Virus record (IMG/VR): IMGVR_UViG_3300020445_000005 | Span: 1-46,691 of that record | Source of the DNA: a virus | Taxonomy: Duplodnaviria > Caudoviricetes | Length of the DNA: 46,691 bases | Strand: one strand, 5' to 3' | Shown here: piece after piece, positions 1 to 46,691 of the stretch | How positions within the stretch are numbered: position 1 is the stretch's first letter | Layout: every line of letters starts with the position of its first letter | The notes under the pieces: generated by a model | What the model saw: only the letters and a program-made list of their open reading frames with translations | Databases searched by the model: none | Told to the model about the DNA's origin: nothing | Made by a program: the position numbers and the translations under genes

Positions 1-1
1 T

Positions 2-1183
2 GCAGAAGTTTGGAATGCAATGAAACAACTAAATCCTGGAGAGCTTACAAGTGATCAATTAGATGCACTTATGGCCGCTTCAGATGACATGGACAAGTTA
101 TATGATACAATAGAAGGTATGGGAGCAGTAGGAGCCGCGGCAATACAAGGTGCGGCGAACATCGTTGATGATAATAAGAAAACAGCAATTCAAGCCAAAC
201 CAGTTGATCCAAAGAAATTAGAAAAAGCAAAAGCTGATGCAGAAGAAGGCGAAAAAGAAGCAGTAGATTACGATTACGAAACACAGTTTAACGAATACCT
301 AGAAGAAGGTCCTTTAGATGCAATTAAAAAAGGTGCAAGTGCAGTAGGCGGAGCAATTAAAAAAGGTGCGGCGGCTGTTGGACGAGGTGCTAGTAACCTT
401 ACTAACAAAGTTACAGCAGACAAGTTAATGAAGCAATGGAAAAAGATGGGCGAACCTAAAGACATGGGTACAGTTGTAAACATTTTAGCAGGTGCAGGAT
501 TAACAAACGATCAGATTAGTGGAATAGGTAAAGAACAAAAAGTTAAATTACCTACACCAACAAAACCAGAAGCGGGTGCAGATACTACAGACGCAGATGG
601 TACACCAGTAGATAAAACTTTTGACAAAAGTCAAAAGATGTCAGACTTTGGTAAAGTAGGAAAAGATGCTGAACCAATGCCTAAAGATGGCGCACCAGGA
701 AAAGATGGTGCTCCAGGTATAGCAGGAACTCCAGGTAAAGCAGGTGCTGACGGTAAAGCAGGTGCTCCTGGTAAAGACGGTGCTCCAAGCAACGTAACAC
801 CAATTGATAAAAACAAAGACGGCAAAGACGATAACACAGGAAAAGTAATTCAAATGCCTGGTACTAAACCAGCTGACGGAGTTGGTGCTCCTCAAAGTGG
901 AATTGCAAAAGGTGCCGCAAGTGCTACTCCTAAACAAGGACAAGCAAAAGCAACTGCTCCTAGTGGACAAGCAAACGCAGTAGACGTTCCAACACTAGCA
1001 AAACAAATAAGTGATGCAGGAGTTGGTGCAGAAATTAAAGCACAGCTTTCAGGAACACAAGGTGGCGGAAGTGATTTAGGTCAAGGTTTAGAAATAGACA
1101 TTCCAACACTAGCACAAAAAATTAGTGATGCTGGAATGCAACAATCAATTAAACAACAACTTACAACAAAAGAACCTGCCTAG
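2..1183 (+). CDS. 5'-truncated low-complexity Ala/Gly/Lys/Pro-rich protein with collagen-like segment; possible virion/internal head protein
   Basis: The frame is open from position 2 (GCA GAA GTT TGG AAT GCA ATG), so the ATG at 20 may be internal. It has 11 Gly-X-Y triplets and a duplicated C-terminal motif (VDVPTLAKQISDAG / IDIPTLAQKISDAG). Confidence 0.6.
   Translation, partial: AEVWNAMKQLNPGELTSDQLDALMAASDDMDKLYDTIEGMGAVGAAAIQGAANIVDDNKKTAIQAKPVDPKKLEKAKADAEEGEKEAVDYDYETQFNEYLEEGPLDAIKKGASAVGGAIKKGAAAVGRGASNLTNKVTADKLMKQWKKMGEPKDMGTVVNILAGAGLTNDQISGIGKEQKVKLPTPTKPEAGADTTDADGTPVDKTFDKSQKMSDFGKVGKDAEPMPKDGAPGKDGAPGIAGTPGKAGADGKAGAPGKDGAPSNVTPIDKNKDGKDDNTGKVIQMPGTKPADGVGAPQSGIAKGAASATPKQGQAKATAPSGQANAVDVPTLAKQISDAGVGAEIKAQLSGTQGGGSDLGQGLEIDIPTLAQKISDAGMQQSIKQQLTTKEPA
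689..787 (+). repeat. Collagen-like (Gly-X-Y)11 coding repeat
   Basis: GAP GKD GAP GIA GTP GKA GAD GKA GAP GKD GAP. Confidence 0.85.
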
Positions 1184-1356
1184 AAAAAAGGCATACTTGT
1201 TTTTTTAGCAGTTTCAAGATTCTGCTTAACGAGTTTAGCAAATACTTCTCTATCCTCAGGACCTACAGCATACATTTCGTCAAGGGTCACACCTCCACGC
1301 ATATACCAACAAAGTCTACTTAATTCAAGTTTGAAGTTTTTTGTCTCGTTTTCCAT
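1180..1356 (-). CDS. 58-aa ORF absent from the ORF track; gp51-like / tail-chaperone C-terminal part, probably reached by -1 frameshift
   Basis: Translates MENETKNFKLELSRLCWYMRGGVTLDEMYAVGPEDREVFAKLVKQNLETAKKTSMPFF*. The frame stays open upstream to the slippery site at 1410-1419. It lies directly after the gp26-like gene, as g51 is adjacent to g26 in T4. Confidence 0.7.
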   Translation of the reverse strand: MENETKNFKLELSRLCWYMRGGVTLDEMYAVGPEDREVFAKLVKQNLETAKKTSMPFF

Positions 1357-1372
1357 GTCTTCGACGATTTTT

Positions 1373-1419
1373 AGGATCTCTTCGAGAGACTTGCTTAAGA
1401 TCCTTATGCGAAAAAATTT
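1373..1419 (-). promoter_or_regulatory. Candidate -1 programmed ribosomal frameshift signal (slippery site plus 3' stem-loop)
   Basis: The minus strand reads A AAT TTT TTC (1419-1410), then a 5-nt spacer, then stem AGGATCT (1404-1398) / AGATCCT (1379-1373). Confidence 0.75.
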
Positions 1420-2267
1420 GATTGGTCGAATGTAATTGGTACTTCAAAGTTTTCTGGAGCACCTAAGTCACGTTCCTCTTGAGTAGTTTCTACTTTAAAA
1501 GGTTCAACCTCATATTTTTGCTTTTCTTTTGTTAGATGATCTGTAATTGCAGTAAAGAAATTTTTATCAGCATTCTTTATAAACTCTGCAATATGATTTT
1601 GATCAACAACAACTTCGTCACCAACTTGGATTTGTACAATCCCATGAGTTACCATATCAATAGTAACATTAGTCAGTTTAGTAAATGACTCTGAAAACCT
1701 TTCTAGTTTTTCTGCATCATTAAGTTCTGAACTATTAATTACTGAAGCAATACGTTGTTCTTCAAACGTCTTAATTGCTGTTCTAGTATACTCTTGGTAA
1801 GTTTGGGGTCTTAACGTAATTTTGAATTTCTCAATATTAACTACATTCTCATAACTTATGTTTTGATATTTGTCTAGTAATTGTCTTAAATCAAGATCAA
1901 ATTTACGTGTTGTTCCTGCTTCAGGAACTCTTGTTTCAATTTCCATCTTCTCACCATAAGTAGCAATCCTGATAGCAATTAAAATTGCATCAACATCAAT
2001 GCTAGGTATTACCCACGCATTTTTAATATTAGGTATACAACTTTGTATTACATCTACTACAGATTGACCATTTAATAGTGCATCTGGTGTTTTGAAAGCA
2101 AGTTCGTCTTTGGCCGTCATAGCATAAACAGGAAGTTCACCATTTTCAGTCATTTCAATGGAACCCTCTTTATACCAGTGACCTTTGCTTGGCAAAGACA
2201 AGTATATTTTAGGTTGCCTAAAATATTTCTGTAACGGGTTTGGTCCCGATGGTTTTATTTCTGGCAT
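1404..2267 (-). CDS. T4 gp26-like baseplate hub subunit / assembly chaperone
   Basis: 287 aa with LPSKG, MTAKDE and IDVDAILIAIRIATYGE motifs resembling the T4 baseplate hub family; adjacent to the tape-measure-like gene. Confidence 0.65.
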   Translation of the reverse strand: MPEIKPSGPNPLQKYFRQPKIYLSLPSKGHWYKEGSIEMTENGELPVYAMTAKDELAFKTPDALLNGQSVVDVIQSCIPNIKNAWVIPSIDVDAILIAIRIATYGEKMEIETRVPEAGTTRKFDLDLRQLLDKYQNISYENVVNIEKFKITLRPQTYQEYTRTAIKTFEEQRIASVINSSELNDAEKLERFSESFTKLTNVTIDMVTHGIVQIQVGDEVVVDQNHIAEFIKNADKNFFTAITDHLTKEKQKYEVEPFKVETTQEERDLGAPENFEVPITFDQSNFFA

Positions 2268-2280
2268 GATTTTCTCCGGC

Positions 2281-2310
2281 TAAATAATAAAGTATTCATA
2301 TTGATATTTA
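2281..2310. promoter_or_regulatory. Pair of oppositely oriented T4-type late promoter cores (TAAATA)
   Basis: TAAATA on + at 2281-2286 and on - at 2310-2305, within the 72-nt gap between divergent genes. Confidence 0.6.
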
Positions 2311-2339
2311 TGGTACGGAGTTAACTGGGTATATAATAT

Positions 2340-4949
2340 ATGGTTCAAGTCACATATCAAGGCGGAGGAATGGATGGCGTTACATCAAACGCCGCCTCAG
2401 AAGCCACATTACAGCTACTTTTAAAAGCCTTAAGTGGTAAGGGCGGTGGTGCGGGTGTACAAGATGCCTACAATAAAGCCCAAAATAAGGGTATGCTTGG
2501 GCAAAAAGCCCTAACAAAGTCTACTGGTGCACAAACTAAAGCTACTGATACACAAACAGCGGCCGCAAAAGCCTCTGCTAAAGCATTTAAAATGGTTACA
2601 GGTGCAGTCAAAGGCACCCTTGGAATGCTTGTTGGTACTCTTGGTAATGTTGCCAATACTGCCGCAAATTTAGGAAAAGAATTATTAGCTGGTGGAACTG
2701 GCATAGGTGACTTTACAAAACACATATCAGGATTAGTTGCAAAATTCCCAATATTTGGTGGAATGATGGGAGGTGCCATATCAACAATGGTTGGTATGAT
2801 TGAAGGACAAATAGCATCTTTCAGACAACTTTCTAATTCAGGTATTGACTTTGGTGGCAGTTTATTTGAAATTATGAACCAGTCAACTAAAACAGGATTA
2901 AGCATGGAGCAATTTGCAGGTGCTTTATCAGAAGGTTCTCAAAACCTAGCAACAATGTTTGGAGGTGCTTCAGCAGGTGCTTCAAGATTTGCAGGACTAC
3001 AAAGAGAGCTTAAAGGATCAATTGGAGAGCTAAACAGATTAGGTGTTAGCTTAGATGAAGTTGGTACTTTTACAAATGATTATTTAGAAATTGCAAAAAT
3101 ATCTGGACGTTATCAAAATATGACAGACAGACAATTAGCGGCAGGAACAAAAGATTATATCATGCAACTTGATCAACTTGCTAAAGTTACAGGTATGACA
3201 AGGAAAGAAGCCGCGGAGGCATTAAGAGCTCAAGCTAACGATAAAAGACTTCAGGCCTTATACGCAAGTTTAGACGATGCAACTAGAACGTCAATTGACA
3301 ATACATTGGCAATGATGGGTAACGTTGGTCCAGAGTTTAAAGAAGGAATTACAGAATTAATTGCTACAGGTGGTGCTCCGTTAAGTGAATATGGTAAAGG
3401 TTTAATTGCAACTATGCCTGAGCTAGGTGAAGCGTCAAGACAATTAAAAGCAGGACAAATTACAAACGAAGAATTTATTGAAATAGCTAGACAGGCCCAA
3501 GCGAAACAAAAACAGATGTTAAATGAAAACGGCGAGATGATAGGAACATACGCGGCTATGGGCGGGACTTTATATAACGCATCATTAGATATTGCTAAAG
3601 CAGGAAAAATTGGTGGTAAGTTATCTGAAGCACAGCAACAACAACTAGACGCACAGAAAAATGCTGAAAGAGGATTAACAGAATTTGAAAGTAAAATTAC
3701 ACAAATAAGAAACACAATTCTTAGTAAACTTATTGATAGTGGTGTGTTTGATCAATTAGCACTAATACTTACAGAAGTAGCTGATGTGTTTACAGGATTG
3801 TTTGGTAAAGGTGGATCAGGTACAAAAACATTAGACAGTTGGTTTGAAAGTATTGCTAAATGGATCGACGATGTTAAAAATGCCTTTGGTGCTGGAGCAT
3901 CAATAGGTGATGTATTAAAAGAATATGTATGGAAACCTATTAAGAAAGCACTCAGTAATTTCTGGAGTGGTACAGGAGAAACAACTACAACTGAAAACGA
4001 AGATGGATCAACTACTACATCAGTTGACAAAGGATTAAAAGGTCAATTCATTGACAGTCTTAAAAGTGTAGGAAAATATTTGTTTGTAGGTGGTTTGGCT
4101 TTAGGAGCCATAATACTTGCAATGAGTGCCGCCATTGGGGCATTAGCGGCGCCATTAAATCTTGCTAGTCCAGGACTACTTGCACTAGGAGCCGCATTTG
4201 CAGGTATAGGTGTAGCGGCTGGTGGTATATCATTATTAATAGATGCCATTACAGGTTCAGTAGGTAAGCTGGCCGACGGTGCTAAAAAGTTTGAAGAGCT
4301 TGATGCTGATCAACTTAAACTAGTAGGTGGCGGGTTAGCAGAAATTACAGGACCAATTATGGATCTTGCTAAAGGTGGTATAGTTGCAAACTTTGTTGGT
4401 TCAGGTGCATTTAAAAACCTAGCAGATGGTGTTAAAGAGTTTCAAACTATTGATCCAAGTAACTTACACGCAGTAGGACCAGCATTAACAAGTTTACATA
4501 AAGGTATGAGTGCATTTACAGGAGATGGTGTACTTGATAGTATTAGTAAAGCACTTGGAAGTTTATTTGGTGGAAGTTCAGGAAGTTTAAGTGATTTAGC
4601 AGAAGATGTTAAACTATTTGCTGACGTAGACTCACAAGGATTAAAAAATATTGGTGACGGATTACAAAGTATTGCTAACTTTATTGAAGCAATGGATGGA
4701 GCCAATTTACGTACTGTTTCCAAATCACTTTCAGAACTTACAAAACAGTTACAAAAATACCAAGAAGAATACAGTAAAATGGATGCAGACACTAAAGCCA
4801 ATCTTGTTAGCAACTTTACAAGTTTTGGAGAAGGCCAGAAAGGTGCCGCAGACAAGCTAGATCAGTTAAATAATAGTGTACAAATGATGCTAGTAGAATT
4901 AAGAAAACAAACAAGAGGCATCAACACTACCGCTGATGCGATAGGATAG
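2340..4949 (+). CDS. Tail tape-measure-like protein
   Basis: 869 aa, Ala/Gly/Leu-rich and apparently helical, with a long hydrophobic segment (YLFVGGLALGAIILAMSAAIGALAAP...) and C-terminal repeats (LADGAKKFEELD / LADGVKEFQTID / LAEDVKLFADVD). Confidence 0.65.
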   Translation: MVQVTYQGGGMDGVTSNAASEATLQLLLKALSGKGGGAGVQDAYNKAQNKGMLGQKALTKSTGAQTKATDTQTAAAKASAKAFKMVTGAVKGTLGMLVGTLGNVANTAANLGKELLAGGTGIGDFTKHISGLVAKFPIFGGMMGGAISTMVGMIEGQIASFRQLSNSGIDFGGSLFEIMNQSTKTGLSMEQFAGALSEGSQNLATMFGGASAGASRFAGLQRELKGSIGELNRLGVSLDEVGTFTNDYLEIAKISGRYQNMTDRQLAAGTKDYIMQLDQLAKVTGMTRKEAAEALRAQANDKRLQALYASLDDATRTSIDNTLAMMGNVGPEFKEGITELIATGGAPLSEYGKGLIATMPELGEASRQLKAGQITNEEFIEIARQAQAKQKQMLNENGEMIGTYAAMGGTLYNASLDIAKAGKIGGKLSEAQQQQLDAQKNAERGLTEFESKITQIRNTILSKLIDSGVFDQLALILTEVADVFTGLFGKGGSGTKTLDSWFESIAKWIDDVKNAFGAGASIGDVLKEYVWKPIKKALSNFWSGTGETTTTENEDGSTTTSVDKGLKGQFIDSLKSVGKYLFVGGLALGAIILAMSAAIGALAAPLNLASPGLLALGAAFAGIGVAAGGISLLIDAITGSVGKLADGAKKFEELDADQLKLVGGGLAEITGPIMDLAKGGIVANFVGSGAFKNLADGVKEFQTIDPSNLHAVGPALTSLHKGMSAFTGDGVLDSISKALGSLFGGSSGSLSDLAEDVKLFADVDSQGLKNIGDGLQSIANFIEAMDGANLRTVSKSLSELTKQLQKYQEEYSKMDADTKANLVSNFTSFGEGQKGAADKLDQLNNSVQMMLVELRKQTRGINTTADAIG

Positions 4950-4957
4950 GATACTAA

Positions 4958-6712
4958 ATGAGTTGGAAAAGATACTTTAACCCAGTAGAAACAGATAAAG
5001 GAACATCTGGCAACTACTCACCTTTAGGGGGAGCGGGTAATAATGGTATGGGTCCAGCCCAAGCAAATTATTCATCATACTTACCAGATGTTTACGTTGG
5101 TAGTCCAAACCGTATTGAACGTTATGGACAATACAACACAATGGATTTAGATTCAGAAGTAAATGCCGCATTAGATATTTTAGCAGAATTCACAAGTCAA
5201 AAAAACAAAAACAATCAATCACCATTTGTAATTGACTATAAACAAGATGCAACAAATTCAGAAGTACAAGCATTAAAATTGTACTTACAACAATGGTGTA
5301 AAATACAAAATTTTGAAACTAAAATGTTTCGTATATTACGTAACATTTTTAAATATGGTGATGCTTTTTTCATTAGAGATCCTGAAACTAAACGTTGGTT
5401 CCATGTTGACCCAGCAAACGTTTCACGTATTATTGTAAATGAATCACAAGGTAAAACACCAGAACAATACATTGTTAAAAATGTAAACTTAAACTTTAAA
5501 AATGCAGTAGCAACTACTCCACATCAAACAAACGGAAACGTTACAGGTGGTGGAGATGGATACTTAACAGGTTCAGTACGTGGACAAGTAGGTGCTCCTA
5601 ATCAATCAATGAGCGGTGGACGTTTCCAAAAAGACGTTCAAGAGATTGCCATTGATGCAGAGAACATGATACATTTAAGTTTAAGTGAAGGACTTGATAA
5701 CAACTTTCCATTTGGTAACAGTTTGTTAGAAAGTATATTTAAAGTATACAAACAAAAAGAATTACTTGAAGATGCAATTATAATATACAGAGTACAAAGA
5801 GCGCCTGAACGTAGAGTGTTTTATGTAGATGTAGGTAATATGCCATCACACTTGGCTATGCAATTTGTTGAACGTGTTAAAACAGACATTCACCAAAGAC
5901 GTATACCTAGTGCAACAGGTGGCGGACAAAATGTTATTGATAGTGCATACAATCCATTATCAATTAACGAAGACTACTTCTTTCCACAGACTGCTGAAGG
6001 GCGTGGCTCTAAAGTTGAAACATTACCAGGTGGTACTAATTTAGGGGAAATTGATGATCTTAAATATTTTACTAATAAGCTGGTACGTGGTTTGCGTATT
6101 CCTAGTTCTTATCTTCCTACAGGGCCTGACGATGGTGCTACTCAATTCCAAGATGGGCGAGTGGGTACTGCATACATACAAGAATTAAGATTTAACACAT
6201 ATTGTGAAAGATTACAAAATTTAGTAGTAGAAGAATTTAATCAAGAGTTTAAACGTTACTTGTTAGAAAAAGGCGTAAACATTGATACTGCTATGTTTGA
6301 TTTAAGATTCCAACCACCACAAAACTTTGCAAGTTACAGACAAAGTGAAATTGATAATGCAAGAGTACCAACTTATACACAAATGAGTGCTATACCTTAC
6401 ATTTCAAATAGATTTGCACTTAAACGTTTCTTAGGAATGACAGAAGAGGAACTTGCAGAAAACGAAAGATTGTGGCGTGAAGAGAATGATGAAAATATTA
6501 CACCACCTCCAACAGATTCAGCAGGTGAATTAAGAAGTGCTGGAATATCAAGTGCAGGTATGTCAGCAGACATGGCCGGTGCAGGAGCAGGTGAAGACGT
6601 AGCGGCTGACGGAGAAGAGCCAGCACCAGTAGATGGTGGAACAGCACCTCCTCCAGGAACAGCAACAGGTGGACCAGCAGGCGGTGGCGGAACACCACCA
6701 GCAGGAGTATAA
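4958..6712 (+). CDS. g20: Portal vertex protein (T4 gp20 family)
   Basis: Motifs LEDAIIIYRVQRAPERRVFYVDVGNMP, EDYFFP, GRGSKVETLPGG.NLGEIDDLKYF..KL.RGLRIPSS. Confidence 0.95.
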   Translation: MSWKRYFNPVETDKGTSGNYSPLGGAGNNGMGPAQANYSSYLPDVYVGSPNRIERYGQYNTMDLDSEVNAALDILAEFTSQKNKNNQSPFVIDYKQDATNSEVQALKLYLQQWCKIQNFETKMFRILRNIFKYGDAFFIRDPETKRWFHVDPANVSRIIVNESQGKTPEQYIVKNVNLNFKNAVATTPHQTNGNVTGGGDGYLTGSVRGQVGAPNQSMSGGRFQKDVQEIAIDAENMIHLSLSEGLDNNFPFGNSLLESIFKVYKQKELLEDAIIIYRVQRAPERRVFYVDVGNMPSHLAMQFVERVKTDIHQRRIPSATGGGQNVIDSAYNPLSINEDYFFPQTAEGRGSKVETLPGGTNLGEIDDLKYFTNKLVRGLRIPSSYLPTGPDDGATQFQDGRVGTAYIQELRFNTYCERLQNLVVEEFNQEFKRYLLEKGVNIDTAMFDLRFQPPQNFASYRQSEIDNARVPTYTQMSAIPYISNRFALKRFLGMTEEELAENERLWREENDENITPPPTDSAGELRSAGISSAGMSADMAGAGAGEDVAADGEEPAPVDGGTAPPPGTATGGPAGGGGTPPAGV

Positions 6713-6715
6713 ATA
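6708..6715 (+). promoter_or_regulatory. T4 late promoter TATAAATA
   Basis: Perfect consensus overlapping the portal stop codon, 5 nt before the next ATG. Confidence 0.65.
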
Positions 6716-6720
6716 GTATT

Positions 6721-6966
6721 ATGATATTACGTGAGCTATTCTATTTCGATAAAGAAACACTTGAGCCAGTAGAGAACAAGGGTTATGATCCATCTATGGA
6801 CGATTCTATTGTTTCAAAAGATGATACACGTAAGACTAGATTAACACTACGTCAGATTAATAAGATTCGTAAAGCAAGTGAACTACATAAAGAAGAGCAA
6901 GAGAAAGAATTGCACTTCGTTAGACAAATGTACGGCTTGGCCGCTAACGCAGAGCAGGCAGTTTAA
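6721..6966 (+). CDS. Hypothetical protein in head module (81 aa)
   Basis: Clean ORF after a late promoter with a basic helical C-terminal half (DTRKTRLTLRQINKIRK). Confidence 0.7.
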   Translation: MILRELFYFDKETLEPVENKGYDPSMDDSIVSKDDTRKTRLTLRQINKIRKASELHKEEQEKELHFVRQMYGLAANAEQAV

Positions 6967-6983
6967 CTTTACGAGGAAATTAA

Positions 6984-7622
6984 ATGTCCACAGCCTTTGT
7001 AATAGGTAATGGAAAATCAAGAATACCAATCCCACTAGAAGCATTAAAGCAACACGGTAAGCTATATGCCTGTAATGCGGTTTATAGAGAGTTTGAACCC
7101 GACTACCTAGTTGCTGTTGATACTAAAATGATCAGCGAGATCAATAGACATAAGTGGCAATACAATCACGAAGTATGGACTAATCCTAATAAAGCATACG
7201 ACAATATGAATCTTTTTAACTTCTTTGAGGAGCCATTGGGTTGGAGTAGTGGACCTACAGCATTATGGTTAGCAACGTATGGCGATAAAAAGAACCCTAC
7301 TGCACACCAGCATGATACAATATATATACTAGGGTTTGATTTTAAAGGTACAACACCAGATAACTTAAAAGGTGAGGGCGGATCGCTTAATAATATATAC
7401 GCAGATACAGAAAATTATAAAAAATCAAACGACCCTGCTACATACCACGGTAATTGGGCCAGGCAGGTTGGCATAGTTTGTCAGAAAAATCCTCAAAAGA
7501 GATATATAAGAGTAGTAACAAACAAACAGGATTACTGTCCGGACAACTTAACGCAGTTAGTTAACTTTTCGAACATGGAAACGGCAGAATTCATGCAAAA
7601 CTTTAAGATTCTACAATCTTAA
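6984..7622 (+). CDS. Putative Rossmann-like glycosyltransferase (Maf/MptE/sialyltransferase-like)
   Basis: AFVIGNGKSR, YACNAVYR, PDYLVAVD, WSSGPTALWLA and IYILGFD follow the GNG-x-S / N / D / SG / LGFD pattern of these proteins; GAGG RBS. Confidence 0.55.
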   Translation: MSTAFVIGNGKSRIPIPLEALKQHGKLYACNAVYREFEPDYLVAVDTKMISEINRHKWQYNHEVWTNPNKAYDNMNLFNFFEEPLGWSSGPTALWLATYGDKKNPTAHQHDTIYILGFDFKGTTPDNLKGEGGSLNNIYADTENYKKSNDPATYHGNWARQVGIVCQKNPQKRYIRVVTNKQDYCPDNLTQLVNFSNMETAEFMQNFKILQS

Positions 7623-7674
7623 TGTAAAACCGGCGTATTTTCGCCTATATCTACGCACTTTTCTTCATAAACCA

Positions 7675-7680
7675 TAAATA
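7675..7680 (+). promoter_or_regulatory. Late promoter core TAAATA for the head operon
   Basis: Intergenic, upstream of the AGGAGG RBS of 7725. Confidence 0.6.
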
Positions 7681-7724
7681 CAAGTGACAGCCTTACCACA
7701 TCTAAACAATAGGAGGATAATAAA

Positions 7725-8741
7725 ATGGCAAATCAATCTAAATTTGAAGCGATGCTTGAAAAGTTAATCGCAGAAGACAAAGCGGGAGCTGAAGAATTAT
7801 TTCACGAAATAGTTGTTGAGAAATCTCGTTCAATATACGAAGATTTACTTGAAACTGACACAGCAGAAGTTGAAGTTGACGAAGCGAAAGCAGATGCTAA
7901 ATCAGAAGATAAAGTAGAAGAAAAAACAGAAGAAGCTAAAGAAGACGAAAAAGTTGAAGAAGTTGCAAAAGACGAAGAAGCAAAAGAAGACAAAGTTGAA
8001 GAAAAAGCTGAAGCTGATGCAGAAGACAAAGTTGAAGAAAAAGCTGAAGATTCTAAAGACGAAGAAGTTAAAGAAGAATTAGTTGACATTCAACCAGTTG
8101 CAGACGAAATTACACCAGAAGATGACATGGGTGGCGATGCCGCTGATGACATGATTGCTGACATCGAAGACGGTGAAGGTGAAGAAGGTGAAGAAGATAA
8201 AGGTGACGACGAAGACTTAGAAGACAGAGTTGTTGACCTTGAAGATGCTCTTGATGATCTTAAAGCTGAATTTGACGGCATGATGGCTGACAAAGACGGT
8301 GACGACGCTGAAGCAGATGCAGAACCAGAAATGGATGCAGACGCAGATGGCGAAGAAGGTGACGAAGAGAAGGAAGATGAAGCTGTTGATACAGAAGCTA
8401 CTTCCGAACTTGAGCAACCTGCGTTTGAAAATGCTGAGAAACCAGTACAATCAAGCACAGAGCTAATGAGAGAATACGTAACTAAAGTTGCTGAACCTAA
8501 AAGAGATTCAGGAACAGACGGTACTAAATCTCCAGTAGCTGGAAAAAATGATATGGGCGGCGACGCTGGAAACATTGCCAAAGGTGGTGAAGAATCCGGA
8601 AGTAAAGCGGCAAGTCCAAAAGAAGACTCTGCAGGGAACGTTAACGTACCAGGCGGAAAAGCTTCTAAATCATTAAAAAGCTCAAAAGCGGCTGTTACAG
8701 CCGAAAAGGGTGCCGACACTGATTCAGTTATCGGTTCCTAA
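7725..8741 (+). CDS. Highly acidic prohead core/scaffold-type protein (position of T4 gp67/gp68)
   Basis: 338 aa, very Asp/Glu-rich, with EDKVEEK repeats and a short coiled coil (LEDRVVDLEDALDDLKAEF); directly before the protease. Confidence 0.6.
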   Translation: MANQSKFEAMLEKLIAEDKAGAEELFHEIVVEKSRSIYEDLLETDTAEVEVDEAKADAKSEDKVEEKTEEAKEDEKVEEVAKDEEAKEDKVEEKAEADAEDKVEEKAEDSKDEEVKEELVDIQPVADEITPEDDMGGDAADDMIADIEDGEGEEGEEDKGDDEDLEDRVVDLEDALDDLKAEFDGMMADKDGDDAEADAEPEMDADADGEEGDEEKEDEAVDTEATSELEQPAFENAEKPVQSSTELMREYVTKVAEPKRDSGTDGTKSPVAGKNDMGGDAGNIAKGGEESGSKAASPKEDSAGNVNVPGGKASKSLKSSKAAVTAEKGADTDSVIGS

Positions 8742-8765
8742 TAGTTTGTTGTTAAGGAGAACTAG

Positions 8766-9398
8766 GTGATAAACTTAAGAGAGAACTTGACGTTCGACCA
8801 AGCAAAATTGGTTTTAGAGACTACTGAGAACGACAAGGGTGGAAAAGACCTTTACATGAAGGGAATTTGCATCCAAGGCGGAGTAAAAAATGCTAACCAG
8901 CGAGTTTACCCTGTTACCGAGATTAGTAGGGCTGTCAACACACTCAACGACCAAATAACTGGTGGATATTCAGTTCTTGGAGAAGTTGATCATCCAGAAG
9001 GACTTAACATAAACTTAGACCGTGTTTCGCACATGATCACAGAAATGTGGATGGACGGACCAAACGGTTATGGGAAACTTAAAGTATTACCTACGCCGAT
9101 GGGACAACTAGTTAAAACAATGCTGGAAAGCGGAGTTAAACTAGGTGTTTCATCACGTGGTAGCGGAAACGTCATGGAAGACGGGTCCGGTCAAGTAAGC
9201 GATTACGAGATTATTACAGTCGATGTAGTTGCTCAACCCAGTGCTCCAGGTGCCTACCCGACACCAATTTACGAGCATTTATTAAATGCCCGTGGGGGGT
9301 ACAAGGCACTAGAATTAGCACGAGAAGTTCGAGGCAACGACAAGGCGCAAAAGTATTTGAAGGAATCTTTGGTTAATATAATCAAAGGCCTCCAGTAA
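8766..9398 (+). CDS. g21: Prohead core protease (T4 gp21 family)
   Basis: GTG start after AAGGAG; motifs N.N.RVYP, LGEVDHP, RVSH, LPTPMG, GVSSRGSG, DVVAQPSAPGAY. Confidence 0.95.
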   Translation: MINLRENLTFDQAKLVLETTENDKGGKDLYMKGICIQGGVKNANQRVYPVTEISRAVNTLNDQITGGYSVLGEVDHPEGLNINLDRVSHMITEMWMDGPNGYGKLKVLPTPMGQLVKTMLESGVKLGVSSRGSGNVMEDGSGQVSDYEIITVDVVAQPSAPGAYPTPIYEHLLNARGGYKALELAREVRGNDKAQKYLKESLVNIIKGLQ

Positions 9399-9411
9399 TA
9401 AGGAGAAAAAT

Positions 9412-10515
9412 ATGTTGGAAGCACTGAAATCACTTTTTGAAAACAACGCAATTTCAGAAGAAATCAGAGCAGACATCCAAGAAGCATGGGACAAACAGAT
9501 TGCTGAAAACAAGCTGAATGTTACTGCTGAACTTCGTGAAGAGTTCGCTAAAAAATACGAACATGATAAAGCTACTATGGTTGAAGCAATTGATTCCATG
9601 GTGACAACAAAACTTCAAGAAGAAATTTCCGAGTTCGCTGAAGACAGAAAACAATTAGCAGAAGCAAGAGCCAAATATGCTGTTGCTATGCGTGAAAACG
9701 CAGGATTGTTAAAAGGTTTTGTATTTGAACAGTTGAAAAAGGAAGTGGGTGAGTTACATGAAGACCAAAAAGTAATGTCAGATAAGTTTGGCAAACTTGA
9801 GGAATTCGTTGTAGAAGCTCTAGCTAAAGAAATCGCAGAGTTCCACGAAGATAAAAAAGACTTGGCTGAAACTAAAGTAAGATTAGTTAGAGAAGCCAAA
9901 GAACACTTGACAAAAGTACGCAAGTCTTTTGTTGAGAAAAGTGCAAAAATTGTATCTGAAGGAGTTAGTAAAAAACTTACAAGTGAAATTACTCAACTTA
10001 AAGAAGATATTGATTCAGCACGTAAGAATGATTTTGGTCGCAAAATTTTCGAAACGTTTGCAGGCGAGTATGCAAATAGCTACTTAAACGAAAAATCTGA
10101 AACAGCTAAACTTTTAAAAGTTGTAGACGTTAAAGAAAAAGCAGTTGAAGAAGCTAAAGCAGAAGTCGAAGAAGTTAAGAAAATCGTCGAGAGTAAAGAC
10201 GCAGAAATTAATAAAATTTCTGATGCGGCTAAACGTAAAGAAGTAATGCACGAATTAACTGGACCTTTGAGCAAGGACCAGCGTGAGATTATGGTAGACT
10301 TACTGGAAAATGTACAAACAGATGGTTTGAGAAAAGCATTTGATAAGTATATTCCGGCAGTAATTGACGGTAAAACTCCAGCGAAGAAGAAGGCGACATT
10401 AACAGAGTCAGAGGCAAAAGAAATCACAGGCAATAAAGAATCTAACGTTAGTAGAGTAAGTCAAGAAGAGAATAATAATATTATTCACATTCAAAAACTT
10501 GCTGGATTGAAATAA
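9412..10515 (+). CDS. g22: Prohead core scaffold protein (T4 gp22-like)
   Basis: 367-aa Glu/Lys-rich coiled coil between the protease and the capsid gene. Confidence 0.8.
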   Translation: MLEALKSLFENNAISEEIRADIQEAWDKQIAENKLNVTAELREEFAKKYEHDKATMVEAIDSMVTTKLQEEISEFAEDRKQLAEARAKYAVAMRENAGLLKGFVFEQLKKEVGELHEDQKVMSDKFGKLEEFVVEALAKEIAEFHEDKKDLAETKVRLVREAKEHLTKVRKSFVEKSAKIVSEGVSKKLTSEITQLKEDIDSARKNDFGRKIFETFAGEYANSYLNEKSETAKLLKVVDVKEKAVEEAKAEVEEVKKIVESKDAEINKISDAAKRKEVMHELTGPLSKDQREIMVDLLENVQTDGLRKAFDKYIPAVIDGKTPAKKKATLTESEAKEITGNKESNVSRVSQEENNNIIHIQKLAGLK

Positions 10516-10525
10516 GGAGAAAACA

Positions 10526-11692
10526 ATGTCAGAACTACTAGAAAGTCGCTGGCAGGATACCAAAACTGCTCTTTTAGAAGGCCTTAATGGCAACAAAAAA
10601 GCTGTAATGGCAAGTACTCTAGAAAACACACGCAAGTGGTTGAATGAGACTGCAACAGCTGGTTCTACAAGCGCCGGTAATGTAGCAACTCTAAATAGAG
10701 TTATCCTACCAGTAATCAGAAGGGTCATGCCTACTGTAATAGCCAACGAATTAGTTGGTGTACAGCCTATGACAGGACCAGTGGGTCAAATCCACACATT
10801 AAGAGTACGTTACGCAGATTCATCTGATGGTAACGAAGTTGGTGAAGAAGCATTATCACCATTTAAGATCGCGGCGGCATATTCAGGTAACGCCACTGAC
10901 GCAACACCAAAAGGTGGAGCAACAGCGGCACTTGAAGGTCAAGCAGGTAAGAGATTATCTATCCAGATCTTAAAGCAAACTGTCGAAGCAAAAACTAGAA
11001 AGCTATCAGCTAGATGGACTTTTGAAGCGGCACAAGATGCTCAAGCACAGCAAGGCATCGATATTGAAGCAGAAATTATGGCGGCATTAGCCCAAGAAAT
11101 TACTGCTGAGATCGATCAAGAAGTATTAGCTTCTTTAAGAGCTTTAGCTGGAACGCAAAACCAACAAGCATACGACCAGAACGCTGTAAGCGGTACTGCA
11201 ACATTCGTAGGTGATGAACACGCGGCTTTGGCTGTGATGATCAACCGTGTTGCTAACAACATCGCACAGAGAACTAGACGTGGTGCTGGTAACTATGCTG
11301 TGGTATCACCACACGCATTAACTATCCTACAATCTGCAACAACTTCAGCGTTCGCAAGAACTACTGAAGGTGCATTTGAGGCTCCTACAAATACTAAAAT
11401 GGTTGGAACATTAAATTCAGCTATGAAAGTATATGTAGATTCATATGCCACTGATGCAACAGCAGTATTAGTTGGATACAAAGGTTCAAGTGAATCAGAC
11501 GCACCTGCGTTCTACTGCCCTTACATTCCTTTAATGTCAAGTGGCGTAGTACTAGATCCGTCTAGCTTTGAACCAGTAGTAAGTTTCATGACTAGATACG
11601 GATATGTTGAGTTAAACAACACAGCATCTTCACTAGGTAATGCGGCTGACTACTTAGGTACAGTTACTATTGCGAACGTAACTTTTAGCTAA
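10526..11692 (+). CDS. g23: Major capsid protein (T4 gp23 family)
   Basis: Motifs IRRVMPT.IA.ELVGVQPMTGP.GQI..LR, VEAKTRKL.A.WT.E.AQD, EI.AEID.E, IA.RTRRGAGN, GYKGS.E.DA..FYCPYIPL, FMTRYG. Confidence 0.96.
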   Translation: MSELLESRWQDTKTALLEGLNGNKKAVMASTLENTRKWLNETATAGSTSAGNVATLNRVILPVIRRVMPTVIANELVGVQPMTGPVGQIHTLRVRYADSSDGNEVGEEALSPFKIAAAYSGNATDATPKGGATAALEGQAGKRLSIQILKQTVEAKTRKLSARWTFEAAQDAQAQQGIDIEAEIMAALAQEITAEIDQEVLASLRALAGTQNQQAYDQNAVSGTATFVGDEHAALAVMINRVANNIAQRTRRGAGNYAVVSPHALTILQSATTSAFARTTEGAFEAPTNTKMVGTLNSAMKVYVDSYATDATAVLVGYKGSSESDAPAFYCPYIPLMSSGVVLDPSSFEPVVSFMTRYGYVELNNTASSLGNAADYLGTVTIANVTFS

Positions 11693-11723
11693 TCCATAGG
11701 GTTAGTTACTGAGTAACAACTTT

Positions 11724-11753
11724 AGATAGGCCCTTCGGGGCCTATCTTTTTTT
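11724..11753 (+). terminator. Rho-independent terminator after the capsid gene
   Basis: AGATAGGCCC-TTCG-GGGCCTATCT followed by a T run. Confidence 0.92.
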
Positions 11754-11758
11754 ATGGC

Positions 11759-11764
11759 TAAATA
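11759..11764 (+). promoter_or_regulatory. Late promoter core TAAATA upstream of the riboswitch
   Basis: Directly after the terminator and about 12 nt before riboswitch P1. Confidence 0.6.
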
Positions 11765-11774
11765 CTAGTACAAA

Positions 11775-11821
11775 ATCGTTCATCCTATCTAGGACGGAAG
11801 TAGCATAATGCGAAGGAACGC
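11775..11821 (+). ncRNA. Glutamine riboswitch aptamer (glnA RNA motif, glutamine-I class)
   Basis: P1 CGTTC/GAACG, P2 TCCT-ATCT-AGGA, linker CGGA, E-loop AGTA...GAA flanking P3 GCA-TAA-TGC. This matches the glnA-motif layout CGUUC...GGAAGUA...GAAGGAACGC as I recall it. Confidence 0.85.
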
Positions 11822-11848
11822 ACTCAAACTTTAACAGGGGAGGGTGTT

Positions 11849-12046
11849 ATGAACAGATTCGATCATTTACATAAACAGTACCGTGAGCAAAAACTGAGAG
11901 CTCGTAAAGAACGCATATTAGCGAACAGCAGAGATGTTGTTGAGGTTAATGGCAATGGTACTTCTGGATATCGTATCAAACACGGTGAAAACAAAGATCG
12001 TGTTGCCGGTCATTTAACGGTTGATCATCCAAATAAGAAAATATAA
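11849..12046 (+). CDS. Small basic protein (65 aa) downstream of the glutamine riboswitch
   Basis: GGAGG RBS; Arg/Lys-rich N-terminal helix. Confidence 0.75.
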   Translation: MNRFDHLHKQYREQKLRARKERILANSRDVVEVNGNGTSGYRIKHGENKDRVAGHLTVDHPNKKI

Positions 12047-12086
12047 CATTTTGGTAAACCTTTTTACAAATAATGGCATTTTTAGG

Positions 12087-12115
12087 TTGATTATTTGAAA
12101 AAGAGGTGTTATATT
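12087..12115 (+). promoter_or_regulatory. Sigma70-type promoter
   Basis: TTGATT (12087-12092), 17-nt spacer, TGn-extended TATATT (12110-12115), with an AT-rich upstream tract. Confidence 0.65.
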
Positions 12116-12120
12116 AGTAA

Positions 12121-12338
12121 TATAAGCATTAGGAGAGTAATTAACTCTTAATTATAGTGCAAGGAAGAGCCCTTTACCAGAAGGGGCGAACTTGACTGTC
12201 CAGGGGTGGTACCCAGGGTTTGTAGTAGAAATACGCAGATTCACATCGCATTCACTAGCGGGGATAGGTTGTACGTATTAGAATGGTATTCCGGTACGTG
12301 CTTGTAGGTGTAACCAAGTCCTACCTATTTTGCTTATA
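12121..12338 (+). ncRNA. Unidentified structured RNA, ~218 nt
   Basis: The ends pair (TATAAGCA / TGCTTATA). It contains several internal hairpins, is GC-richer than its flanks, starts at the expected TSS of the sigma70 promoter, and has no credible ORF. Confidence 0.6.
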
Positions 12339-12367
12339 CTTTCCAAACCCACTTCCAATAACTTTGA

Positions 12368-12467
12368 TAAATACTTGTGTCTATAGAGCGAGCCGCATTA
12401 AAAGGATTTTAACGGCGGACTTATGGGGACAGAACCCCGTAGACCTAGAACGTCAAAGGAGAAACAA
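12368..12467 (+). promoter_or_regulatory. Late promoter core plus structured 5' leader
   Basis: TAAATA at 12368-12373; stems GTCTAT/GTAGAC, CCGC..TTAAAA/TTTTAA..GCGG and GGGG-ACAGAA-CCCC precede the AAGGAG RBS. Confidence 0.5.
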
Positions 12468-12914
12468 ATGGGAAGACCAATTAATAAAAGATTTTTCGGA
12501 ACACCTACAGCAGGTGGAAACGAAATAAAAGTAGACTTTCATGATGGCTCAGCTGTTACTGAAGGTTATATCGTTAAACAATTAGGATCAAAAAAGTTCC
12601 GTGTTAAAGAAATCGGTGGCTCAACAGAGTACGATCGTTTTTTAACTACAGGTAAATTAGCTTCTGCACTTACAGGTACAGAAATGGCTATTACTGTAAA
12701 AGGTGACGACAACGAAACTTATCAAATTGAAAAGATTGCAGGTAGAAAAGCTACTGTGATTGCACCAGATGGTACAGGTTCAAATGCACTATCAGGAACA
12801 TCATTATCTTGGACATTTACAGCATCTGGTTCAGATGGAGCGGCACAGGTTGAAGAAGCTGGTGACGATGACACTAAAGCAGGTACTGATGATGACGATT
12901 TCGCAAATGCGTAA
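12468..12914 (+). CDS. Hypothetical virion-associated protein (148 aa, MGRPINKRFFG...)
   Basis: The AAGGAG RBS precedes the ATG at 12468 rather than 12423. It has its own late promoter and a downstream UUCG hairpin. Confidence 0.7.
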   Translation: MGRPINKRFFGTPTAGGNEIKVDFHDGSAVTEGYIVKQLGSKKFRVKEIGGSTEYDRFLTTGKLASALTGTEMAITVKGDDNETYQIEKIAGRKATVIAPDGTGSNALSGTSLSWTFTASGSDGAAQVEEAGDDDTKAGTDDDDFANA

Positions 12915-12923
12915 TTAGTTTGT

Positions 12924-12953
12924 TTGTGGGGGCTTCGGTCCCCGCAACACTTT
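12924..12953 (+). terminator. cUUCGg hairpin (weak terminator or stabiliser)
   Basis: TTGTGGGGGC-TTCG-GTCCCCGCAA with only a short T run. Confidence 0.6.
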
Positions 12954-12967
12954 AAGGAAAATTGTAA

Positions 12968-13939
12968 ATGGCAAAGAATTTAGTAGTAGACGGCGATTAT
13001 AGAATCAAGACACAGGATTCAGGAACAATCTTCTTGGATACAGGGACTCAGATCGGTCAAGTTTATATGACTGGTAACCTTGTTGTCAAAGGTAATACAA
13101 CATCCGTTGAAGCTACTGACCTTGCTTTAAAAGATAATATTATTGAAGTTAACTCAGGAGAACAGGGTGCAGGTGTTACACTTGGTACTGCTGGTATTCA
13201 AGTTGACAGAGGTAGTTTAGTTGATACGCAAATTGTTTTTGATGAAAGTGTAAGTTGGAATGATCCAGTTACAAATACAATCAAGACAGGTGCGTTTAAA
13301 TTAAGAGATGTTAACGGTGGTAACATTGGACTAGAAGTTAGAAGTATTGCAACAGGTGGTGCTGACTTATTTTTAATTAATGCTGGTACAGGTGTTATAA
13401 GTGTTAGCGGAACTAACTCATATGAAAATCAAATTACTGATGACGATGATATTCCTAATAAAAAATATGTAGACGTTGCTATTGCGGCTCAGGTTGCCGC
13501 GGCAGACTTCCAGAAAATTAGAGATGGAAGTGTAAGTCATACAGAGATGGTTGTTGAAGATTTTGAAACTTCAGGAAATCCAAGTCAAGCAAGAGTTACA
13601 GTTGATGGAAACAATCACGTTACATTTTGGGATAACAGAACTGAGTTACACGATTTAAGAATAACAGGTTCAACAATTCAAACTACTACTAGTGGTTCTG
13701 ATTTAACGTTATCTGCTCCAGGAACAGGTTCAGTAGTTATTGACGACCAATTACAAATTTTAACAACACCTAGTCCAGATGATGCTAGTGTAGATCCAGC
13801 ACAACCAACAGATGGTTTAAAGATTTATGCTAAGACTCAAGGCGTAGGTAAGACAGGCTTATATTATGTAAATAGTAATAATGTAAGAGACGAAATAATA
13901 AGTAAAAACAGATCATTGCTTTTAAGCATGATCTTTTAA
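12968..13939 (+). CDS. Virion structural/fibre-like protein (323 aa)
   Basis: Beta-rich fibre-type motifs (GNLVVKGNTT, DNIIEVN, AGIQVDRG, IPNKKYVD) and a hydrophobic C-terminus (SLLLSMIF). Confidence 0.6.
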   Translation: MAKNLVVDGDYRIKTQDSGTIFLDTGTQIGQVYMTGNLVVKGNTTSVEATDLALKDNIIEVNSGEQGAGVTLGTAGIQVDRGSLVDTQIVFDESVSWNDPVTNTIKTGAFKLRDVNGGNIGLEVRSIATGGADLFLINAGTGVISVSGTNSYENQITDDDDIPNKKYVDVAIAAQVAAADFQKIRDGSVSHTEMVVEDFETSGNPSQARVTVDGNNHVTFWDNRTELHDLRITGSTIQTTTSGSDLTLSAPGTGSVVIDDQLQILTTPSPDDASVDPAQPTDGLKIYAKTQGVGKTGLYYVNSNNVRDEIISKNRSLLLSMIF

Positions 13940-13948
13940 GGATAAAAA

Positions 13949-14281
13949 ATGGCAATAGCACAAGCGGCAATAGGAAATACAGATACAGTAGTTTTAACTG
14001 TACCGGCAAGTACTGAATATGCAATTACAACTATTATGGTTTGTAATCATGCAGGCTTTAACGCAGGTGGCACTAATGATACGTCATTCGATTTACACTT
14101 TGTAAAGAGTGGACAAGCAAAGTCCAACACTAACATGGTTGTAAAAGAAATTCCAGTACCAGGTGGAGAAACATTTACACTTGATACTGAGAAAGTTATC
14201 TTAGAAGCAGGCGATAAAGTAACAGTATTAGGTCAAGCACCGTTGAATCTAGCAATTACTGTAAGTTATTTGGTAGTATAA
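13949..14281 (+). CDS. Small beta-rich virion protein, paralog 1 of 3
   Basis: VLTVPA...ITTIMVCN...EKVILEAGD pattern shared with 18124 and 30540. Confidence 0.65.
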   Translation: MAIAQAAIGNTDTVVLTVPASTEYAITTIMVCNHAGFNAGGTNDTSFDLHFVKSGQAKSNTNMVVKEIPVPGGETFTLDTEKVILEAGDKVTVLGQAPLNLAITVSYLVV

Positions 14282-14282
14282 T

Positions 14283-14786
14283 ATGAGATTTCTACGTAGA
14301 CAGTCAACAAACAGTCGTGGTCTTTACGGACAAGATGATATCCGTAGGGATATTAACGGCCAAGTTGTACTTGATAGTACAGATATGTTGATGGTTCCTA
14401 AAGGCACAGCGGCACAAAAAGTTACTAGCCCAGTAAACGGCCATATGAGATACAACACAGATACAAATGTATTTGAAAACTACCAAGGTGGTAGTTGGGC
14501 ACCTATTAGAAGATTTGAACCAGCTAGTATCGTTATGCAAAGTTTAGGTAACGGTAATGATGTTGAAACAAAATTTGGTCCATTAAACAATGGAGACACA
14601 TATAATCCAACACCAGCGGCGGCACAAAATTTAATTGTACTAATTGAAAACGTATTTCAACTTCCAACAACTAACTACACACTAGAACAAAACCCAGGCG
14701 GATATGCCGCAGGTTGGTATGTAGTATTTGGTACAGCAGTACCAACAGGAAAACCAGTTACGGTTCTCCACAACTTTGACAAGTAA
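14283..14786 (+). CDS. Virion/fibre protein (167 aa)
   Basis: VPKGTAAQ...GHMRYNT...FENY...W module shared with 15030 and 16645. Confidence 0.6.
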   Translation: MRFLRRQSTNSRGLYGQDDIRRDINGQVVLDSTDMLMVPKGTAAQKVTSPVNGHMRYNTDTNVFENYQGGSWAPIRRFEPASIVMQSLGNGNDVETKFGPLNNGDTYNPTPAAAQNLIVLIENVFQLPTTNYTLEQNPGGYAAGWYVVFGTAVPTGKPVTVLHNFDK

Positions 14787-14998
14787 TGTCTGAAAACGGT
14801 ATATCACACAAACAATACAAAAGACAAAGACAAGAAGCAAAGTTAAAACTTGCGGCAGAGAAACGTGCGGCAACGGGCAAAAGATCTACACTTAAAAAAG
14901 GTAATATGCCTACACTATATACACCAAGCAATAACGACTCTAGTAACACTAAAAAAATCACAACAGGTACTTTAAAAACTGGCCGTCCTTGGATATAG
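14786..14998 (+). CDS. Small very basic protein (70 aa)
   Basis: TAATG stop/start overlap with the previous gene; Lys/Arg-rich; ends in GRPW. Confidence 0.6.
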   Translation: MSENGISHKQYKRQRQEAKLKLAAEKRAATGKRSTLKKGNMPTLYTPSNNDSSNTKKITTGTLKTGRPWI

Positions 14999-15029
14999 TA
15001 TTCCGCTAAATATAGTATAGGAGTACAAT

Positions 15030-16502
15030 ATGGCAATAGCTAGAATATCAGGTCCATTATTAGCGGCGAATCTAAAGAGAACGCAGTCTAATCTTGCGTT
15101 TGAAACTGATCTTTTATACATTGGTGCGTTGAATGACAGAATAGGTATTAAGACTAGTTCACCTGCATCTACCTTTAACATTAATGGTCAAATTAATGCT
15201 CCTAGTACATACGCAACAAACTATTACGCAGGTAACTTACATATTGATACTGATGGTGTTCGTGCAGTAGTAGGAGATATAAACTTAAATGCTGTAGAAA
15301 AAATTAAAATAGATAATTTAAAAACTACAGGCGTTCGTAAATTACAGATTAATAATAATGACATTATGTCGTTTGAAAATAATGATGACATTGTTTTTAA
15401 TCCTAATCAAAGTGGTGTTACAAACTTTTTAAAAGATACAAATGTTAATGGTAACGTAAGTGCAACAGGAAACGTTGTTGTTCCAGGTAACGTTACAGCA
15501 GGTGGTAACTTTGATTTAGGTAATCAATCAACTGATACAGTTGACTTTGATTTTGTAAAATTTACACAAGATTTAGTTCCAAGAAGAACTGAAGATTTAT
15601 TAAGTTTAGGTAGTGCTACAAAACGTTGGAATGATATTAATGCTGGAATGTTAGACGTTGGCGATATTAATATTGATACTAATGTTATAACTACAAAATC
15701 ATTTAATAGTAATTTCTATATTAGACCATCAGGTACTGGTGCTATTGTAGTTGAAGATTTACGTTTTAGTGCAAATGTTTTATCATCTACAGGTTCTAAT
15801 GATATAGAATTTGCACCAGGTGGCCAAGATATAGGAATAACTGCTACGGGATCTTTAAAAGTTCCGGCTGGTACAGAAGCTCAAAGACCGTCAACAGCAA
15901 CTGATGTACGTTTTAATACTACAACTAACTTCTTTGAATTATTTTCAACTGCATATACTCCTTTAAGAGGTATATGGAGTGAAGATAGAAACACTTATGT
16001 ATTAGCAAATGTTGACAATAGCTTTAGTTTTGTTACAAACGGTCAAACAAATACTACTTTAACAGCAGATGGATTAGTAACAAATAAACTAATTTCACAA
16101 GATAATATTACTATTGATAATGCTAATATTACAAGTGCTTCAACAAACGCAAATATAGTTCTTACAGCAAACGGAACCGGTACAGTTAATATAGGTAGCT
16201 TTAAAATTAACGGAAATTTAATTCAAAATACAGGTGCTGGTGACTTTGTTTTTAACCATGCTGGAAACGGTGATTTAGGTGTTTTAAAATTTGGCGGAAC
16301 TGGCGGTTTTGTTATACCAGCAGGATCACTTGCTGACAGACCTGCAGGTGTTGACGTTGGTGCAACACGTTATAATACTACATTAAGATACTTGGAAACT
16401 TGGGAAGGTACTGAGTGGGCCAACGTATCAGGTGCTGGAGATTCTGTAACAGAAGAGTATATGCAGGAACTTGTTAATATCTATACCTTAGCACTGGGTT
16501 AA
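15030..16502 (+). CDS. Tail fibre-like protein, paralog A (490 aa)
   Basis: TAAATA at 15007 and AGGAG RBS; repeated NI.L..NG.G.V and P.GT.AQRP...RYNT modules; N-terminus nearly identical to 16645. Confidence 0.7.
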   Translation: MAIARISGPLLAANLKRTQSNLAFETDLLYIGALNDRIGIKTSSPASTFNINGQINAPSTYATNYYAGNLHIDTDGVRAVVGDINLNAVEKIKIDNLKTTGVRKLQINNNDIMSFENNDDIVFNPNQSGVTNFLKDTNVNGNVSATGNVVVPGNVTAGGNFDLGNQSTDTVDFDFVKFTQDLVPRRTEDLLSLGSATKRWNDINAGMLDVGDINIDTNVITTKSFNSNFYIRPSGTGAIVVEDLRFSANVLSSTGSNDIEFAPGGQDIGITATGSLKVPAGTEAQRPSTATDVRFNTTTNFFELFSTAYTPLRGIWSEDRNTYVLANVDNSFSFVTNGQTNTTLTADGLVTNKLISQDNITIDNANITSASTNANIVLTANGTGTVNIGSFKINGNLIQNTGAGDFVFNHAGNGDLGVLKFGGTGGFVIPAGSLADRPAGVDVGATRYNTTLRYLETWEGTEWANVSGAGDSVTEEYMQELVNIYTLALG

Positions 16503-16513
16503 TATCCAAAACG

Positions 16514-16644
16514 TATAAATACATATAACATAAGACAAGACCATCTGAGGGAGAGAAGCCCGAAGACGTTTTATGGGACAAACCGTGGTTATCCAGCGAT
16601 GTAATTAGGGTAGAGGGACAGGATCCCCGTATTAGGAGAAAAAG
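16514..16644 (+). promoter_or_regulatory. Late promoter TATAAATA plus ~120-nt purine-rich leader
   Basis: TATAAATA at 16514-16521; CATAAGAC/GTTTTATG stem; GGGACAGGATCCCCGTA just before the AGGAG RBS. Confidence 0.5.
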
Positions 16645-18120
16645 GTGGCTGTAGGTCGTATATCGGGTCCGCTTTTAAAGGCAAATCTTCTGCGTAATGG
16701 CGTAGATTTAGCATTTGAGACGGATTTACTTTACTTGGATGTTAATAATAGCAGAATCGGGATTAAGACTGCATCTCCTCAATACGATTTAGACATTAAC
16801 GGAACTACAAGATCAACAGACATAGTTACAACAGGAACATCATATATAGGTGATGTTAGAATTTCTGGCAACACTATTGATTCAGTTGGCACTACATTAA
16901 ACTTAACAACTGTAGGTTCAGACAAAGTTACAGCATTAAAAACTCTTGATATTGACGATTTAAGATTTGATACAAACGTAATTTCAAGTACAGTTTCAAA
17001 TGCAAATATAGATATTCTACCACACGGATCAGGTAAGGTAGATGTACAAGGAAATTTAGCAGTTACAGGTAATATAGATATTACAGGTAATTTAGTTGCT
17101 GATGGTGATATTACAATTTCAGGTAATGTTCAAATTGGTGACGAAGCAACTGATACAATCAGTATTACAGCAGGTATTACTTCAGACTTAAAACCAGATG
17201 CATCAGGAACATATAATTTAGGTACTCCAAGTAAAAAGTGGAATGCTGTTCATTCATCTGCGGCTTACATTGATGACATACAAATAGATACAAACGTAAT
17301 TCAAAATACAGTTTCTAATGCAGACTTAGAATTAAGAACAAACGGGTCAGGATACATTATTGTTGATGACTTCTTAATGAAAGCAAACAGAATAGAAACT
17401 GCTACTAGCGATATGATATTTAATCCTGGTAGTGGAACTGTTAAGATTGACTCAACAGGTTCAGTTAGAATACCATCAGGAACAACTGCACAAAGACCAG
17501 CTGTTCCGGCAGTAGGTATGATACGTTACAATACTACTACTTCTAAATTTGAAGGATATGATGGTAACTGGATTGTATTAACAGGTGTATATGACTTAGA
17601 TGCTGACACTTATATTACAGCAGAATTAACACCAGGTGCAAATGATAACACTATTAGATTTTATTCAAATGGTACTAAAATTGCAGATATTACACAAACA
17701 GAATTTAACGTTGCTAAAATCAACGTAGATAGTATACAAATTGACGGAAATACAATTAGTACAACTACTGCTAATACAGACCTTAATTTAACACCGAATG
17801 GAACAGGTGGGGTACAAATAGACAATTTCAATATTAGCGGAAGTACTATAAATAACACTAGTAGCGGTGCTATTAGTGTGTTAGATCCAGGTACCGGATA
17901 CTTCAAAATTGAAGGTACAGACGCATTTATTGTTCCAGCTGGTACAGGTTCCGAACGTCATGCAACTCCTGTTTTAGGAATGACACGTTGGAATACTACA
18001 GATGGAAGATTAGAGATATTTAATGGAACAGTATGGGACACAGTTGCAGGTAGTTCTGGAGCAGTTTCTCAAACAGATGCACAAAACATCGCATTAGAAT
18101 TGGTATTAAGTTTAGGATAA
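16645..18120 (+). CDS. Tail fibre-like protein, paralog B (491 aa)
   Basis: GTG start; MAVGRISGPLLKANLLR...LAFETDLLYLD is colinear with 15030. Confidence 0.7.
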   Translation: MAVGRISGPLLKANLLRNGVDLAFETDLLYLDVNNSRIGIKTASPQYDLDINGTTRSTDIVTTGTSYIGDVRISGNTIDSVGTTLNLTTVGSDKVTALKTLDIDDLRFDTNVISSTVSNANIDILPHGSGKVDVQGNLAVTGNIDITGNLVADGDITISGNVQIGDEATDTISITAGITSDLKPDASGTYNLGTPSKKWNAVHSSAAYIDDIQIDTNVIQNTVSNADLELRTNGSGYIIVDDFLMKANRIETATSDMIFNPGSGTVKIDSTGSVRIPSGTTAQRPAVPAVGMIRYNTTTSKFEGYDGNWIVLTGVYDLDADTYITAELTPGANDNTIRFYSNGTKIADITQTEFNVAKINVDSIQIDGNTISTTTANTDLNLTPNGTGGVQIDNFNISGSTINNTSSGAISVLDPGTGYFKIEGTDAFIVPAGTGSERHATPVLGMTRWNTTDGRLEIFNGTVWDTVAGSSGAVSQTDAQNIALELVLSLG

Positions 18121-18123
18121 GCA

Positions 18124-18453
18124 ATGGCAACATTTTTTAAAAATAAAGTAGTAAAACAAGTAGGGCAAGTACCTATTGAAATTTTATCAGTTCCAGGTGG
18201 ATCTAAAGTTACTGCTATTGGTTTATCGATTGCAAACTTACTAGATGGTAATACTAGAGTTAGTATTCAAGTCAAAGATGAAACTAGTGTAACAGGTTAT
18301 TATGTTAAAGATGTCATGATAGCCCCGAACGCCAGTTTAAGAGCAATCAACGGAGGTGAGAAATTAGTCTTACCAGCAACAAATGGACTTATAATTACAG
18401 CAGATCAAAATGATGCTGTTGATGTAATTTTAAGTTATGTGGAGATCGTATAA
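18124..18453 (+). CDS. Small beta-rich virion protein, paralog 2 of 3
   Basis: ILSVP...TAIGLSIAN...GGEKLVL...DVILSYVEI. Confidence 0.65.
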   Translation: MATFFKNKVVKQVGQVPIEILSVPGGSKVTAIGLSIANLLDGNTRVSIQVKDETSVTGYYVKDVMIAPNASLRAINGGEKLVLPATNGLIITADQNDAVDVILSYVEIV

Positions 18454-18854
18454 TGAGTTTTAATTACGTAGGAAGTGCACCACTGGCAGGTGATACAGGT
18501 GAACGTTATTTCTATGCATTACGTAGAGATGATGATGGACAAATGTTTATTCAAAAAGTAGACATGGCATCTCCAACAGATTCAGCACAAATTAACAGAC
18601 CAGGTGGTACTGACGGTAACTATACAGAATTCCAAGCTGGAGAAGATTTCTTCGAAGGTAGAAATCCAAACCACGTATTAGTTTTTGATAACTTACTTTA
18701 TGAACAAATGCGTTGGGACGATAAAAACATTTATTATTATGTAAATGATGAAGGTGAATTAATTTTAAGAGTTAATACAAAATACGAATATGATAACGGA
18801 GTATCAGGTGATCATTTAGTGTTTGGTACTAACGCAACAGGATACGCAGGATAA
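18453..18854 (+). CDS. Hypothetical protein (133 aa)
   Basis: TAATG overlaps at both ends indicate translational coupling. Confidence 0.7.
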   Translation: MSFNYVGSAPLAGDTGERYFYALRRDDDGQMFIQKVDMASPTDSAQINRPGGTDGNYTEFQAGEDFFEGRNPNHVLVFDNLLYEQMRWDDKNIYYYVNDEGELILRVNTKYEYDNGVSGDHLVFGTNATGYAG

Positions 18855-21800
18855 TGGCACAGTTTAATTTAGCAAGAATTAGATATAACTGGAAAAACGT
18901 TTGGTTACCAGGAGCAACGTACATCAAAGATGATATTGTACGTAACGGTGGTAACACTTATGTTTGTATGGTTGGACACGTTTCCGATCAAACAAGTTTT
19001 AAAACAGATTTAACTGCAAGTCCAGGTAAGTGGTTATTAAATGCAGAAGGTTACCAATGGAAAGGTGACTGGGAAGTTAACGTAAGATATGGTGTAAATG
19101 ATTTATTCAAATACAATGGTGTTGTTTATAGAGTTTTAGAAGAACATCTTTCTAACTCAAATGCGGCAGTAGGTATTACAAACGATTTAGGTAAACTTCA
19201 AGGTTATGCTAAAACTCCAAACTGGAGAATAGACTGGACACCTGCTACAAGATATAGAGTAGATGATGTTGTTAAGTATGGTGGACTTTTATATCAATGT
19301 TTAGAAGAACATGATTCTTCAACTACGGTTGCTGGACTAGAACAAGATCAAACTAGATGGGATTTAATTAGTAGAGGTGACGATTGGAAAACAGATTGGG
19401 CACCTTCTACAAGATACAAAAAAGATGACTTTGTACGTTACGGTGGACGTATGTACAGATGTAACACAGGACATACTTCAGCGGCAACAACTATATTAGG
19501 ATTAGAACAAGATCTTGCTAAATGGGACGTTACACTTGAAGGTATTGTTTACAAAGGTGAATGGCAAAGTAATTTAGATTCATCTGGACTAAGATACAAA
19601 GTTGGAGATATTGTTAAGTATGGTCCAACATTATGGAAATGTAAAACTTATCATAGTTCATTAGCAAGTTTCGACGAAGCAAAATTTGACATATGGTGTC
19701 CTGGATTAGGATACGAAGCTGTTTGGAATACTAATGCAGTTTATCAACCAGGTGACATTGTAATATACGGAGGATACACTTATGTATCAATGACAAATAA
19801 CACAGCAAGTCCTCCAAGTGTTACTGGTGTATTCTACGAAGGCGAAAGTTTACAAGGTTTATATGACTGGGAATTAATGATAACTGGTTACCAAATGAAA
19901 GGTGAGTGGGACAGTGGTCAGGCTTACAGAACTGGTGACGTTGTTAGAAATAAAGGTTTTGTTTATATTGCTGTACAAGATAGCACTAACCAACAACCTG
20001 ATGCATTAGATCCTGAGTCAAGAGGATATTACGATCCAGGTTCAACTAGATCCACAGAAGGATCAGTTAGTATGTACTGGCAATTATTAATTACTGGTAT
20101 CTATTACAGAGGTGAATGGTATGCAAGTCAGGCATACGTACTTGGAGATATTGTTGCACACAAATCAACAACTTATAAATGTATACAAGCACACGCAGGT
20201 GATGATTCATCGCTTGTTACTCCAGACTTAGATACAACAAATAGTTATTGGATCAAATACATTGGTGGTACACCAGGTAACGTAACACAATACAGAGGTG
20301 ACTTAAGAACTCATGATGGTAGTAATCATACTAGACTTGCTATTGGTTCTCCAGGTCAAGCATTAAAACAAGTTAGTGGAGTACCAACTTGGGAAAGACT
20401 AGGCGAACAAGCAAAAGTTTACTATGTTGCACCAGGTGGTAAAGATGATTCAGGATTTGGTTTAACAATTTCGGCTCCATTTGCAAGTATCAAATATGCA
20501 ACACAATATATTTTACAAGATGAAGCCAGCAGAGCTCCAGCAACTATATTTGTAAGTACAGGAATTTATGAAGAAATAACTCCAATCAATGTACCGGCGG
20601 GTGTTGCTATTGTTGGTGATGAATTAAGAAGTACAACTGTTAAACCTAGAACAGGTTATGAAACTAATGATATGTTTAGAGTTAGAAACGGTTGTGGTAT
20701 TAGAAATTTAACAATGGAAGGAATGTCTGGTATACTAGGAACTGTAGACAACTATGGTGCACAGGTTCCTAACACAGGTGCTTATGTGGCACTTGATCCA
20801 GGTTCAGGACCAGCAGATACAACTGTATGGGTTACTAATAAATCAACATACGTACAAAACTGTACTACAATAGGTACAGGTTGTATAGGAATGAAAATAG
20901 ATGGAGCATTACACAACGGCGGAAACAAATCTATTGTTGCTAATGACTTTACACAGGTATTAAGTGATGGTATAGGTATGTGGTGTAACGCAGATGGTAG
21001 AGCAGAACTTGTTTCTGTGTTTACTTACTTCTGTCATATTGGTTACTATTGTACAGCAGGTGGTAAAATACGTGCTACTAACGGTAACAACTCATACGGA
21101 AAATATGGATCATTTGCAGAAGGAGAATTTGCGGCAGAAACTCCAATTACTGCGGTACTTAATAACAGATATTACGATGCATCAGCACCAATAGTTTATA
21201 ATAACGCAAACAGAATTTTTGGATTAGGTTATACACACGCAGGTCAAAATTATGATGATGCAACATTTACAATTACAGGTTCAGGTACTGGTGTTAGTGT
21301 TGATAACGATTTTATTGAACAACGTAACGCAAGTATTTCAGAAATAAGATTACTTGATCCAGGTGATTCAAGTTTACCAGGTGGTAGAGGACACTTAACA
21401 GGTATAAGAAACTCTGCACAAAGCGGAACTAATCTTTGGATTAAAATTGCACAATCAGATGCAGAAACTACTGCGGCAAAATATGTAGGTAGAAGTATAC
21501 TTACAGTTAATAATATTTCGGCGGCAGATGCAAACAGAGTTCAAAATCCATTAGACCATCCTATTACATATACAGGTGTAACAGGAACTTCAAATAACCA
21601 ATTTGCAAATGTTACAGGAATGACATTTACTATTGTTATTGATAATACAGGAGCCGCGGCAGTTACAATAACTAACGGTGGTGACAGTCATAGAGTTGGA
21701 GATACAATTACTATTTTAGATTCAGATATAGGTAACTTTGGTGGAGCAAACTTAACTTTCCAAGTTGCAACAATAAGTGAATCAATGCAAATCTTTATTG

Positions 21801-24175
21801 AAGAAGGTAAAGGTGTTGGACAATATGCAATTATAGATGAATACTTTATAACTACAAAACAAATTAATGTTGTTAGACCATCAGATGGCGTTAAAGGTTG
21901 GGATCATATTATTCCAGGACAAGCTATTGAATTAAGTTTAGACGGTTCAACAACTTATAGAATTGAACCTAGAGTTGAAGTTGCTAAACCAACTTATAGT
22001 GCAGATGCTAACAATACAAACCGTACAGATACTTGGATGCCTGTTGCAGGTGGAGTAGGAACTACTATGGTAGCCTTTCCGGCAACACACAGCGACAAAG
22101 CAATTTACAGTGATGCAGGTGGATCTAGTTGGTCAGCGGCAACTATTGATGTAGGATTTGTAAGACCAACTTGTATGGTAAAATGTAAAGGTAACTTAAA
22201 ATACTTTATTGCATTAGGTAATGGAACTAGAGCTAACTTGTCAACAGCAGGAACAGCCTGGGGATCAGAACCATATCCAATTACACAAAGACCTTGGGTA
22301 GATATTGCAGAAGGTCCTTTTAGTGATACATCACATACAGTTATTGCAATAGCAAGTGACTCAGATGAACTTGCATTTAGTACATCAAATGGAACTACTT
22401 GGACTTATGCGGCTTCAGGTATGGGAACAGGATTAGCACATATTAGATACGGTAATGGTAAATGGATTGCTATTAAGGCAGACGGTCTTGCTTGGGAAAG
22501 TATAGACAATGGAACAACTTGGACATCAACAACTAGAGTATGTCCAACAACTTATACTGTAACAGATTTTGCGTACGGTAATGGATTATTTGTAGTTGCG
22601 GCAAAACCAAACGGAACTGCAACGTTTCCATTTAACCCAGCAACACCATCTACGATGATTAGTGGTGGTGGATCAACTACAAGTGCAACATTTGGATTAC
22701 CTTCAACATTCTTTATAAGTGAAACAAATTATGCAGAAGGAGCCAACAACGCAACTTGGAGAGCAGTAACACATTCAGGAATTGTTAACGAACTTGATTG
22801 GGGATTAGATTACAGCGACGGAGTATTTTGTGCTGTAGACACAGCTGGTAATGTTAGAACTTCCGATGGTGGTGATGTTTGGATTTCACATAGTTCAATT
22901 AGTCCGCCAGTAGGATCATTTAGACCAAAAGTAAATCCAATGACAGGTGGAGCAGGTCCTAAATTCTTATTCATAGATACAGGATCAACTGCAACAGTTA
23001 ATAGTATTAAAACAGGAGCTCAAGCACAAATGAGAGCAACTGTTGAAACAGGAAGAATTACACAATTTGTTATGACAGAAACAGGTTCAGGTTATGATGC
23101 TTCGAATCCACCTACAGTAACAATTCATTGTACACAAAAAACTGCTGAAGCTAATAAACAAATTAGAATTAGAGATAGAGTATTAGGACAACCTGCATTT
23201 AAAAACAGAGGTGCGATGTATACTAAATTTAATGCAGTAACTATTACTGGTAACGGATTTACTGACAAGTATCAAACTGGAGGAGAAGTAATTGTTGATA
23301 ACTTAACATTATTACCAAGTCCAGGTGATAACTTAAGGTTCCCAAGTATTACAGATATCATTTATAAAATTGGAACAGCAACAACTATATCAGGTAGTGC
23401 TCCAAACATAAGAGCAAAATTAAGTATTGCACCAACAATGGGAATTCAAGAATCTCCAGAGCATGGTGAAAATGTTACAATTAGACAAAATTACAGTCAG
23501 GTTAGATTAACAGGACATGACTTCCTAGATGTAGGAACAGGTAATACAACAACTACTAACTATCCACAACTTTACACACAAGGATATGGATCAATTAATC
23601 CACCAGAACAACCTTGGGAAACACAAGAATATAATGGTGGTAGAGTTTTCTACGCAAGTACAGACCAAGATGGTAACTTTAGAGTTGGTGAATTATTTAA
23701 AGTTGAACAGTCAACAGGTATTGTTACAATTAATGCATCACAATTTGATTTATCTGGATTAGATGAATTAAGATTGGGAGCGTTTATACTTGGTGGGACA
23801 AACGCTGTAATCAGAGAATTTTCAAAGGAACAAACATTTGTTGCTAATAGTAACAGTATTGTTCCAACACAAAAGGCCGTTGCCGCATATATTCAAAGTA
23901 GAATATCAGGTGGTGGTGCAAACGTGGCCGCTAACGCACTTACGGCTGGAACTTGTAAATTTAGTCAAATAAATCACTTATCAAACACTGGTGATTTACC
24001 GATTAATATTCCAGTAGCTGTACATGGTACAAAAATGCCAGGCGGAACTATGGTTGCACAGGCATTTAACAATGTTGGTATAGATACTATGGCTATGATG
24101 GAATTTGCAGATGACTTTGAGGGGGATGGAAATTATTACAACGGTAGCGGTAACGGACACGGTGGTACTCCATAA
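18854..24175 (+). CDS. Giant virion structural protein A (1773 aa): CBM5/12-like Trp/Tyr repeats, beta-helix-like region, propeller-like insert
   Basis: About nine W....Y..DD.V.YGG..Y.C...H.S repeats at the N-terminus, YYVAPGG.D...VGDELRST beta-helix entry motif, S.D.G.TW Asp-box-like repeats; paralogous to 24209. Confidence 0.75.
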   Translation: MAQFNLARIRYNWKNVWLPGATYIKDDIVRNGGNTYVCMVGHVSDQTSFKTDLTASPGKWLLNAEGYQWKGDWEVNVRYGVNDLFKYNGVVYRVLEEHLSNSNAAVGITNDLGKLQGYAKTPNWRIDWTPATRYRVDDVVKYGGLLYQCLEEHDSSTTVAGLEQDQTRWDLISRGDDWKTDWAPSTRYKKDDFVRYGGRMYRCNTGHTSAATTILGLEQDLAKWDVTLEGIVYKGEWQSNLDSSGLRYKVGDIVKYGPTLWKCKTYHSSLASFDEAKFDIWCPGLGYEAVWNTNAVYQPGDIVIYGGYTYVSMTNNTASPPSVTGVFYEGESLQGLYDWELMITGYQMKGEWDSGQAYRTGDVVRNKGFVYIAVQDSTNQQPDALDPESRGYYDPGSTRSTEGSVSMYWQLLITGIYYRGEWYASQAYVLGDIVAHKSTTYKCIQAHAGDDSSLVTPDLDTTNSYWIKYIGGTPGNVTQYRGDLRTHDGSNHTRLAIGSPGQALKQVSGVPTWERLGEQAKVYYVAPGGKDDSGFGLTISAPFASIKYATQYILQDEASRAPATIFVSTGIYEEITPINVPAGVAIVGDELRSTTVKPRTGYETNDMFRVRNGCGIRNLTMEGMSGILGTVDNYGAQVPNTGAYVALDPGSGPADTTVWVTNKSTYVQNCTTIGTGCIGMKIDGALHNGGNKSIVANDFTQVLSDGIGMWCNADGRAELVSVFTYFCHIGYYCTAGGKIRATNGNNSYGKYGSFAEGEFAAETPITAVLNNRYYDASAPIVYNNANRIFGLGYTHAGQNYDDATFTITGSGTGVSVDNDFIEQRNASISEIRLLDPGDSSLPGGRGHLTGIRNSAQSGTNLWIKIAQSDAETTAAKYVGRSILTVNNISAADANRVQNPLDHPITYTGVTGTSNNQFANVTGMTFTIVIDNTGAAAVTITNGGDSHRVGDTITILDSDIGNFGGANLTFQVATISESMQIFIEEGKGVGQYAIIDEYFITTKQINVVRPSDGVKGWDHIIPGQAIELSLDGSTTYRIEPRVEVAKPTYSADANNTNRTDTWMPVAGGVGTTMVAFPATHSDKAIYSDAGGSSWSAATIDVGFVRPTCMVKCKGNLKYFIALGNGTRANLSTAGTAWGSEPYPITQRPWVDIAEGPFSDTSHTVIAIASDSDELAFSTSNGTTWTYAASGMGTGLAHIRYGNGKWIAIKADGLAWESIDNGTTWTSTTRVCPTTYTVTDFAYGNGLFVVAAKPNGTATFPFNPATPSTMISGGGSTTSATFGLPSTFFISETNYAEGANNATWRAVTHSGIVNELDWGLDYSDGVFCAVDTAGNVRTSDGGDVWISHSSISPPVGSFRPKVNPMTGGAGPKFLFIDTGSTATVNSIKTGAQAQMRATVETGRITQFVMTETGSGYDASNPPTVTIHCTQKTAEANKQIRIRDRVLGQPAFKNRGAMYTKFNAVTITGNGFTDKYQTGGEVIVDNLTLLPSPGDNLRFPSITDIIYKIGTATTISGSAPNIRAKLSIAPTMGIQESPEHGENVTIRQNYSQVRLTGHDFLDVGTGNTTTTNYPQLYTQGYGSINPPEQPWETQEYNGGRVFYASTDQDGNFRVGELFKVEQSTGIVTINASQFDLSGLDELRLGAFILGGTNAVIREFSKEQTFVANSNSIVPTQKAVAAYIQSRISGGGANVAANALTAGTCKFSQINHLSNTGDLPINIPVAVHGTKMPGGTMVAQAFNNVGIDTMAMMEFADDFEGDGNYYNGSGNGHGGTP

Positions 24176-24208
24176 TGATAAATAACAGTAATAAGGATTT
24201 AAACTAAA

Positions 24209-27200
24209 ATGGCTGAATTTAAACTAGGTAGAATTAGATTTGTATGGAAAGGTGCATGGGCGGCATCTACAACCTATTATAAAGACGATATTGTCAGACA
24301 CGGCGGAAGAACTTACTATTGTTCAGTTGGACATACATCAACTACACTATTCACAACAGACGAAGCTACAAAATGGAATTTATTTGCTGATGGTCAAGCA
24401 TGGCAAGGCGACTGGGTAGCAGGAACTTACTACAAACAAAATGATATTGTTAAGTATGGTGGTTACCTATATGTTGCAAACACGGCTCACACAGCAGAAG
24501 CTGATGGTGGAAGTACTGGAAAATTAGAAACTGATCAAGCTAAATGGGATTTATTCGCAGAAGGTTTTGATTGGAAAAACTTATGGACAGTTGCAACAAC
24601 TTATAAAGTAAATGACATAGTAAAATATGGTTCAACAATTTATCTTTGTAAAACAGCACATACTTCAAGTGCAACTTTTGCCGCTGACTCAGATGGTTTA
24701 GAAGCCGACCAGGCTAAATGGGATATCTTTTCAAAAGGTATTGACTGGAAAACAGATTGGACAATAGCAACAAAATACAGAGTTAACGACACAGTACGTT
24801 ACGGTGGACAACTTTATATTTGTAACGAAGGTCACTTATCAGCATCAAGTTTAGCATTAGGTTTAGAAGCGGATCAAAGTAAATGGGATTACGCACACAA
24901 AGGAATTGAATACAAATCAGTTCACGCAACTACAACAAGATATAAAGTTAACGACATTGTTAAGTACGGTGGCGGACTATGGATTTGTACAAGAGAACAT
25001 ACATCAGGTGCAACTAACCTAGCAAGTGATAATGCAGTATCAGGCGTTGTTGCAACAGTAGGATCAATTAGTGCCGCAGATGCAACAAGAACAGCTGGAA
25101 CTTACAAAGACGTTGGAGGTTCATCAGGTGGTTCAGGTACAGGACAAAGATTTACTATTGTTATTGATGGTAGTGGAGCGGCAACAGTTACAGTAACTAA
25201 TGGCGGTTCAGGACATTCTGCATCAGATGTAATTACAGTAACAAACGGATTTATTGGAGGCACAGGTGCTTCTTTAACTTTTAGTGTTGCAACGATAACA
25301 CAAACAACAAACTGGTCACAGTTTGTTCCAGGTTTAGAATTTGAAGACAGTTGGTCAAGTGCAACAAGTTACCAACCAGGTGACTTTGTAACTTACGGTG
25401 GTTACTCTTATGTTGCAAAAACAAATCACACTAACGTTGTTCCATATAACAATGCGGCAACTTGGGATTTATTTACAACTGGATTTAGTTTAAAAGGTGA
25501 CTATGCAAGTGCAACAGCGGCAGTTAACGGTACAACATCAAGTACAACTGCATTAGTTGTTGACGGAAACGTTGGAACTATTGTACAAGGCATGGTAGTA
25601 ACTGGTACAGGTATTTCTGGAACAGTAACAGTACAAACAGTAACAGATCAAAACAATTTAGTATTAAGTTCAGCACAAAGTTTAACTAACGATGTTGCTT
25701 TATCTTTTAACACAGCATACAGAACAGGTGATGTTGTTAGAGTTGGTGGTTACACTTACTTAAACATAGCTGACTCAACAGGTAACAGACCACCGAATAC
25801 AACTTACTGGGAAAAACTTAACGAAGGTATTAACTGGAGAGATACTTGGACTAACGCAACTGCTTACGATGTAGGTGATGCTGTTAGAGGTATTAACAAT
25901 GTTAACTCTTATATTTGTATAACTGCACACACATCAGATCAAGTTTCTGCACAAAACAGACCAGATCAAGATGTTGACGGTAGTGAATGGAAATTAATTT
26001 CAGGTGGTGCAGAGTCAGGCAACTTAACAACTGCTGGTGACTTATTGTACTACGGTGGATCAGGACCAACTAGATTACCAGTTGGTGTTGCAGGACAGGT
26101 ATTAAAAGTAAATGATGAAGGTAATGCTCCGGAATGGTCATATTTTGGACAAGTAGATCAAGTTTACTACGTAGGTAAAAACGGTGCAGACAATCCAGCA
26201 CCAGGATCAGGTGTTACTATTGATAAACCTTGGAAAACTTTAAGACACGCATTACAAGAAATTAGATTTGGTCCAAGAAATCCAATAGCAAAAGACATTT
26301 TAGTAAGAAACAAAGAATTCGTTATGCGTGAAGCTGGTGAAGAATATCCAGCATGGCAAGTTGCAAATGCTGGTGGATCTGGTATTTGGAATGGTTACTC
26401 ACATACAGTTGCAAAATGTAGAAGAGATATTGGCTACATTATGGACGCAATTATTTGGGATATTGGACATGGTGGTAATGAACGTTCAAGAGAGATGGCA
26501 GAAACTTTCTTTAAAGCAGGTGGTGGAAGTTATATTTCAGGACAAACTGCACAAACAGTTGAAGTTATCAATTACGCAAACACAATGTTACAAAGAATTG
26601 TACAGAACTTAACTGTTACAACAAATTATCAATCACTTAATAGTGCTTCTAATGTAGTTACACAATATACTCCAGCAAGTACAACTCCTGAATCAGGATT
26701 AACAACAGTAATTGCTAGTTTAATAGGAATTATAACTGAAGTTATTACAGCTGGAAACTTAACAGGACTAGATCCTTTAGTAAAACCAAATACAACATTA
26801 TTTGTTAAAACAGGACAGTACACAGAAGTACTTCCATTAATTATTCCTGCGGATTGTGCCGTTGTTGGTGACGAACTACGTTCAACTGACATTGGTGTTT
26901 ACCCAACAGGAACTACTTTAGTAAATGATGCTACACTTAATATGGCGGCAATCGTTAGATTAAAAGCTATTATGAGTGATTTAATTTTAGGAAATGCAAT
27001 TACAAAAACACCAGCAGGTGCAATGGTTAAAGTTGATACTTTTGGTGCCGCTGATGCAAGTAGAACAGCAGGTACATACAATGGTGTTGCTGGAGCAAGT
27101 GCAGGATCAGGTACAGTAGGAACGTTTAACGTAACTGTTGATGCTTCAACTGGTAATGTTTCAAATGTAGAAATAGTAACAGGTGGATCAGGACACGCAG

Positions 27201-30200
27201 TTAATGACACAATAACTATTCAAGATAGTGCATTAGGTAGCGGTGGTGCGGCAAACTTTACTTTTGACGTTGCCGAAATTGCTACAGGTAATACACAAAC
27301 TCAAGTTACAGCTAATCCAGATGGTGACGCAACTTCAGTAACTAATACAAATTTATTATGGGATGACATTACTAACAAAATTAACTTTGGTGTTAACGGT
27401 GTAGGTTCAGATGTTACAGTAACAGGACAAACTACAACTAACGGCAGAGAAGGTGATGTTTATGCTAGAGGCAGAATTTATGCTAACATGGACTTCTTAA
27501 TATATGAAGGACAAGAATACATTAAAGCTAACAATACAAAAATGTATATGGAGAAAGAAGCAACTTATGGTTCTACTCACGATGCAAAATGTAGAGATGA
27601 TTTAAAACGTTTCATCAGAGCAATCCTTTGGGATTTAGAAAACTACGGAAACTATCAATCAGTGTTAGCGGCAAGATATCTTGTAAATGCAATCCAAGGA
27701 TCTGCACTAGAAGATATGTTCTACATGGAAAACGGTACTGGTTTAAGAAACTGTACAGTTAGAGGATTAAGTGGTGCGTTAGGAAGTGCAAATGCTTATG
27801 GAACTAAACGTCCAACAGCAGGTGCTTTTGTTTCACTTAACCCAAGTTGGGGACCAGCAGATTCAAGAGCTTGGATTACTACAAGATCTCCATACGTACA
27901 AAACTGTACAACTTTTGGAACTAAATGTATTGGATTAAAAATTGACGGTGATATTCACTCAGGCGGTAATGACTCTATTGTTGCTAACGACTTTACACAG
28001 GTACTTGATGAAGGTATAGGTTGTTGGGTAACTAACTTAGGTAGAGCAGAGCTTGTTTCCGTGTTCTCATACTACGGACACATAGGATACCTAGCAGAAA
28101 ACGGTGGAAAAATTAGAGCAACAAACGGTAACAGTTCATATGGTGACTTTGGATGTGTTGCTGAAGGTGTTGACTTAACAGAAACTCCAATCGAAGCGTG
28201 GGTTGATAACAGATCATTTGATGCTTTAGTAGGAGCAACAATAACAGATAACAATAATATTATTGCACTAGAATACACTCATGCGGGAAGAGATTATAAT
28301 GTATCATCTACTACAATTAGTTTAAGTGGTGATGGTTATGGCGTAACAGGATTAACTCCTGTTGTTGTAACAGGTGGTTTAATGGAAGTTAGACTAACAG
28401 GTAACTCAGCTACATTTGGTGGTGCAGACTATAAAACTGCAACTAACACTCCACAAACAGGTGACACTACAAGCATTACATTATCAAACACTGATGTAGC
28501 CTTAAGTGCGGCGTATGTTGGAATGGCTGTATTCATTACAGGCGGTAAAGGTGCTGGACAATATGGTTATGTTGACACATACAACGCAGGTACAAAAGTT
28601 GCGGCAATTAAAAAATATTCAGATAACACAGCAGGTTGGGATCAAATTATAAATGGTAGAGCTATTGAGGCTTCATTAGATAATACTACGGTTTATAGTG
28701 TTGAACCAAGAGTTACTGTAAGTGCTCCAGGAAATGATGGATCAACAGCAGTATCAACTGCATTATGTAGAGCCAAAGTAGCAGATGGAAAAATTAGTGA
28801 AGTAAGAATTATACACCCAGGTGCTTCTTATACAGCGGCTCCAACTATAACATTTACAGATCCAAACAATACAGCAGATGCTCCATTAGAAACATTTATT
28901 GGAGATGGTGTATTAGGTCAACCAGCATTTACTTCAAGAGGTACAGGATTTACAACTTTAAGTGCAACAGTAACTGATGCAGGAACAGAGAAAAACATTA
29001 CAGGCGTTAGCTTTACTGCTAATCCTTATGCATACACATTGTTAACTGCAAACAAAGAATACTTAAAAGATGAAGTTGTTGCATGGATCAATAACCAAAT
29101 TACTACACAACCTAATAGCACAACTTGGGGTAACCATGTTTATGATAATGCCAAGTGTGAAAGAGATACAGGTTTAATTGTTGATGCAATGGCACACGAT
29201 ATTAAATTTGGTGGAACTAGAGAAACATTAAAAGCGGCGAAGGCTTATTGGATTGGAACACAATCACAAGTAAGCGGACAACAAACACAAACAGTATTAG
29301 CATTAGTACAATTAAAAGTAATTATTAATGATTATGTTTTAGATAATGCGGCATACAGTTCTTTACAATCAGTAACTTCACAAACTACAAACAGTAACAA
29401 TGGTGAAGCTGGTGCACAAACTAAAGTTGCAGAATTATTTGATATATTAACTCAAGTAATTAACAACGGATTAGGTGCTGTTCCGGCGGCTGGTGGTGAA
29501 GGTGTTGTTAACATTACAGTTGCTACACACAATATTTTAGACAGAACTAAAATTGCAATTAAAGAAGTTGCAGGAACAACTCAAATTAATGCAAACGACT
29601 ATTATGTTAAAGTTGTTGATGCAAATACTTTACAACTTTACATTGATAAAGATTTATTATATCCAGCAGTATTAACTAATGGAACTGCTTACAGTTCAAA
29701 TGGTAAAATTACATACGCAAGAGGATATAGAGATGCTAAACAATCTGGAAAATACGTACAAGTAGAAGGAATGTTAAGTATTCCACAACCAGGTGCAAAC
29801 GTTGTATTCTCAAGTTTATCAAGCACATACTTTAAACTTGTTAGTGTAACAAACTTAACAGGTTCAGGACCGTATGCGGCATTATTACAAGTTTCTCCAA
29901 ATATGGAAATTGATAATGCAGTAGTACATGGTGACAAAGTAGAGATGAGAATTAGATATTCACAGGTACGTTTAACAGGACATGACTTCCTAGACGTAGG
30001 TACAGGTGGATTTACAACTACAAATTACCCAGGAACTCCAACTACTCCAGCAGATCAAAATGATGAAGAAGTTGTTGGCGGAGGTGGAAGAGTGTTCTTT
30101 ACATCAACTGACCAAGATGGTAACTTTAGAGTTGGTGGATTATTTAACGTTGAGCAGGCAACTGGTGTTGCTACACTTAACGCAGATGCATTTAGCATAT

Positions 30201-30526
30201 CAGGACTACAAGAATTACAACTTGGAAGTGTTGCACTAGGTGGTACAGGTGCTACAATTAACGAGTTTAGTACAGATGGCACATTTACAGCAAATAGTGA
30301 TAGCATTGTTCCAACACAAAAAGCAATTAAGACATATATTACGTCCCAAATTGGTGGTGGTGCTTCAGAATTGAACGTAAATACAGTCACAGCAGGTGTA
30401 GTACATATTAGCGGAAACACTATTACAACAACGACAGCGGTTCCGATAAATATAACTGCAACTATGAACTTTACTGGTGGTATTAGTGGATCACCGGTAG
30501 CGATGCAACAATTTATATTGAGTTAA
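24209..30526 (+). CDS. Giant virion structural protein B (2105 aa), paralog of A with three K-C-x-[RD]-D helical inserts
   Basis: TAAATA at 24179; shares YVQNCTT.GT.CIG.KIDG..H.GGN.SIVANDFTQVL, YSQVRLTGHDFLDVGTG and STDQDGNFRVG blocks with 18854. Confidence 0.75.
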   Translation: MAEFKLGRIRFVWKGAWAASTTYYKDDIVRHGGRTYYCSVGHTSTTLFTTDEATKWNLFADGQAWQGDWVAGTYYKQNDIVKYGGYLYVANTAHTAEADGGSTGKLETDQAKWDLFAEGFDWKNLWTVATTYKVNDIVKYGSTIYLCKTAHTSSATFAADSDGLEADQAKWDIFSKGIDWKTDWTIATKYRVNDTVRYGGQLYICNEGHLSASSLALGLEADQSKWDYAHKGIEYKSVHATTTRYKVNDIVKYGGGLWICTREHTSGATNLASDNAVSGVVATVGSISAADATRTAGTYKDVGGSSGGSGTGQRFTIVIDGSGAATVTVTNGGSGHSASDVITVTNGFIGGTGASLTFSVATITQTTNWSQFVPGLEFEDSWSSATSYQPGDFVTYGGYSYVAKTNHTNVVPYNNAATWDLFTTGFSLKGDYASATAAVNGTTSSTTALVVDGNVGTIVQGMVVTGTGISGTVTVQTVTDQNNLVLSSAQSLTNDVALSFNTAYRTGDVVRVGGYTYLNIADSTGNRPPNTTYWEKLNEGINWRDTWTNATAYDVGDAVRGINNVNSYICITAHTSDQVSAQNRPDQDVDGSEWKLISGGAESGNLTTAGDLLYYGGSGPTRLPVGVAGQVLKVNDEGNAPEWSYFGQVDQVYYVGKNGADNPAPGSGVTIDKPWKTLRHALQEIRFGPRNPIAKDILVRNKEFVMREAGEEYPAWQVANAGGSGIWNGYSHTVAKCRRDIGYIMDAIIWDIGHGGNERSREMAETFFKAGGGSYISGQTAQTVEVINYANTMLQRIVQNLTVTTNYQSLNSASNVVTQYTPASTTPESGLTTVIASLIGIITEVITAGNLTGLDPLVKPNTTLFVKTGQYTEVLPLIIPADCAVVGDELRSTDIGVYPTGTTLVNDATLNMAAIVRLKAIMSDLILGNAITKTPAGAMVKVDTFGAADASRTAGTYNGVAGASAGSGTVGTFNVTVDASTGNVSNVEIVTGGSGHAVNDTITIQDSALGSGGAANFTFDVAEIATGNTQTQVTANPDGDATSVTNTNLLWDDITNKINFGVNGVGSDVTVTGQTTTNGREGDVYARGRIYANMDFLIYEGQEYIKANNTKMYMEKEATYGSTHDAKCRDDLKRFIRAILWDLENYGNYQSVLAARYLVNAIQGSALEDMFYMENGTGLRNCTVRGLSGALGSANAYGTKRPTAGAFVSLNPSWGPADSRAWITTRSPYVQNCTTFGTKCIGLKIDGDIHSGGNDSIVANDFTQVLDEGIGCWVTNLGRAELVSVFSYYGHIGYLAENGGKIRATNGNSSYGDFGCVAEGVDLTETPIEAWVDNRSFDALVGATITDNNNIIALEYTHAGRDYNVSSTTISLSGDGYGVTGLTPVVVTGGLMEVRLTGNSATFGGADYKTATNTPQTGDTTSITLSNTDVALSAAYVGMAVFITGGKGAGQYGYVDTYNAGTKVAAIKKYSDNTAGWDQIINGRAIEASLDNTTVYSVEPRVTVSAPGNDGSTAVSTALCRAKVADGKISEVRIIHPGASYTAAPTITFTDPNNTADAPLETFIGDGVLGQPAFTSRGTGFTTLSATVTDAGTEKNITGVSFTANPYAYTLLTANKEYLKDEVVAWINNQITTQPNSTTWGNHVYDNAKCERDTGLIVDAMAHDIKFGGTRETLKAAKAYWIGTQSQVSGQQTQTVLALVQLKVIINDYVLDNAAYSSLQSVTSQTTNSNNGEAGAQTKVAELFDILTQVINNGLGAVPAAGGEGVVNITVATHNILDRTKIAIKEVAGTTQINANDYYVKVVDANTLQLYIDKDLLYPAVLTNGTAYSSNGKITYARGYRDAKQSGKYVQVEGMLSIPQPGANVVFSSLSSTYFKLVSVTNLTGSGPYAALLQVSPNMEIDNAVVHGDKVEMRIRYSQVRLTGHDFLDVGTGGFTTTNYPGTPTTPADQNDEEVVGGGGRVFFTSTDQDGNFRVGGLFNVEQATGVATLNADAFSISGLQELQLGSVALGGTGATINEFSTDGTFTANSDSIVPTQKAIKTYITSQIGGGASELNVNTVTAGVVHISGNTITTTTAVPINITATMNFTGGISGSPVAMQQFILS

Positions 30527-30539
30527 AAGGAGAAACAAT

Positions 30540-30860
30540 ATGGCCACAGGAAGACTAGGACACGCAGATTTGGCGGCGGCTACGAATACTTCTCTTTACA
30601 CGGTACCAGCTAACAATTTCGCTATTGCTACTGTATCTATATGTAACAGAGGAAACGCGGCATTGTCGGTAAGAATTGCGGTCGCAAGTGCTGGAACTCC
30701 AGCAGATAGTGAATACATCGAATACGATGTTGAGCTTTTACCCAAAGGGGTATTAGAAAGATCAGGAATTGCAATGGCGGCAGGGCAAATTCTGGTAGTT
30801 TACAGTAGTGCCGCAAACGTAAGTGCAGTAGCTATGGGAATAGAAACATCAACTGCATAA
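30540..30860 (+). CDS. Small beta-rich virion protein, paralog 3 of 3
   Basis: SLYTVPA...ATVSICNR; AAGGAG RBS. Confidence 0.65.
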   Translation: MATGRLGHADLAAATNTSLYTVPANNFAIATVSICNRGNAALSVRIAVASAGTPADSEYIEYDVELLPKGVLERSGIAMAAGQILVVYSSAANVSAVAMGIETSTA

Positions 30861-30886
30861 TGATAAATATATAAAAGGAAGATAAA

Positions 30887-31219
30887 ATGGGAAGATACAT
30901 ATCAACAACTGGAACAGCTAGTAGTGTTATTCGTAACGTTAGTACTACGTATACTGCCGTAGTTAATGATCGTATTCTTGCTAACTCATCGGGCGGTGCT
31001 TTTACTATTACTTTACCACTAAATGGTTCATTATTAGTTAACGACGTAGTCCAAATCGTAGACGTAACAGGTAACTTTAATACGAACAATGTTACATTAG
31101 GACGTAACGGTAGCAAGATTCAGAATTTAAGTGAGGATTTAGTATTAGATATTAATAATATTGCAGTTACTATGATTTACACAGGATCAACATACGGTTG
31201 GGTTATAAGCGGAACGTAA
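30887..31219 (+). CDS. Tail-fibre-associated small protein (110 aa)
   Basis: FTITLP...D.VQIVD..GNF.TNNVT..RNG.KI...YGW motif typical of T4-like fibre proximal domains; TAAATA at 30864. Confidence 0.6.
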   Translation: MGRYISTTGTASSVIRNVSTTYTAVVNDRILANSSGGAFTITLPLNGSLLVNDVVQIVDVTGNFNTNNVTLGRNGSKIQNLSEDLVLDINNIAVTMIYTGSTYGWVISGT

Positions 31220-31238
31220 GAATTAGGAGATACACATT

Positions 31239-31979
31239 ATGGCAAACCTAAGAGTTTTAATGGGAGATCAGGTAGAAGGCGGATCAGTACCTACGAAATA
31301 TTTCTATGTTTACAATAATAATAGAGGTATTAACAATGGTGGATGCTGTTGTCAATGGACAGTACCAGCTAACATTAAAAACGTTACATTCGAATTATGG
31401 GGAGCAGGCGCGGCAGGAGCCGGGGCTTGTTGCTGTATGTGGTCATCACAAAATGCTGGCGGCGGAGGCTACTCAATAAGATCACACACAGTAGTTGCTG
31501 GATGTCAGTTTACAATTTGTGCGGCAGGAAACGGAAACTGTTGCGAAAGAGATTGTTTGGGATACGATGGATCGACATCATGGGTGTCAGGTTCAGGTAT
31601 GTCAACAACGTGTGCTAGAGGGGGATGTACAGGAAGAACTAACTGTCATGCTCACTACGCCTACAACTGTTGCTTTGGATGTTCATGTATATCAGATGGA
31701 ATACAAGGCGACTTTAGATTAGGCTTCTCTAGAAATCAACCACTACAAACTCACTATTGTCACAACCAAATGTGGGATTATGTAAGTGGACCACCAAAAG
31801 GTGGACAAACAAGACACGGCAAGGATTACTGCGGTAAGCCAATGACGTGTTCGGGTTGTGGATGGGGATGTGCCCAACCATATCCAGGTGACGCAGGCTT
31901 TAACGGAACATCATGTGGTGGTGGTTGCTGTTGGGGTCATTGGGGATCCGGCGGAATGGTGAAGGTATCATACAGTTAA
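31239..31979 (+). CDS. Cys/Gly-rich adhesin-like protein 1 (246 aa, 26 Cys by my count)
   Basis: CCCQWTVP...FELWGAG..G.G.CCC, Gly-rich runs, ends GGMVKVSY. Confidence 0.65.
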   Translation: MANLRVLMGDQVEGGSVPTKYFYVYNNNRGINNGGCCCQWTVPANIKNVTFELWGAGAAGAGACCCMWSSQNAGGGGYSIRSHTVVAGCQFTICAAGNGNCCERDCLGYDGSTSWVSGSGMSTTCARGGCTGRTNCHAHYAYNCCFGCSCISDGIQGDFRLGFSRNQPLQTHYCHNQMWDYVSGPPKGGQTRHGKDYCGKPMTCSGCGWGCAQPYPGDAGFNGTSCGGGCCWGHWGSGGMVKVSYS

Positions 31980-32014
31980 AAAACATATGACTAAATACAA
32001 AGGAAGAAGATAAA

Positions 32015-32707
32015 ATGGCTGAAATAACTAAAAACTTTACATATGATATCCCCGACGAGTATTTGGCTCAGACAAACTCGAACGGAGATACCGCGACAGC
32101 ATCATATACAGGACCAGATAAATTATATGTGTTCGTAGATGAAGCTACAAACAAAAATACCGAAGCTCAGCAACCACCTGATGAAGATTTTCATTATAAT
32201 CCAAGTACTGACACAGCACCAGACGGTGAACGTGTTGTTACTTTAGATTGTAGCGGTGCTGATACTTTATTGTGTGCTATATTTTTACCACACACAGTAA
32301 CAATAACTCAAAGTGATGTTACGGTTGCATTACCAACAGGTTACGGAAACTATACAAATCCGTGGCCACCATATCCAGATCATGCTTATGAAAGAACTTT
32401 ATCAGTACATGATGAAGCTTCAGGCAACTGGACATTAACTTGGAAACAACCTTGGCAAACTTGGGAAACACTAATCCAATTAAGAAATGATAGATTAGAT
32501 GCTACTGACTCTAAAGTTGCTTCAGACAGTCCAGATGCTATTAAGCAACCTTGGATTGATTTTAGACAAAAATTAAGAGATTTACCAGTTACATGGAAAA
32601 AAGGTGAAGCGGATGAATATCCAGCACACATGGTTAAGTTTCCAGAAGAACCAGTAACTGGCGGATTTGCTGAACCACCTGCCGATGATGGCGTTGGTAT
32701 AGGGTAA
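32015..32707 (+). CDS. Tail fibre assembly chaperone-like protein (230 aa)
   Basis: W..LIQLRNDRL..TD...SD.P...W.DFRQKLRDLP motif; TAAATA at 31992. Confidence 0.7.
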   Translation: MAEITKNFTYDIPDEYLAQTNSNGDTATASYTGPDKLYVFVDEATNKNTEAQQPPDEDFHYNPSTDTAPDGERVVTLDCSGADTLLCAIFLPHTVTITQSDVTVALPTGYGNYTNPWPPYPDHAYERTLSVHDEASGNWTLTWKQPWQTWETLIQLRNDRLDATDSKVASDSPDAIKQPWIDFRQKLRDLPVTWKKGEADEYPAHMVKFPEEPVTGGFAEPPADDGVGIG

Positions 32708-32721
32708 TAGGAGAGTACTAG

Positions 32722-33492
32722 ATGTCTGCATTAAGAACTTTACTTCAACTAGGTGGAAATGAAGGGGCCTTACAACTGAGAACTATTTACGTTTACCATA
32801 CTAGTATGGATACAACACGTAATAGTAATCCAGGTTGTTGTTGTCTATGGACAGCTTCAGCTGATGTTAAATGGGCGGCTTTTGAAACTTGGGGTGCAGG
32901 CGGAGACGGCGGCGGTGGCTGTTGTTGTATGGCAGGATTCCCTGGAGGTTCAGGAAGTTACGGAAGAAAAATTGCAGAAATTACACCAGGAGCGGCATTT
33001 ACTTTATGTGCAGGCTCGGCAGGTTGTTGCAGACCAGTAATGGGCTGTCCAGGTTGCGGTAGTTATGCTTGTTCGGCAACTGGATGTTGTGACGGAAGTT
33101 ACTTCTGTTTATGTTCATCAGGTGGCGGATATGGTTGTGCTACTTGTGGATTTGGAACTGCATGGGGTGGACATTGTGGCTGTCCTAACTACGTATGTGG
33201 TTGTGTAAAAGGAGCAGATTTTAGTATTTGTGGATTCAACGGTGGTGGAGCAGGAACATCAATGTGTTCTAGTTCATCATGGGAGAACATGACGTCAGCA
33301 CCATACGGTGGACAAAGTGCTAGAATGTCAAGAGATAATTGTTATAAAACACACGGTCGTGATAGTGATGGACCAGCTGACTTCCCAGGAGGAGGCGGTG
33401 GTACACTTCACACTCACAACGGTACTTGTTACTGTGGTGGACCGGGAGCAGGCGGATTAGTAGTTGTTTACTATCAATCCGACGTAGGATAA
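32722..33492 (+). CDS. Cys/Gly-rich adhesin-like protein 2 (256 aa, 27 Cys by my count)
   Basis: CCCLWT...FETWGAGGDGGGGCCC...GAGGLVVVYY. Confidence 0.65.
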   Translation: MSALRTLLQLGGNEGALQLRTIYVYHTSMDTTRNSNPGCCCLWTASADVKWAAFETWGAGGDGGGGCCCMAGFPGGSGSYGRKIAEITPGAAFTLCAGSAGCCRPVMGCPGCGSYACSATGCCDGSYFCLCSSGGGYGCATCGFGTAWGGHCGCPNYVCGCVKGADFSICGFNGGGAGTSMCSSSSWENMTSAPYGGQSARMSRDNCYKTHGRDSDGPADFPGGGGGTLHTHNGTCYCGGPGAGGLVVVYYQSDVG

Positions 33493-33509
33493 GGGGAGGA
33501 ATAAAATAA

Positions 33510-34310
33510 ATGTCAAGTTTAAGAGATTTTGTACCAGGTTACGACACAGGTGTTAAGGCTCCCCAAGCATTTACAGTCAGCTATGCTTGGAATTGGGATC
33601 ATAACGAAGCATGGCCTAGACAACCAAAAGGCGTACCACCAGCATCAAGATTCTGTTGTAATAACAACGGAGGAAAATGTTGTTTATGGACAGTTCCATC
33701 AGGAAGTACTTTTGCAGTATTTGAAATGTGGGGCGGTGGAGCATCAGGAACAGGTGGCTGTTGCTGTATGCAAGGTTATCCAGGAGATGGAGGATCTTAC
33801 GCAATTAAATCAACTAACGTAGTACCAGGTGATACTTTTACAATTTGTGCAGGTAGATCAGGGTGCTGTTTATACGCAGGTAATAACTACGCAGGACATA
33901 ACAGTTTTGTTATGGGAACACCAACAGGTAGTTCATGTTTCTGTGCAATAGCTTGTGGTGGATACTGTTCTAACTGTACTCACTGTCATGGTTATTTTGG
34001 TTGTTACGGTTGTTGTATGAGTTGTTACAACTGTCAATCACAGCCAAACAACGTTGATTTTGGAATAGCAAGTTACACAGGATCCTCTCAAAGATCACAG
34101 CATTGTGGAGATAGAGGATTACAATTTACACCGGTTGCGCCAATGGCACAATCAGGACCAAGAATAGGACCAAACGGTTGTTGTACACGTGGAGGTGATC
34201 AATTTGGATCATGGCCAGGTGGAGGTGGAGTACACGGATCACCATACGGTGGTGGATGTTGTTGTGGATCACCAGGCGCCGAAGGTGCTGTTTACGTGGT
34301 ATACTACTAG
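33510..34310 (+). CDS. Cys/Gly-rich adhesin-like protein 3 (266 aa, 27 Cys by my count)
   Basis: CCLWTVP...FEMWGGGASGTGGCCC...GAEGAVYVVYY. Confidence 0.65.
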   Translation: MSSLRDFVPGYDTGVKAPQAFTVSYAWNWDHNEAWPRQPKGVPPASRFCCNNNGGKCCLWTVPSGSTFAVFEMWGGGASGTGGCCCMQGYPGDGGSYAIKSTNVVPGDTFTICAGRSGCCLYAGNNYAGHNSFVMGTPTGSSCFCAIACGGYCSNCTHCHGYFGCYGCCMSCYNCQSQPNNVDFGIASYTGSSQRSQHCGDRGLQFTPVAPMAQSGPRIGPNGCCTRGGDQFGSWPGGGGVHGSPYGGGCCCGSPGAEGAVYVVYY

Positions 34311-34319
34311 GATATAATT

Positions 34320-35777
34320 ATGGGACACGGATTAGACGCACAAAATAGAAAAAAAGAAGTAGCAGTTCAATTTTCATATGATATGCCTGATGCTTACTTG
34401 TACCAAACTACTAAAGAAGGTAAAGTAGGTACTTGGACTTATGAAGGCCCTAAAGAAATGTGGGTGTTTATGAGAAAAGTAGATAATAAACGTTCAGGTG
34501 AAATTAGATACGCATACGAAATTGAAGATGACTTTGTACCAGCACCACACGAGTACATGGTAAAAGTTAATTGTGAAGAAAATCCTTTATTATGCGAACT
34601 AATGGAAGTACATCAAGATACTTTAATGTTAGAAGGCAGAGAAAATGTAACAACTACTTTACCACAAAAAGATATTAATGGTAATAACTTTGTACACATT
34701 GAACCAAAAGTTCCTACACCAGATCATACATATGACAGAGATGAAATTACTTATGATCCAGTAGCTAAACAATGGAACACACCATATCCATTCTTAAAGC
34801 CACACGTAGGTTGGGATGAAATTAAACGTACTAGATGGTCACAGCTTTCTTGGTCAGACTCGCATTTATCAGATGATATGCCAGAAAGTTTAGCAAATGA
34901 ATGGAAAAAATTTAGACAAGAATTAAGAGATTTACCAGAACTATATGGTGCTTGTTGGACACCTACTATTACAGCAGGTGGAACAGGTTATTCAGTAGGC
35001 GATCATATGTTAGTTGACGCTAGTGTATTAGGTTATAGTGCAGATCAAGTTGGAACATTAGATGACTTATCAGCACCAATGGGACAAAGACCAGGTTATG
35101 ATTTTGAAGCAGATCCAAATGATGGAGAAGCTTGGAAACCAGATGCAAGTTCAGATGATGCTAAAGGTTCATTAGACGTAAACATTATTGTTACAAGCAT
35201 TGGACAAGACGGTGCTATTACAGGTGTTAGAACACGTAACGCCTTTAATGCTCGACACATGAAAGAAGCTAAAACAATTAACGATGTAGCTTATACTATT
35301 GTTAAAACAGGCGACAGTTCAACAACAGGAACTGGTGCTAAATTCAAATTAGAGAAAAAAGAACGTATTGAACCTTGGAAAGTACGTTTACCACAATCAC
35401 CAAAAGCTAAACAACCAGGAATTTGGGGCGAAAACGATCAGTTCCCAGGTGCTACTGGACGTTATGGCGCGGCTGTAAACGGTATGGACGCGGCAACTAC
35501 TATTGGTGACAATGTTCCAGATGGTACAGCAGAAGCTAATAGAGATAATCCAGCTGATGGTTGGTTAATGGAACACACTTACCACCCTGCAACAGGGCAC
35601 ATGATTCCACCAGAAATGGGCGGACATTACTTTGGTACAGACCTAGCTAGACTAAATTTAAGCACAGACGGTACTCCATTTGACGATGGTGTAGCAGATG
35701 GGCTACCTGCGGCGCCTACAGACGCTAAAGGAAAGACTAGAATAGCTGGAACTATTACAGCCAGAAAACAATCTTAG
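34320..35777 (+). CDS. Tail fibre assembly chaperone-like protein with long C-terminal extension (485 aa)
   Basis: N-terminal half paralogous to 32015 (FSYDMPDAYLYQT, PDH.Y, W..FRQELRDLP). Confidence 0.65.
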   Translation: MGHGLDAQNRKKEVAVQFSYDMPDAYLYQTTKEGKVGTWTYEGPKEMWVFMRKVDNKRSGEIRYAYEIEDDFVPAPHEYMVKVNCEENPLLCELMEVHQDTLMLEGRENVTTTLPQKDINGNNFVHIEPKVPTPDHTYDRDEITYDPVAKQWNTPYPFLKPHVGWDEIKRTRWSQLSWSDSHLSDDMPESLANEWKKFRQELRDLPELYGACWTPTITAGGTGYSVGDHMLVDASVLGYSADQVGTLDDLSAPMGQRPGYDFEADPNDGEAWKPDASSDDAKGSLDVNIIVTSIGQDGAITGVRTRNAFNARHMKEAKTINDVAYTIVKTGDSSTTGTGAKFKLEKKERIEPWKVRLPQSPKAKQPGIWGENDQFPGATGRYGAAVNGMDAATTIGDNVPDGTAEANRDNPADGWLMEHTYHPATGHMIPPEMGGHYFGTDLARLNLSTDGTPFDDGVADGLPAAPTDAKGKTRIAGTITARKQS

Positions 35778-35792
35778 TAAAATAAATCCTTT

Positions 35793-35829
35793 TAAATAAC
35801 TGCATAGTGCTAGTACGAAACTAGTACTA
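35793..35829 (+). promoter_or_regulatory. Late promoter core and 5' hairpin of the modification cassette
   Basis: TAAATA at 35793-35798; stem TAGTGCTAGT-ACGAA-ACTAGTACTA at 35805-35829. Confidence 0.55.
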
Positions 35830-35856
35830 AATTACGCACAGATTAAAGGATGATAA

Positions 35857-36846
35857 ATGTCAACAGAAGAAGTTAAAAAACGTAACTCTGCCATTTTTAT
35901 TAATGGTGGTGCTGGACGAGTCATTGCATCAATACCTGCTCTAGAAAAATTTCAAGAAGAAAATCCAGACGATGACTTTGTTATTGTTTGCGAAGGAGGA
36001 ACTGATTTCTTTAAAGGACATCAATCCTTATATGCTAGAGTGTACGACCATTGGCACAAAGGCTTATTTCAAGATAAATTAAAAGAACGAAATTTAATAA
36101 CACCTGAACCATATAGAGTTTGGGAATATTATAATCAAATGTGTTCAATAGCTCAAGCATATGATATTGCTATTAACAACAAAGGATTAAGAAAACTACA
36201 AAAACCTAGAATTAGATTAAACAAAGAAGAAATGATCTTTGGTAAAAAACTTGTAGACGAAGTAAAAGAAAAAACTAAAAAAGACAAAGTATTAGTTTTT
36301 CAACCTTATGGTAGAACAGTACACCATGAGAACGGAATGATATCAGATTATAGTGGTAGAAGTTTCGAGGCTGAAAATGCCGTTAGTATTGTTAAAAAAC
36401 TCTCTAAAAAGTTTGGCGTAATTCACATGGCAGAGTTTGGAATTGATTTTCAAAAACATGAAGTAAAAGATCCAGTAGCAAGTCCTATGGGAGCAGACTT
36501 AAGACATTGGTGCGGAATAATTGCAAATGCAGATTACTTCTTAGGTTGTGATAGTTCAGGACAACATATGGTCCATGCATTAGATAAAAAATGTACAGTA
36601 GTAATTGGATCAACTTTTCCTATTAACGTTTCTTATCCCGACGATGAAAACATTGACATTCTAGATATGGGCTTAGGTGCAAGAACTTATTCGCCTATTA
36701 GAGTTACAACTGATGAATATGCTGATAGAACCAATGATGGTATTATGGCAATGAACGATAAAGTTGAAGCAATTATTGTTGAGTCAGTTACAAATGGAAT
36801 GACTGGTAAACCGAGGATAGGACACAAATATAAAGACAAAGACTAA
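35857..36846 (+). CDS. GT-B glycosyltransferase, GT9 (heptosyltransferase)-like
   Basis: N-terminal GGAGRVIASIPAL; C-terminal LR....II..ADYFLGCDSSGQHM..AL.K...V..GST. Confidence 0.75.
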   Translation: MSTEEVKKRNSAIFINGGAGRVIASIPALEKFQEENPDDDFVIVCEGGTDFFKGHQSLYARVYDHWHKGLFQDKLKERNLITPEPYRVWEYYNQMCSIAQAYDIAINNKGLRKLQKPRIRLNKEEMIFGKKLVDEVKEKTKKDKVLVFQPYGRTVHHENGMISDYSGRSFEAENAVSIVKKLSKKFGVIHMAEFGIDFQKHEVKDPVASPMGADLRHWCGIIANADYFLGCDSSGQHMVHALDKKCTVVIGSTFPINVSYPDDENIDILDMGLGARTYSPIRVTTDEYADRTNDGIMAMNDKVEAIIVESVTNGMTGKPRIGHKYKDKD

Positions 36847-37661
36847 TGGATAGACTGTTTACATTTGGTTGTTCATATACTTCATGGAACTGGCCAACGT
36901 GGGCAGACATCTTAAGCCTTGAAGCTAACTATTACGAAAACTGGGGTCATGCTGGTTTAGGCAATCGTGCTATTGCTGAACGTGTTGCAGAATGCAATAT
37001 AAAAAATAAATTCAATAACAAAGATCAAGTTATAATACAATGGACTAGTCATTTAAGACATGATTGGTTGAACTTTAAACATAAAGAACCTTGGCAAACA
37101 AAAGGTAGTATATTCAGTTATCAAAATGAAGAACTATATGATAAAGAATGGATTGATACTTTTTATGATGAGAAAGCATTTTTCTTACATACATTACACG
37201 CAATAGAATTAACAAAAGGCTTATTAGAATCTACAGGTTGTGAATTTTATTTTACAAGTATAAGTGATCTTAATACATTAGGAACAGATATTCCACATCA
37301 AAAAGGTCATGGAGAAAACTTAAGAAACACACCTGAACTTGCAGATGCTATAAAAGAATATAATTTAGAAGAATATAAAGATGTACTAAAAGGTGATCAT
37401 TGGTTATGTCCAATAGGACTTCATGCTTGGAATAGACCAGACTTAACGTGGTGGTTCAATGGTGATGAAGGAAGATGGGTAGAATTACATCCTAGTCCTT
37501 ATCAACATTTAGATTGGGTACACAATCATAACCAGAACGTAACAGAAGAACAAAAAAAATTGATAGATACAACTGTTAAAGCAAAAACTGATGATTATAA
37601 AGAGACTATTGCAAATATTTCTAAAACAGTAAATTGGAATAGAACTTATAGAGGATTTTAA
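36846..37661 (+). CDS. SGNH/GDSL-like protein (possible acyl transferase/esterase)
   Basis: FTFGCSYT block I, N.G..G.GN block II, late HPS...H motif. Confidence 0.5.
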   Translation: MDRLFTFGCSYTSWNWPTWADILSLEANYYENWGHAGLGNRAIAERVAECNIKNKFNNKDQVIIQWTSHLRHDWLNFKHKEPWQTKGSIFSYQNEELYDKEWIDTFYDEKAFFLHTLHAIELTKGLLESTGCEFYFTSISDLNTLGTDIPHQKGHGENLRNTPELADAIKEYNLEEYKDVLKGDHWLCPIGLHAWNRPDLTWWFNGDEGRWVELHPSPYQHLDWVHNHNQNVTEEQKKLIDTTVKAKTDDYKETIANISKTVNWNRTYRGF

Positions 37662-39467
37662 ATGAAAAAAGAACCAGTATGGATTGCCGGAATAGCTCGA
37701 GGACATAACGCAGGTGTATGTTTATTGAAAGACGGCGAAATAGTTTTTGCAATAGAAGAAGAAAGACTTACACGTCAAAAATACGATGGTGGTCCTTATG
37801 CTTCTATGTTAAAAATTTTAGAATATACTGATAAGCTAGACTTTTTAGTAGTTGCACATACACAAAATTTACAAAGAACAGCAGGTAGAGTTGACTTTAG
37901 TGGCGATGATGTTTATACTGGACTAGCACGTAAGTTAGGATTAATAAGTAGAAAGCCTTATAACCCAGAAGAAAATCACCCACAAGTAATTGACATGAGT
38001 CATATACATCATAAATTACACGCCGCGACAGCTTTTTATAGATCAGGATTTAGTGATGCAGTAGCAGTTATTGTTGATGGTGCAGGTACGTTTATAGATT
38101 TAGCTACTAATACAGGTGAACCACAAACTGTTTGGGAAACAGAAACAATATATGATTGTGCATATCCAGATAATTTTAAAACACTTTACAAACACTTAGG
38201 TACTAATGGTCCTATGGTTACGCAATACTTAAAAGATATGTCAAGTGAGTTATATGATGAACCTAAAGAATGGACACACGATGTTTTACTTACTGAAAAT
38301 GCAGGTATAGTAAAAACTTATGAGGCAGTAACAGAATACTGTGGCTTTAGTTTTATTGAAGCAGGTAAAACAATGGGATTATTTCCATATGGTAGACGTG
38401 CTAATATTAAATTATTTAGAAATGATACTATGTGGCCTATATCAGATAGACAAATGATTATACCTACATATCCAAACGGTGCTCACGTAAACTATAACTT
38501 CTTCCAAGAACTTATAGATCATGATAATGAAGATGTAAGCAAATTAGAAAACAGAAGAAATTTAGCTTATGCTGTACAAACAGAAACACAAAATCAAGTT
38601 GTTAAATTAATTAAACGTGCAGTAGAAATGTCAGGTAAAAATAAAGTTGTTATTAGTGGTGGTTACGGATTAAATTGTGTAGCAAACTACGAATATTTAG
38701 AACAACTAAAAGACCAAAATATTGAAATATATGTTGAACCAGTAAGTAATGACGCAGGTACGGCCATGGGTGCGGCAATGTTAATGCATAGAAGACTTAC
38801 AAAAGATAATAATGTTCAAGAGCAACAGGATACACTATACGAAGGTCCTGCTTATTGTTATTCAGATGAACAAATAAATGCTATTGTAGAAAAATATGGT
38901 GCAACTATTGAAGATTCAGATAAAAGCAAAGTAGTTGACATATTAGCTGATAGAAAAATTTGTACTATTTTTCAAGGACGTTCAGAAAATGGTCCACGTG
39001 CTTTAGGTAATAGAACTATTATGTATGACCCAAGTGATCCTAATGGTAAAGATCACGTTAATCTAGTTAAACGTAGAGAATACTTTAGACCTTTTGCAGG
39101 TAGTATACTTGAAGAAGATGTACATGAATGGTTTGACTTACGTGGTATGAAAAGTTCACCAACTATGATGTATGCTGTAAACTGTCAAGAAGGTATTGCA
39201 GAAAGAATTCCAAGCATTATACACGTTGACGGAACTTGTAGAATACAAACAGTTAGTGAAAAACAAAATCCTCATTACTATAATTTGATTAAAGCGTGGA
39301 AAGAAAAGACTGGATTGTCTATTATCTTTAATACAAGTTTTAATTTAGGTGGAGAACCATTAGTAGAAACATTAGATGATGCTGTACGTACATTAAAGCA
39401 CAGCGACATTGAGTACTTATGGTTACCTGAATATAACAAACTTGTGACGCTTAAAAATGACGGATAA
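37662..39467 (+). CDS. Carbamoyltransferase, NodU/CmcH/TobZ family
   Basis: EEERLTRQK, HHKLHA..AFY.SGF, DGAG, GKTMGL, SGG..LNCVAN, DAGTAMGAA, FQGRSE.GPRALGNR, KRRE.FRPFA, HVDGTCRIQTV, NTSFNL.GEPLV. Confidence 0.93.
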   Translation: MKKEPVWIAGIARGHNAGVCLLKDGEIVFAIEEERLTRQKYDGGPYASMLKILEYTDKLDFLVVAHTQNLQRTAGRVDFSGDDVYTGLARKLGLISRKPYNPEENHPQVIDMSHIHHKLHAATAFYRSGFSDAVAVIVDGAGTFIDLATNTGEPQTVWETETIYDCAYPDNFKTLYKHLGTNGPMVTQYLKDMSSELYDEPKEWTHDVLLTENAGIVKTYEAVTEYCGFSFIEAGKTMGLFPYGRRANIKLFRNDTMWPISDRQMIIPTYPNGAHVNYNFFQELIDHDNEDVSKLENRRNLAYAVQTETQNQVVKLIKRAVEMSGKNKVVISGGYGLNCVANYEYLEQLKDQNIEIYVEPVSNDAGTAMGAAMLMHRRLTKDNNVQEQQDTLYEGPAYCYSDEQINAIVEKYGATIEDSDKSKVVDILADRKICTIFQGRSENGPRALGNRTIMYDPSDPNGKDHVNLVKRREYFRPFAGSILEEDVHEWFDLRGMKSSPTMMYAVNCQEGIAERIPSIIHVDGTCRIQTVSEKQNPHYYNLIKAWKEKTGLSIIFNTSFNLGGEPLVETLDDAVRTLKHSDIEYLWLPEYNKLVTLKNDG

Positions 39468-40092
39468 ATTTACACAATATTTCGACACAAAGATATACTG
39501 GACTGATGAAATAGACGGTTGTGGTAATACCATGATTGATGATTTCTTAGACGCAACTTCTTTTATCACTAGTGACAAAGTTTTTTACAACTCGTTAGAA
39601 TGGTGTAGTGGACCAGGCTTTTGGGGGTTTGGGTTGCTAACTACAGGTAAAACAGAAAAGATAACTTTATCTGATATCTGGGAACCTAACCAGAAACCTG
39701 TATTACATACTATACTAAAAAATGAACTTGATGAAAAAGCACAATTCTTCTTAAGTGACAATTTTAAGTTAATTCCTAAACAATCTTTTGACCTAATTGT
39801 TGCTAATCCTCCACATTTTAATGGTGACCCGTATGTTGCACACTATGACGATCCAAGGAAATATAAAGATTTAGACTGGTCTATACACAAAGATTTCTTT
39901 AATAACGTCGGAGATTACTTGTCAAATGACGGAGTAATAATACTTGCTGAAAATGTATGGGGGTCAAATCCTGACACATTTAAAGACATGATTGCTGAAA
40001 ATAATCTCAAGATTACTCATCATTTTCCTTCAAAACAGTATCCGTTAGATATGTGGTATTTGGGGATAGCGAGAGAATCCGCGGAGCGGTAA
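39457..40092 (+). CDS. Class I SAM-dependent methyltransferase (HemK/MTS-like)
   Basis: LEWCSGPG motif I and FDLIVANPPHF motif IV. Confidence 0.85.
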   Translation: MTDKFTQYFDTKIYWTDEIDGCGNTMIDDFLDATSFITSDKVFYNSLEWCSGPGFWGFGLLTTGKTEKITLSDIWEPNQKPVLHTILKNELDEKAQFFLSDNFKLIPKQSFDLIVANPPHFNGDPYVAHYDDPRKYKDLDWSIHKDFFNNVGDYLSNDGVIILAENVWGSNPDTFKDMIAENNLKITHHFPSKQYPLDMWYLGIARESAER

Positions 40093-40138
40093 AAAAGCAA
40101 ATTTAATGCCGCGAAGCGGTTAAAAGCGGTAAAACGGT
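40079..40138 (+). repeat. Short direct-repeat cluster (AGCGGT)
   Basis: CCGCG(G/A)AGCGGT at 40079 and 40109; AGCGGT at 40085, 40115 and 40125; ACGGT at 40134. Confidence 0.7.
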
Positions 40139-40189
40139 TTTGGACTGAAGCCTCGCTTAAATAGGTAAATATACTAAAGAGGATAGTTA

Positions 40190-41881
40190 ATGTTTGATAT
40201 CAGCAAGTTTTTACGTAAAGGACAAAACAACACAGTTGAATTTAGAGGTGGAGCAAACCTGTCATATGCAGGTCCATCAGCAACTCTTGTTGAAAACGGT
40301 ACTGAATTAGACCGTTGGTATGTTGGTTCTTATTTCGGCGTAGAATACACTATTGCTTGTGATGTTAACTCCGCACGTAAAGAGATTATTAAATGCTTAT
40401 GTACAGCTAGTACAAGCACAGCAAACATAGTAATATACGGTAGAAGTAACTTAGGTAATGACTTATTACAGCTAGAAGTTGAAGTAACAGATGCTTACTT
40501 TAAACTTATGGCATATCCTAGAGTACAAGAAGATTCAACAAGTATATCTGGTGCAAAAATTATACATAGTGCAAACTATTATGCAACACTAAACGAGCCA
40601 GGACCTGTTATTGCAGGATCAAGTTCAAGTGCGTATGCACCAACTTATACATTAAGCAGAAGTACTTCACAAGCAAACGAAGGACAGAGCTTTAGTATTA
40701 CACTTATTACAACAAATGTAAACGCAGGTACAACTATTCCATTTACAATTACTGGAGTACAACAAGCAGATATTGGTGGTGCAAATTTAACAGGAAACTT
40801 TATTACTGGAACTACTGATACATTTACATATCCAGTTACAGCAGACTTATCAACAGAAGGTACAGAAACATTTACAATGACACTTGACGGTAAAGAAACT
40901 ACTGCAAGTGTTATACTAAATGATACTTCACAAACTCCTGCTTTATCATACACATTAACTTCAAACTTATCAAATGTTAATGAAGGTGATACATTTAGAA
41001 TTACACTAACAACTGGAAACGTTGACCCGGGTGTTACATTAGATTATACAGTTACAGGTGTAACTGCGGCAGACTTAACAGCTGGAAATTTAAACGGAAG
41101 TTTCATTGTAGGTACAACTGATTATTTTGACTTTACACTTTCAGAAGATGTTACAACAGAAGGTGTAGAAAGTTTTAATATTGCACTTAACAATGGTGAA
41201 GCAACTGCACAGGTACAAATTGCAGATACTTCTGTAAGTCCAGCAGTAGCTAGTTACAGTTTAGGACGTTCGGCGGCAACAGTTAATGAAGGTGGTAGCT
41301 TTACTATTACACTTACAACGACAAACGTTTCTAATGGTACAAGTTTACCTTATACAATTACAGGAATTACAAGTGCAGACATAGGTGGAACTGCTCTAAC
41401 TGGAGACTTTATTGTTGGTTCACAAGAATCAAGAGTATTCAATGTTACAGCAGATGCATCAACTGAAGGTGTTGAAACATTCCAACTAGCACTAGACAAT
41501 GGAGAAAGTACAGTAGGTGTTACAATTAATGATACTTCAATTACTCCAGGTAACAATTATAATATTACAGTTACAAATAGTGGATCAAGTGGATACACAA
41601 TGTCAGGTACAGATAGAAATGGTGCAATAGGCGGCGGAAATAATCCACAGATTAATTTAAATGTAAATGATAATTTAACATTATCAATGAACGCAGTAGG
41701 TCATCCATTATATATTAAAACAACAAACTCAACAGGTACAGGTAACCAAGTTACAACACCAGCGGCAGTAGGCCAAGGTAATGTTTCAGGAAGTATTACT
41801 TGGACCCCAAGTACAGCAGGTACATACCATTACAACTGCGAATTTCATGCTGGTATGCACGGCTTAATCGTGGTAAGTTAA
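40190..41881 (+). CDS. Virion protein with three Calx-beta/Ig-like repeats and a C-terminal cupredoxin-like domain (563 aa)
   Basis: TAAATA at 40158 and 40166; three ~100-aa repeats Y.L....NEG..F.ITL.T.NV...D.STEG.E.F; C-terminal GHPLY...GTYHYNCEFHAGMHG. Confidence 0.7.
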   Translation: MFDISKFLRKGQNNTVEFRGGANLSYAGPSATLVENGTELDRWYVGSYFGVEYTIACDVNSARKEIIKCLCTASTSTANIVIYGRSNLGNDLLQLEVEVTDAYFKLMAYPRVQEDSTSISGAKIIHSANYYATLNEPGPVIAGSSSSAYAPTYTLSRSTSQANEGQSFSITLITTNVNAGTTIPFTITGVQQADIGGANLTGNFITGTTDTFTYPVTADLSTEGTETFTMTLDGKETTASVILNDTSQTPALSYTLTSNLSNVNEGDTFRITLTTGNVDPGVTLDYTVTGVTAADLTAGNLNGSFIVGTTDYFDFTLSEDVTTEGVESFNIALNNGEATAQVQIADTSVSPAVASYSLGRSAATVNEGGSFTITLTTTNVSNGTSLPYTITGITSADIGGTALTGDFIVGSQESRVFNVTADASTEGVETFQLALDNGESTVGVTINDTSITPGNNYNITVTNSGSSGYTMSGTDRNGAIGGGNNPQINLNVNDNLTLSMNAVGHPLYIKTTNSTGTGNQVTTPAAVGQGNVSGSITWTPSTAGTYHYNCEFHAGMHGLIVVS

Positions 41882-41909
41882 ATGCAGATAAATACAATAG
41901 GAGCATAAT

Positions 41910-42941
41910 ATGGCAGTCGTAAAATCAGCATTTGAGGCACAACACGGATTTAAATCACCAGGATTCACAGTCGATGAACAAGGTAACGTTACCTTACGTA
42001 GTGTAACATATACATACACAGCAGAAGAAACTGATGTATCAGGTGACTATGTTGTTAGAGATGCAGGTGGTAACTTTACATTTGATGGACAGTTTGAATC
42101 AGACGGTATTACATTAAAAACAAATCCAGGCGTTACTTTAACAAGAGGTAGTGCATACGTATTCAATTTAACTTTAAGAACAGTTAACCAAGCAGGACAA
42201 ACACTTGGTAATAATAGTTTCAACGTTTTTAGTATAGATGATAGTGGTGGTTATACATTATATGACACAGGACTATCTTGGTTAAATGCTGGTGGTACAG
42301 ATAAGAAAACAGAATCAGAAGCACAAGGACAATTTACAGGTAAAACAACTTTCACAGTACCAACAAATGCTCCGGCGGCTTTATATTATGGAGATGCTGA
42401 TGCTAATCCAGTAGGAATGTTTACTATTGAAGACCCAACTATTACTGGTGTTGGTAGTTTCTCAAGCATACTTACAACAGGTAATATAACTGCACAAGGT
42501 GAAAATGCTGTAATTACATTATCGCCTACAGGAAGTTCAGGTACAGTAGTAATAAATCCAACAAATGGTGGAACTATTAACAATATGGACGTTAATGCAT
42601 TAAGATTAACGGCTTCAGATAACGTTACTTTAACTGGTGAAAACTCAGACATTAGAATTGCTCCAACAGGATCAGGTGGTACAGTATTGATAAATCCAGC
42701 GGCTGGTGGAACATTAGATAACATGAATATAGGTGCTACGACACCGGGAACGGTTACTTCAACAAATTTAGTTGCGAGTGCAGGGACGCTAAATAATACA
42801 GTAATAGGTAATACTAAACCAAATAAAGCTACGTTTACGACGGGTAATGTACAAGGCGAGCCTACACAAAGTACGGCAATAGCTAATAAGAAGTACGTGG
42901 ACTCAAGAGCGACGGCATTGGCAATAGCATTAGGAAGTTAA
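41910..42941 (+). CDS. Tail fibre-like protein (343 aa)
   Basis: TAAATA at 41889; duplicated GEN..I...PTGS.GTV.INP..GGT..NM repeat; ends ANKKYVD...ALAIALGS. Confidence 0.65.
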   Translation: MAVVKSAFEAQHGFKSPGFTVDEQGNVTLRSVTYTYTAEETDVSGDYVVRDAGGNFTFDGQFESDGITLKTNPGVTLTRGSAYVFNLTLRTVNQAGQTLGNNSFNVFSIDDSGGYTLYDTGLSWLNAGGTDKKTESEAQGQFTGKTTFTVPTNAPAALYYGDADANPVGMFTIEDPTITGVGSFSSILTTGNITAQGENAVITLSPTGSSGTVVINPTNGGTINNMDVNALRLTASDNVTLTGENSDIRIAPTGSGGTVLINPAAGGTLDNMNIGATTPGTVTSTNLVASAGTLNNTVIGNTKPNKATFTTGNVQGEPTQSTAIANKKYVDSRATALAIALGS

Positions 42942-42946
42942 AATAG

Positions 42947-45900
42947 ATGGCTAAACAAAAGATAGATACGTATATATTCCAACCAGGAATTCCCGTTTCA
43001 GAAAACAGAAACCCTCATGCGTATGAATTAATTAAAAATAACGTTGAGTTTATCTGTGACGAAACTGTGGCATGGATTGCCGCACAGGTTTTAGCCAATG
43101 CGGCTGACCCTACTAGCTTCTGGTACAACTATACATACAATTCACCAAAGTGTGAAAGAGATACAAGATACAATTTACAAGGTGTAAATGGTGACGGTGG
43201 TATTTTATACGATTTAAGATATGGCGGAAACGCACAGGCAAGATTTTTAGCAAGTAAATATTGGATTAATTCAACTCCACAGGTTGACGGAGATAGACAA
43301 CCTGAAGTAGCGGCAAAGAACTTTGTTGTTAGTTTAATTAATAACTATATTTTACCTCAAGCAACTTTTACATCTGCACAAAGTCCAGTAGTAACAACAC
43401 AATATACTAACAATGGTTCAAGTTATGAATCAGGATCAGATGCAAGAGTTACTGCCTTGTTTGCAATTATTACAGACGTTATTACAAACGGACTTGATAA
43501 TGTTCCAGCACTTGATAGAACAAAAGTTTCAAGTGTTAAGATGCAGACTCGTGTTCCATCAAACGATTTATTATTAATTACTGATACAACAAACAACGAA
43601 GTTATCTTTAACTTTAGTGATCCTAAATTAGGTGGAAGTTGTGAATTCCAAACAGATGATACTTCACAATTAACTAAAGGTGTTGAAGAAGACTTTCCAA
43701 AGTTCTTAGAAAGAACAGGAACTATTACAACTGTTTATCTAGATAAAAATACAGACAACATAACTTATACAGATAAAGCAGTAGCAGTTTTAGAAGCAAA
43801 CTTAGAATTTGTTAAAAAAGAAACAGTAGCCTGGATTGCGGCAAACGTGGCAAGTGCAACTTCAGGTATGTGGCACAATTATACATACAACACTACCAAG
43901 TGTGAAAGAGATATGGGATTAAACGTAGCTGGTATTACAAAAGATATCAAGTACGGCGGTAATGCAAACACATATCTTAATGCAAGTAAGTATTGGGTAC
44001 AAACAACTCCACAAATTGACGGTGATAGAACTCCAGAGATTGCGGCTAAAAACTTTGCAAGAGATTTAATTAACAATTACATTTTAAAAAATGTTGCATA
44101 CACTTCACAACAAGTTGGAGCAGGTGCAGTATCACAGAATGTTATTTTAAGTTTACCTGAAATAGGTGTTAATACAAGAGTAACTAACTTATTCTTTGTT
44201 ATTACAGATGTAATTGAGAATGGTTTAGACAATTTACCAATTGAAGAAAAAATACCTTTATACTACGACACAGATGATTTACAGATCTTTATAGATCAAG
44301 GTGAAACAAGAACAAGACCATTTGATTTTGGTACTGATGCTATTGAACGTATGAGAGTTTCAAACTCCGTATCCATGCTTGATGCTGACTTTGAATATGG
44401 TCTACAGCCTACGAAGTGGCAAGCGATTGCTATGCAAAGAGGTTATCCAAGTATTTACGAAGTACCAGGTACTGATAAAGAAGTTGCTTCAGTTGTAACT
44501 GATGCTTCAACAGGTACAGGTGGTGTTGGTCAAAGTTTAATTACAGTAACAACAGTTGGTGCTCATGGTATTGTAGCAGGTACACCTATTACAATTAAAG
44601 CTCTTGAAAATAGTATTCAAGGGGCAAGTAGAGCAGAAGGTTCGTTTATAATTTCAACTGTTCCTACTGCAAATACATTTACATTTTTTGCTAAATCAAA
44701 AGTTGGTACAAGTAACGGACAAGTACTTTCAACTTATTACACACAGTTAAGAGAAGCAAACTTTTATACTGGTGCGGCGATTGGTAGTCCAACATTTAGT
44801 ATTATATCACAAGGTACAGCAGGTACATTTACAAACCCATTAGCGGCTCCAAATGGTTCAGACAAAGTTACTTGGATTGGAAACACACCAGAGATTGGTG
44901 CTCCGGTACAAAACGTTGCAGGACAAATTGCAACAGCAGGTACAATAGGTGTTGCGAATGCAAGTAGAACAGCAGGAACTTACACAGCAATAAGTGGTAG
45001 TTCAGATAGTATTGCTTCAGAATTAATTGTTGGTACATTTGATATTGTTATTGACGGTACAGGTGCGGCAACAAGTATAACAAATTTTAAAGGTGGTAGA
45101 AATAACGCAGTAGGCGATACTATCACAGTATTAGACGCTTCATTAGGAGGCGGTGGTGCACCAGCATTAACTTTCCAAGTTGCAACTAAAACAGATGGAA
45201 CAGGTATTGGAAGTGGTGCTCAGGTTACAGTTGTAACAGGTGGTGGCGGAGAAATTGCTACTTGGTCAGTTGCAGGAGATTATGCAAGTGGTGTTAACCA
45301 AATTGCATTAAGTGATGTAACAGGAGTATTAGCAGGACAGGCCATTGATAGAGGAGATGGTACAGCAGTTCACGTATCAAGTATTGTTGGAACTGATGTA
45401 AACTTAGATGGTAATACTTCAACTGCTATTGTTGGTAACAACGTACAATATACAGCAGTTGCAGGAACAAACTATAACAGTACAGGTTTTGGTGCATTGT
45501 GGGATATTGACAGAGCAGGTGGAAACTATACAGTTACACAAAATAATACAGGTGGTGATCAATATGAAGTAGATGATGTTATTGTTGTACTTGGTAACAC
45601 ATTAGGTGGACAAACTACAACTAACGATTGTCGAATTACTGTTAACTCAGTTGATTCAAGCGGATCAATTACATCATTTAGCTCGTCAGGTTCAGCATTT
45701 GACGGTAACGGAAGTTTTAGTAACATCGCTGGTCAAAACATGAACGGTAACGGTTTAGGTGCAATATTTGATGTTACATATACAAACAATGCTTACACAG
45801 TAAGTTTAAAAGATCCAACTTATGCCAATAATGCAACAGGTGTAACACAAGGTGGTGTTGGTACTGGTGCGGCATGGGACGTTGTATTAACAAATAATAC

Positions 45901-46691
45901 TTACAACGTTACAGAAAACGCAAGTGCCGCCGACGCAGGTTATATTGTTGGTGACTTAATTAGAATTCCAGGAACTAACTTTGGTGGGTCAAGTCCAGCA
46001 GAAGATTTAGATATTTCAATAACAGGTGTTGATGGTAGTGGTGGTATTACATCATTTAATGCATCAGGAACAGGTGCCGCGGCACAAGGTACTTTTAGTG
46101 AACCAGCATATACTTACAGTGGTGTTGGATCAAATGCTACATTCAACGTACAATTTAGTGGAACAACTTATACTGCAAGTGTTGTTGCTCCAGGTTCAGG
46201 ATATAGTGCAACAGAAACGTGTGTAATTTCAGGTGCAAACTTAGGTGGTGCAAGTCCGGCCAACGATGCTACAATTACTATTGATACTGTTGACGGTTCA
46301 GGTGTTATTACTGCAATTAGTGTTACAGGTACAGCAGTTAACTCTGCAACTTATACAAACGTAACATCAGGTCAAAACATAGTTGGAGCGGCGGCTTCAT
46401 TTAACATTACTGTAAATTACAATAACAGCTACACAGTTACACAAGGTAACGAAGTAGGAACTAACTATGGTAGTGGTAACACTATTATTGTTTCAGGTGC
46501 AAACTTAGGTGGTACTACACCAACAAACGATTTAACAATTAATGTTACAGGTGCAAATGCCTCAGGTGGTATTACATCATTTAGCTCTTCAGGTACTGCC
46601 GCAGATGCAACGGCGGGATATGCGGCTGGTGATAGATTACAAATTTTAGGAACTAATTTAGGTGGTAGTAGTCCAACACATGACGCTATTG
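42947..46691 (+). CDS. Giant virion/fibre protein, 3'-truncated (>1240 aa), absent from the ORF track
   Basis: Begins MAKQKIDTYIFQPGIP... and I saw no in-frame stop before the window end. Contains two KCERD helical domains, a DADFEYGLQPTKW block and many Gly/Thr-rich GA.F.V...Y.V...G..Y...D...I.G..LGG..P.ND..I repeats. Confidence 0.8.
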   Translation, partial: MAKQKIDTYIFQPGIPVSENRNPHAYELIKNNVEFICDETVAWIAAQVLANAADPTSFWYNYTYNSPKCERDTRYNLQGVNGDGGILYDLRYGGNAQARFLASKYWINSTPQVDGDRQPEVAAKNFVVSLINNYILPQATFTSAQSPVVTTQYTNNGSSYESGSDARVTALFAIITDVITNGLDNVPALDRTKVSSVKMQTRVPSNDLLLITDTTNNEVIFNFSDPKLGGSCEFQTDDTSQLTKGVEEDFPKFLERTGTITTVYLDKNTDNITYTDKAVAVLEANLEFVKKETVAWIAANVASATSGMWHNYTYNTTKCERDMGLNVAGITKDIKYGGNANTYLNASKYWVQTTPQIDGDRTPEIAAKNFARDLINNYILKNVAYTSQQVGAGAVSQNVILSLPEIGVNTRVTNLFFVITDVIENGLDNLPIEEKIPLYYDTDDLQIFIDQGETRTRPFDFGTDAIERMRVSNSVSMLDADFEYGLQPTKWQAIAMQRGYPSIYEVPGTDKEVASVVTDASTGTGGVGQSLITVTTVGAHGIVAGTPITIKALENSIQGASRAEGSFIISTVPTANTFTFFAKSKVGTSNGQVLSTYYTQLREANFYTGAAIGSPTFSIISQGTAGTFTNPLAAPNGSDKVTWIGNTPEIGAPVQNVAGQIATAGTIGVANASRTAGTYTAISGSSDSIASELIVGTFDIVIDGTGAATSITNFKGGRNNAVGDTITVLDASLGGGGAPALTFQVATKTDGTGIGSGAQVTVVTGGGGEIATWSVAGDYASGVNQIALSDVTGVLAGQAIDRGDGTAVHVSSIVGTDVNLDGNTSTAIVGNNVQYTAVAGTNYNSTGFGALWDIDRAGGNYTVTQNNTGGDQYEVDDVIVVLGNTLGGQTTTNDCRITVNSVDSSGSITSFSSSGSAFDGNGSFSNIAGQNMNGNGLGAIFDVTYTNNAYTVSLKDPTYANNATGVTQGGVGTGAAWDVVLTNNTYNVTENASAADAGYIVGDLIRIPGTNFGGSSPAEDLDISITGVDGSGGITSFNASGTGAAAQGTFSEPAYTYSGVGSNATFNVQFSGTTYTASVVAPGSGYSATETCVISGANLGGASPANDATITIDTVDGSGVITAISVTGTAVNSATYTNVTSGQNIVGAAASFNITVNYNNSYTVTQGNEVGTNYGSGNTIIVSGANLGGTTPTNDLTINVTGANASGGITSFSSSGTAADATAGYAAGDRLQILGTNLGGSSPTHDAI

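Follow-up and report, generated by a model that had tools for sequence, protein, structure and literature searches.

The window, by which we mean the whole 46.7-kb stretch of DNA analysed here, is a fragment of structural genes from a T4-like phage, with a completeness of about 15%. Its g23-type major capsid protein has 67–71% identity to those of phages with genomes of 285–470 kb (e.g. Phosso, GAP32 and PA5oct). In order 3′ of the g23 stop (11692) lie a terminator, a TAAATA box, an aptamer, a Shine-Dalgarno (SD) sequence and a 65-codon open reading frame, as described in an earlier note made from the sequence alone. The features, all on the plus strand, are as follows.

10526..11692, +, g23-type major capsid protein gene, 388 aa, separately terminated (Pfam Gp23, E 1.7e-99)
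11724..11755, +, intrinsic terminator closing the g23 transcript (hairpin 11724–11747, 10-bp stem, T-run)
11759..11764, +, TAAATA, T4-type late promoter-like site (from sequence; enriched before ORFs)
11775..11824, +, glutamine-I (glnA motif) aptamer (RF01739, full-length model match, model positions 1–53)
11777–81/11816–20, +, aptamer stem P1
11783–86/11791–94, +, aptamer stem P2, with E-loop strands between the stems
11803–05/11809–11, +, aptamer stem P3
11821..11825, +, anti-SD strand of the conserved OFF helix, pairing with 11842–11846
11829..11839, +, weak inner stem (11829–32 with 11836–39) overlapping the SD on its 5′ side (folding model)
11839..11851, +, SD GGAGG (11839–43), spacer and AUG (11849) (from sequence; SD columns conserved in the leader alignment)
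11849..12046, +, 65-aa basic protein, phage copy of a small-protein family of SAR11 (phrog_32989, E 6.6e-7)

There are several reasons for assigning the aptamer to the glnA motif (first described in PMC2864571), as the earlier note had done. First, it scores 59.5 bits against the RF01739 gathering score of 35 (E 9.8e-11) and is the sole gathering-level match within the window. Second, it forms the three-stem junction of this class with a conserved E-loop, and P2 and P3 covary (99.9% paired, 111 compensatory, i.e. two-sided, cells, equalled in 0 of 500 shuffles); the invariance of P1 is partly imposed by our own search patterns. Third, it occupies a 5′ leader, judged by the inferred transcript start, with a platform spanning the linchpin C and the ribosome binding site (RBS). 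Folding of the whole leader is no better than that of shuffled sequences (z −0.06 to −0.84), which is to be expected where a junction relies on tertiary contacts. The glutamine-II riboswitch (RF01704) was considered and rejected, its 22.2 bits falling below the gathering score of 33. Comparative material came from an exact-pattern scan of 16 of the 64 parts of a viral collection, which gave 119 aptamer loci (39 with flanks of 300 nt only), and from a protein-profile scan of the collection, which gave 409 stretches, the best 80 of which were kept. The leader set holds 125 distinct sequences, 102 of them aligned after dropping 19 with YRG-type ORFs and four that were mis-cut at the 5′ end or tandem. 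Tandem glutamine aptamers precede small ORFs at eight of the phage loci, and are also found at six loci in SAR116, beta- and gammaproteobacterial genomes.

The TAAATA box resembles a late-type promoter core, in agreement with the late-promoter link drawn previously. Such boxes number 24 on the plus strand of the window versus 12 on the minus strand, and 17 of the 24 are followed within 110 nt by the start of an ORF (by our own list of ORF starts). This enrichment of the core fits the T4-type late promoter, which places a TATAAATA-like box a short distance 5′ of late genes and whose consensus is named in the methods of PMC9004378. Among 96 distinct phage aptamer loci TAAATA is near P1 in 47 and not near it in 47, with two too short to judge; the spacing to P1 is 5–7 nt in 43 of the 47 and 12 nt in the window. 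Where loci were chosen by protein family, 46 of 47 distinct aptamers have TAAATA within 30 nt upstream. The simplest reading of these sequences is that a late promoter would start a separate transcript headed by the aptamer. RNA-library contigs exactly matching g23 end at 11712–11733 (four runs from two studies), no DNA run bridges that end, and one exact contig lies over the ORF (11892–12031), with the aptamer itself uncovered; strand, level and timing cannot be read from these contigs, and their ends near the terminator and the ORF contig are weak hints.

The pairing that would close the RBS is conserved, though in a register other than the one first described. The earlier note had paired 11817–11825 with 11840–11848, the 3′ strand of P1 being exchanged between the aptamer and the RBS. 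Eight of its nine positions do form standard pairs, but their conservation is at chance level: across relatives 80.5% of cells are paired versus 81.5% in shuffles, with seven two-sided cells and 499 of 500 shuffles as good. Sliding the pairing by +2 restores the signal. The resulting helix, C11821–C11825/G11842–G11846, is paired in 99.4% of 504 cells with 38 compensatory cells and 0 of 500 shuffles as good, and it outscores every slid control register. Kinship among the sequences inflates such covariation counts, and both registers were scored on the same rows. An anchor-based count gives 522 of 525 core pairs for the OFF helix versus 670 of 945 for the earlier register, in the 105 of 107 sequences that could be anchored; two of the five pairs are fixed by the anchoring itself. 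The translational ON-type platform is retained in this shifted form, and covariation gives no support to strand exchange of P1.

This OFF helix begins at the linchpin C just after P1, is compatible with an intact P1 and can stack on it. Klahn et al. 2018 report a G23–C60 pair, taken from Ren et al. (PMC6212724), and in the model for gifB given there the linchpin C and the bases following it are postulated to pair with the RBS until glutamine binds. By analogy C11821 would be the equivalent of the linchpin C60. Because the conserved helix is shifted by 2 nt, starts after P1 and coexists with it, the switch most likely uses this known linchpin mechanism rather than strand exchange. A late transcript would start just after TAAATA; without glutamine, C11821–C11825 would pair with G11842–G11846 and hide the SD while P1 can persist; with glutamine bound, C11821 would be pulled into the linchpin pair with an E-loop G, the OFF helix would melt and the SD would be freed. 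On the strength of the conserved pairings we regard it as very probable that the cassette works as a glutamine-ON translational switch, and the comparison gives type-1 glutamine riboswitches an OFF helix backed by covariation.

Folding energies are compatible with such a switch. The ligand-free combination of P1, P2, P3 and OFF helix (with the inner stem) is at −11.7 kcal/mol versus −6.8 for the open ON fold, and the earlier register with P2 and P3 is at −9.7; the inner stem contributes about −1.4 kcal/mol with a pair probability of 0.06–0.12. Folding of the window sequence does not separate the two registers (pair probabilities 0.25–0.30 versus 0.24–0.29) and favors a third helix between the 5′ strand of P1 and the AUG region (0.44–0.77), with P1 at no more than 0.01. 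This outer helix, which takes in the AUG and codon 2, was rejected as the conserved OFF pairing (84.6% paired, zero two-sided changes), and is possibly an extra OFF state.

The earlier note also placed the switch behind the capsid gene as a nitrogen checkpoint. Same-strand g23 does precede 33 of the 119 phage aptamer loci, 22 within about 110 nt and three behind a distant g23, but here a terminator stands between them, and among 80 g23 relatives (66 with at least 600 nt of downstream sequence) the aptamer is found in three. It is in none of the four relatives at 95% identity, two of which have short flanks. The post-g23 slot has TAAATA in 52 of the 66, ahead of varied genes. These distributions show that the post-g23 site is a variable late-gene slot and no g23 control element. 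The association of aptamer with g23 is loose and that of aptamer with ORF far tighter: of 77 family genes whose flanks are long enough, 73 have the aptamer directly upstream (a count that includes duplicates, 13 of the 19 profile seed rows having been drawn from aptamer loci), and most family members sit away from g23. The cassette is retained among phages with 97–99% identical capsid proteins, and its occurrence among close phage relatives is patchy. ORF alleles at five other phage loci are 65–66% identical to 11849–12046, with near-identical leaders and capsid proteins more than 99% identical.

The 65-aa protein is basic (pI 10.3, net charge +7) and belongs to a family of 136 cluster representatives with a mean pI of 9.9–10.8. 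It consists of an N-terminal helix followed by a conserved N-x-x-G-T-S-G-Y motif, and the AF2 model places the helix at residues 5–27 with a less certain tail (pLDDT 72.7). Changes in the ORF across 10 relatives are mainly synonymous and at third positions. Sequence searches of Pfam, NCBIfam and the PDB gave no match of note, and tblastn of the ORF against annotated phages gave zero matches. Foldseek and VIA-align reach a best Z of 2.8, within noise for a query model this small, and the ESM Atlas matches are hypothetical viral clusters only, all below 0.9. Phage copies retain the conserved motif of the family and, in a tree of 62 rows and 64 columns that is poorly resolved and gives neither donor nor direction, are mixed among the SAR11 copies. 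Family copies in two bacterial MAGs lie amid phage-like genes (gp25 in one of them), and are probably on binned phage contigs.

Among the Alphaproteobacteria searched, the cellular relatives of this protein are concentrated in SAR11. With a phage-built profile the family is found in 226 of 301 Pelagibacterales genomes (one unpublished genome counted), nearly always in single copy, and in one of 301 genomes of an Alphaproteobacteria-wide sample. At 35 of 60 hand-picked SAR11 loci the gene lies tail-to-tail with a 468-aa type I glnA, with a stop-to-stop gap of 4–19 nt in 32 of these. Adjacency differs by batch, from none of the best 20 matches to 15 of the second 20 and all of the third 20, and thus none of the 20 SAR11 copies closest to the phage protein adjoins glnA. 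The glnA-adjacent copies also come directly after the suf/iscA cluster, in the same orientation. At 18 loci the leader of such a copy has repeated GCATA/TGCA boxes instead of a riboswitch; these may be a transcription-factor site, the factor being at a guess NtrX. In strain HTCC1062, locus 0746 lies between hesB and glnA and is equated with the family by this position only; in PMC3870248 its array signal is low (1.4–2.55), with no clear nitrogen response and no protein row. The range of the gene family in SAR11 suggests a SAR11 host for the phage, which we rate as somewhat favored, although the Methylophilales phage Melnitz infects OM43 yet carries SAR11-like genes.

The riboswitch itself is rare in these genomes, RF01739 being present in one of 150 from Pelagibacterales. 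A tRNA lies about 1.2 kb from that copy, which may thus be phage-derived. A genome scan for the aptamer together with the platform yields 74 cellular loci, including SAR86, SAR116 and cyanobacteria. In two Pelagibacteraceae genomes the aptamer and platform stand before this same 65-aa family among housekeeping genes, and in cyanobacteria they stand ahead of DUF4278 and an IF7-like protein, in a search that required the platform. At several SAR86 loci the same combination precedes the gene for a DUF4177-like protein of 71 aa, with an amino-acid permease nearby.

The closest known system is the gifB (IF17) leader of Synechocystis, which has an RF01739 aptamer, a postulated linchpin–RBS platform and a small basic protein as its target. 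In contrast, the switch in the window is phage-borne and behind TAAATA, and its product has relatives in Pelagibacterales and is without DUF4278 or detectable homology to IF7 or IF17: none of 82 family members matches IF7A (NF052599) or DUF4278 at E 0.1, and hhalign to an IF7-like protein gives a probability of 2.3%. There are nonetheless several likenesses to these inactivating factors (gifA/gifB), namely a length of about 65 aa, basic character, a helical N-terminus, an ON response at high glutamine (predicted for the phage gene) and organisms lacking glutamine synthetase adenylylation. Inactivating factors are described as small, basic and electrostatic in action (review PMC6316151), and the 65-aa protein is likewise small, basic and rich in Arg and Lys.

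Both the RNA class and its occurrence in phages are already known; what is new is the target protein of the switch. Phage glutamine riboswitches have been published for Melnitz, Mosig and AG-345-P14 (Buchholz et al. 2022, PMC9004378), and glnA RNA RF01739 is listed for the T4-like cyanophage S-CREM1 (PMC9964418); a study of pelagimyophages (PMC7029224) reports none found. S-CREM1 differs in being a cyanophage, and several such loci in our viral set precede YRG-type (DUF4278-like) ORFs. The aptamer of Melnitz, a marine T4-like phage, is 84% identical to that of the window over 76 nt including the platform. The Melnitz riboswitch is said to control ssrA (PMC9004378). Since the aptamer there (MZ577097.1, L200:1501–1668) is at the 3′ end of ssrA and is followed by an SD and a 32-codon ORF on the plus strand that is unannotated and has the same anti-SD helix (the annotated CDS at this place being on the minus strand), control of ssrA looks unlikely from the arrangement. 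The 32-codon peptide is of a different family from the 65-aa protein of the window.

We propose, tentatively and with a little less than even confidence, that the window holds a self-contained phage cassette in which the glutamine-I riboswitch turns on a SAR11-type 65-residue protein late in infection, and that this protein is a predicted inhibitor of the host glutamine synthetase. The identity of the target is the weaker part. The tail-to-tail arrangement with glnA, the absence of GlnE (0 of 151 Pelagibacterales genomes) and the glutamine-ON logic point to glutamine synthetase, which by analogy we hold possible rather than probable. The basic protein would then bind and inactivate type I glutamine synthetase as IF7 and IF17 do in cyanobacteria, and the phage would keep or take over nitrogen-assimilation feedback in a host without GlnE and PII. 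Pelagibacter is reported to lack GlnB, GlnD, GlnK and NtrB/C (PMC3870248), and with GlnE missing as well, the literature covered offers no explanation of how SAR11 turns down its glutamine synthetase. A candidate for this brake is a small protein whose gene adjoins glnA and whose phage copies are placed behind a glutamine riboswitch; if so, phages would carry an inhibitor of host nitrogen assimilation.

A serious competitor, which we consider a substantial minority possibility, keeps the glutamine-ON switch and gives the protein another target, for example a transporter of ammonium or amino acids, NtrY/NtrX, Fe-S assembly or the ribosome. It accords with the lack of IF7/IF17 homology, with the position of SAR11 copies behind iscA/hesB on the same strand, with the 25 of 60 fetched SAR11 copies that are away from glnA, and with the presence of the same switch before small proteins of several unrelated families, some of them DUF4177-like and some hydrophobic. 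The same three observations that point to glutamine synthetase (35 of 60 tail-to-tail, no GlnE, ON at high glutamine) weigh against it. A further reading, in which the protein is a decoy that binds glutamine synthetase and displaces the host inhibitor so that assimilation stays on when nitrogen is plentiful, is in our view unlikely. Nitrogen flux late in infection would presumably benefit the phage, and an ORF that differs by 35% between phages with 99.5% identical capsid proteins would fit a conflict, but the phage copies keep the conserved family motif, the poorly resolved tree mixes them with SAR11 copies, and the same gene with the same switch is also found in cellular contexts.

The capsid-coupled checkpoint of the earlier note, extended here to a control of assembly or lysis timing by P1 strand exchange, is quite improbable: the helix can form, at the energy given above, and g23 stands upstream of a minority of aptamer loci, but the pairing is without covariation, the post-g23 slot carries TAAATA before varied genes and seldom the aptamer, and the protein family is a host gene family. 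A neutral cassette, taken recently from a host and without function in the phage, would agree with the patchiness among close relatives and is very improbable in view of the phage-type promoter at fixed spacing, the compensatory RNA changes, the synonymous bias in the ORF and the 409 viral stretches that encode the family.

A second leader precedes members of the same family. At 20 of the 60 SAR11 loci the gene is preceded, in place of the aptamer, by a different compact RNA with two covarying loop-pairings (91.8% paired, 18 two-sided cells, 0 of 500 shuffles, 14 rows), which has no match in Rfam at E 1 and was not found in the window. This double-pseudoknot leader, which from its sequence is a candidate for an unclassified riboswitch, is in 18 of 150 Pelagibacterales genomes and in seven viral stretches, all before the 65-aa family and three behind TATAAATA. 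It may be unrelated to a 166-nt candidate RNA at HIMB5 RS05825 (PMC6429828). In four SAR11 genomes without a match to the 65-aa family the leader precedes a second, unrelated 48-aa family. Members of this second family (44–51 aa, basic, with an SRPR motif) occur under either leader, the phage members at ten loci sitting behind the glutamine aptamer. That two leaders interchange before two peptide families suggests a common nitrogen signal and perhaps also a common target.

Taken jointly, the 65-aa family could be the missing SAR11 brake on glutamine synthetase, a non-homologous analogue of IF7/IF17 captured by marine phages and placed behind a late promoter and glutamine riboswitch, with the double-pseudoknot leader as a further riboswitch class for glutamine or nitrogen status; this combination is speculative, and somewhat unlikely as a whole. 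In the literature covered, outside which most subscription journals fall, we found no paper describing a SAR11 or phage glutamine synthetase inhibitor, SAR11_0746 or the double-pseudoknot leader, and no printed account of the glnA link.

Two further RNA-like elements follow on the plus strand of the window. A manA-like RNA at 12129–12334 (45.1 bits versus a gathering score of 55.2, E 3e-10) lies behind a sigma70-like site (12095–12123), is conserved behind g23 in many relatives and is covered by exact RNA-library contigs in four runs. A freshwater-2-like leader at 12397–12470 (36 bits versus 49.9) lies behind a TAAATA at 12368 and before the next gene, and is likewise conserved in many g23 relatives.

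Follow-up and report, generated by a model that had tools for sequence, protein, structure and literature searches.

We report that a stretch of viral DNA of 46,691 nt (the window; a linear 46.7-kb virus record from a large marine phage, about 15% complete) carries, at 12121-12338 on the plus strand, an RNA of about 217 nt that almost certainly belongs to the manA family (Rfam RF01745). Judged by its sequence, the RNA represents a divergent manA subfamily, which we call class A, and not a new family. The family match, the secondary structure, the covariation of two loop pairs (L5-L7 and L8-L9), a conserved promoter, and a patchy, swappable occurrence are directly supported. Since 2010, manA has counted among the orphan riboswitch candidates, and RNA-only cages that it forms in vitro were reported recently. 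The family and its in vitro cages were already known; what class A adds is comparative evidence for selection on the cage contacts and for the RNA being a gene of its own, and we propose a further loop, L1, as the link between pentamers.

Assignment to the manA family

This RNA was originally predicted as an unidentified multi-stem transcript. In a permissive search, the Rfam manA model aligned with 12129-12334 (model positions 1-192; 45.1 bits; E = 2.9e-10), matching the consensus topology of helices P1 to P9 along its full length, and with this hit to a known family the claim to a novel one falls. The gathering cut-off of RF01745 is 55.2 bits, and the window RNA, at 45.1, falls short of it; Rfam run at gathering cut-offs called nothing over the RNA stretch. 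The manA-type RNA is present in the window as a single copy. Seven other class A copies score 44 to 51 bits against the same model, and the homolog in Pelagibacter phage Mosig, which is 64% identical to the window RNA, reaches 64 bits, above the cut-off. The canonical manA core, ACUGAAUAA ... UAAGG, is absent from the window RNA, whose core reads CAAGGAAGA ... GAACUUG. Since the score lies below the cut-off and the core sequence differs, yet the family model matches, the RNA is best described as a divergent manA subfamily. The original statement that it is not a tRNA, tmRNA, signal recognition particle RNA or RNase P agrees with our searches, in which no such family model matched in the window.

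We also built a covariance model, R1, from the class A alignment. R1 retrieved 13 of 13 canonical manA loci at 33 to 50 bits (11 of these exceed the Rfam manA cut-off), while 0 of 13 control loci scored above 8.7 bits. It further retrieved 5/5 class B and 3/3 class C copies, two groups described below, and 3/6 other candidates. A sequence-only profile retrieved no canonical manA copy.

Compared with the published manA RNAs, as far as the 2010 description documents them (PMC2864571), class A has the same order of helices P1 to P9, GUG after P2, an L5 of GUGGU with its complement in L7, UUG between P8 and P9, complementary L8 and L9, and a promoter at the 5′ end. It differs in its core, which is CAAG-GAAGA/GAA-CUUG rather than the canonical ACU-GAAUAA/UAA-GG. 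Unlike canonical manA, class A has an extra closing stem (P0) and a conserved ACCA in L3, is often followed by a terminator, and occurs in relatives of jumbo phages and in a Pelagibacter phage. The 2010 alignment itself contains other core variants, and two class A motifs were not found in its accessible part, where gaps could mask them (PMC2864571).

Genomic setting

The window encodes portal, head protease and gp23 capsid genes. The major capsid gene together with its terminator (10526-11747, plus strand; terminator at 11724-11747) forms the 5′ border of a variable slot, and its product is 68 to 71% identical to the capsid proteins of jumbo phages of 350 to 470 kb, e.g., Sinorhizobium phage Phosso and Serratia phage BF. 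On the same strand there follow, in this order, a glutamine riboswitch (11775-11824) with a 65-amino-acid ORF (11849-12046), the manA-type RNA, a TAAATA element (12368-12373), a freshwater-2-type leader (12397-12470), and a 148-amino-acid gene (12468-12914) that forms the 3′ border of the slot and has no PHROG or Pfam match. The riboswitch, at 59.5 bits in Rfam, and the ORF behind it, which encodes a basic product (phrog_32989) with no Pfam match, make up a separate cassette (11775-12046). Some relatives have this cassette and others lack it; two loci without it (L002 and L003) still keep the manA-type RNA.

The TAAATA element belongs to the next gene, and similar copies stand just ahead of many genes of the window. 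The motif is under-represented in the window (36 occurrences versus 72 expected), yet it lies in plus-strand intergenic positions ahead of about a dozen genes; its putative role as a late promoter is taken from the late promoters of T4-type phages. The freshwater-2-type leader of the next gene is likewise a separate element. It scores 36 bits, below the cut-off, with 52 to 77 bits in 9 of 10 relatives and 45 bits in one, and in the window's clade its first hairpin is shortened or altered.

Homologs and occupancy of the slot

Homologs came from three sources: relatives of the downstream 148-amino-acid protein (80 loci kept of 191), two DNA patterns (at least 120 and at least 118 loci), and a blastn match in Mosig. 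An RNA copy was present in 210 of the 320 sources gathered. Of these copies, 189 were full length, 106 were unique, and 83 remained below 97% identity; excluding five distant copies (class B) from the 83 gave an alignment of 78. Part of the 5′ core and, with one pattern, also L5 were prescribed by the search patterns, so that invariance at these positions partly reflects how the copies were selected. The 22 copies found via the neighboring gene are free of this bias.

Among cultured phages, only Mosig carried a class A copy. The RNA is unannotated in the Mosig record, which also holds a permuted tmRNA (L081:588-929) about 3 kb upstream of it. Cellular genomes gave 14 pattern matches, three of which were genuine copies. 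Two of the three sit between the same capsid and downstream genes, which indicates phage DNA in a bin; the third comes from a contig of 6 kb. Two contigs with this phage's capsid gene, RNA and downstream gene (L449 and L452) come from a bin bearing the label Candidatus Neomarinimicrobiota and are either binned phage DNA or a hint of the host. Class A is essentially phage-borne.

The downstream gene is common to 80 loci. In 22 of them the slot held class A, in 11 it held class C, in 5 it held class B, and in 42 it held no detected manA (two of the last being short and two having tRNAs). It never held two classes at once, and near-identical neighbors differed in their occupant. With no detected manA in the slot of 42 of 80 relatives, the RNA is dispensable there. 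Class C manA-like RNAs, found in the same slot (L015:2227-2457, L454, L474 and L486), have no Rfam match, score 27 to 29 bits with R1, and carry a palindromic L1. Class B manA-like RNAs (L028:2645-2865, L097, L164, L174 and L180) have the same 5′ core as class A; their L8, ACAGA or CGAGA, matches an L9 of UCUG or UCUCG, respectively, and their L1 is GACG. Structured stretches with GUG-GCA-GAAUAA ... UAA-UGC cores in L463, L481 and L488 (around 401) are not recovered by R1 and may be remodelled manA relatives. In L078 and L079, the slot behind the capsid gene contains a riboswitch-like leader, short ORFs and tRNA genes, and no manA.

Secondary structure

The 218-nt stretch folds better than its shuffles (z = -2.97; 1 of 200 was as good). 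We scanned 24,090 column pairs for covariation, with 40 replicates of a tree-based null, and the 21 that scored best were all inside the modelled helices. Over the 78 homologs, 54 of the 72 pairs in the full structural model show double, compensatory changes, which 0 of 500 shuffles reached, and 90.7% of cells are paired, compared to 38 to 47% in slid controls. All helices covary except the invariant core helix.

The closing stem P0, formed by 12121-12128 and 12331-12338, lies outside the Rfam model; four of its seven pairs show double changes, and 82% of cells are paired. The P1 hairpin (12129-12151) has loop L1, AGUAAUUAA, at 12136-12144, and its register is set by the covarying pairs 12130/12150, 12134/12146 and 12135/12145. 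It is followed at 12154-12194 by the 5′ arm of P2, the conserved core GUG-CAAG-GAAGA ... GAA-CUUG, and P3 (12169-12187) with loop L3, UUACCAGAA. The P4 junction (12195-12269) encloses P5 with L5 GUGGUA (12206-12211), P6 with a GAAA loop (12228-12231), and P7 with L7 AUUCACUA (12250-12257). P8 (L8 UGGUA, 12284-12288) and P9 (L9 with ACCA at 12313-12316) occupy 12271-12324. All of these elements are on the plus strand, and the arrangement from P1 to P9 rests on covariation.

The sequences on which the original prediction was built are all present where it placed them, and the compensatory changes bear out its closing stem, P3, P5 (GGG/CCC), P6 with the GAAA loop, P7, P8 and P9. Its first hairpin, GAGAGT/ACTCTT, was two bases off; the true pairing is 12129-12135/12145-12151 with a 9-nt loop. 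P2 (12154-12157/12325-12328), the core helix CAAG/CUUG (12160-12163/12191-12194) and P4 (12195-12201/12262-12269) were absent from it. Neither of its tertiary pairings is supported: TACCA-TGGTA (L3-L5) has a double change in 0 of 5 pairs and one pair broken in 20 of the 78 copies, and ACTTG-CAAGT has a double change in 0 of 5 and one pair broken in 23 of 78, its ACU/AGU part being too near invariance to argue for or against pairing. Taken together, the 16 alternative pairs from the first hairpin, L3-L5 and ACUUG-CAAGU perform no better than shuffles. The single-sequence fold was also rejected; it misplaces P4, P8 and P9 although it is more stable (-69.5) than the comparative structure, which was evaluated at -55.2 with two mis-set pairs.

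Loop-loop contacts

In place of the two pseudoknots first proposed, L5-L7 and L8-L9 do covary. Both are more complementary than permuted partners, with P = 0.0005 over 28 distinct loop types for L5-L7 and P = 0.0005 over 30 for L8-L9, in permutation and shuffle controls that leave some relatedness. The L5-L7 exchanges run from UGGU/ACCG to UUGU/ACAG to UUAU/AUAG, and those of L8-L9 run from UGGU/ACCA to UGGA/UCCA to UGCU/AGCG. The covariation of L8-L9 is found among 73 canonical manA copies as well. In the window copy, L5-L7 amounts to 4 bp only, one of them G-U, in a shifted register, and only 16 of the 30 L8-L9 types reach 4 bp. L3-L8 forms a perfect 5 bp in the window copy. Its first signal, z = 3.9, became P = 0.05 (16 types) after stem-base trimming and collapse to distinct types; one compensatory case was found (L159), and changes in L8 are usually matched by L9, not by L3. 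Other candidate contacts were discarded: L3-L5 shows no covariation (P = 0.93), nor do L5-L9 and L7-L8 on distinct loop types. L6 is GAAA in the window copy and most others and is non-GNRA in about a dozen.

manA_A0F1 is reported to form a 60-mer cage whose pentamers are joined through intermolecular L5-L7′ and L8-L9′ contacts, and pho34 manA is reported to form a decamer held by L5-L7′, L3-L8′ and a GNRA contact between the L6 loop and a P6 receptor; the cages were assembled in vitro at ~3 mg/mL (main text of Ren et al. 2026, 10.64898/2026.07.01.735769). When our loop numbering is mapped onto that of the preprint by topology, the two manA_A0F1 interfaces are the loop pairs that covary in class A. 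By this mapping, L5-L7 and L8-L9 of class A would correspond to the contacts through which cage-forming manA assembles its pentamers, and we expect that class A RNA would probably form oligomers in vitro.

Among 36 rows of the 2010 manA alignment compared by eye, the gammaproteobacterial rows NZ_AAOU and NZ_AAOJ resemble class A: the core helix has 4 bp, P6 is long, an ACAUCGC linker leads into P7, and the P9 stem is near-identical. They also combine L5 GUUGUG with L7 GACAU as does one class A clade. They differ in that their L3 is complementary to L8, like L3-L8′ of the decamer, whereas L3-L8 is borderline in class A and L8-L9 covaries. This complementarity fits our topology-based mapping of the loops. 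We take the two rows to be Photobacterium. They are probably of the pho34/pho type of the preprint.

Palindromes in loop L1

L1 of the window copy reads AG-UAAUUA-A, with the palindrome UAAUUA at 12138-12143. Among the 78 copies, L1 is UAAUUA in 39, GACG in 12, UAGCG/A in 10, UAGCUA in 8, UUAUAA in 4, UAGCU in 3, UAAUUG in 1, and of another type in 1. A 6-mer palindrome occurs in L1 of 51 of 78 copies and 15 of 28 distinct loops, compared to 3.7 in shuffles that take the copies as independent regardless of their relatedness; in each of six other loops it occurs in 0 of 78. On a tree built without this hairpin, the L1 type changes 19 times. Canonical manA has GACG in 57 of 71 copies and palindromes in 10 of 71. 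By eye, L1 of class C is UUAUAA, UAAUUA or UAAUUG apart from a single UUAUUA, and GGCA was seen in one other variant group. The self-complementary core is just 2 nt in 11 of the 78 loops (UAGCG/A, UCGCU), and the UAAUUA self-duplex is weak (-2.0 kcal/mol).

Retroviral dimer-linkage loops have a 2+6+1 layout, and their GACG kiss comprises two base pairs. Retroviruses use both GACG tetraloops and palindromes with flanking purines for this linkage, as described in the part of PMC516450 dealing with these loops, and L1 alternates between the same two; this is an analogy and no homology. Pairing inside one chain cannot account for palindrome switches like that from AAUU to AGCU. In OLE and GOLLD, palindrome switches are presented as an argument for the solved intermolecular bridges (Kretsch et al. 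2025, PMC12286853). ROOL and GOLLD, as characterized there, resemble class A in being phage-borne, in their kissing-loop bridges and in this use of palindrome switches as intermolecular evidence; they differ in being three to four times longer and unrelated in sequence, and neither has an Rfam match in the window.

From geometry, a double pentamer or a C60-type shell would need one two-fold contact per subunit, and since it would, we predict L1-L1′ as that contact. We lean toward L1-L1′ pairing as what links molecules of separate pentamers. The main text of Ren et al. names no contact between pentamers and does not contain "palindrom" or "two-fold"; the supplement or the deposited decamer and 60-mer models (PDB 23OO, 23NS and 24QE) may already reveal one (10.64898/2026.07.01.735769). 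In the literature, we found no paper on manA promoters, terminators, L1 self-contact or function.

The loop data can also be read in another way. A free-standing manA RNA might act as a monomer or an L1-linked dimer, with L5-L7 and L8-L9 as internal pseudoknots around a protein- or ligand-binding core and cages as a product of high concentration. Covariation is blind to the difference between intra- and intermolecular pairing, so it leaves room for this reading, as do the core, which is unpaired yet conserved, the short loop duplexes of the window copy, and the fact that cages are known only in vitro. We nevertheless regard it as rather unlikely: L5-L7 is intermolecular in the two solved relatives described in the preprint, selection maintains three separate codes of self-recognition, and palindromes that switch in adjacent bases cannot pair within one chain. 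An RNA that assembles with copies of itself remains our preferred reading.

Transcription

A predicted sigma70-type promoter lies at 12087-12115 on the plus strand, with a -35 hexamer TTGATT (12087-12092), a 17-nt spacer, an extended TG, and a -10 hexamer TATATT (12110-12115); it would start transcription at ~12120-12122. The host-type promoter was part of the original prediction. Taken alone, it is at chance level (3 sites versus 3.9 in shuffles), and it is the comparison that upholds it: a promoter stands at a fixed distance, mostly 40 to 42 nt ahead of the core, in 69 of 83 homologs versus 1.9 in shuffles. In canonical manA, a promoter lies directly at the 5′ end in 62 of 71 copies. A terminator follows directly behind the closing stem in 43 of 82 homologs (1.3 in shuffles), TAAATA occurs within 70 nt downstream of 53 of 82 copies, and 14 of 82 have neither. 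The promoter in 69 of 83 and the terminator in 43 of 82 argue that the RNA is probably a free-standing transcript and not a riboswitch. With homolog promoters, covariation and slot occupancy in agreement, the earlier idea of a stand-alone structured phage noncoding RNA with a host-type promoter is supported.

manA has been placed in putative 5′ leaders of metabolic genes or next to tRNAs (Weinberg et al. 2010, PMC2864571; Rfam), and the passages on manA in PMC9964418, PMC12197685 and PMC7657543 handle it as a cis element or 5′ untranslated region motif. On that reading, the window RNA could be a cis-regulatory leader or riboswitch for the downstream gene. No terminator was found behind the window copy and its closest relatives; transcription may therefore continue into the next gene, and either processing or read-through would have to account for the 3′ end. 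The RNA ends 130 nt before the ORF at 12468, Mosig-type copies abut a gene (in Mosig it starts ~20 nt after the RNA), a genuine riboswitch adjoins, and promoters at the 5′ end are compatible with a leader, too. Other observations make this reading improbable. Where homologs have a terminator, it lies wholly behind the closing stem, and we found no riboswitch-type expression platform overlapping the aptamer. The genes downstream of homologs are unrelated, encoding an ssDNA-binding protein, an adenyltransferase, a radical SAM protein and rubrerythrin, and usually have a TAAATA element of their own. Between the RNA and the downstream freshwater-2-type leader, no pair was predicted above 0.1, and the 42 relatives without the RNA have the same downstream gene. 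A second conserved hairpin element, starting ACCUAAGAUGC, was seen after 15 of 71 canonical copies (L338, L339, L342 and L353).

Possible function

Of the functions first suggested for this RNA, that of a structural RNA fits best. A ribozyme, tRNA-like decoy or RNA antitoxin is the least probable reading, for although some copies have tRNA neighbors (3 of 82 loci scanned) or a tRNA-like sequence behind them (7 of 71 canonical copies), the core is intricate and conserved, and the patchy distribution would be typical of counter-defense cassettes, no tRNA or tmRNA was called in the window, ribozyme families are absent among the nine Rfam matches up to E = 10, the tandem repeat arrangement of type III antitoxins is lacking, and the ACCA/UGGU loops vary together instead of staying constant like a mimic of a tRNA end.

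We slightly favor a multivalent, self-assembling RNA particle that binds a host factor over a switch for the next gene. The virus is a T4-like jumbo-phage relative, and the manA-family RNA gene in the variable slot following its capsid gene would be transcribed by the host polymerase as a free-standing RNA that folds as manA. Neighboring molecules would then pair by L5-L7′ and L8-L9′ into pentamer rings, as cryo-EM of relatives suggests, and a two-fold L1-L1′ contact could join 10 molecules into a double ring or 60 into a C60-type shell. Speculatively, the closed particle might hide its ends and loops from nucleases and, by presenting the conserved core many times over, serve as a sink or scaffold during infection, a role that we put forward only tentatively. 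More doubtful still is a general scheme in which manA RNAs would not be riboswitches but phage genes for RNA-only capsules in the infected cell, with three self-recognition codes and with subfamilies of mismatched codes swapped into the same slot by related phages, each particle sequestering or sheltering a factor of host or phage. Expression and particle formation could be examined in a cultured system, Mosig with its Pelagibacter host HTCC1062.

Elsewhere in the window, a long AT-rich open frame with repeated internal motifs runs from near 42928 past the end of the record (42928-46691) and probably encodes a giant tail or virion protein.
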